Shown: one piece after another, positions 1-64,000 of the stretch
Layout of the letters: each line of letters starts with the position of its first letter
Numbering within the stretch: position 1 is the first letter of the stretch
Source of the DNA: Terriglobia bacterium
GTDB lineage: Bacteria > Acidobacteriota > Terriglobia > JAJPHL01 > JAPKYU01
NCBI GenBank assembly: GCA_965223005.1
Contig: CBDCVK010000008.1
Coordinates: 128,001-192,000 of the forward strand
Length of the DNA stretch: 64,000 bases
Reading direction: 5' to 3'
Position numbers and translations under genes: made by a program
Notes under the pieces: model-generated
The model's database searches: none
What the model saw: only the letters and a program-made list of their open reading frames with translations
Told to the model about the DNA's origin: nothing

Positions 1-3000
1 GCCACTCAATGCGGGTGGAGGGAGACGCCTGGCAGACTTCGTGGCTCTTGCCCCCGGGGTGGCGACTGGACACTTTTCTTTCAACATCAACGGCGGCCAG
101 ATGCTGTCCAGCCAGATTCTGATCGATGGCCTCGACGTGAGTGGGGTGCTTGCGACCCCCGGCGATACGCGTCCCTTAACGCTGCCGCCGGAGGCTGTCC
201 AGGAATTCACGCTGGTCACCAGCAACGCTTCGGCCCAGTTCGGCAATACGGGCGGGGGCATCCTCAGCTTTTCCGTGCGGTCTGGAACCAATGCGCTTCA
301 TGGGAACGTCTATGAGTTTCTCCGCAATGACAAGCTCGATACGCGAGGGTTCTTCCCTGCGGCGCGGTCGATCAACCGTCAGTAATGATTACGGGGGAAG
401 TGTCGGTGGACCGATCATCATTCCACGACTGTATAGCGGCAAGAACCGCTCGTTCTTCTTCTTCAACCTCAACAGATTCGTAGTGCGACGGGCGCCTCAG
501 AGCCGCTTCATTTCCATTCCCTCGGTTGCCTTCAAAAAAGGTGACTTATCCGCGCTGAGGGACCGGACGGGAAATCTGATCCCGATTTACGACCCGGCCA
601 CCACGCGTGCGGATGGCATGGGAGGGTTCACCCGGGATCCCTTCCCCGGGAACATGATCCTCGAGGATCGTTTTAGCGCGATATCCAGAAAGGCAGTCGG
701 ATTCTATCCGGATCCTGAACGTTCCGGAATCGTCGACAATTTCCTGGAGTAAGGTGGTGAACCAAACCAACAAGGATAATTTCACGATTAAAGTTGACCA
801 TAGGATTACTTCCGTCCACAGCGTGAGTGTCACGTTAAATCGAGAGCACAACCCCACCGTTCAATGCTCCAATCCTTGTTTTTCCCCTGAGGATGTCGGG
901 GCAACTTCAATCCGTGACTTCGACTTCAATCAAAGCCTTGCCCGGGCTACGTACGACTGGATCGTCAGCCCAACGGTACTGTTGCATCTGACTGCGGGAG
1001 TGAACCGGCAAGGCTTCATCTCCAACTTTCGTCATGCCGGGTTACTGTGGGCGGAGCGGTTAGGGCTCAAAGGTGTCCTCGGCAATGGCCCCTTTCCGAC
1101 GATAGAGATGCCCCCGTTTATCCACCTGGGGAACAGGGGCCTGGGCACGGATGATGCCCTCCAGGGCACCAACTTTCACTACACGGAAAGCCTCTCCTTG
1201 GTTAGGAGACGGCACAATTTCAAGTTCGGCGCAGAGCAACGCTACCTGCGCACGGATCACCGCCGTCCGACCAACAGCGGCAGGTTCTTTTTTTCCCGGA
1301 ATGAGACCGCGTTCCCCGGACAAATTAGGAATCCCATCACTGGGGCGCTCGCTGACGGAAGATCGGTGACGGGGAACTCCTTTGCCAGTTTTCTGCTGGG
1401 ATGGGTGGATCGGGCCGATCACCATGTTCAGGAGTTTGCTGGTGCCTCTCGATTTGGCTACTATGGCGCCTACTTTCCCAGGATGACATCAACTGGGGCG
1501 CTCGCTGACGGAAGATCGGTGACGGGGAACTCCTTTGCCAGTTTTCTGCTGGGATGGGTGGATCGGGCCGATCACCATGTTCAGGAGTTTGCTGGTGCCT
1601 CTCGATTTGGCTACTATGGCGCCTACTTTCAGGATGACATCAAGTTCACGCGGAACTTCACTCTGAATTTGGGAATCAGGTGGGATCTCTACCTGCCCAT
1701 GTACGGGGTTCACGATAATTACTCCATCATGGACCCCTCGGTTCCCAATCCTGATGCCGGAGGGTTGGCGGGAGCTATGATTTTTGCAGGATTTGGCCCG
1801 GGTCGTGCCGGAAGACGGCGGCTCACGCCCCCGATCTCGTGGAACAATTACGCGCCCCGCCTTGGTCTTGCCTGGTCGATGACGCCGAATTGGGTCATGC
1901 GCGCCGGTTACGGCATTAGCTACTTCGGCCCCGCCTCAGCGGGAACCGGATCCATCCGTGAGTACAACGTAGGATTCGCTGCCGAGCCGCTGGTTCGGTC
2001 GACGGATAATGGGGTCACACCGGCTTTCTCCTGGGACGATGGATTTCCTTTCTTTGTGAGGCCACCCTTCATCGACCCTGTCACTGCGAACGGCGGGCAA
2101 ACCTCCCTGTGGGACCCGAACGCTTCCGAGCCTGCCTATACGCAGAACTGGCACTTCACGGTTCAAAGACAGCTGACGCCAGGCTGGCTGCTCGATGCCG
2201 CCTACGTAGCTTCCAAAGGAACGAGACTCAACAGCGGGGCGATCAACGCCAATCAGGTCCACCCCTCTTTTCTTGCATTGGGGAACTTGTTGACCAAGCC
2301 GATAGATGATTCGGAGGTGGCGGCTGCCGGTTTTCGCCCTCCATACCCCGGTTTCGAGGGAAGCCTCGCACAGGCCTTGCGACCTTTCCCACAGTATCTG
2401 TTCGTGGGAACAAGCGCAAATCTGGTCTCAATTCCCTTACTGGGCGGCGCCCAAATTGGAAATTCCACTTACCACTCCTTGCAGTTGAAGCTGGAAAAGC
2501 AGTTTTCCAAGGGCTTGTTCCTGCTGGCTTCCTATACCTGGTCCAAGTACATCACCGACGCCAGTTCCAGCATGGGCGGCTTCTTCGGCACCACCTCGCG
2601 TGACCATTACAACCGGAGCCTGGCAAAATCACTTTCACTCAGCAACCTGCCGCAACGGCTGGCTATAGCGTTTAACTACGAGCTGCCGATTGGCCCGGGC
2701 AAGCCTTTTGTGGGGAATGCGACAGGGCCTGTCGGGAAGCTTCTTCGAGGTTGGCAGCTCAATGGCGTTCTGGACTACTCGTCCGGTGACCCAATCACAG
2801 TGCAAGTCGCAAATGCGATGCCCTTGTTCAACAATCTCAATCTGCCCGACGTGGTTCCGGGCGTGCCTCAGACACTGGACGCCGACGAACGCGGCGCCCA
2901 GTACCTCAACCCAGAGGCTTTTGCGGTGCCCCCGCCCTTCACCTTTGGGAACGCGCCCAGGGTTACTGGCATCCGAGGGTTCGCTCGTTTAAATGAGAAC

Positions 3001-3192
3001 CTGGGGATAGCCAAGCGGACCTTCATTACCGAAACAGTCAACGTTGAGCTTCGTTTTGAGATGTTTAACGCCTTCAACCGCCATCGGTGGGGGGGGATCC
3101 GGAATAATGTGAGTGATCCTTTCAATTTCGGTAGGGTCACCGGGGCAGGTGGGAACAGACAGGGACAGTTCGCACTGAAGATCAACTTTTGA
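1..3192 (+). pseudogene. TonB-dependent receptor (Oar-like, Acidobacteria type), 5'-truncated by the window edge and split into three frames by two +1 indels; may be an intact gene with sequencing errors
   Basis: ORFs 41..385, 291..752 and 754..3192 carry consecutive TBDR motifs (EAVQEFTLVTSNASAQFG, SGTNALHGNVYEFLRND, YFQDDIKFTRNFTLNLGIRWD, NNYAPRLGLAW) and end in the beta-signal RQGQFALKINF. Removing one T near 383 and one near 750 joins them. Confidence 0.85.
1339..1643 (+). repeat. Tandem duplication, 153-bp period, inside the TBDR
   Basis: ACTGGGGCGCTCGCTGACGG... starts at 1339 and again at 1492; copy 1 has an extra CC near its end; the protein repeats TGALADGRSVTGNSFASFLLG...YYGAYF. Confidence 0.95.
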
Positions 3193-3357
3193 CAGCCGAA
3201 GTGCCCGACTTGGCGATCGGCCCGCGCCTTATTCGGTTCTTCCGCCTATTCAGTTCTTCCGGAGGACCAGTTAGTTTCAATTCCCTTTCCGCCTGCCCCT
3301 TGACTCAGAAAGCGTAGAGGGTCAGAATTTAGGAACCCGCAACTGGAGCAGGGAGCC

Positions 3358-6300
3358 ATGACGAAAGGGCGTTGGCGTTTGCTCGATTACCTGGGGATTG
3401 GTGTTTTCGGGCATTGGCTTCTTCTGGGTCCGGCCGTCGCTTCGCCTGCCGACTCCAAGGCCGTCGAATTCAATCGCGACATCCGGCCCATCCTGTCCGA
3501 CAAGTGCTTCACCTGTCACGGCCCCGATCCGTCGCAGCGCATGAGCAAGTTGCGGCTCGACACGAAAGCTGGAGCGTTTGCCGACCTCGAAGGGAAGTCT
3601 GCCATCGTGCCGGGCAAGCCGGCCCGGAGCGAGATGTACCGGCGTATTTCCTCCTCTGACCCGGCGGTGAAAATGCCCCCCGCATTTTCCGGTCGCACGC
3701 TCACCGCTCCGGAGATCGAACTGATCCGCCGCTGGATCGAGCAAGGCGCCAAGTGGCAAACGCAGCACTGGTCTTTCATCCCACCCCGCCCTCCGGCCCT
3801 CCCGCAAGTCCACACCCGGAGCTGGCCACGCGGCGCGATTGATTTCTTCGTGTTGGACCGACTGGAGCGGGATGGGCTCCGTCCTTCTCCCGAAGCCGAC
3901 AAGGCCACGCTGATTCGCCGCGTGAGCTTGGACCTGACCGGGTTGCCGCCCACCCCGGACGAAATTGACGGCTTCTTGCAAGACCCTTCGCCCAACGCCT
4001 ACGAGAAGGTGGTAGACCGGCTGCTCCAATCCCCACGGTACGGCGAGCGGATGGCGACACGATGGCTGGACGCGGCGCGCTATGCGGATACCAATGGGTA
4101 TCAGACGGACGGCGAACGCAGCATGTGGCGTTGGCGCGACTGGGTCATTGACGCCTTCAACCGGAACATGCCCTTCGATCAGTTCACCATCGAGCAGATC
4201 GCGGGTGACATGCTGTCGAATCCCACGCAGGAACAGAGAATCGCCACCGGCTTCAATCGGAATCACCGCGGCAACGGCGAGGGCGGCATCATCCCGGAAG
4301 AATACGCGGTGGAATATGTAGTGGACCGGCTGGAGACAACCTCCACCGTCTGGCTGGGGCTGACCCTGGGTTGCGCTCGGTGTCACGATCACAAGTACGA
4401 CCCCTTTACCCAGAAAGATTTTTACCGGCTGTTCGCCTACTTCAACAACATCCCGGAAAAGGGAAGGGCGAATAAATACGGCAATTCGGCGCCCATAATC
4501 AAAGCCCCCACCGACGCTCAGAAAGCTCAAGTGCAGGAGCTGGAGAGGAAGCTGGAGGCCGCGGAAAAGAAGTTTGCGAAGCTAGAGACTGCAATGGCCG
4601 AAGCGCAGCGAAGCTGGGAGAAGGAGTTTGCCAGGACATCTGCGGTGGACTGGTCCATTGCGCGGGGGCTGGAGGTGCACTACCGCCTGGACGGCGATCT
4701 AGGCGGGAAGCCCGATTGTGCCCTCCCACAGGAAGGAGAGCCGGCATTCGTCACCGGCCGGGTTGGACAGGCGGCCAGTTTTGACGGCAAGCATTTCCTC
4801 GACGTCGGCGATATCGCGGGGTTCGGCTTCTACGACAAGTTCACCCTTGCGGCCTGGGTTTATCCCACAGCGGCGCAGGGGGCTATTGTCGCTAACGCCG
4901 AAGACGTCTCGGAGCCTAGGGGTTATGGGCTGTACCTGAAGGAGGGAAAGGTCCAGCTCAATCTCGTTTCGCGCTGGCTGGATGACTCGTTGCGCGTGCA
5001 AACCGAGGGGGCGCTGGAACTGAACCGCTGGCACCACGTTCTTGCGACCTATGACGCCTCCCACGTGGCCGACGGAGTCCGGATCTATGTGGACGGTGAA
5101 CCTCAGAAATTGGAGGTTCTGCTTGACGAGCTAAGCCAAGGATTCCATTTCCCAGGACACCGGCTGCGGATTGGCGCAGGCGGCGGCCTGGAGAACCGCT
5201 TCCGGGGCCATGTGGACGACGTGCGCGTCTACAACGTGGTCCTGCGGCCCGACGAGGCGGCAGTAGTCGCCACCTCTTCCTCGATTGCGGAGATCCTGGC
5301 TCTTCCTGGCGAGAAGAGATCGCGGCTGCAGTCGGAAAAAATCAAGTTGTATTTCCTGGAGGAGCAGGCCCCTGCAGAGATTCGGCAGGCCTGGGTGCAG
5401 GTGCGAGATCTGCGGGCGCAGAAGCAGAAATTCTTGGAGAGCATCCCCACCGTTATGGTCATGCAGGAGAGCGAGACGCCGCGCCCGACTCATCTGCTGA
5501 TCCGGGGAGCTTACGACCGGCCGGGAGAGAGGGTAAGTCCTGGAGTTCCTGGTGTTGTTGCCCCCTTGCCGCAGGGCTGGGAAAACAACCGCCTGGGCTT
5601 GGCGCGCTGGCTGGTGCACCCGTCCAATCCACTGACCGCGCGTGTCGTCGTGAATCGCTTCTGGCAGATGTACTTCGGCACTGGCCTGGTAAAAACTGCC
5701 GAAAACTTCGGTTTACAAGGGGAATGGCCCACTCATCCCGAACTCCTCGACTGGCTCGCTGCGGAGTTCGTCCAGACGGGTTGGAATGTCAAGGCGATGC
5801 AGAAACTGATTGTGAGCAGCGCGACCTACCGCCAGTCCTCCCAGGTAACGCCCGAGTTGCTGCAGAAGGATCCCGGGAATCGCTTGCTGGCTCGCGGACC
5901 GCGGTTGCGCCTGTCGGCGGGAATGGTCCGCGACCAGGCCCTTGCGATCGCCGGGCTCATGGTCGAAAAAATCGGGGGGCCCTCGGTCAAACCTTACCAA
6001 CCTGCCGGCTTGTGGAAGGAGCTGTCGGGAGATGAGTACAAACCAGACAAAGGAGAAAGCTTGTACCGCCGCAGCCTGTACACCTTCTGGAAACGGACTA
6101 TCCCGCCTCCCTCGATGATGGTTTTCGACGCGGCCGCGCGCGAGACCTGCATAGTGCTTGAAACCCGGACCAATACGCCGCTTCAGGCGCTCAATCTGAT
6201 GAATGACGTCACCTACCTGGAAGCGGCCCGTCTTCTCGCCGAACGAATGCTGACCGAGGGGGGCGGCACTCCTGAGGAGCGGATCGGCTATGCCTTCCGC

Positions 6301-6522
6301 CTGGCTACCGCACGCTGGCCATCGCGCAGAAGAGCTGAGATTTTGCTCGGTAGCTTCCGGTATTACCTGGAACAGTACCGGGCGGATCCGGAGGCGGCGC
6401 TCAAACTGCTCAGCATCGGCGAGTCCTCACGAAACGAGAAGCTGAACGCCAGCGAACTGGCAGCATACACGGCAGTGGCCAGCCTCATTCTGAACCTGGA
6501 TGAAACTGTCACGAAACAGTAG
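3358..6522 (+). CDS. Planctomycete-type cytochrome c / DUF1549 / LamG-like / DUF1553 (PSD1) protein
   Basis: Signal peptide; FNRDIRPILSDKCFTCHGPD; HWSFIPP; LIRRVSLDLTGLPP; SPRYGERMATRWLDAARYADT; CARCHDHKYDP; central LamG-like segment; NPLTARVVVNRFWQ; NTPLQAL. Confidence 0.92.
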   Translation: MTKGRWRLLDYLGIGVFGHWLLLGPAVASPADSKAVEFNRDIRPILSDKCFTCHGPDPSQRMSKLRLDTKAGAFADLEGKSAIVPGKPARSEMYRRISSSDPAVKMPPAFSGRTLTAPEIELIRRWIEQGAKWQTQHWSFIPPRPPALPQVHTRSWPRGAIDFFVLDRLERDGLRPSPEADKATLIRRVSLDLTGLPPTPDEIDGFLQDPSPNAYEKVVDRLLQSPRYGERMATRWLDAARYADTNGYQTDGERSMWRWRDWVIDAFNRNMPFDQFTIEQIAGDMLSNPTQEQRIATGFNRNHRGNGEGGIIPEEYAVEYVVDRLETTSTVWLGLTLGCARCHDHKYDPFTQKDFYRLFAYFNNIPEKGRANKYGNSAPIIKAPTDAQKAQVQELERKLEAAEKKFAKLETAMAEAQRSWEKEFARTSAVDWSIARGLEVHYRLDGDLGGKPDCALPQEGEPAFVTGRVGQAASFDGKHFLDVGDIAGFGFYDKFTLAAWVYPTAAQGAIVANAEDVSEPRGYGLYLKEGKVQLNLVSRWLDDSLRVQTEGALELNRWHHVLATYDASHVADGVRIYVDGEPQKLEVLLDELSQGFHFPGHRLRIGAGGGLENRFRGHVDDVRVYNVVLRPDEAAVVATSSSIAEILALPGEKRSRLQSEKIKLYFLEEQAPAEIRQAWVQVRDLRAQKQKFLESIPTVMVMQESETPRPTHLLIRGAYDRPGERVSPGVPGVVAPLPQGWENNRLGLARWLVHPSNPLTARVVVNRFWQMYFGTGLVKTAENFGLQGEWPTHPELLDWLAAEFVQTGWNVKAMQKLIVSSATYRQSSQVTPELLQKDPGNRLLARGPRLRLSAGMVRDQALAIAGLMVEKIGGPSVKPYQPAGLWKELSGDEYKPDKGESLYRRSLYTFWKRTIPPPSMMVFDAAARETCIVLETRTNTPLQALNLMNDVTYLEAARLLAERMLTEGGGTPEERIGYAFRLATARWPSRRRAEILLGSFRYYLEQYRADPEAALKLLSIGESSRNEKLNASELAAYTAVASLILNLDETVTKQ

Positions 6523-6540
6523 TCGCATGGAGAGTCACGG

Positions 6541-7995
6541 ATGGACCCACAGCTTGAACACAGGTTGCAGCTGACCCGCCGGCACTTTTTCGGCCGCTGC
6601 AGCACAAGCATCGGCATCGCCGCACTAGCCACGCTTCTGAAAGAAGACCTGCGCGGGGAAGACGCCAGTGCGCACGGCGGCCTCCCGGCTCTTCCTCACT
6701 TCGCGCCCCGAGCGAAGCGGATCATCTACCTGTTCCAGTCGGGGGCCCCCTCGCAGATGGACTTGTTCGACTATAAGCCCCGGCTAGCCGAGATACGGGG
6801 AGAGGAGCTGCCGAGCTCGATTCGCATGGGGCAGCGCTTGACGGTCATGACCTCCGGCCAGTCGAGTTTCCCGGTGGCGCCCTCGATTTTCAAATTTGCG
6901 CAGCACGGCGAGTCGGGCGCCTGGGTGAGCGACCTGATGCCGCACACCGCCAAGGTCGTGGACGAGCTGTGTTTCATCAAGTCCATGCACACCGAGGCGA
7001 TCAATCACGACCCGGCCATTACATTCTTCCAAACCGGCGCGCAGCTTGCAGGCCGCCCCAGTATTGGTGCCTGGCTGTCCTATGGATTGGGCAGCGATAA
7101 CAAAGACCTTCCGGGGTTTGTGGTGATGGTTTCCCAGGGTTCCGGAAACCCGGGCGGCCAGCCATTGTACGACCGCCTCTGGGGCAGTGGCTTCCTCCCC
7201 TCCAGGTACCAGGGAGTTAAGTTCCGCTCGGTGGGAGATCCGGTTCTTTATTTGTCTAATCCTCAAGGGTTCACCGACAACTCCCGGCGCCGCTTTATCG
7301 ACGACTTGGTCAAGCTCAACGAGTTGACCGTCGAGGAATTCGGAGACCCGGAGGTCCGTACACGCATTGCGCAATATGAGATGGCATACCGAATGCAGAC
7401 TTCGGTTCCCGAGTTGACGGATCTTTCCAAGGAACCGGAGCGGATCTTCGAGCTTTACGGACCGGATTCAAGAAAGCCGGGAACATTTGCATCCAACTGC
7501 ATCCTGGCCCGCCGCCTGGCGGAGCGGGGGGTGCGCTTCATCCAACTGTTCCACCGGGGCTGGGATCAACACCAGAAATTACCCAAACAGATCCGCGGGC
7601 AGTGCCGCGATACCGACCAGCCATCAGCTGCGCTCATACAGGACTTGAAGGAAAGAGGGCTGCTGGAAGACACCCTCGTTGTGTGGGGCGGGGAGTTCGG
7701 ACGGACCGTCTACTGCCAGGGGAAGTTAACAGCCGGCGACTACGGGCGCGACCACCATCCGCGCTGCTTTACGATCTGGATGGCCGGGGGCGGAATCAAG
7801 CCGGGCATCAGCTACGGGGAAACGGACGATTATTGCTATAACATCACGCGCGACCCGGTGCATGTCCACGACCTGAACGCTATCATTCTCCACTGCCTGG
7901 GGATTGACCATACGCGACTGACCTTCAAATACCAGGGACGCCACTTCCGCCTCACCGACGTGCACGGCGACGTCTTGAAGCAGCTTCTGGCCTAA
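6541..7995 (+). CDS. DUF1501 domain protein, Tat-type signal
   Basis: TRRHFF twin-arginine motif; [23 protein letters not shown]; GWDQH; WGGEFGRT; GRDHHP; RLTDVHG. Confidence 0.92.
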
Positions 7996-8032
7996 AGCGC
8001 GGGGCAAGATCGGAGTTCCCTAATGTCTTTCG

Positions 8033-8078
8033 TCGGTGGCCCCCATTCGGTGGCCCCCATGAGGATGGTGGTCCCCAG
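8033..8078. repeat. Short direct repeats TCGGTGGCCCCCAT x2 plus a degenerate third copy
   Basis: Exact 14-mers at 8033-8046 and 8047-8060; ATGGTGGTCCCCAG at 8065-8078. Confidence 0.7.
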
Positions 8079-8361
8079 TACTGGACATGGATGAAAACGC
8101 TTGGCGAGACGGCCACCCAACGATAACTTGTTTTAATGTAAGAGGTTATACTGTTGATAACGCTACTTCAATCTTACAATAAGAAGCTGTCATTCCTAAA
8201 AGCCCAAAATCCGTCTTCGGGCACCGGCGTTCCGAACACTTCCCACGACAGAATAGGCTTGATCATCGTGGTCAGTGATCGTGGTAAAATACAACTTCAG
8301 CACAACTGTGAGTACTGATGCTGGTTCAGACCGGCGTGTCCCTGAGGAGATCTGAATCGCC

Positions 8362-10152
8362 ATGACGAGGGTGAGTGGCGTATGGCTTTTGATAGCGGCA
8401 TTCATATTCGTATTGTCCCCAGTCGCAGGTTTGCCCGCCGAGAAGCCCAAGGCCAAGTCGACCCCAGAAATCATCTCGGTATACCCCTTAGGAGCAGCAA
8501 AGGGAGCTGTCTCGGAGATTGAGGTCCGGGGAAGCGATCTGGAGGGCGCTTATGCTGTCTGGTCTGGCAGTGAGGGGATTCAGGGGCGCATCAAGAAGAT
8601 CGAACCAATTACGTTGCTGAAGCTGGCGGCAGATGCACAAATCCTTGCGCAGAAAGAAGAGACACTGGGCCATCGGGTCTTGGTCGGCCTGGAAATCAGT
8701 TCCTCGGCCAAGCTGGGGCGCCACTCTCTGAGGCTGGTCTCGCCGCGAGGGCTGTCCAATGCTCACCCGTTCCTGGTGACAGCGGATCCGGTAGCGTTGG
8801 AGAGCCAGGCACCCCATAACGATCCGCCGAACCCGCAGCTGCTCAAGGCGCCGGCATTGCTGGGCGGCAAGATCTGGGAAAAAGGGGAAGCTGATTACTA
8901 TTCCTTTGACGCGCTCCCGGGAGAGGAAATCGAGTTTCACGCCGCCTCGAATACAACAAGCAACTCGGGCAAGTTTGATGCTCTACAGCTGACGCTTTAT
9001 GAACCGGGCGGCACTTGGTTCGACCCGAAGCGGCCGACGCGTCTGGCGTTCGCTGAGATTCCACGGCTGAAGTATACGTTCAGCAAGGGGGGCCGCTACC
9101 TGCTGCGTGTTGGGACCTATGCAGGAATTAGCGGTCCAGACATTGTCTATCTTCTACGCATCGCTCCGGCCCGTATCGCTCCGGTCCAGCCCTCAGCTGC
9201 CTTCAGCCAGACGGCAGACCTTCCTGAACTCCACGAGACGCTCATTGATCTGCTCAGAAAACCTTTCGTGCGAAGGCTAGAGCCGAACCACATCGAGAAG
9301 CTTCATGGAAGGAGCGTTCGGATGCCGCAGCCGGAGAAAGGCGCCGGGCAGAGCGCGTCCTCTGAAGCCAGCGGAGCACCGGAGCTCTTCGAGCCGGTTG
9401 TTTTGGAAGGAGCGATCGACCGTCCGGGGAAGGTCGACAGCTACAACCTGAAGCTCAAGGCCGGGCAGCGTTTGGCATTTGAGCTGGAGACGCCCGAGGC
9501 GACACTCCCGCAATTCAATCCCCGGCTGGAGCTGGTGGACGCCAGCGGGCAGGAGATCTGCAACAACTTCTGGAGAAGGGTCGGGGGCGACAACAATTAC
9601 TGGGTGAAGCTCCCACAGGCAAAAACCATATACACCCTCGAGCGGGACGGCGAATATGTGCTTCGCATTCGGGAACTGATCTCCCGCTTCGGCAATCAGT
9701 CCTTCAAGTATCGGATTCTGATTCGGCCGCAGGTCCCGCATGTAGGAAAGATCAAAGTCGAGGAAGACATCATCAACGTGGCGCCCGGGGAAGCCAGGAA
9801 GCTGTCGGTTACCGTGGAGCATCAGGAAGGATTTGCCGGCGACATTGCCCTGAGTCTTGAGAATCTACCCTCGGGGGTGCAGGCTTTGGCTGGCGCTGAG
9901 GAGCCACCTGCCAAAGCGGGGGAAATTGACTTGGGCAGGAAAGAGCAGTACGTTCCCAAGACCCAGAAGGTGGTGATCCTGGTGATGGGGACCCCCGATG
10001 CTGCGGCCACCCCGCTGCCGCAGGTGGCCCGGTTGGTTGCGCGGCCAGTTGTGGAGGGGCAAGTGGGTGCGCCGCTGTTGGTTCAGGAAATTCCGGTGAT
10101 GGTGACCAAGCCGGAGGCGGAGGCGACCGAGCTGGCCCGAAAAGGACCCTAG
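8362..10152 (+). CDS. Exported PPC (pre-peptidase C-terminal)-like domain protein, usual partner of DUF1501/DUF1553 genes
   Basis: Signal peptide; ISVYPLGAAKG, LRLVSPRGLSNA, GEADYYSF, GAIDRPGKVDSY motifs; genomic context. Confidence 0.75.
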   Translation: MTRVSGVWLLIAAFIFVLSPVAGLPAEKPKAKSTPEIISVYPLGAAKGAVSEIEVRGSDLEGAYAVWSGSEGIQGRIKKIEPITLLKLAADAQILAQKEETLGHRVLVGLEISSSAKLGRHSLRLVSPRGLSNAHPFLVTADPVALESQAPHNDPPNPQLLKAPALLGGKIWEKGEADYYSFDALPGEEIEFHAASNTTSNSGKFDALQLTLYEPGGTWFDPKRPTRLAFAEIPRLKYTFSKGGRYLLRVGTYAGISGPDIVYLLRIAPARIAPVQPSAAFSQTADLPELHETLIDLLRKPFVRRLEPNHIEKLHGRSVRMPQPEKGAGQSASSEASGAPELFEPVVLEGAIDRPGKVDSYNLKLKAGQRLAFELETPEATLPQFNPRLELVDASGQEICNNFWRRVGGDNNYWVKLPQAKTIYTLERDGEYVLRIRELISRFGNQSFKYRILIRPQVPHVGKIKVEEDIINVAPGEARKLSVTVEHQEGFAGDIALSLENLPSGVQALAGAEEPPAKAGEIDLGRKEQYVPKTQKVVILVMGTPDAAATPLPQVARLVARPVVEGQVGAPLLVQEIPVMVTKPEAEATELARKGP

Positions 10153-10172
10153 TCCGGCAAACTGAGGAAGCG

Positions 10173-12761
10173 ATGGTCAACAAAGTGTTGAGTGAAAAGA
10201 AAATGCCATGCATGGCTCTATTGGTTGCTGTCGTGCTAGGTCTGTCGAGCTCTGCACAGGCCGGGCCGGCCTCTCCCAAGCTGCAGTCCTTACGATTGGT
10301 CCCACAAGAGCGAACGCTGTGGGGCGCGAAGGCATCCCAGCATTTCCTGGTCATTGGGAAATACAGCGATGGTCTGGAGCGAGACGTTACCGCCGAGAGC
10401 CAGTTCTCGCTCTCGCATGACAAGGTGGCGCAGGTGGATGGCGAGGGGCGGGTGGTGGCGCTGGCCGACGGAAGCGCGGTCTTGACAGCATCGTTGGGCG
10501 GGCGGTCGGCCAAGACCGAGGTGCAGGTAGCGGGCTCGCAGGAAACCCGCCCGTTCAGTTTCGGCCGGGATATTGGAGGCATCTTCACCAAGCGCGGCTG
10601 CACTGACAGCTCCTGTCATGGGGGCGTGAAGGGGCAGGGCGGATTCAAACTCTCTCTGAACGCGGTGTATCCGCGCGATGACTACAAGTGGATTGTCGAG
10701 GGCGGAACCTACCAGGTTCTGACGACGGAGACGGGTGAAAAGATTCCGCGGATCAACCTGAGGGAGCCCGAGAAGAGCCTGCTGTTGACGAAACCGACGA
10801 TGGCGGTTCCGCACGGAGGCGGGCAGCCGTTGCGTCCGAGCTCGGCCGACTACGAAACGATCCTGAACTGGGTGCGGAGTGGCGCGCCGTTCGGCGAGGA
10901 AGGCGACAAGGAGAGCGTGCGCGTGGTGCGGGTCGAGATAGAGCCCGGCGAAGTGGTGCTGGCGCCGGAGGGCAAGCACCGGCTGCTGGTAACCGCTCAC
11001 CTCTCGAATGGCCAACAGGAGGACATCAGCGACCAGGTTTTGTACGCCTCGAACAACTCCGAGGTAGTGAAGGTGGATGAGCAGGGCCAGGTGGCTGCCG
11101 TGCGGACCGGGGAAACTTCGGTGATTGTTCGCGCGTCGGGGTTTGCGGTGAGCGCCCGGGTCGGCGTGGTGGCCAAGCCCATCGCCCGGTATCCGAAAGT
11201 GGCGCGCTCGAACTTCATCGACGACCATGTGTTCGCCAAGCTGAAGAAGTTCAATATCATCCCTTCCAAGCTTTCCAGTGACACCGAATTCCTGCGTCGC
11301 GTTTGCCTGGACCTGACCGGGACCTTGCCGCCGCCTGCGCGGGTGCGCGAGTTTGCGGCCAGCAAGGATCGGCGGAAGCGGGAGAAGGTGGTGGAAGTTC
11401 TGTTGAACACGCCGGAATTCATCGACTACTGGACGTTCCGTTTCGCCGATCTGTACCGGGTCGCGTTTTACGCAAATGGAAATAACGCCAGGTGGGCGGA
11501 GACGTACAGGGAGTGGCTGCGAAACAACGTGGTCACAAACAAGCCCTATGATCAGGTGGCACGGGAGAGGCTGACCGCCATAGGCTACAGCCCCGCCTCC
11601 CGCCACTTCCTGAATAACGCGGACGTCGGACATCCCGAAACCCAAATGGCCGAAGAGTTCCGAGTCCTTATGGGGAGGCGGTTCGATTGCGCCCAGTGCC
11701 ACAATCACCCCTTTGAGGCCTGGAGCCAGGACCAGTTCTGGGGGCTAACTGCTTTCTTCGGGCGTAAGGACCTGGTAGGAGGCAGAGGAGAAGAGTACGG
11801 CACTGTCATTTATGAGAGCCCCGAAGGCCAGGATGTGGCGATTGGCAGGGAGAAGAAGGTTCTACATCCCAAGACCAAGCAGGAGGTCATGCCAACCTTC
11901 CTCGATGGCACAGTTTTGCCCGAAGAGGACCAGGTGGACCCGCGACTGAAGCTGGCGGAATGGATGGTTTCCCACCCCTACTTCGCCGAGGCTACCGTGA
12001 ACCGGTTCTGGGGTTATTTCTTCGGAAGAGGAATTGTGGATCCGGTGGATGATTTCCGCTCGACCAACCCGGCGACGCATCCGGAGCTGCTTCAGGCGCT
12101 GGCCAAGGACTTCCGAGATCATGGCTATGACCTGAGACATCTGATGCGCACGGTCGTCAACTCCCGGACCTACCAGCTTTCCAGCCAGCCGAACGAGACC
12201 AACAAGGACGACCACATCAACTATTCCCACACTCTACCGCGGCTGCTGGATGCGGAAGTGCTGATCGACGTGATCTCCTACGTGACAGGCGTGCCGGAGG
12301 TGTTCGAGCAGAGTCACGACAAGCCGGGCACTCTGGAGATCGGGACACGGGCGATCAATGTGAAGGTACCCGATATATTTGTATCCCGAGTTTTGAGCAT
12401 CTATGGCCAGCCCATGGTTCGGACTATAGTGCCGGAGCGGACAGGCGAGACAAGTTTGGGACAGGCGCTGCACATGCTGGCCGGCTATACTTTCAACGAC
12501 AAGATCGCGAAGCCGGGAGCCCGGCTGGAGCAGATGCTGCAGGAGAAGTTCTTGGCAGAAGTCGAGGGCAAGCTTGAAAGCGAGGCTTCCAACGCGAAGC
12601 TCATCGAGGAGCTTTACCTTTTGGCACTTTCGCGGTTTCCAACGCAGCAGGAGCGCTCAACGCTGGAAAAGATGGTTTCCGAGCACCCCTCGCGCAGAGA
12701 GGCATTTCAAAATCTGCTCTGGGGACTGCTGACGTCGCGAGAGTTCTCAGAGAATCACTGA
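10173..12761 (+). CDS. DUF1549/DUF1553 protein with Ig-like (Big_2) domains
   Basis: GCTDSSCHGGVKGQGGFKLSL; Ig-like segments; NFIDDHVFAKL; FLRRVCLDLTGTLP; CAQCHNHPF; GRGIVDPVDDFRSTNPATHPELL. Confidence 0.9.
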   Translation: MVNKVLSEKKMPCMALLVAVVLGLSSSAQAGPASPKLQSLRLVPQERTLWGAKASQHFLVIGKYSDGLERDVTAESQFSLSHDKVAQVDGEGRVVALADGSAVLTASLGGRSAKTEVQVAGSQETRPFSFGRDIGGIFTKRGCTDSSCHGGVKGQGGFKLSLNAVYPRDDYKWIVEGGTYQVLTTETGEKIPRINLREPEKSLLLTKPTMAVPHGGGQPLRPSSADYETILNWVRSGAPFGEEGDKESVRVVRVEIEPGEVVLAPEGKHRLLVTAHLSNGQQEDISDQVLYASNNSEVVKVDEQGQVAAVRTGETSVIVRASGFAVSARVGVVAKPIARYPKVARSNFIDDHVFAKLKKFNIIPSKLSSDTEFLRRVCLDLTGTLPPPARVREFAASKDRRKREKVVEVLLNTPEFIDYWTFRFADLYRVAFYANGNNARWAETYREWLRNNVVTNKPYDQVARERLTAIGYSPASRHFLNNADVGHPETQMAEEFRVLMGRRFDCAQCHNHPFEAWSQDQFWGLTAFFGRKDLVGGRGEEYGTVIYESPEGQDVAIGREKKVLHPKTKQEVMPTFLDGTVLPEEDQVDPRLKLAEWMVSHPYFAEATVNRFWGYFFGRGIVDPVDDFRSTNPATHPELLQALAKDFRDHGYDLRHLMRTVVNSRTYQLSSQPNETNKDDHINYSHTLPRLLDAEVLIDVISYVTGVPEVFEQSHDKPGTLEIGTRAINVKVPDIFVSRVLSIYGQPMVRTIVPERTGETSLGQALHMLAGYTFNDKIAKPGARLEQMLQEKFLAEVEGKLESEASNAKLIEELYLLALSRFPTQQERSTLEKMVSEHPSRREAFQNLLWGLLTSREFSENH

Positions 12762-12779
12762 AGCGAAGGGAAAAGAACA

Positions 12780-14129
12780 ATGAGAACGGACAAGACTGGA
12801 TGCGCACACTCTGCAGGACCTGATTTGGGACGGCGGTACTTCCTCCGCGCCGGCTCACTGGGTCTGTTGGGTATCAGTCTGCGACAATTCTTCGAGCTGG
12901 AGAGCCAGCTAGCAGCTGCCGAAGTCAGCGAGGCTCGCAGAAAAGCGAAGGCAAAGGCCTGTATCCTGCTTTGGCTGGAAGGAGGGCCCAGTCAGTTTGA
13001 TACCTGGGACCCGAAGCCGGAAAGCGCTTTCAAGCCAATTCCTACCAACGTCGCGGGTATCCAGATCTCCGAGTTGCTACCTCGAGTGGCCAAGCACATG
13101 GACAAGCTGGGAATCATCCGTTCCATGCACACAGAGGAAACCAACCATTCGCAGGCAATTCACTACGCGGTAACCGGTCACCGGCCCAGTTCGGCTATGC
13201 GCTTTCCCAGCCTGGGGTCTATCGTTGCCAGGGAAATGGGAACCCGAAACAACGTTCCTCCATACGTCTTTGAACCCGAGCTGGGGAGAGAGCCGCAGAT
13301 CATGGGGTACATGAAGGCCAGCTTCGCAGGGGCCGAGTATGACCCGATGGTCCTGGGTGACCCCAGCGCGAAAGACTTCGAGGTGCCGGACCTGAGCCTG
13401 CCGAAGTCGATCTCGACGGAACGGATCGCGGACCGGCGGTCTTTCCTCAAGGTGGTGGACGATCTTTACCGGCGGAGGGTGGAGAGCGCCGAACACGCGA
13501 GCCTGGACAGCTTCACGGAGCAAGCCTTGAAAATGTTGCTGACTCCGTCAGTGAAAGAAGCGTTTGATCTCTCGAAAGAGTCGGATAAGACCAAAGAGGC
13601 TTATGGCAGCCACCGCTTCGGTCAGAGCGTGCTGCTCGCCCGGCGGTTGGTGGAAGCCGGCAGCCGCTTTGTGACGGCAGCCGGCTACAAACACATCGCA
13701 TGGGACACCCACGGGGATAACGACAGGAGGCTCCGTGAGGACCTCACGCCTCCCTTCGATCAGGCCATTTCCGCGCTGTTGGAAGATCTCGAACAGCGGG
13801 GGTTGCTGGAGTCTACCATTGTCATCGCCATGGGTGAGTTTGGGCGGACTCTGAAAAATCCGAATCATGGCCGCGACCACTGGCCAAAATGCTGGTCGCT
13901 GGCCATTGGCGGCGGGGGTATCCGCGGTGGTCAGGTGGTAGGTGCCAGCGACGCCAAAGGACTCTATGTTGCTGACCGACAGGTCACCATGGGGGATCTT
14001 TACGCTACAATTTACAAGGCGTTTGGGATCGATTGGGAAAAGACGTACATGAGCCCGATCGGGCGGCCGGTCAAGATCGCCAACTCCATTGACGATGCAA
14101 CCGGCATACCCGTCCACGAACTGGTCTAG
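12780..14129 (+). CDS. DUF1501 domain protein, Tat-type signal
   Basis: GRRYFLRAG; AKACILLWLEGGPSQFDTWDPKP; WDTH; MGEFGRT; GRDHWP. Confidence 0.92.
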   Translation: MRTDKTGCAHSAGPDLGRRYFLRAGSLGLLGISLRQFFELESQLAAAEVSEARRKAKAKACILLWLEGGPSQFDTWDPKPESAFKPIPTNVAGIQISELLPRVAKHMDKLGIIRSMHTEETNHSQAIHYAVTGHRPSSAMRFPSLGSIVAREMGTRNNVPPYVFEPELGREPQIMGYMKASFAGAEYDPMVLGDPSAKDFEVPDLSLPKSISTERIADRRSFLKVVDDLYRRRVESAEHASLDSFTEQALKMLLTPSVKEAFDLSKESDKTKEAYGSHRFGQSVLLARRLVEAGSRFVTAAGYKHIAWDTHGDNDRRLREDLTPPFDQAISALLEDLEQRGLLESTIVIAMGEFGRTLKNPNHGRDHWPKCWSLAIGGGGIRGGQVVGASDAKGLYVADRQVTMGDLYATIYKAFGIDWEKTYMSPIGRPVKIANSIDDATGIPVHELV

Positions 14130-14257
14130 CTCCCGGCGGCCTTTTCCCCGAGAAGGATGTGGGGAAGTTGGTGGCTTAAGAGTGCAATCTAACGTCAACA
14201 GAACATTGGCAGCGGGCATGGCGTGAAACGAACAAACCGCTGACAGGAGGAGACACT

Positions 14258-15451
14258 ATGGCATCAAACCGCGGCGTAGCATATATGGGGCCGAGGAAGG
14301 TGGAAGTACAATCCATCGATTATCCGAAGCTCGAGCTTGGCTCGAGGAAATGCGAGCACGGAGTGATTCTCAAGATCGTTGCCACCAACATCTGCGGCAG
14401 CGATCAACACATGGTGCGGGGCCGTACGACTGCGCCGGCCGGGTTGATTCTTGGGCATGAGATCACCGGCGAGGTCATCGAGGCGGGCCGCGATGTGGAA
14501 TTCATCAAAGTTGGCGACCTCGTGTCTGTTCCCTTCAATATTGCCTGCGGCCGCTGCCGGAACTGCAAGGAGGGGAAGACGGGGATCTGCCTGAACGTGA
14601 ACCCCGCCCGGCCGGGCGCTGCTTACGGGTACGTGGACATGGGCGGTTGGGTCGGCGGGCAGGCCGAGTATGTGCTGGTTCCTTATGCTGATTTCAACCT
14701 GCTGAAGTTTCCCAATAAAGATCAAGCGATGGCCAAGATCGCGGACCTGGCGCTGTTGTCCGATATTTTCCCTACCGGCTACCACGGGGCGGTGACCGCT
14801 GGCGTGACGACGGGAACCATTGTGTACGTGGCCGGCGCAGGTCCGGTTGGCCTGGCCTGTGCCGCTTCCTGTCACCTGTTGGGCGCTGCCTGCGTCATTG
14901 TTGGCGACATGATCCCGGAACGCCTGGCGCAGGCTCGCAGCTTCGGCTGCGAAACCGTGGACCTGAAGAAGGACGCCTCGCTTGCCGACCAGATTGACCA
15001 GATTGTCGGAGTTCCCGAAGTCGACAGTGCCGTCGATTGCGTGGGTTTCGAAGCCCGCGGGCATGGCAAGGAAAGTGGTGTCGAGCAACCTGCCACCGTT
15101 TTGAATTCGCTGATGGAAGTCACTCGGGCTGGCGGGGCACTTGGCATCCCTGGTTTGTATGTCACCGGTGACCCAGGCGGCGTGGACGAAGCCGCCAAAA
15201 TTGGCCGGCTCGGCATTCGCATCGGGCTGGGGTGGGCCAAATCCCATTTCTTTACGACTGGCCAGTGCCCGGTGATGCGGTACCACCGCGGGCTGATGCA
15301 GGCGATTCTCTACGACAAGATTCAGATCGCCAAGGCGGTGAACGTCACCGTGATCTCGCTCGACGAATCCCCGAAGGGGTACGAGGACTTCGACAAGGGT
15401 GCGGCCAAGAAGTTCATCCTCGATCCCCACAAGATTGTTCGAGCCGCCTGA
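14258..15451 (+). CDS. fdhA: Glutathione-independent formaldehyde dehydrogenase (Zn-dependent MDR family)
   Basis: MASNRGVAYMGP start; TNICGSDQHMVRGRT; GHEITGEV; CGRCRNC; LSDIFPTGYHG; GLGWAKSH; strong RBS GGGAGGAG. Confidence 0.95.
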   Translation: MASNRGVAYMGPRKVEVQSIDYPKLELGSRKCEHGVILKIVATNICGSDQHMVRGRTTAPAGLILGHEITGEVIEAGRDVEFIKVGDLVSVPFNIACGRCRNCKEGKTGICLNVNPARPGAAYGYVDMGGWVGGQAEYVLVPYADFNLLKFPNKDQAMAKIADLALLSDIFPTGYHGAVTAGVTTGTIVYVAGAGPVGLACAASCHLLGAACVIVGDMIPERLAQARSFGCETVDLKKDASLADQIDQIVGVPEVDSAVDCVGFEARGHGKESGVEQPATVLNSLMEVTRAGGALGIPGLYVTGDPGGVDEAAKIGRLGIRIGLGWAKSHFFTTGQCPVMRYHRGLMQAILYDKIQIAKAVNVTVISLDESPKGYEDFDKGAAKKFILDPHKIVRAA

Positions 15452-15560
15452 GAAACGGTCTTGGTGGGACTGCAGATCCGGAGGCTGACAAAACGCGCTG
15501 GGTTATCGGAAAGGTCGGCTGACTCCGGCCGCCTCCCCCTTCCAGGGGAGGGGTGAAGCC

Positions 15561-17009
15561 ATGAACTTTGAAGATTTCAAGCAGCTTCAGACCCGGCGCA
15601 GTTTCTTCCGGGACTGTGCAGGTGGGGTGGGCACGATCGCTCTCTGGCACTTGCTGGCCCGCGAAGGGAGGGCAGGAAGCGCTGAGGAAGCGTCACCGAA
15701 TGTCAATCCTCTGGCCCTGAGGGCGCCCCATTTTCCGGCAAGGGCCAAGAACGTCATCTTCCTGTTCATGGACGGCGGGCCGAGTCAAGTCGATCTGTTT
15801 GACCCCAAGCCAGAGATGAAGAAATGGGAAGGGCAATCTCTCCCACCTTCTATGACCAAGGATTTGAAATTGGCCTTTATCAAACCGACGGCCAAGGTTT
15901 GGGCGAGCCCGCGCTCATTCCGGCGCTACGGGCAAAGCGGCATTGAGTTTTCTGATTGGCTGCCGCACATTGCGAGCCGTGCCGACGACATCTGTATGAT
16001 CCGGTCGCTGTACACGGAGCAGTTCAACCACCACCCGGCCCAGATAATGCTGCAGTGCGGGTCACCATTAGTGGGGCGCCCCACGCTGGGCGCGTGGGCC
16101 CTCTACGGGCTGGGGAGCGAGTCGGAGAGCCTGCCGGGTTTTGTCGTGCTCCGCTCTGGAGGCACCTCTCCGGGGGCAGGCAGCGGGAACTGGTCCAGCG
16201 GATTTCTCCCGTCCACGAATCAAGGTGTCCCTTTCCGGAGCAGTGGTGACCCGGTCCTGTACCTGTCCAATCCACGGGGCATCGATCAGGAGCTGCAACG
16301 ATCCACCCTCGACGGGCTCCGCGACCTGAACGAGATGAACCGCCTGGAAACCGGGGACATGGAAATCGCCTCGCGCATCGCCTCCTACGAGCTGGCGTTT
16401 CGGATGCAGATGGCCGGTCCGGAGCTGGTGGATCTGTCGAAGGAATCACCTGATACCTTGGAGATGTACGGCGTGAACAAAGAATCAACCAAGGCCTTCG
16501 GCACCAACTGTCTGCTGGCCCGAAGGATGGTCGAGCGCGGCGTGCGCTTTGTGCAGTTGATGCACGGAAATTGGGACCACCATACCGGCCTCCTTAAAAA
16601 ACTCGAGAAGAACTGCGAGACCGTCGACCAGCCTGCCGCCGCGTTGCTGAAGGACCTGAAGCAGCGCGGCCTGCTCGACTCCACGCTGGTCATTTGGGGA
16701 GGGGAGTTTGGGCGCACTCCTATGGTGCAGCGCAACGACCCGGACAAGGGTGGCGAGGGGAGAGACCACCACCCGTTTGCCTTCTGCATCTGGATGGCCG
16801 GGGGAGGCATCAAGAACGGGCAGGTCGTCGGGCAAACGGACGACTTGGGCTTGCGGATTGTAGAGGACAAGATTCACATCCACGACCTGCATGCCACTAT
16901 CCTGCACTGTCTGGGTCTGGATCACGAGCGATTGACGTTCCGGCACATGGGGCGGGATTTTCGGCTCACCGATGTCGCCGGCGAAGTGGTCCACAAGCTG
17001 TTGGCATAG
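15561..17009 (+). CDS. DUF1501 domain protein, Tat-type signal
   Basis: TRRSFF; AKNVIFLFMDGGPSQVDLFDPKP; WDHH; WGGEFGRTP; GRDHHP; RLTDVAG. Confidence 0.92.
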   Translation: MNFEDFKQLQTRRSFFRDCAGGVGTIALWHLLAREGRAGSAEEASPNVNPLALRAPHFPARAKNVIFLFMDGGPSQVDLFDPKPEMKKWEGQSLPPSMTKDLKLAFIKPTAKVWASPRSFRRYGQSGIEFSDWLPHIASRADDICMIRSLYTEQFNHHPAQIMLQCGSPLVGRPTLGAWALYGLGSESESLPGFVVLRSGGTSPGAGSGNWSSGFLPSTNQGVPFRSSGDPVLYLSNPRGIDQELQRSTLDGLRDLNEMNRLETGDMEIASRIASYELAFRMQMAGPELVDLSKESPDTLEMYGVNKESTKAFGTNCLLARRMVERGVRFVQLMHGNWDHHTGLLKKLEKNCETVDQPAAALLKDLKQRGLLDSTLVIWGGEFGRTPMVQRNDPDKGGEGRDHHPFAFCIWMAGGGIKNGQVVGQTDDLGLRIVEDKIHIHDLHATILHCLGLDHERLTFRHMGRDFRLTDVAGEVVHKLLA

Positions 17010-17042
17010 CAGACCGCACCTCTGCTTCCGCAGTTCATTCCC

Positions 17043-18254
17043 ATGTTCAAGCTGGTCTTTTGCATCTTCCCGATGCAGCGTATCGCCACGGTACTTTTTC
17101 TGCTCCCGCTCATTTCTCCAGTTGCGCCGCTCAGCGCGAAAACCGCAGTGAGCGTCGCGAAACTGAGGGATGCCACCGCCCGCCAGGAGGAACGTTTCCG
17201 AACGGCGTTCCAGGTCATGGAGAAAGCCGTCGCTACCGGGGCGTTTCCCGGCGCTGTACTTGCAGTAGGCTACCAAGGCGAGCTGGTGGCGTTGAAAGCT
17301 TTCGGAAAATTCGACTACTCGCGGGAATCCCCTGCGGTTGCCACCGATACCATCTATGACCTGGCCTCGATTTCCAAAGTGGTAGGGACCACGACCGCCG
17401 CCGCCCTGCTCTACCAGCAAGGCAAGCTCCGGTTGGAGGCTCCGCTGGTGCGCTACTTGCCGGGGTTCGGTGGCGTTGCGGGCCATGACCGGATCACGGT
17501 GCGGCAATTGCTGACTCACACATCCGGGCTGCCCGCCTACGAGAGGCTGTTTCGCAAAGCCCGTGACAAGCAAGCCCTGTTGAAACGGATTTACGCCATG
17601 CCACTGGCCACCCTGCCCGGCGAGAAGTTTGTCTACAGCGATTTCGGCATGATTCTGCTGGGGGAAATCATCGAACGGGTCGCCGGCCAGCCCCTGGACC
17701 AATTCGTGCGGAGGCGAGTGTTTGAACCGTTAGGTATGAAGGACACCCTTTACCAACCCCCCAAGTGCCTGCGGGTGCGCATTGCCCCAACCGAACAGGA
17801 CGATGGGTTCCGGAAGCGGCCGATCCGGGGTGAAGTGCACGACGAGCATGCCTGGGTGATGGGTGGAGTGGCCGGCCACGCCGGGTTGTTCTCCACAGCG
17901 CGCGACCTGGCGGTCTTCGCCCAGATGATGCTGAACGGCGGCGCCTACGACGGTCGCCATATCCTGCAGCGCCGCACGGTCGAGAAGTTCACCGCCCGCC
18001 CGGCCGCCCGCGCCGGCAGCACGCGGGCGCTGGGTTGGGACACGCCTTCGCTCAAAGGTTCCTCGGCCGGCGCGCACTTCTCCCCGCGCTCGTTCGGCCA
18101 TACGGGCTTCACTGGCACGTCGATCTGGGTGGACCCGGAAAGGCAGCTGTTCGTGATATTGCTGAGCAACCGTGTCCACCCTACGCGCGAGAACATACAG
18201 ATCCGCAAGGTGCGTCCGGCGGTACACAACGCTGTGGTAGAGGCACTGCGGTGA
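17043..18254 (+). CDS. Serine hydrolase, beta-lactamase class C/PBP-like family (alternative start 17073)
   Basis: SxxK in LASISKV; LLTHTSGL; YSD; GEVHDE; GHAGLFS; FGHTGFTG; signal peptide. Confidence 0.9.
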   Translation: MFKLVFCIFPMQRIATVLFLLPLISPVAPLSAKTAVSVAKLRDATARQEERFRTAFQVMEKAVATGAFPGAVLAVGYQGELVALKAFGKFDYSRESPAVATDTIYDLASISKVVGTTTAAALLYQQGKLRLEAPLVRYLPGFGGVAGHDRITVRQLLTHTSGLPAYERLFRKARDKQALLKRIYAMPLATLPGEKFVYSDFGMILLGEIIERVAGQPLDQFVRRRVFEPLGMKDTLYQPPKCLRVRIAPTEQDDGFRKRPIRGEVHDEHAWVMGGVAGHAGLFSTARDLAVFAQMMLNGGAYDGRHILQRRTVEKFTARPAARAGSTRALGWDTPSLKGSSAGAHFSPRSFGHTGFTGTSIWVDPERQLFVILLSNRVHPTRENIQIRKVRPAVHNAVVEALR

Positions 18255-20050
18255 TTCTGACCTGGGTGGACTGGACCGTCATCGGCGCCTACTTCTTATT
18301 TACCCTCCTCATCGGGCTCTACTACCGCAAGCGGGCCGGCTCCAGCACCGGCGAGTTTTTCCTCTCCGGCCGGAACGTGCCCTGGTGGCTCGCGGGTACG
18401 GCCATGGTGGCGACCACCTTTGCCGCCGACACGCCGCTGGCCGTCACCGGCATGACGGTGCGCAACGGCATCGCCGGCAACTGGCTGTGGTGGTGCTACC
18501 TGCTGAGCGGGATGATGACCGTGTTCTTCTTTGCCCGGCTCTGGAGGCGCGCCGAGGTGGTCACCGACATCGAGCTGGTGGAGCTTCGCTACAGCGGCCG
18601 GCCAGCGGCCCTGCTGCGCGGCTTTCGCGCCATCTACCTGGGCGTGCTGATGAACGCGATCATCATGGGCTGGGTGAACTTGGCGATGGTCAAAATACTG
18701 ACGCTCACCCTGGGCCTCGAGAAGTGGCACGCCGTCCTGTTCTGCTTGCTGTTCACCGGCATCTACACCACCATCGCGGGACTGTGGGGGGTGCTGGTGA
18801 CCGACTTCTTCCAGTTCGCCCTGATGATGGGCATGACCATTACCCTGGCGTTCTACGCGGTGGACGCGGTGGGCGGCATGGCGGCGATGAAGATGAAGCT
18901 GGCGGCGCTGGATGCGGCCCGGGCCGCGGCCGGCGGCGGTCAGGGGTCCATCCTCTCGTTCCTTCCAGAGCTGGATTCCGTCTGGATGCCCGTGCTCGCC
19001 TTCTTCGTTTACGTGGGAGTGAACTGGTGGGCGAGCTGGTATCCCGGTGCCGAGCCGGGCGGCGGCGGCTACGTGGCTCAGCGCATCTTCTGCGCCAAAG
19101 ACGAGCGGCATTCCCTTTTGGCTACACTCTGGTTCAATATCGCCCACTACGCCCTGCGTCCCTGGCCCTGGATTGTGGTGGCGCTGGCCGCGGCCATCCT
19201 TTATCCCAATCTGGAGGACCCGGAAACCGGCTATGTCCGCGTGCTAATAGATTACTTACCGGCCAGCCTGCGCGGCGCCATGCTGGCCGCCTTCCTTGCC
19301 GCCTACATGTCCACCATCGCCACGCACCTGAACTGGGGCTCCTCCTATCTGGTTAATGACCTGTACCGGAGATTTCTGGCCGCCGGGCGCAGCGAAGGCC
19401 ATTACGTGCTGGCTTCGCGCCTCTTCACCGTGCTGCTGATGGTCATCTCAGGCGTGGTGACCTTTTTTCTGACTTCGATTCAGGGAGCCTGGCAGTTGCT
19501 GATCACCACTGGGGCCGGCACCGGCACCGTGTATCTGCTGCGTTGGTATTGGTGGCGCATCAACGCCTGGAGCGAGATTTCGGCCATGGCGGGGGCTTTC
19601 CTCACTTCGCTAGTCGTGCACACCGCTGTCAGCTTCGCCGGTAGCGATGCACTGGTGTTCGCCAAGCGAACGCTGGTCACCGTGGCGGTTACCACCGTGG
19701 TCTGGCTAGCGGCAACCTACCTGACGGCGCCGGAGCCCGAGGGTGTGCTCCTCAACTTCTACCGCCGCGTCCGCCCCAACTACACCTTCTGGAAGCCCAT
19801 CGCCCGCCTGGCTCCGGAGGTTCCGCCGGTGCGCGACGGCTGGTACAACTTCCTGGATTGGGTGGCCGGCTGCCTGTTGGTGTATCTTGCCCTGTTTGGC
19901 ATCGGCAAAATCATCCTGGGGCTCTTCTTTGAAGGACTCCTGTTTCTGGCGCTGGGGGCTGCCGCGGGCGCCTACCTCTACTGGGACTTTTCCCGCCGCG
20001 GGTGGGCTACACTGGCCGGCGAGTACGGCAAGACCCCCGCGATCGACTAG
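18251..20050 (+). CDS. Sodium:solute symporter family protein, candidate MurNAc/amino-sugar importer
   Basis: GTG start overlaps the upstream stop (GTGA); many TM helices; FFLSGRNVPWW, MVATTFAADTPLAV, GAEPGGGGYVAQR, AAYMST. Confidence 0.9.
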   Translation: MILTWVDWTVIGAYFLFTLLIGLYYRKRAGSSTGEFFLSGRNVPWWLAGTAMVATTFAADTPLAVTGMTVRNGIAGNWLWWCYLLSGMMTVFFFARLWRRAEVVTDIELVELRYSGRPAALLRGFRAIYLGVLMNAIIMGWVNLAMVKILTLTLGLEKWHAVLFCLLFTGIYTTIAGLWGVLVTDFFQFALMMGMTITLAFYAVDAVGGMAAMKMKLAALDAARAAAGGGQGSILSFLPELDSVWMPVLAFFVYVGVNWWASWYPGAEPGGGGYVAQRIFCAKDERHSLLATLWFNIAHYALRPWPWIVVALAAAILYPNLEDPETGYVRVLIDYLPASLRGAMLAAFLAAYMSTIATHLNWGSSYLVNDLYRRFLAAGRSEGHYVLASRLFTVLLMVISGVVTFFLTSIQGAWQLLITTGAGTGTVYLLRWYWWRINAWSEISAMAGAFLTSLVVHTAVSFAGSDALVFAKRTLVTVAVTTVVWLAATYLTAPEPEGVLLNFYRRVRPNYTFWKPIARLAPEVPPVRDGWYNFLDWVAGCLLVYLALFGIGKIILGLFFEGLLFLALGAAAGAYLYWDFSRRGWATLAGEYGKTPAID

Positions 20051-20087
20051 TGGGGGGGCATTGCACCACCGAAAGGCGAGTGCGGCG

Positions 20088-20552
20088 ATGAGATACGTAG
20101 CGACTTTTGCAATGGTAGTTTCACTGTGCTGGCCCGCAACCGGCTTGCTCCAGGCGCAAGTTGCTCAAGTTGCCGAGGGCAAAATAATTGCTCGTGCACA
20201 GCGAACCCCCGCTTTTGAGCTGGATTCGGCATTACCGAAACAGCGCTTTGACCATTGGTTCCGGAAGCTGGTTGGCTCCAAGGCTGAGATTTGGTGGGAA
20301 GCCAACGACTGTGGTGAGCAGACGGGCAGTCCAACCGATCGCGGTCGGGACTTGCCGCATTGCGCAGAAGCAATTGCCGTCTTATCGGATGGTCGCAAGG
20401 TGGCTGTCTTAATCGGAGTAGGCACGGTGAAGAAAGGAATCACTGGCAAGCCGGTTGTGCGATTTGTTTCCATCGAGCAAGGGGGGCGGATTCACCGGGT
20501 CCGACGGCTCGGCGATCTTCCAGAGAAGCTTCGCGCGCAACCAAAGAAATAG
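20088..20552 (+). CDS. Exported hypothetical protein
   Basis: ATG at 20088 gives the signal peptide MRYVATFAMVVSLCWPATGLLQA; fills the gap between the symporter and murQ; two Cys in the mature region. Confidence 0.7.
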   Translation: MRYVATFAMVVSLCWPATGLLQAQVAQVAEGKIIARAQRTPAFELDSALPKQRFDHWFRKLVGSKAEIWWEANDCGEQTGSPTDRGRDLPHCAEAIAVLSDGRKVAVLIGVGTVKKGITGKPVVRFVSIEQGGRIHRVRRLGDLPEKLRAQPKK

Positions 20553-20554
20553 GC

Positions 20555-21508
20555 ATGGCTAAGCGAAAGACTGCCGGGCTGGCCCGTCTGGTCACCGAGC
20601 AGCGGAACCCGCGATCGGTCCAGATTGACCGCGCCCAAACGGTCAGAATTCTGAAGATCATCAACCGCGAAGACGCTCGGGTGCCGGCGACCGTGGCGAG
20701 GGAAATTCCGGCCATCGCCAGGGCGGTGGACGTGGTCGTAGAGCGGCTGCGGCGTGGTGGGCGGCTTTTCTACGCGGGGGCGGGGACCAGCGGGCGCCTG
20801 GGTGTGCTGGACGCTTCCGAGTGCGCCCCCACGTTCAACACGCCTCCCACGATGGTGCAGGGAGTGATGTGCGGTGGTGTGCGGGCGCTCTACCGCGCCA
20901 CAGAGGCCAGCGAGGACTCCCCGGCGCTGGGCCGAAGCGACCTGGTCAGGAAGCGGCTGGGTACGCGCGATGTGGTGGTGGGCCTGACTGCCAGCGGCCG
21001 CACTCCCTACGCGCTCGGCGCGCTGCGCTACGCGCGGGCTCGCCGAGCCGCCACCATCGCGGTCACATGCAACCCTGATGCGGAAGTGGCGGGCCTGGCA
21101 CAAATCACCATTGCGCCGGTGGTTGGTCCCGAGGTCATTGCCGGTTCCACCCGCCTGAAGGCCGGCACGGCGCAGAAGCTCGTGCTGAACATGATCTCCA
21201 CCGCGGCCATGGTGCGGCTGGGGCACGTCTATGGCAACTTCATGGTGAACGTTCACCTGAAGAACCGGAAACTACGTGAACGTGGTTACACGATTCTGCG
21301 GAGCGTGCTCGGACTGGACCACGGTACGGCCGTCCGCGCGTTGCGCCGCGCGGGCGGCGACTTGAAGGCAGCCATCTTGATGCACCGTAAGGGGCTGGGT
21401 CGCGCCGCCGCCCAGCGACTGTTGCATCGCCATCAAGGCAACTTGACCGTCGCCCTGGAAAGCGACACATCGGGACGGCTGACGAGACAAACGAAAAAGC
21501 AGGGGTAA
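20555..21508 (+). CDS. murQ: N-acetylmuramic acid 6-phosphate etherase
   Basis: TEQRNPRS; GAGTSGRLGVLDASECAPTF; VVGPEVIAGSTRLKAGTAQKLVLNMIST; true start taken as ATG 20555. Confidence 0.96.
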   Translation: MAKRKTAGLARLVTEQRNPRSVQIDRAQTVRILKIINREDARVPATVAREIPAIARAVDVVVERLRRGGRLFYAGAGTSGRLGVLDASECAPTFNTPPTMVQGVMCGGVRALYRATEASEDSPALGRSDLVRKRLGTRDVVVGLTASGRTPYALGALRYARARRAATIAVTCNPDAEVAGLAQITIAPVVGPEVIAGSTRLKAGTAQKLVLNMISTAAMVRLGHVYGNFMVNVHLKNRKLRERGYTILRSVLGLDHGTAVRALRRAGGDLKAAILMHRKGLGRAAAQRLLHRHQGNLTVALESDTSGRLTRQTKKQG

Positions 21509-21569
21509 TTGTGGGGGCAGACCTCGGGTCTGTCCAGATTGGCCGCCTCCTTCGCGCATAGATAAACCT

Positions 21570-22733
21570 ATGAAGCTGGCGATTCAAGCCGGAACTGTGC
21601 TGACTCCTGAGGAGGAAATCCCGCAGGGCACGGTGCTGGTGGAGGACGACCGAATCGTGGCCGTGGGGCGGGAAATCCACGTCCCGCCTGACGCGCGCCG
21701 TCTTGAAGCTCCCGACACCACCTGCGTGCCAGGCTTCATTGACGTGCACGTGCACGGTGCGGGCGGTCACGACCTGATGGAAGGCACTCCCGAGGCAGTG
21801 GCCGCCGTCGGTCGCACGCTGGCCGCACACGGTACAACTTCGTATTTCCCCACCACGCTGACGGCTCCGATGCCGCGGACGCTGGCCGCTCTGGAATGCC
21901 TCGGCGATCTCGTTCGCCGCATGGAAGGCCTGCCCTCCGAGCTCGTCGCCCAACCGCTGGGCATCCACATGGAGGGGCCATTCCTCAACGCTTTGCGGAA
22001 AGGGGTGCACCCCGCCCAGCACATGCTGGCGCCGAGGAACGAACTTTTTGAGGATTTCTACCAGGCTTCCGGGGGTGCTCTGCGAATCCTCACTCTGGCT
22101 CCGGAGGTGGACGGCGCCGAGGCGATGATGCCCCACGTTTTGGAACGCGGCGTGCTAGTAGGTATGGGGCACACCGACGCGAACTTTGAGCAGGCCGAGC
22201 GGGCTGTCGAGCTAGGCGTGCGCCATGTCGTCCACATGTTCAACGCGATGCGGCCGTTTGCGCACCGCGACCCGGGCGTAGTCGCGGCGACGCTGCTTGA
22301 CGACCGCCTGAGCGCTGAGCTGATCGCCGACGGTGTCCACGTCTCGGAGCCGGCCATCCGACTGCTGCTGCACGCTAAAGGACCCGGCGGCGTCCTGTTG
22401 GTCACAGACGGGCTGGCAGCGGTGGGCATGCCGGAGGGCACCTACCGGCTGGGCGAGTGCGAGTTCACCGTCCGAGGTCCGGAGGCCCGCAGCCGCGATG
22501 GCGTGCTGGCCGGCAGCGTCCTCACTCTCGACGGCGCCGTGCGCAACATGGTGCGGTTCACTGGGCTGCCGTTGAGGGAAGTGGTAAAGATGGCGACGCT
22601 GAACCAGGCTCGACTGCTGGGCCTGGCGAGGAAGGGGCGCATCGCCGCCGGTGCGGACGCGGACCTGGTGCTGCTAACCGGCAGCCTGGAAGTGGCCGTG
22701 GTCTGCGCCCGGGGTGTACTGCAGCAGTTTTGA
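21570..22733 (+). CDS. nagA: N-acetylglucosamine-6-phosphate deacetylase
   Basis: PGFIDVHVHG; GIHMEGPF; TLAPE; GHTDA; HMFNAM; IADGVH; LAGSVLTLD. Confidence 0.96.
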   Translation: MKLAIQAGTVLTPEEEIPQGTVLVEDDRIVAVGREIHVPPDARRLEAPDTTCVPGFIDVHVHGAGGHDLMEGTPEAVAAVGRTLAAHGTTSYFPTTLTAPMPRTLAALECLGDLVRRMEGLPSELVAQPLGIHMEGPFLNALRKGVHPAQHMLAPRNELFEDFYQASGGALRILTLAPEVDGAEAMMPHVLERGVLVGMGHTDANFEQAERAVELGVRHVVHMFNAMRPFAHRDPGVVAATLLDDRLSAELIADGVHVSEPAIRLLLHAKGPGGVLLVTDGLAAVGMPEGTYRLGECEFTVRGPEARSRDGVLAGSVLTLDGAVRNMVRFTGLPLREVVKMATLNQARLLGLARKGRIAAGADADLVLLTGSLEVAVVCARGVLQQF

Positions 22734-22747
22734 CCGGCTTGTAAATA

Positions 22748-24019
22748 ATGGACAAATTCCTCATTTCCGGTGGAGTGCCCCTGGAAGGCCAGCTCACCGT
22801 CAGCGGCGCGAAAAACGCCGCACTGCCCGCCCTGGCGGCCGCTCTGCTGACCGACAAGCCGGTTGTGCTGGCCAACCTTCCGCGAGTCCGTGACATCCAG
22901 ACCATGGCGCGACTGCTGACCAGCCTCGGGGCCGAGGTCAGTTTCGGCAACGAGCCGCAGCGAGACAAAGTGACCGTTCAGGCCTGTCAGGTCGCCAGTA
23001 AAGAAGCGCCGTACGAGCTGGTGAAGACGATGCGCGCCTCGGTCCTCGTCTTGGGACCGCTGTGCGCACGCTTTGGCTATGCGCGCGTCTCGCTCCCTGG
23101 CGGCTGCGCCATTGGCGCGCGCCCTATTAACCTGCACTTGAAAGGCCTGGAGAAGCTCGGTGCCCACATTCATCAGGAGCATGGCTACGTGGAGGCTCAG
23201 GCGGCGAATGGGTTGAAGGGGGCGCACATCCGCTTCGACCGCATCACCGTCACCGGCACCGAAAACCTGATGATGGCCGCGGCGCTGGCTCAGGGCGAGA
23301 CAGTTCTGGAAAACGCGGCCCGCGAGCCAGAAGTGACTGACCTGGCCGATTTGCTCCGCAAAATGGGCGTTCGCATTGAAGGCGCCGGTACCCCCACCAT
23401 CCGCGTGCAGGGTGTGGGCAAGCTGCACGGCGCAGAGCACACCGTCATCGCCGACCGGATCGAGGCCGGAACGTTTCTGGTGGCGGGTGCCATCACCGGC
23501 GGGCACCTGCGGCTGGAGGGCTGCGCGCCCGCGCACCTCACGGCGGTGATCGCCAAGCTGGGGGAGGCCGGTGTGGAAATTTCCGAGCCCGGCGCGTCGG
23601 CGCTCGAGGTGCGGGCGCCGCGCCCACTTTCCGCGGTGGACGTGGCGACCGAAGAGTATCCGTGCCTGCCCACCGACATGCAGGCCCAACTGATGGCCCT
23701 GATGACCCAGGCCGAAGGCACTTCGGTGATTACCGAAACCATCTTCGAGAACCGATTCCTGCACGCGCTGGAGTTGGCGCGAATGGGCGCACAGATCAAG
23801 GTGGAAGGGAACCGCGCGGTGGTGCGGGGGAAATCGGCGCTAAGCGGGACGTCAGTCCTTGCCAGCGACCTGCGCGCCAGCGCCTCGCTGGTGCTGGCCG
23901 GGCTGGTAGCCCAGGGGGAAACGGTGGTGGACCGCGTTTACCACATTGACCGCGGCTACCAGCACATCGAGGAGAAGCTGGGCTCCGTCGGCGCCCGCAT
24001 CAAGCGCCTCTCGCCCTGA
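22748..24019 (+). CDS. murA: UDP-N-acetylglucosamine 1-carboxyvinyltransferase
   Basis: SGAKNAALP; [11 protein letters not shown]; [11 protein letters not shown] (active-site Cys); AREPEV; DLRASASLV; HIDRGY. Confidence 0.98.
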
Positions 24020-24104
24020 TAGCTGAACCTAGCCACCCCAGATGCTGTAAAAGGCGGCCAGGTAGAAGACTCGGCGGTGGAGTGGCCGCCTCCACATCAT
24101 GTAA

Positions 24105-24749
24105 TCATGACTCCAAGTCCTCAGTTTCCATAGAGCCCTCGTAGGCGATCAGCAGGCCAGCCAAAGGGAAGTCGACACGCACGGCGACCTGCACGGTTGC
24201 CGAATTTTTCGCCGAAGCACGGGCGGCTATCTGGGGTGCCAGCCAGCGAGGCAACGGCACGGCCAGGCCGCCGAGACAAAGGGCAACCCCGACCTGGTGT
24301 AAACAAAGCGCGTCATCAATAACGCAGAGCCTGAACCGAAACTCCAGGTTTCGGAAGCGCTCAGCCAGCACTCCAACAGGGCTCTCGCGCTGGCGAGTAA
24401 CCATCTGTGTGCCGGCAAAATCCCGGCGCCAGGTTTCCCTCTCCGAATCGGTGGTGATCTCCAAGCGAGTGGAGACAGCTTCACCCGCAGCGGGCAGCTT
24501 CTCCAGCCATGCCAGAAATCGCGCCAGCCGCCGCTCCCCGCGACGCACGCGGAACAGACCTACTCGCGCTACGCTGCCTTGCGCGGAGTGCAACCTGCGC
24601 ACAGGCGCCGCCAGCTCTTTCCAGGCGGTTCCCAGCAACCGGGGATACAGCCCTGTGGAGTGTGTTGCTGTGGCCGTCTGGCTGAATGAGGGCTCTGCTG
24701 CCATGCCTGGGCCTGCTACACCATACGTACAATCCGCCCGTGTCACCAT
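24105..24749 (-). CDS. DUF4166-like protein (start uncertain)
   Basis: LYPRLLGTAWKELAAPVRRLH; ETWRRDF; VPLPRWLAP; PLAGLLIAYEG pattern typical of DUF4166. Confidence 0.75.
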   Translation of the reverse strand: MVTRADCTYGVAGPGMAAEPSFSQTATATHSTGLYPRLLGTAWKELAAPVRRLHSAQGSVARVGLFRVRRGERRLARFLAWLEKLPAAGEAVSTRLEITTDSERETWRRDFAGTQMVTRQRESPVGVLAERFRNLEFRFRLCVIDDALCLHQVGVALCLGGLAVPLPRWLAPQIAARASAKNSATVQVAVRVDFPLAGLLIAYEGSMETEDLES

Positions 24750-24896
24750 AGTCTAAACCGGGAGCGACTGCGGGCTTAGATGTTCTGCTTAACAGTCTTC
24801 GTGTATAAACGCGTGTGCGGGAATCTGGCGCAGAGGTCCGCCGCTCAAGGGAAAGCGCTTTGGACCGGCCCAATGGGTTGGTAAATTCACCAAGAG

Positions 24897-25610
24897 ATGA
24901 ATCAATTTGCAAATTGGCGCATCGTGCTGGTGCGGCCGCGCAATCCGCTCAACATTGGCGCGGCGGCGCGGGCCATGGCCAACTTCGGCTTCCGCGACCT
25001 GGTTTTGGTGGAGCCCTACGAGCCGGTGTGGCAGGAGGCGCGCTCGGCTGTAGGGGCAAGAGCGCTGCTGGCTTCCGCGCGCGTTGTAGCCACGCTGGCC
25101 GAGGCGCTAGCAGACCGCAGCCTGGTGGTCGGCACCACTTCGGGTAGCCGGCGCAAGCTCGACAGCGATCTGCTGCCCCTGCCGACGCTGCCGGCCCGCG
25201 CCGCCGATGCTGCCAAAGCGGCTCTGCTGTTCGGACCTGAAAAAACTGGACTGACCAACGAACACCTCAGCTTCTGCCACCTCCTAGTGCAGATTCCCAC
25301 CGCGGCCGCATCTCCTTCAATGAACCTGGCGCAGGCGGTGGCAGTCTGCTGCTACGAGCTGAGCCGGACGCCGGCATCCGCGCAGGCCCGGCGGGCTAGG
25401 GAACGAGCGGCGGCGGGACAGGTGGAGCAGTTGCGCGGGGAGTTGGAAGAGGTCTTGCGGGCGGCTGGCTTTTATCCCTCCACGGCGCGTCTCAGTGACA
25501 CTCAGAAGCTCCGCCGGCTGCTGCTGCGGCTCAATCTGGGTGACCGTGACCTGACCACTTTGCGCGGGATGGTGGCCCAGCTCCGCTGGAAACTCCGCCT
25601 GAAAACGTAA
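24897..25610 (+). CDS. trmJ: SPOUT RNA methyltransferase, TrmJ/LasT family
   Basis: IVLVRPRNPLNIGAAARAMANFG; LLFGPEKTGLTNE; SMNLAQAV. Confidence 0.85.
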   Translation: MNQFANWRIVLVRPRNPLNIGAAARAMANFGFRDLVLVEPYEPVWQEARSAVGARALLASARVVATLAEALADRSLVVGTTSGSRRKLDSDLLPLPTLPARAADAAKAALLFGPEKTGLTNEHLSFCHLLVQIPTAAASPSMNLAQAVAVCCYELSRTPASAQARRARERAAAGQVEQLRGELEEVLRAAGFYPSTARLSDTQKLRRLLLRLNLGDRDLTTLRGMVAQLRWKLRLKT

Positions 25611-25670
25611 CGTACGGCTGCGACTTCCTTGTATGCGGCTCGGACGTGGTAATCTTCCGCGAGAGAAGCT

Positions 25671-26387
25671 ATGGCTGTCTTGCGCGTGGGCACTTCCGGC
25701 TACTCTTACAAAGAGTGGCGGGGAAGTTTTTACCCTGAAAAGCTCCCCGACAAACAGATGCTCGGGTATTACAGCCAGCGCCTGTCCACTGTCGAAATCA
25801 ATTACACCTTCTACCGGCTGCCAAGCGCCAGGACCCTGGAAGGATGGGTGCCGCAAACGCCGGATGGTTTTTTGTTCGCGCTGAAGGCGACTCAGAGAAT
25901 CACCCACGTGCTGCGCCTGCGCAACGCCGAAACCATCGTGGAAGCGTTCTTAACGGGAGCGGCACCATTGGCCGCTGCCGGACGTCTGGGTCCGCTGCTG
26001 CTGCAACTGCCACCCCAGTTTCGCGCCGATCCAGCCGTGCTGAAGGACTTTCTGACGGTGCTGCCAGAGCGACCAGTGTTGCGCTGGGCCATGGAGTTCC
26101 GCCATCCGTCGTGGTTTGATGACACCACTCTGCAACTACTCGAGGAGCGCGGAGTGGCGCTGTGTGTAGCCGAGACCGACGAGCGCTCGACTCCGGACCA
26201 AAGGACCGCGCCCTTTGCCTACTTCCGGCTGCGTAAGACCGACTACAGCCCGGCGGAGCTACGCGCCTGGCGCGAGCGGTTTGAGGCGCTTCAGGCACAG
26301 GGTTGCGACGTCTATGTCTATTTCAAGCATGAAGCCGGCGGCGCGGCACCGCGTTTCGCTGCTCAGCTGCTTGAGAAAACTACGTAA
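25671..26387 (+). CDS. DUF72 domain protein
   Basis: VGTSGYSYKEWRGSFYP; TVEINYTFYR; LLQLPP; EFRHPSW; YVYFKH. Confidence 0.93.
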   Translation: MAVLRVGTSGYSYKEWRGSFYPEKLPDKQMLGYYSQRLSTVEINYTFYRLPSARTLEGWVPQTPDGFLFALKATQRITHVLRLRNAETIVEAFLTGAAPLAAAGRLGPLLLQLPPQFRADPAVLKDFLTVLPERPVLRWAMEFRHPSWFDDTTLQLLEERGVALCVAETDERSTPDQRTAPFAYFRLRKTDYSPAELRAWRERFEALQAQGCDVYVYFKHEAGGAAPRFAAQLLEKTT

Positions 26388-26500
26388 GGCGATCCGCTGC
26401 GAGGGACAGAGCCACGCTGCAGAGTACAACGTTGTTGGATTACGACTAAGGTGTTGTTTAAGGGCTCACTGCTTGGCGAGGCAGCCTGCGGTGCCCCTTC

Positions 26501-26519
26501 CTCCCGCCGCCGGCGGGAG
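26501..26519 (-). promoter_or_regulatory. Candidate bacterial SECIS hairpin
   Basis: Minus strand CTCCCGCC-GGC-GGCGGGAG, an 8-bp stem starting 15 nt after the in-frame TGA; loop starts with G; no U-tract. Confidence 0.5.
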
Positions 26520-26533
26520 TGTGACTAGCGAAC

Positions 26534-26749
26534 TCAAGTGAAACGGCCGCCGGGGGAAGCTCCACAATTACCCATCCCGGCCGCCTCCGACCGGCAAGTG
26601 CTGCTCGCCACCGCGAAGGTGGAGAAAACCTGCTGGGTCGTGGTGCTATCGCACTGCGGGCAGGGCACAGCCAGATCGCTGTCGTGCCGCAACACCAACT
26701 TCTCGAACTTCTCCCCGCAATCTGGGCACGAGAATTCGTAAATGGGCAT
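26534..26749 (-). CDS. FmdB family zinc-ribbon protein (possible Sec read-through to 26525)
   Basis: MPIYEFSCPDCG...CPQCDS; ATG at 26749 with upstream AAGAGG; ends GGRFT-TGA. Confidence 0.9.
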   Translation of the reverse strand: MPIYEFSCPDCGEKFEKLVLRHDSDLAVPCPQCDSTTTQQVFSTFAVASSTCRSEAAGMGNCGASPGGRFT

Positions 26750-26931
26750 CCGCCTCTTAAATATAGCACTGTTCTCGGCAAGATGCTGACACTCGAGGAA
26801 GTTTTCCAGCATCCTGCTAGAAGACCGGTAGGACCTGTAGTACTGGAGTACCAGCGCAAAACGGGACCAACGGTCTATTGCCGTCTCAGGGGAGTGCATC
26901 TACTGTATAGCTAAGTTAAATTTAGCTGGCA

Positions 26932-26993
26932 ACAGCCAACCAGGCCGCCGTTCCGGGGGGAGTCGGAGGACCTGGTTGGCTGTAGTATTTTTT
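26932..26993. repeat. 13-bp inverted repeat with 26-nt loop, followed by a T-tract on the + strand
   Basis: ACAGCCAACCAGG (26932-26944) / CCTGGTTGGCTGT (26971-26983), then AGTATTTTTT. Confidence 0.6.
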
Positions 26994-27038
26994 GGAGGCC
27001 CGCGTCGGCTGCTCCTTCCTTCCACCCGATCGTAGCTA

Positions 27039-29027
<1,989 letters not shown>

Positions 29028-29194
29028 AGAGGGTGCTGTCGCTTCGCTCAGCAGGCCGGGCTTGGAAATGGAGCCAGCCGTCCCGCTGCTCTGTCCAAAC
29101 CCGCCAGCCCCCAATTATATCCGACAGGGTTTGCGCCGTCCGTAGTGAGGAGCGCCGTGAGCAGCAGCGATCCGTGCCGCTCCCGGGCCTCCTT

Positions 29195-29278
29195 TATGGG
29201 AAGTTCCGAAACAGGTATGGGAAATTCCGAAACTGGTATGGGAATTTCCGGAACTAGTATGGGAAATTCTGAAACCGG
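29195..29278. repeat. Tandem array of four 21-bp units (TATGGGAAxTTCCGAAACxGG)
   Basis: Units start at 29195, 29216, 29237 and 29258, no spacers, in the divergent intergenic region between uvrB and the TPR-GAF gene. Confidence 0.9.
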
Positions 29279-29348
29279 CGCGGTTGTGATTTCCGGGTGT
29301 TTTCATTAGAATCGTTCGCACCCACTGAGCCTGTTTCTCGCGGGGACC

Positions 29349-52763: not shown

Positions 52764-53999
52764 ATGAACGCAGAAATTATTGCCGTGGGCTCAGAACTGT
52801 TGGGGCCGCACCGGCTAGACACCAATTCCCTGTTCATCACCAACCAGCTGAATCGCCTGGGCATCGAGGTTCGGCAGAAAACGGTGGTGGGCGACGACGA
52901 AGCACAGATTGCGGCTGCCATGGGCGCCGCTCTCGAGCGCGCCGAGATCGTGGTGGTGATGGGCGGATTGGGACCCACCGCCGACGACCTCACTCGCGAA
53001 AGCGTGGTCCGCCTGCTGGGCAGGCGGCTGTCTCGTGACGCGCGCGTCGCCGAAGTGATCGAGAAGCGCTTCCGCACTCGCGGCTTCACTATGCCGGAGA
53101 TCAACCTTCGCCAGGCCATGATCCTGGAAGGCGCCGAGATCCTGGAAAATCCAAGAGGCACCGCTCCCGGCCAGTGGATTCAGGAAGGCGGCCGGACTCT
53201 GATGCTGCTGCCCGGCGTGCCTTCCGAAATGGAAGCCATGTTTGAGCGGCAGTGCCTGCCTCGACTGGAGAAGATCGCGCCCGGCCGGCGGTTGCTCACC
53301 CGGGTGTTGAAAATCGCCGGCCTTTTTGAGTCGCAGGTAGACGAGCTGGCGGCGCCCATCTACCGCAAGTATGAGAACCCGACGACCACCATCCTGGCTG
53401 CACCCGGGGAAATTCAGTTGCACCTGCGGGCCGCTGGGTCCGACGAAGCGGAGGCCCGCGGCGCCCTCAACGATTTGGCTTCCCGTCTGGAATTGGCTTT
53501 CGGCGACAACATCTTTTCCCAAGATGGCCAGTCGATGGAAGAAGTGGTTGGCATGTTCCTGACGATGAAAAGCAAGACGCTCGCGGTGGCGGAAAGCTGC
53601 ACAGGCGGGTTGCTGGCGGAACGCATGACGCGCGTTCCGGGAAGTTCCCGTTATTTTCTGGGAGGGCTCGTAGCTTACCAGAACGAGGTCAAAACGCGCT
53701 GGCTGGAGGTGCCAGCCTCGGTGCTGGAATCCAACGGGGCCACCAGCGGAGAGGTGGCGCGCATCCTAGCCGAATCCGTGCGGCGGCGCTTTGGAGCCGA
53801 CTTCGGACTCAGCATCACTGGAATCGCCGGGCCTTCCGGCGCTACCGAGGCCAAGCCGGTGGGACTGGTCTACCTGGCACTGGCGGAAGCCGGCCGCGCA
53901 GGCGAGGTCATCGAGAAGCACTATCCGGGCACGCGAGACCGCATCCGCCTTCAGGCCACCCAAACCGCCCTGGACATGCTCCGCCGCCGGATCAAATAG
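52764..53999 (+). CDS. cinA: Competence/damage-inducible protein A (molybdopterin-binding-like + PncC)
   Basis: AEIIAVGSELL; GGLGPTADDLT; GTAPG; AVAESCTGG; ITGIAGP. Confidence 0.96.
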   Translation: MNAEIIAVGSELLGPHRLDTNSLFITNQLNRLGIEVRQKTVVGDDEAQIAAAMGAALERAEIVVVMGGLGPTADDLTRESVVRLLGRRLSRDARVAEVIEKRFRTRGFTMPEINLRQAMILEGAEILENPRGTAPGQWIQEGGRTLMLLPGVPSEMEAMFERQCLPRLEKIAPGRRLLTRVLKIAGLFESQVDELAAPIYRKYENPTTTILAAPGEIQLHLRAAGSDEAEARGALNDLASRLELAFGDNIFSQDGQSMEEVVGMFLTMKSKTLAVAESCTGGLLAERMTRVPGSSRYFLGGLVAYQNEVKTRWLEVPASVLESNGATSGEVARILAESVRRRFGADFGLSITGIAGPSGATEAKPVGLVYLALAEAGRAGEVIEKHYPGTRDRIRLQATQTALDMLRRRIK

Positions 54000-54076
54000 C
54001 CAGTTTCCGGTGTCCGGCCACAGGTGCCAGGTTTTGTAAGGAATTGGCGTGAGACCTGCAAGCTGACCCCTTCCTT

Positions 54077-54628
54077 ATGCGGTTGTTCGTGGCCCTGGAG
54101 TTGGATGAGGCTGTCCGCTCGCGGATTACCGCCCTGCTGCGCCAACTGGAGCCGGCGGTTCGCCAAGTCAAGTGGGTGAAGCCGCAATCGCTGCACCTGA
54201 CGCTCAAGTTCATTGGCGAGCAACCGGAAGACAGATTGCCAGCCCTGGTCGAAGCGCTGGCGGGCGTGCCCGCGCCCGGGCCGCTGGAACTCGGTTTCCG
54301 CGGGTTGGGCTGTTTTCCCAATGAGCGCCACCCCCGTGTCTTCTGGGTGGGCGTGCTGGCGCCGCCGGCCTTGGGCCAACTCGCCGCCGGGGTCGAGCGG
54401 GCCTTGGCGCCGCTGGGGATTGACCCCGAGCAGCGTCCATTCTCTCCTCACCTGACCCTGGGCCGGCTGAGGCAGGGCAGCCGTCTTCCAGTCTTGCCGC
54501 CGGAATGGGAAGTCCACCGCTCCGAGGATCTCGGCCGCTACACGGCAACGGAACTGTTCCTCTATCAGAGTCGGCTTTTTCCTCACGGTGCTGAATACGT
54601 CAAGCTGAAGCATTTCCCCTTGGAATAA
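54077..54628 (+). CDS. thpR: RNA 2',3'-cyclic phosphodiesterase (2H family)
   Basis: MRLFVAL; two HxT motifs (LHLTLKF, PHLTLGR). Confidence 0.95.
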   Translation: MRLFVALELDEAVRSRITALLRQLEPAVRQVKWVKPQSLHLTLKFIGEQPEDRLPALVEALAGVPAPGPLELGFRGLGCFPNERHPRVFWVGVLAPPALGQLAAGVERALAPLGIDPEQRPFSPHLTLGRLRQGSRLPVLPPEWEVHRSEDLGRYTATELFLYQSRLFPHGAEYVKLKHFPLE

Positions 54629-54814
54629 CCACTGGCCAATCTGTTTCTCGTTGCGGTGCCAACCCCGGAAGGATTTCCCCGCCCGGTGTTCCGCCAAGGC
54701 GTCCTACCGGCAAGACGTCCCGGAGGACACGCTTTGCTCTCCGACAGTTCACCGGAGAACCGTCCTGCCGCCTGCCGGGACCCGCCTGGTAGGCGCTTGC
54801 TCAATAGCCCAAAG

Positions 54815-54882
54815 GTACCAAGCAGAATGTAACTGTTCTCCTATTGGCTGCTTGCTGTCGCTGCGTTTAACTAGACACTGTT
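54815..54882 (+). promoter_or_regulatory. Duplicated promoter block, copy 1 (TTGGCT-N17-TTAACT plus upstream conserved box)
   Basis: Gapless 55/68 match to 56864-56931; directly precedes the small-ORF ATG. Confidence 0.6.
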
Positions 54883-55059
54883 ATGAAGGCAACAAAGACC
54901 CAAGCCATGGCGGCGCTGTTCTGTGCGGTTGTTGCTGCACGGAAGAGCCGCAGAAGTCTGCCGGAGTTCTTACGGATTCTCCCGTTGAGTCCGGAGATGA
55001 AATCTATGGCGCTGAAGAGCTATCGAGGCGTATTTGAATCAGCTGGATTGGAGCCATGA
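54883..55059 (+). CDS. Small protein (58 aa) of unknown function, paralog 1; not in the ORF track
   Basis: MKATKTQAMAALFCAVVAARKSRRSLPEFLRILPLSPEMKSMALKSYRGVFESAGLEP; ATGA overlap with the next gene; synonymous-biased divergence from paralog 2. Confidence 0.75.
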   Translation: MKATKTQAMAALFCAVVAARKSRRSLPEFLRILPLSPEMKSMALKSYRGVFESAGLEP

Positions 55060-56690
55060 GCGGCACGAAACAACCCAAAGTCCTCGTCATTGACGATGAC
55101 GAGCAGATGCTGACCATCGTCCGGAAAATACTGGAAGGTGAGGGCTTGGCCGTTGACGTGGCGCAGTCGGCCCGTGAAGCGTTGGACCGCTTGCCTGAAA
55201 ATGGCTACAACGCCATCCTCTGCGACATGTTGATGCCGGGGATGTCGGGCGCAGAGTTCTACCAGCAGGTGAAAAAGGAATTCCCAGAGTACAAGCGCCG
55301 GATTGTGTTCCTGACGGGCGATATCGCCTCGGAAGCTACCTGGGAGTTTATTGAGCAAAGGCATTTGCCTTACGTTTCGAAGCCCTTCGGAGCTCGCGAG
55401 TTGCACCAGAAGCTGCGGGAGTTGGTCGGAGAGCCGGCTTCTGCAGCCAGCTCGCCCGAGAAGCCGAAGAACACCCGGCGGCATCGGCGGATTGCGATCA
55501 AGGCTGCCATTCGGGTGCGCAAGAAGAGATGGGCCACCGACGGCCCCGAGATTACCGTGGCCACCAACGTCAGTAAAGAAGGCGCTTACTTCCTCAGCAA
55601 CCGGCAATACCGGGTCGGCACCGAGGTGCTGGTTTCGTTTCCCTACACCGGCCCGCAGGATGCCGAGCAGGAAGGCTGCGTGGTGCGGGCGGACGAAGAT
55701 GGGGAAGGCCGATGGGGTGTGGCCATCGCCCTGGGTCCTGCGGCCCTGGCCTTCCGCTCCGGACTGGCTGGCGGGCCCGAAGAGCGCCGGCGCCACCGCA
55801 TCCTGGCCATGGCCGACCTGTCTGGCCAGAGGCCCCTTCCCCGCGCTGGCAATGAGAAAGAGGCCGACCTTGCTGACCTGGAACGGACGGTGGAACGCGA
55901 GCGGGAAGAGGCTCGCCGCCTCGCCGAGCAGCTCACCGACGTGAACGCCAGCCACGAGCGTGTGGCTGCCCAGCGCGATCACCTGGCCGCCGAGGAGACG
56001 CGCCTCAACCTGCAGTTGCGTGAGCTCACGGCCGCCAAAGCCACGCTGGGTCAGGTGACCGAAGAGCTCAAGCAGCAGATGGAGACGCTGCAAAAGCAGC
56101 TGGCGGTCAGCGAAGGTTACCGCTTCCAGGCCACGCACGATTCTCTCACCGGGGTTTGGAACCGCGCAGCGATCCTGGACATTCTGGGCGGGGAACTGGA
56201 GCGCGCCAAGCGCGAGGGAATCCCTGTAGGGGTTGTGCTGGCCAACCTAGACCATTTCAAGGCTATCAACGACACATACGGGCATCTGGCCGGCGATGCG
56301 GTGTTACGGGAAACTGGCCGCAGAATGGCTTCCTCCGTACGGCTGTATGACTCGGTCGGCCGCTATGGAGGAGAAGAGTTCCTGATTGTCCTCCCAGACT
56401 GCGATGCCACCAGCACGCTGAACCAGGCCGAGAGAATTCGAGCCTGCCTCAGCAACGAACCCGTGCACACCCGGGAGGGTCAGATCTCCAGCACCATGAG
56501 TTTGGGGGTGGCCGTCGGAAGCGAGGAGGACGAGATGGAAACCCTCCTGCGCGCTGCCGATGCCGCGTTGTACCGGGCCAAGCGTGCAGGCCGCAACCGT
56601 GCCGAGGCGGCCACGGCTATGGAAGCCGCTGCGCCACATTTGCTTGCAAGTGAGGCCCCCCAGGGGGTGAGCAAGGATGGACAGGCCTGA
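55056..56690 (+). CDS. REC-PilZ-coiled coil-GGDEF diguanylate cyclase
   Basis: VLVIDDD, CDMLMPGMSG, KPF; RRHRR + NVSKEG; HDSLTGVWNR; RLYD I-site; RYGGEEF; ADAALYRAKRAGRN. Confidence 0.92.
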   Translation: MSGTKQPKVLVIDDDEQMLTIVRKILEGEGLAVDVAQSAREALDRLPENGYNAILCDMLMPGMSGAEFYQQVKKEFPEYKRRIVFLTGDIASEATWEFIEQRHLPYVSKPFGARELHQKLRELVGEPASAASSPEKPKNTRRHRRIAIKAAIRVRKKRWATDGPEITVATNVSKEGAYFLSNRQYRVGTEVLVSFPYTGPQDAEQEGCVVRADEDGEGRWGVAIALGPAALAFRSGLAGGPEERRRHRILAMADLSGQRPLPRAGNEKEADLADLERTVEREREEARRLAEQLTDVNASHERVAAQRDHLAAEETRLNLQLRELTAAKATLGQVTEELKQQMETLQKQLAVSEGYRFQATHDSLTGVWNRAAILDILGGELERAKREGIPVGVVLANLDHFKAINDTYGHLAGDAVLRETGRRMASSVRLYDSVGRYGGEEFLIVLPDCDATSTLNQAERIRACLSNEPVHTREGQISSTMSLGVAVGSEEDEMETLLRAADAALYRAKRAGRNRAEAATAMEAAAPHLLASEAPQGVSKDGQA

Positions 56691-56863
56691 CTTCATGAAG
56701 ACGCAATCCCATCTCGATCATGTTCTTTGCCGTGCCGGCACCCGCGAGCCTGGCCAAGCTGCGCCACCGATCCCCCGGTAGCGTAGCCCTGCTCGCATGG
56801 TGGAGACCCGCCACCAGCCAGCCATAATTCCCACCTGCTGGGCGCGCGCCCGCTAGTCCGAAA

Positions 56864-56931
56864 GTACCAAGCAAAATGTAACTGTGGGGCTATTGGCCAT
56901 TTGCTGCGGCTCCGCTTAACTAGGCACTGTT
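56864..56931 (+). promoter_or_regulatory. Duplicated promoter block, copy 2 (TTGGCC-N17-TTAACT plus upstream conserved box)
   Basis: Gapless 55/68 match to 54815-54882. Confidence 0.6.
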
Positions 56932-57102
56932 ATGGACAGCACAAGAACTCAAACGACCCAGACCATGGCGGCGCTGTTTTGCGCGATGGTTGCGGCACAG
57001 AAGACCCGCAGACCCCTCCCGGAGTTTCTGCGGATTCTCCCGGTGAGGTGCGCGATCAAGTCCATGGCACTGAAATCTACGCCAATGAGGTTTACGTTAT
57101 GA
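56932..57102 (+). CDS. Small protein (56 aa) of unknown function, paralog 2; not in the ORF track
   Basis: MDSTRTQTTQTMAALFCAMVAAQKTRRPLPEFLRILPVRCAIKSMALKSTPMRFTL; ATGA overlap with the ATG at 57099. Confidence 0.75.
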   Translation: MDSTRTQTTQTMAALFCAMVAAQKTRRPLPEFLRILPVRCAIKSMALKSTPMRFTL

Positions 57103-58505
57103 GCCATGCGAACCCAATGTCGAACTTGAGTACCCTGCCGGCCACCGAGGCCGGTCTGGTTGAAGGAGCTACTATGAGCCTAGTCACTACTGACGTGGTG
57201 TCCCCTGCGAACCCTGCCTCATTTCCACAGGAGGCTTTCGCTCAGTTTGCCCCCCGGCCCCAGGGGGCCGAAGGCGAGCCATCGGAGTCGGATCAGCATT
57301 TGTCTCCTCTGGATGCCATTGCTGGCCTGTCGGCGATTCAAGACAGGTTGCAGCAACTGGAACGGAGAGATTGGCGGGTCTGGTCAGCGGCCCTCGCGGT
57401 GCTGCTGCTGATGGGGACCGTGCTTGCACTCTCCTCAGCGCCCTTCTGGACACAGTTTTCCATCGTGCTGCTTTTCAGCGGCTATGCCGTAGCCCAGCAG
57501 CTGGTGAGCAGACGAATCCGGCATGAGCTGTCCCGGCAGGTTGATTCGATGTTGCTGTCCCAGCAGATTGACTCGGTCTTCAACCTGAAATTCCGGACCG
57601 AGGATTCTCACCAGCTGGCGATGCTGGATCCCGTCACCGGACTGTACAACCGCAGCTTCCTCGAGGAGCACCTATCTACCGAGCTGGCCCGATCCCAGAG
57701 GGAGGAAAATTCACTCGCCGTGGTGGCGCTGCATCTGAAGGACTTCGCGCAGATCATCGACTCCTACGGACGCTCGGCCGGCGATCTGGTGCTGAAGCAT
57801 TTTGGCGCACAACTCAAGAAAGCGATCCGAAACTCGGATTTTGCCGCGCGCACAGGCCAGGATGAGTTCATGGTGTTGTTCCCCGAAGGCAGACCCGAGC
57901 AGGTGCCGGTCACGCTTCCCCGCATGGCGGATCTGGAAGTGGACTTTCGTGCGGAGAAGATTCCAGTCAGCTTTGTTTCTGGGTGGACCGCCTATCAACC
58001 TGGCGACTCCCCCGGCCAGCTCTTGGATCGTGCCGAGCAGGCGGTTCTTGCCGACAAGCCAACCGGGCCGGCCGAGCCGGAGACCCTGGTGGCCCTAAGC
58101 GCAACCGCTCCTGCTGAAGAAGAGGGAGTCGCTGAGGCGCCTGGTATGCAGGCTGGCCCACAACCTGAACCAACTGCTGATACTGAGCAAGCCGAGCAGA
58201 CGGTTTTGGCCTACAAGCCACCCAGCGAGGCCGAGCCGGAGGTCCTGGTGGGCCTAAACGCAGTTTCTTCCGCTGCCAAAGATGAAGTCGCTGGGACACC
58301 TGGCATGCAGGCTGACCCACAACCTGAACCAGCTGCTGACGCTGGTCAAAGGGTACGCCGAGCTAGTGCCAGATCAGCTAAGCCGGGCCGCTCCGCTACG
58401 CGGCGACGTAGAGTAGTACCTGCGACCGCTCCGGTAGGTGAATTCGCTGCTCTGGCGGCTGCTGCTCTAAAGCCGGGGCCCAGCGATGAACCTCAAAGTG
58501 CTTGA
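57099..58505 (+). CDS. Membrane-anchored degenerate GGDEF domain protein with low-complexity tail
   Basis: Two TM helices; LDPVTGLYNR; RNSD I-site; RTGQDEF; start reassigned from TTG 56901 to ATG 57099. Confidence 0.85.
   Translation: MSHANPMSNLSTLPATEAGLVEGATMSLVTTDVVSPANPASFPQEAFAQFAPRPQGAEGEPSESDQHLSPLDAIAGLSAIQDRLQQLERRDWRVWSAALAVLLLMGTVLALSSAPFWTQFSIVLLFSGYAVAQQLVSRRIRHELSRQVDSMLLSQQIDSVFNLKFRTEDSHQLAMLDPVTGLYNRSFLEEHLSTELARSQREENSLAVVALHLKDFAQIIDSYGRSAGDLVLKHFGAQLKKAIRNSDFAARTGQDEFMVLFPEGRPEQVPVTLPRMADLEVDFRAEKIPVSFVSGWTAYQPGDSPGQLLDRAEQAVLADKPTGPAEPETLVALSATAPAEEEGVAEAPGMQAGPQPEPTADTEQAEQTVLAYKPPSEAEPEVLVGLNAVSSAAKDEVAGTPGMQADPQPEPAADAGQRVRRASARSAKPGRSATRRRRVVPATAPVGEFAALAAAALKPGPSDEPQSA
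58032..58345 (+). repeat. Diverged 159-bp (53-aa) intragenic duplication
   Basis: AEQAVLADKP...PGMQAGPQPEPTAD (58032) versus AEQTVLAYKP...PGMQADPQPEPAAD (58191). Confidence 0.85.
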
Positions 58506-58633
58506 CCTGAACGGTCGGCCGGACGAGATGGAGCCGGAGCCGGGAGAGGCTGTAGAGGCAGCCTCATAGGCGGTTGAAAAAAGTCCCCACGCCTCATAAA
58601 GCCACCCTCGCCGGCGCCGCGTGGGACGCCCGG

Positions 58634-59560
58634 CTAGTGGAACGCCCCGGATTCCACCCGGTCCCAACCCAGCTTGTTGAGAAGCTGGGTCAGCCGTCCC
58701 TGCACCCAGGCCTGAGGCCCCATCAAGTCGGCCAGCTCGCCGTAGACTCGTGCGGCTTCATCCACCATTCCGTTCTCTTCGTATAGGAACGCAAGTAGGA
58801 AGCGGGGCCCGTTGTCGGACGGATTGTCCTGCAGGAGTTGGTGCAGGCTGTCCTCGGTAGCACGGACCTGCTCGGCCTTCTCGTTGGGTAGCACCTGAAA
58901 GAAGGAGACAGCTTCCACCAGCGTGTCTTCACCTTCACGAGCAGTCACCCGCCACCCAATATTTCTTGCCCCACTTCAGCGCCTGGGTCTCGGCCGGATA
59001 CCGCAGCTCGGTCGCCGCAACCGTCTGGCGCCACAAAATCCGCTCTTCCCGATTCATCAGTTTGACCTCGTAGACCTCGGCGTTGTCCACCGGAGCCCAG
59101 AGGAAACGGGCTCCAGCGTGGCGACCCGTGTGCGGGGTGGAGAACGCAGCAATAGGTTGGCACCGCGCAGGCGCATCATGCCCGATTGCATCCTGCTCGC
59201 GCTGGCCAGAACCAAGTTGCTGGGCAGGCGGCAGGAGGGTACCTTGCGCTCGGCGTTGAGGTTGCCCTTCAGCACCTTCAAGGCCTCGGCGTCAAACTGC
59301 ACCTCGGCGCCGGCCGGAATCTTGGCGGCCCGGGACTCGGGACAGTACAAGAAGGCGGCCTCGGAATTCTTGCCAGTCAGGATACGGTCGCCGGGGGCAA
59401 TCAGGTCCGCCGTGCGGGCCGGAACGGGGGTCTTCTGGCCGGACCGGAGAATCCTCACGTTGCCCGAGACCATGGAGAGCAGGCCGACTGGGGCCGCGCC
59501 CTGCGCGGCCACTGCCAGTAACAGCATTGCGATTACGGTCCAATGCATCTTACGAGTCAT
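58634..59560 (-). pseudogene. Exported FecR-like / DUF928-like protein with compensating -1/+1 indels (probably an intact gene)
   Basis: Signal peptide and FecR-like start (GDRILTGKNSEA); the shifted frame between about 59109 and 58955 reads FLWAPVDNAEVYEVKL...LW...LRYP...LKWGKKYW, then rejoins ORF 58634..58948 in the original frame. Confidence 0.75.
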
Positions 59561-61473
59561 GCGTCACCACCTTTTAACTCCAGGATTTTATATACCGCCA
59601 TGGGTTCGGCCACCCCCTTCAACTTGGCGTGCCCCGCCAGTTCCGCCACCACGTCCTGGCGGACCTCCTCGTAGGTGGCCTCGCTGACCAGAAGCTGGGA
59701 ATGGAACGTCTTGTTTTCTCCTTCGATGCGCGAGGCCACATTCACCGTGTCCCCGATAGCCGTGTATTCCATCTTCTCCGGCGCACCGATGTTGCCCACC
59801 ACGGCGTCGCCGGTGTGCAGTCCGATGCCAACAACGAGCTCCCTCAGGCCGCGTTCGGTGCGGCTCCGGTTGTATTCCTGGTTGCGCTTCACCATGCCCA
59901 AGGCGCTGCGCACAGCTCGCCGGGCGTCATCAGGATGGGGGACGGGCGCGCCAAACAGGGCCATGATCCCGTCCCCAATGAATTTGTTGATCATGCCGCC
60001 ATGCGCCTTGATTTCCGCGGTCATCTCCGCAAACAACTCGTTTAGCTCCTCCACCACCAGACGGGGGTCGCGGCCCTGACAGTAGCCGGTGTAGTTGCGG
60101 ATGTCCGAGAACATCACCGTGACCCGCTGGTAGCTGCCGCCCAGGGGGATTTCACCCTGTTCCATCACTTCGCGCGCTACCTCGCTGGAGACGTAGCGGC
60201 CGAAGACCTCCTGCAACAGACGGCGCTGGCGGTCTTCGGTGCGCGAATAGGCGCCGTAAGAAGCCAGCCCGCTCACTGCGACGGCCAGCACCGGCGGAAC
60301 CACCGGCAACACCAGGTCGTATTGCAAGCTGACCATCGTCGCCACCAGGTAAACGGCGACGGCGCCCAACAGGGTCAGCGGCGCCCAGGGGAACCCGATC
60401 CGGAAAATGCACAAGCTGGCCAGCGCGGCCCCCGCCAGCACCAGCGCCAGGGTCGCCGCCGGCGAAGCCTCCCGCAGGAAGCGCTTCTCCAGCAAGGTGC
60501 CCAGGGCGTTGGCGTGAATCTCCACCCCGGGGGTGAGACTCTGTCCGCCGCCAGCCAGGTAGAACGGTGAGGGCCGCCGATCGGTGGGATCCAGCGTGCC
60601 AACCAACAACGTCTTGCCATCAAACCACTGCTTCAGTTTCTCCGTCTGGCCCTGCCTCGCGGCAGCCAGCACGTCGGCCATGGATACGGCCGGGAAGGTG
60701 CCGCCCGGCCCCCAGTAGTGGATCAGAAGAAAGCCGGAAGAATCGAGCGGCACTGCGTGGTCGCCAAAGCGGATTGAGCTGTTCTGCTCATCGAGGACTC
60801 CACGTTCCTGCCCAAGAACCTGAGAGGCGAGCCGGGTGGCAAACGATTCCGGGGCATCCGGACCTTGGCTCTGTAATTCCTGCCGGCGAATGAAGCCGTC
60901 GGTATCGAAGGTGACGTTGGCAAAGCCCATCGCTCCCTGAGCGCCGGCGAACATGTAGAGGGGGAGCGATTCCGGAGGCGGGTGCAAGGTGTCATAGGCC
61001 AGCACGATGGGCATCGAGGCAGAAGCTTCCATAAAGGCCGCGGCCAGTTCGCGATCCAGGTCCGGAGCCCAAGGCTCCACTGAAATGGCAAAGAACGCGT
61101 CCAGGCCAAGGGCGCGCGCCCCGCCCGCGGCAGCCGCGCGAAACAATGCCGCATAGTGCGGATGCCAGAAAATTTTCGGCTCCGGTAGAGCGTCCTCGGT
61201 CTTCTCGTCTATAGTCACCAGCACGATGTTCGGCGGCGGCGGCTGTTTCCCGCGCAACACAAAGCGCAGATCGTAGGTTTTCAGTTCTAGCAACTGCAGG
61301 GGGGAAGTCGCGCTCAGAGCCCAGGCCAGAGCCGCCGACGCGATGGCCGTGCCCGTTGCCAGGGCCAGCGTCCTCCACCGGCGGTCGCGAGCTTTCTTGC
61401 CCGGCTTCGGCGGGATAGGCGGCCCGCCGGCCTCCGTCCCCTCCCGCAGGGATGTTGATGCAGGTGTGGCCAA
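59557..61473 (-). CDS. CHASE2 domain adenylate/guanylate cyclase
   Basis: LELKTYDLRF, IVLVTIDE, DTDGFIRR, PGVEIHANA; three TMs; VMFSDIRNYT, KFIGDGIMALFG, YTAIGDTVNVASRIE (K and T determinants favour ATP). Confidence 0.95.
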   Translation of the reverse strand: MATPASTSLREGTEAGGPPIPPKPGKKARDRRWRTLALATGTAIASAALAWALSATSPLQLLELKTYDLRFVLRGKQPPPPNIVLVTIDEKTEDALPEPKIFWHPHYAALFRAAAAGGARALGLDAFFAISVEPWAPDLDRELAAAFMEASASMPIVLAYDTLHPPPESLPLYMFAGAQGAMGFANVTFDTDGFIRRQELQSQGPDAPESFATRLASQVLGQERGVLDEQNSSIRFGDHAVPLDSSGFLLIHYWGPGGTFPAVSMADVLAAARQGQTEKLKQWFDGKTLLVGTLDPTDRRPSPFYLAGGGQSLTPGVEIHANALGTLLEKRFLREASPAATLALVLAGAALASLCIFRIGFPWAPLTLLGAVAVYLVATMVSLQYDLVLPVVPPVLAVAVSGLASYGAYSRTEDRQRRLLQEVFGRYVSSEVAREVMEQGEIPLGGSYQRVTVMFSDIRNYTGYCQGRDPRLVVEELNELFAEMTAEIKAHGGMINKFIGDGIMALFGAPVPHPDDARRAVRSALGMVKRNQEYNRSRTERGLRELVVGIGLHTGDAVVGNIGAPEKMEYTAIGDTVNVASRIEGENKTFHSQLLVSEATYEEVRQDVVAELAGHAKLKGVAEPMAVYKILELKGGDA

Positions 61474-61585
61474 CGTGCCCCCTCTGATTGACCTGGCCCT
61501 AAAGCGAATTATACACTAGTTGGAGGCTCTGCCCGGCCCACGCGGCGGTGATTTGGTTGCGGGGCGGTCGGGACAGGACTACTCA

Positions 61586-63685
61586 GTGCGCCATTCTCGA
61601 CTGGTTCTGCTCCTTCTGTTGCTGACCTGGACTGCGCCGCTCTTCTTGCTGGCGCAGGAGGAGCAGCCGAATTTTTATGCAGTCATCATTGGAGTTTCCG
61701 AGTTCGAATACCTCCCCAAGGAGGAGTGGCTGGATTTCGCCGACGACGATGCTCGGGATTTTTACAAGGTCATTACCAGCCCCCGCGGCCGGGCCTTTCC
61801 ACCGGAGAACGTCTTTCTGTTGACGGACCAGAAGGCCAGCTTCTACGCCATCCGAAAGAAGCTGGGCAGCACCCTGGCCAAAAAGGTCAAGCGGGGCGAC
61901 ACCGTCTACATCTTCATTGCTACGCACGGCATGGTGGAGAAAGAAGTCTCCCGGGAGGGATATCTGCTGGCGCATGACTCGGACCGGGAAGATCTCTACA
62001 TCAGCGCGCTGGCGATGAAAGACCTGGGCAATATCATGCAGAGTCGGCTGCGGAAGGCAAGACGCGTCTTCCTGTTTGCCGACGCCTGCCGGGCGGGAAA
62101 ACTAGGTCAGGTACAGGGCAGGATCAATCGCTACATTGAAGACGTCAGCAAGAGCGAAGGAGAAACTCTGGGCTTGCTGGCCAGCCGTCCCAACGAATTT
62201 TCCCGCGAAGGGCCGCAGTTTGGTGGTGGCCACGGCGTCTTCACCTACTATCTGCTCAAAGGCATGATGGGGGCAGCTGACGTCGATGGCGACGAGACGG
62301 TGAACGCGACCGAGCTGGTGGATTATCTAGATGAGAAGGTCGAAGAGGCCACCGATAGGCAACAGCACGTTCGGGAATTTGGAACATTTGAAGCCGAAAC
62401 TCCCATTACCTTCATTGACAAACCGGGTCCGGAAGACCTGCAATTGGGCCAGTCGCCCCGCCCCAGAGGGACCGAAATCGCCTCGGTGCAGGTCATCTCG
62501 CCAGAAAGTAGCGAAGTTCGCATCGCCTTGCGGCAGGCTCTGCGGGAAGGGCGCTTGCTGGCCCCGTCCGAGGACAACGCCTGGGACCTGTATCAACGTT
62601 ACACCCAACTCTCTGTTCCCGAATCTGAGAAAGAAGACGTGCAGGATGACTTGTTTATCGCGCTGGCCACCGCAGGAGACAGAGTGCTGTCGGCCTACCG
62701 GCGTGGCGATCAAGTCATCCGGCTGGATGCGGCGAAGTATAACGAAGGGGCGCAGCTGTACGACCGCGCTCTGGAGCTTGACCCGGAGGATTTCACGCTT
62801 CCTCCCAAGGCCAAATTCATGGCCGGGCGCGCCTTGGTGGAGAGTGGCCGCTACAGAGAGGGAATTTCGGTGCTGCGTGCGGCCATCCAACTGGACCCGG
62901 AAGCGGCGCATTCCTACAACGCGCTCGGCATCGCACATATGAAGCTGGGACAGTGGGATGATGCTCTGGCCAACTTCCTTGCAGCTTCGGAGCGCGCCGA
63001 GAAGTGGGTCTATCCTCATTACAACACAGCCCTGGTTCACATCGCTCGGCGGGGTTGTGGTGACGCGGAACGGGAATTTCACAAAGGAATCGAGCTGGGG
63101 ACCGAGCTGGGCCTGAAGTACTCCTATTTGCATTACAATCTGGGGATTCTGTATCTGGAACAGGGCCGTTATAAGGGAGCCGAGCAGCAGTTCCGGCGCG
63201 CCATCGAAATGGTGCCGGATGACGCGCTGAGCTACTACAACCTGGGACTGCTGTTCGAGCAGCGAGGCGAGATGCGCCAGGCTGAGGCGTACTTCCGCAC
63301 GTCAGCAGACCTGGATGCCCGGCTGGTGGAGCCGCGCTTGAAGCTGGCGGAGATTTACCGCAAGCAACGCCGCCGGGAGTTGCAGGAGTCCATGCTGCGT
63401 CAGGCCGTGGCTGGCGATCCCCGCAGCGTGCGGGCCCTGGAGGCGCTCGGCCAATTCCTCCTGGAAGGCAAGAGGCTGGAGGAGGCCGAGCAGGTATTCA
63501 TGCAGATGATGGTGAACAATCCGGCCGCGGCGGCGTCCTACTCCTGGCTGGGCGATGTGCACGCCGCCCAGCGAAACTTCCAGCAAGCCGCCGAAGATTA
63601 CCGCCAGGGCATGGCCCGCACCCGCGATCCGAAACTCCTCCGTGAGTTGCAAAGAAAATTGCGCTCCGTGGAGAGGAAGAAATGA
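61586..63685 (+). CDS. Exported caspase-family (peptidase C14) protein with TPR repeats
   Basis: GTG 61586 gives a signal peptide; YAVIIGVSEF; ATHG (His) and DACRAG (Cys); HGVFTYYLLKG; C-terminal TPRs. Confidence 0.9.
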   Translation: MRHSRLVLLLLLLTWTAPLFLLAQEEQPNFYAVIIGVSEFEYLPKEEWLDFADDDARDFYKVITSPRGRAFPPENVFLLTDQKASFYAIRKKLGSTLAKKVKRGDTVYIFIATHGMVEKEVSREGYLLAHDSDREDLYISALAMKDLGNIMQSRLRKARRVFLFADACRAGKLGQVQGRINRYIEDVSKSEGETLGLLASRPNEFSREGPQFGGGHGVFTYYLLKGMMGAADVDGDETVNATELVDYLDEKVEEATDRQQHVREFGTFEAETPITFIDKPGPEDLQLGQSPRPRGTEIASVQVISPESSEVRIALRQALREGRLLAPSEDNAWDLYQRYTQLSVPESEKEDVQDDLFIALATAGDRVLSAYRRGDQVIRLDAAKYNEGAQLYDRALELDPEDFTLPPKAKFMAGRALVESGRYREGISVLRAAIQLDPEAAHSYNALGIAHMKLGQWDDALANFLAASERAEKWVYPHYNTALVHIARRGCGDAEREFHKGIELGTELGLKYSYLHYNLGILYLEQGRYKGAEQQFRRAIEMVPDDALSYYNLGLLFEQRGEMRQAEAYFRTSADLDARLVEPRLKLAEIYRKQRRRELQESMLRQAVAGDPRSVRALEALGQFLLEGKRLEEAEQVFMQMMVNNPAAAASYSWLGDVHAAQRNFQQAAEDYRQGMARTRDPKLLRELQRKLRSVERKK

Positions 63686-64000
63686 GCCGATGCCCCGGAA
63701 AACTGTTCCGGATTGTGGTGCTCGGCTTTTTGGTTTGGTTGTCCCCGGATGCAGCGTGGGCCCAATCTTCCCAGGCGATGCTGCTCGGACGGGTGAGCCA
63801 GGAGACCACCGGCGAGCCGGTCGCCAAGGCGCTGGTGATCCAGCGCAATCTCCAGACCAACGTCCAATCCTACCGGTACACGAACGAGCAAGGGCTGTAT
63901 TCCTTCCCCACGCTGCAGCCCGGGACCTATAGCGTCCGGGTGGATGCCCTGGGATTCCGGCCGGAGGAGCGCTCGCCCGTCGAGCTCCCGGTGGGAGCGC
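63682..64000 (+). CDS. Carboxypeptidase-regulatory-like domain protein, probable TonB-dependent receptor N-terminus (runs off the window)
   Basis: ATGA overlap with the caspase gene; MSRCPGKLFRIVVLGFLVWLSPDAAWA-QSSQAMLLGRV...TNEQGLYSFPTLQPGTYSVRVDALGF; open to the window end. Confidence 0.8.
   Translation, partial: MSRCPGKLFRIVVLGFLVWLSPDAAWAQSSQAMLLGRVSQETTGEPVAKALVIQRNLQTNVQSYRYTNEQGLYSFPTLQPGTYSVRVDALGFRPEERSPVELPVGA

Follow-up and report, generated by a model that had tools for sequence, protein, structure and literature searches.

Two small open reading frames (ORFs), here named A and B, were found in a window of 64,000 nucleotides from a Terriglobia bacterium (Acidobacteriota), and they are real protein-coding genes that represent an undescribed, lineage-restricted family. 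The small ORF is under purifying selection as a protein, and the stretch of DNA upstream of it forms a module that is repeated in the genome and separable from the small ORF. The explanation that we favour, with somewhat better than even confidence, is that this undescribed small-protein gene constitutes the first cistron of a portable promoter cassette, is translationally coupled to a partner gene, and plays a role in trans within a regulon.

ORF A (58 aa, 54883..55059, forward strand) and ORF B (56 aa, 56932..57102, forward strand) both exist as described in an earlier note on this DNA, and no Shine-Dalgarno sequence precedes ORF A. The stop codon of each overlaps the start of the next gene as ATGA (55056-55059 for A and 57099-57102 for B), as the note had claimed. 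Its count of 29 identical residues in a shared core of 38 was exact (the remaining nine differ), and 11 of these 29 residues are indeed encoded by different codons, including TTA/CTG and AGC/TCT. Across the 38 codons of the core, the nucleotide differences between A and B amount to 6, 6, and 16 at codon positions one, two, and three, respectively. The similarity of the two loci at the DNA level extends approximately 105 nt upstream of the first ATG, an extension that the earlier note did not mention, and since the indel between the two ATGs measures 9 nt, the frame is kept.

Selection on this reading frame, previously proposed on the basis of the synonymous codons, was borne out by substitution rates. 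For the A/B pair alone, the ORF frame gave a pS of 0.50 and a pN of 0.16 (Fisher p = 7e-4), and the pS/pN values of the two other frames were 0.19/0.26 and 0.16/0.27. When 15 distinct cores (from 16 of the 21 copies) were analyzed together, dN/dS was 0.29 in the ORF frame versus 1.23 and 1.49 in the other frames, and variable sites in the 38-codon core comprised 32 of 38 third positions, 17 of 38 first positions, and 16 of 38 second positions. These cores span only 38 codons each and derive from paralogs and orthologs of one another among which gene conversion takes place, as seen from a 1289-bp tract with 99.3% identity, so that copy counts are not independent. Among ortholog pairs, dN/dS of the small ORF (0.18 and 0.28) was similar to or lower than that of the partner enzymes (0.27 and 0.59), and across genera the small protein retained 73% identity (with synonymous sites saturated) versus 58% for the neighbouring enzyme. 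The frame is lost or truncated in 5 of the 21 copies and the ORF is missing altogether from 2 of the 9 modules, so at least some cassettes can do without the small protein.

Public gene callers predict the small protein in 16 clusters, and a profile search of 1.84 billion proteins retrieved 18 representatives, divergent members included. The family is present in 9 of 401 genomes of the class, and a second family of that class harbours a distant branch, detected in 4 of 14 genomes, which places the range within two families of a single class. The earlier note did not recognise the family, and neither did the searches of Pfam, NCBIfam, PHROGs, PDB, and Foldseek. Specifically, neither of the two ORFs matched any family in the curated libraries (Pfam-A, NCBIfam, PHROGs), and a search of 26 members against Pfam at E <= 10 yielded only a chance match to IGF2_C in two of them (best E = 0.058). 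The best hit of the sequence-profile search against PDB had E = 0.2 and the proteins retrieved were unrelated, the Foldseek search of the structural model against PDB returned nine matches (best E = 6.4, TM <= 0.39), and the ESM Atlas search gave no usable match. Likewise, a full-text literature search, supplementary files aside, retrieved no small ORF family located ahead of diguanylate cyclase genes of Acidobacteria.

The members of the family are 45-65 aa in length, and the AlphaFold2 model of the small protein predicts three helices (mean pLDDT 77). The first helix is Ala-rich and carries a nearly invariant Phe-Cys pair, and is followed by a basic stretch and then by a turn with the conserved sequence L-R-I-L-P. 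Conservation is highest in the N-terminal and middle parts and lowest beside the stop, and the C-terminal tails are conserved within each ortholog group. We considered the first helix as a lipoprotein signal or transmembrane segment, but rejected both because the hydrophobic run is no longer than 12 residues and the residue before the Cys is Phe. A PilZ-like RxxxR motif (two arginines four residues apart) is not conserved in the family: copy A reads R-K-S-R-R, but copy B and roughly half of the members have Q instead of the first arginine.

The upstream module, of approximately 130 nt, occurs in nine copies in this genome (E <= 2.4e-21); a marginal tenth match at C10:523665-523708 (E = 0.007) bears no clear relation to a gene and was left out of the counts. 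Copy A takes up the approximately 105 nt before the ATG of ORF A (54779..54882, forward strand; nhmmer match C8:182779-182905, E 1.8e-34) and copy B the corresponding region before ORF B (56829..56931, forward strand; nhmmer match C8:184829-184954, E 6.8e-35). An alignment of 23 copies from five genomes revealed a box, GTACC-N-AATGTAACTGT, conserved at 90% or more, which is a candidate site for a regulator and lies, as an exact match to the pattern, at 54815..54836 in module A and at 56864..56885 in module B (both on the forward strand). The pattern matched twice in the window and never in 100 shuffles. Downstream of the box, on the same strand, stand a putative -35 hexamer (TTGGCT at 54844..54849, within a conserved block, in module A; TTGGCC at 56893..56898 in module B) and a putative -10 hexamer (TTAACT at 54867..54872, 10 nt before the ATG, in module A and at 56916..56921 in module B). 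TTGGCY and TTAACT, separated by 17 nt of variable sequence, are found in 21 of the 23 copies, and the other genus has TAATCT at the putative -10 position. Both hexamers fell below the threshold of a scan for the sigma-70 consensus, TTAACT agreeing with TATAAT at three of six positions. The module looks like a promoter. A sigma-54 promoter in the TGGC...TTGC stretch was rejected by eye, given a GG-GC spacing of approximately 8 instead of 12 and a second element that is not conserved, and GTAAC was rejected as an ECF-type -35 element because it has no conserved partner at 16-17 nt.

The 10-12 nt preceding the ATG of the small ORFs read AGACACTGTT or AGGCACTGTT and contain no GGAG-like core, unlike the downstream genes of the same loci, ahead of which GGAG is present. 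This, together with an ATG only 10 nt past the putative -10 element, suggests a leaderless or near-leaderless mRNA. In three Acidobacteria genomes, the predicted frequency of leaderless genes was 9.7-19.4% (PMC3160421). That the module and the small ORF are separable is evident from several loci. Two of the nine genomic copies of the module have no small ORF, and at two loci an FHA gene begins exactly at the position usually taken by the small-ORF ATG. One relative has a GGDEF paralog whose reading frame is fused to this same ATG, and in a third genus, which has no small ORF of the family, the module precedes the ortholog of partner A.

Partner A (55056..56690, forward strand) encodes a diguanylate cyclase of 544 aa with the architecture REC-PilZ-coiled coil-GGDEF and a GGEEF signature (Pfam: Response_reg 1e-22, PilZ 1.8e-6, GGDEF 2.9e-45), and partner B (57099..58505, forward strand) a membrane protein of 468 aa with a degenerate GGDEF domain (Pfam 5.4e-31, residues 174-323) whose GQDEF motif was read from the translation. 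Pfam and the translations thus agree with the differing architectures that had been assigned to the two partners. The same note had envisaged a repeated cassette of promoter, small ORF, and GGDEF gene; the repetition holds, but the restriction to GGDEF genes does not, as the cassette stands on only 3 of the 15 GGDEF genes of the genome and serves other signalling genes as well. Behind the nine modules lie three genes each of the GGDEF and PilZ types and one gene each for a TadZ/CpaE-like protein, a sigma-54 activator, and an FHA protein, so that GGDEF or PilZ domains lie behind six of nine modules (genome-wide, Pfam matches 15 GGDEF and 23 PilZ). Nor is the small ORF itself specific to GGDEF genes, since it also precedes genes for PilZ, REC-ParA/MinD (TadZ/CpaE-like), and sigma-54 activator proteins, and in a relative a cNMP-binding gene. 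At six loci of the distant branch, GGDEF and PilZ were absent among the listed ORFs, of which two downstream proteins were scanned with Pfam. The link to c-di-GMP is assigned mainly to the separable module, which also occurs without the small ORF, and the interpretation given in the note is thus partly supported. Four ORF-partner pairs are stably orthologous over three to four species of the genus. When the small protein and full-length partner A were modelled as a complex, the score was 0.00 twice (alignments of 23 and 50 rows), which counts neither for nor against binding.

The ATGA overlap of stop and start is found in 10 of the 21 copies, the other genus included, and three more copies have a gap of 13-14 nt. 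Transcription was assessed from five contigs of a single RNA-library run, contigs which cannot show transcript starts and whose gaps in coverage carry no information. One of 168 nt with a single mismatch spans the junction of ORF B and partner B, with carry-over of DNA being possible, and another with eight mismatches, which probably derives from another copy or strain, covers the putative promoter (56774-56920) and to that extent speaks against the favoured explanation.

These observations are consistent with a portable expression cassette of which the small ORF would be the first cistron. The module of approximately 130 nt would act as a promoter in which the upstream box is read by a shared regulator and is followed by TTGGCC, the 17-nt spacer, and TTAACT. 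A ribosome that terminates on the small ORF would restart at the ATGA, or 13-14 nt further on, and translation of the small ORF would thereby determine the output of the signalling gene. Through its copies, the module would bring a whole set of proteins under common control (diguanylate cyclases, PilZ receptors, an FHA protein, a sigma-54 activator, and a TadZ/CpaE-like pilus protein), which would amount to a regulon for c-di-GMP and surface behaviour. Within it, the three-helix small protein may work in trans, either as an adaptor or as a regulatory subunit. A more specific version, which we put forward as speculative, holds that the small proteins are regulatory subunits diversified by paralogy. 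Their three-helix core would dock on an element shared by the network, either the regulator of the promoter box or c-di-GMP itself, and their partner-specific C-terminal tails would anchor each copy to the protein encoded on the same mRNA, be it a cyclase, a PilZ protein, or a pilus protein. If true, such subunits and the near-leaderless cassette would constitute a lineage-specific modular wiring of a whole second-messenger regulon.

An alternative that we regard as unlikely is that the ORF works purely in cis as a leader peptide, its translation or a stall of the nascent chain gating translation or transcription of the next gene, with the released peptide being functionless. Its place as first cistron, the missing Shine-Dalgarno sequence, the overlaps in 10 of 21 copies, and its dispensability in two of nine modules would all suit a leader, as would the attenuator function described for mycobacterial leaderless short ORFs that are first genes of operons (10.1101/834739). 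However, conservation falls to its lowest beside the stop, a pattern contrary to that of known arrest peptides, and the small protein is better conserved across genera than its partner. Moreover, some members of the distant branch have no tightly following gene (with gaps of several hundred nt), and neither folds of the leaders nor consensus folds revealed an attenuator or terminator structure.

Less probable still is a DNA-binding autoregulator, in which a minimal helix-turn-helix would bind the box of its own module and set the level of the regulon. The prediction of three short helices, the second and third of them separated by a turn of four residues, would fit this role, as would a basic patch, and a conserved box does lie upstream of every copy, with several paralogs putatively expressed from the same module. 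On the other hand, helix-turn-helix proteins were absent from the nine Foldseek matches, as were families of this type from the Pfam search even at the permissive threshold, and no PDB sequence match fell below E = 0.2. In addition, the box, as read from the alignment, is neither an evident palindrome nor a helical-phase repeat.

We consider it very improbable that the cassette derives from a mobile element, either as what is left of it or as its cargo, and owes its spread to a recombinase or transposon, with the small ORF as an element gene (e.g., excisionase-like). Such an origin is suggested by a common 5' boundary that is sharp while the 3' ends vary (ATG only, ORF, or ORF plus approximately 50 nt of the REC gene), by the 1289-bp tract, which starts at this boundary and has a counterpart of 99.3% identity on another contig, and by tyrosine-recombinase-like ORFs, judged by eye, near two loci. 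Yet an informal look at the alignments showed no terminal inverted repeats or target duplications, four ORF-partner pairs are orthologous in three to four species, matches in PHROGs and Pfam are absent, and the IS elements of a relative interrupt modules instead of carrying them.

The least credible reading, already disfavoured, is that conservation concerns regulatory DNA that was duplicated, or else a 5' leader RNA with a structure (e.g., a riboswitch), and that the frame is a by-product. Similarity does continue at the same level for approximately 105 nt upstream, and modules occur without the ORF, but the synonymous excess is frame-specific. Rfam at E <= 1 gave only two weak and irrelevant matches in 53500-58500 (a togavirus frameshift element and a sub-threshold Twister-sister inside a thpR-like gene). 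The two leaders, folded as single sequences, were no better than shuffles (z = -0.88 and -0.75), and consensus folding left the module empty on both strands and the ORF region without covariation.

Several known systems resemble the proposed cassette in part. The c-di-GMP riboswitches GEMM-I/II occur upstream of GGDEF, EAL, and pilus genes, and here, too, a conserved element is repeated ahead of several c-di-GMP-related genes per genome; unlike them, it has no Rfam match and no stable or covarying structure, and its conserved stretch is protein-coding. The YmgB/AriR-type connectors of E. coli are small helical proteins that modulate signalling enzymes. The small protein is likewise predicted to be all-helical and comes from a biofilm/c-di-GMP regulatory context, but the searches found no solved structure similar to it in sequence or fold, and the likeness is one of analogy only.

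Mycobacterial leaderless short ORFs are described as first genes of polycistronic mRNAs (PMC4633059; 10.1101/834739), and such an ORF can gate expression of the longer gene directly behind it. The small ORFs described here are similarly short, unannotated, devoid of a Shine-Dalgarno sequence, and ahead of a longer gene, at a putative transcript start. Whereas the mycobacterial ORFs are mostly mutually unrelated or low-complexity (poly-Cys) sensors, those described here form one conserved family with a predicted fold. It is present in six copies per genome, each behind the common promoter module, and purifying selection acts on it no less strongly than on the partner enzyme. Upstream ORFs that lie in bacterial leaders and are translationally coupled to the next gene (PMC13285730) share the stop/start overlap, which makes downstream initiation depend on upstream translation and would do so here. 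These upstream ORFs have their own ribosome-binding site and are locus-specific, in contrast to a multi-copy family with no Shine-Dalgarno sequence.

The finding amounts to a selected, multi-copy family of small proteins from uncultured soil Acidobacteriota that sits together with signalling genes on one reusable cassette. Annotation systematically misses small proteins, and very few of them have been tied to second-messenger signalling. The value of the finding is moderate, the small-protein family being confined to two families of one class. Nevertheless, it offers a putative natural and portable cassette made of a promoter, a leaderless start, and a first cistron, it provides concrete proteins and DNA boxes for tests, and it defines, in a phylum where hardly any genetics has been done, a candidate regulon that would cover c-di-GMP and surface behaviour.

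Both small ORFs lie where the earlier note had placed them, at 54883-55059 (ORF A, 58 aa) and 56932-57102 (ORF B, 56 aa). A script run on the window reproduced their common 38-codon core, in which 29 of the 38 residues are identical and 9 differ, with 11 of the 29 identical residues using different codons (including TTA/CTG and AGC/TCT). Across this core, codon positions 1, 2, and 3 hold 6, 6, and 16 nucleotide differences, respectively. In the ORF frame pS was 0.50 and pN 0.16 (Fisher p = 7e-4); the two shifted frames gave pS/pN values of 0.19/0.26 and 0.16/0.27. The ATGA overlap of stop and next start was found at both ORFs, and the genes that follow do differ in architecture as claimed: partner A is a REC-PilZ-coiled coil-GGDEF protein and partner B a membrane protein whose GGDEF domain has the signature GQDEF.

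Six copies of the small ORF were found among the 10 contigs (3.24 Mb) of the window's genome, and more in four relatives, three of them congeneric and one from a different genus of the family. Of 21 copies looked at, 16 (15 distinct core DNAs) entered the selection test; five degenerate copies were left out. In two of the five the family match stops about halfway through the core and the frame continues as unrelated residues; the other three showed a 17-nt deletion, read-through into the following gene, or divergence. Summed Nei-Gojobori dN/dS was 0.29 in the ORF frame, and shifting the frame raised it to 1.23 and 1.49. These figures describe the 38-codon core of copies related to one another, including one pair that was apparently converted or duplicated recently (99.3% identity over 1289 bp). 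Variable columns were also concentrated at third positions (32 of 38, versus 17 first and 16 second positions). Ortholog pairs provide a cleaner comparison: between the window's genome and a relative (G003), dN/dS was 0.18 for ORF A and 0.27 for partner A, and 0.28 for ORF B and 0.59 for partner B. Between genera, ORF A is 73% identical with saturated synonymous sites (pS 0.78), and partner A is 58% identical. The indel separating the first and second ATG measures 9 nt, so the frame is preserved. We conclude from these sequence comparisons that the small-ORF frame can be taken to be translated and selected as a protein.

An AlphaFold2 model built from 24 sequences predicted three helices (residues 3-22, 26-32, and 37-46; mean pLDDT 77). 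A helix-turn-helix reading found no structural support in a Foldseek search against the PDB, and complex prediction with partner A returned no answer. The earlier note did not recognise the family, and likewise the small protein had no match in Pfam, NCBIfam, PHROGs, PDB sequences, the PDB by Foldseek, or the ESM Atlas. A collection of 5.8 billion proteins contained 16 clusters, each of 40-65 aa and none with a name or Pfam domain. Profile search of 1.84 billion representatives retrieved 18 at E <= 0.001, divergent members included. None was seen to be genuinely fused to a larger domain, the four longer matches being read-throughs or a repetitive sequence. In one database protein (P0029, 188 aa), ~20 residues similar to the core (F-C-G-A-V-V-T-G-Q-G-S-R-R-K-L-P-D-F-L-R) occur four times in tandem, which may be a translated tandem DNA repeat of another organism.

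The homolog search proposed earlier, run by profile on the genome collection, detected family members in 5 of the order's 11 genomes and in 9 of the 401 that represent the class, namely the window's genome, four of the six others of its family, and four of 14 of one other family; it was not found in the remaining families among the 401 genomes. In that other family the members form a distant branch, and the ORF lists of six of its loci contained no GGDEF or PilZ gene; a Pfam scan of two downstream proteins left one without a family and gave the other a sub-threshold FecR match. Full-length homologs of partner A (~50% identity) number well over 100, far more than those of the small protein, which makes the small ORF a lineage-specific addition. 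The names attached to these homologs point to Acidobacteriota/Terriglobia as the lineage of the organism.

The ATGA overlap recurs in 10 of the 21 copies, including the copy from the other genus. In three TadZ-type copies the next start follows after 13-14 nt, and the remaining copies have larger gaps or decayed sequence before the next gene. Four kinds of ORF-partner pairs (A, B, TadZ-type, and PilZ-type) have orthologs in 3-4 species, each with its own conserved C-terminal tail of the small protein. Contigs of public sequencing runs offer a weak hint that ORF B and partner B are co-transcribed: in the single RNA library among them, a 168-nt contig with one mismatch (56999-57166) crosses their junction. 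Such contigs are silent on the transcript start and may include DNA carry-over. A second, also with one mismatch, lies within partner A, and a third (56774-56920, the putative promoter) has eight mismatches, so that its probable source is a different copy or strain.

Similarity among the loci reaches ~105 nt upstream of the small-ORF ATG, where conservation equals that of the ORF itself. In an alignment of 23 copies of this module from five genomes, the copies share a sharp 5' boundary, followed by GC-rich sequence, the conserved box GTACC-N-AATGTAACTGT, and CTATTGGC. There follow ~17 nt that differ freely among copies, then TTAACT (TAATCT in the other genus), with the ATG 6-10 nt on. Conserved hexamers flanking a free 17-nt spacer have the look of a sigma-70-type promoter; because a sigma-70 consensus scan did not call them, we infer the promoter from this layout. 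No Shine-Dalgarno sequence precedes the small-ORF ATG, and the downstream genes of these loci have GGAG. At two loci an FHA-domain gene begins at the ATG position used elsewhere by the small ORF, and one relative has a GGDEF paralog fused to the module's ATG, which indicates that the module provides both promoter and start codon. The mRNA made from it probably has little or no leader, a plausible arrangement in the phylum, since 9.7-19.4% of genes were predicted to be leaderless in three Acidobacteria genomes (PMC3160421, Table 2). No RNA structure signal was detected in the module or the small-ORF region. A Twister-sister ribozyme match (54311-54405, minus strand; E = 0.069) stayed below the threshold, with 24 bits where the gathering score is 34; it sits within a LigT/2'-5' RNA ligase-like gene and probably reflects chance.

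A nucleotide profile detected nine modules in the window's genome (E <= 2.4e-21, one marginal extra match dropped): six with a small ORF (one degenerate), one with an ORF remnant, and two without any ORF. They head partner A, partner B and its GQDEF paralog, three PilZ proteins, a TadZ/CpaE-type REC-ParA/MinD protein, a sigma-54 activator without receiver domain, and an FHA membrane protein. GGDEF or PilZ domains thus occur in six of nine module-headed genes (the whole genome has 15 GGDEF and 23 PilZ matches), although several of these genes form paralog pairs and are not independent events, the nine representing seven distinct gene families. Another PilZ gene (C9:115094-115366) lies directly upstream of the cassette copy at the end of contig C9. 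By BLAST, two genomes of the same genus have 11 and 6 module copies. In relatives the module-headed genes also include one for a single-domain response regulator and one for a cNMP-binding protein. In G003 (C2:1140947-1141060) the small ORF continues in frame into a 214-aa cNMP_binding protein (4e-17), through a genuine fusion or the loss of a stop codon. In another relative, G001, IS transposase genes, identified by eye only, interrupt a module-PilZ unit and a further module (C1:191384 and C4:832886). A partner A paralog in the window's genome has neither module nor small ORF and follows a putative histidine kinase gene, read without a Pfam check; in a third genus the partner A ortholog has the module, and a small ORF of this family is absent. 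The link to c-di-GMP therefore lies with the module, and the small ORF is often its first cistron. The idea of a small ORF-GGDEF cassette stands as to its repetition, but the cassette also heads PilZ, TadZ/CpaE-type, and sigma-54 activator genes.

On contigs C3 (79503-79610) and C9 (114686-114761) of the window's genome, the small ORF is followed by a decayed remnant of the start of the partner A REC domain (its first ~15 codons), and then by an unrelated gene, for PilZ and a sigma-54 activator, respectively. This pattern shows that the cassette copies derive from the partner A locus and that their 3' ends vary. Moreover, 56827-58115 is 99.3% identical to C2:253434-254722 of the same genome over a 1289-bp tract that starts at the module's 5' edge and takes in module B, ORF B, and ~340 codons from the start of the GQDEF gene. 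The two paralogs are old, since a relative also has both, and the near-identity points to a recent gene conversion or duplication between them.

The best-supported reading, on sequence grounds, is that the small ORF would be a near-leaderless first cistron on a shared module, encoding a functional protein with three predicted helices that would be co-expressed with a signalling gene and translationally coupled to it. In the parts of the literature consulted, leaderless short ORFs heading mycobacterial operons are the nearest known kind; unlike those described there, the ORFs reported here belong to one protein family that is conserved, present in several copies, and placed on a common cassette. 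One repeated promoter module would drive all these genes and would thereby constitute a c-di-GMP and surface-behaviour regulon.
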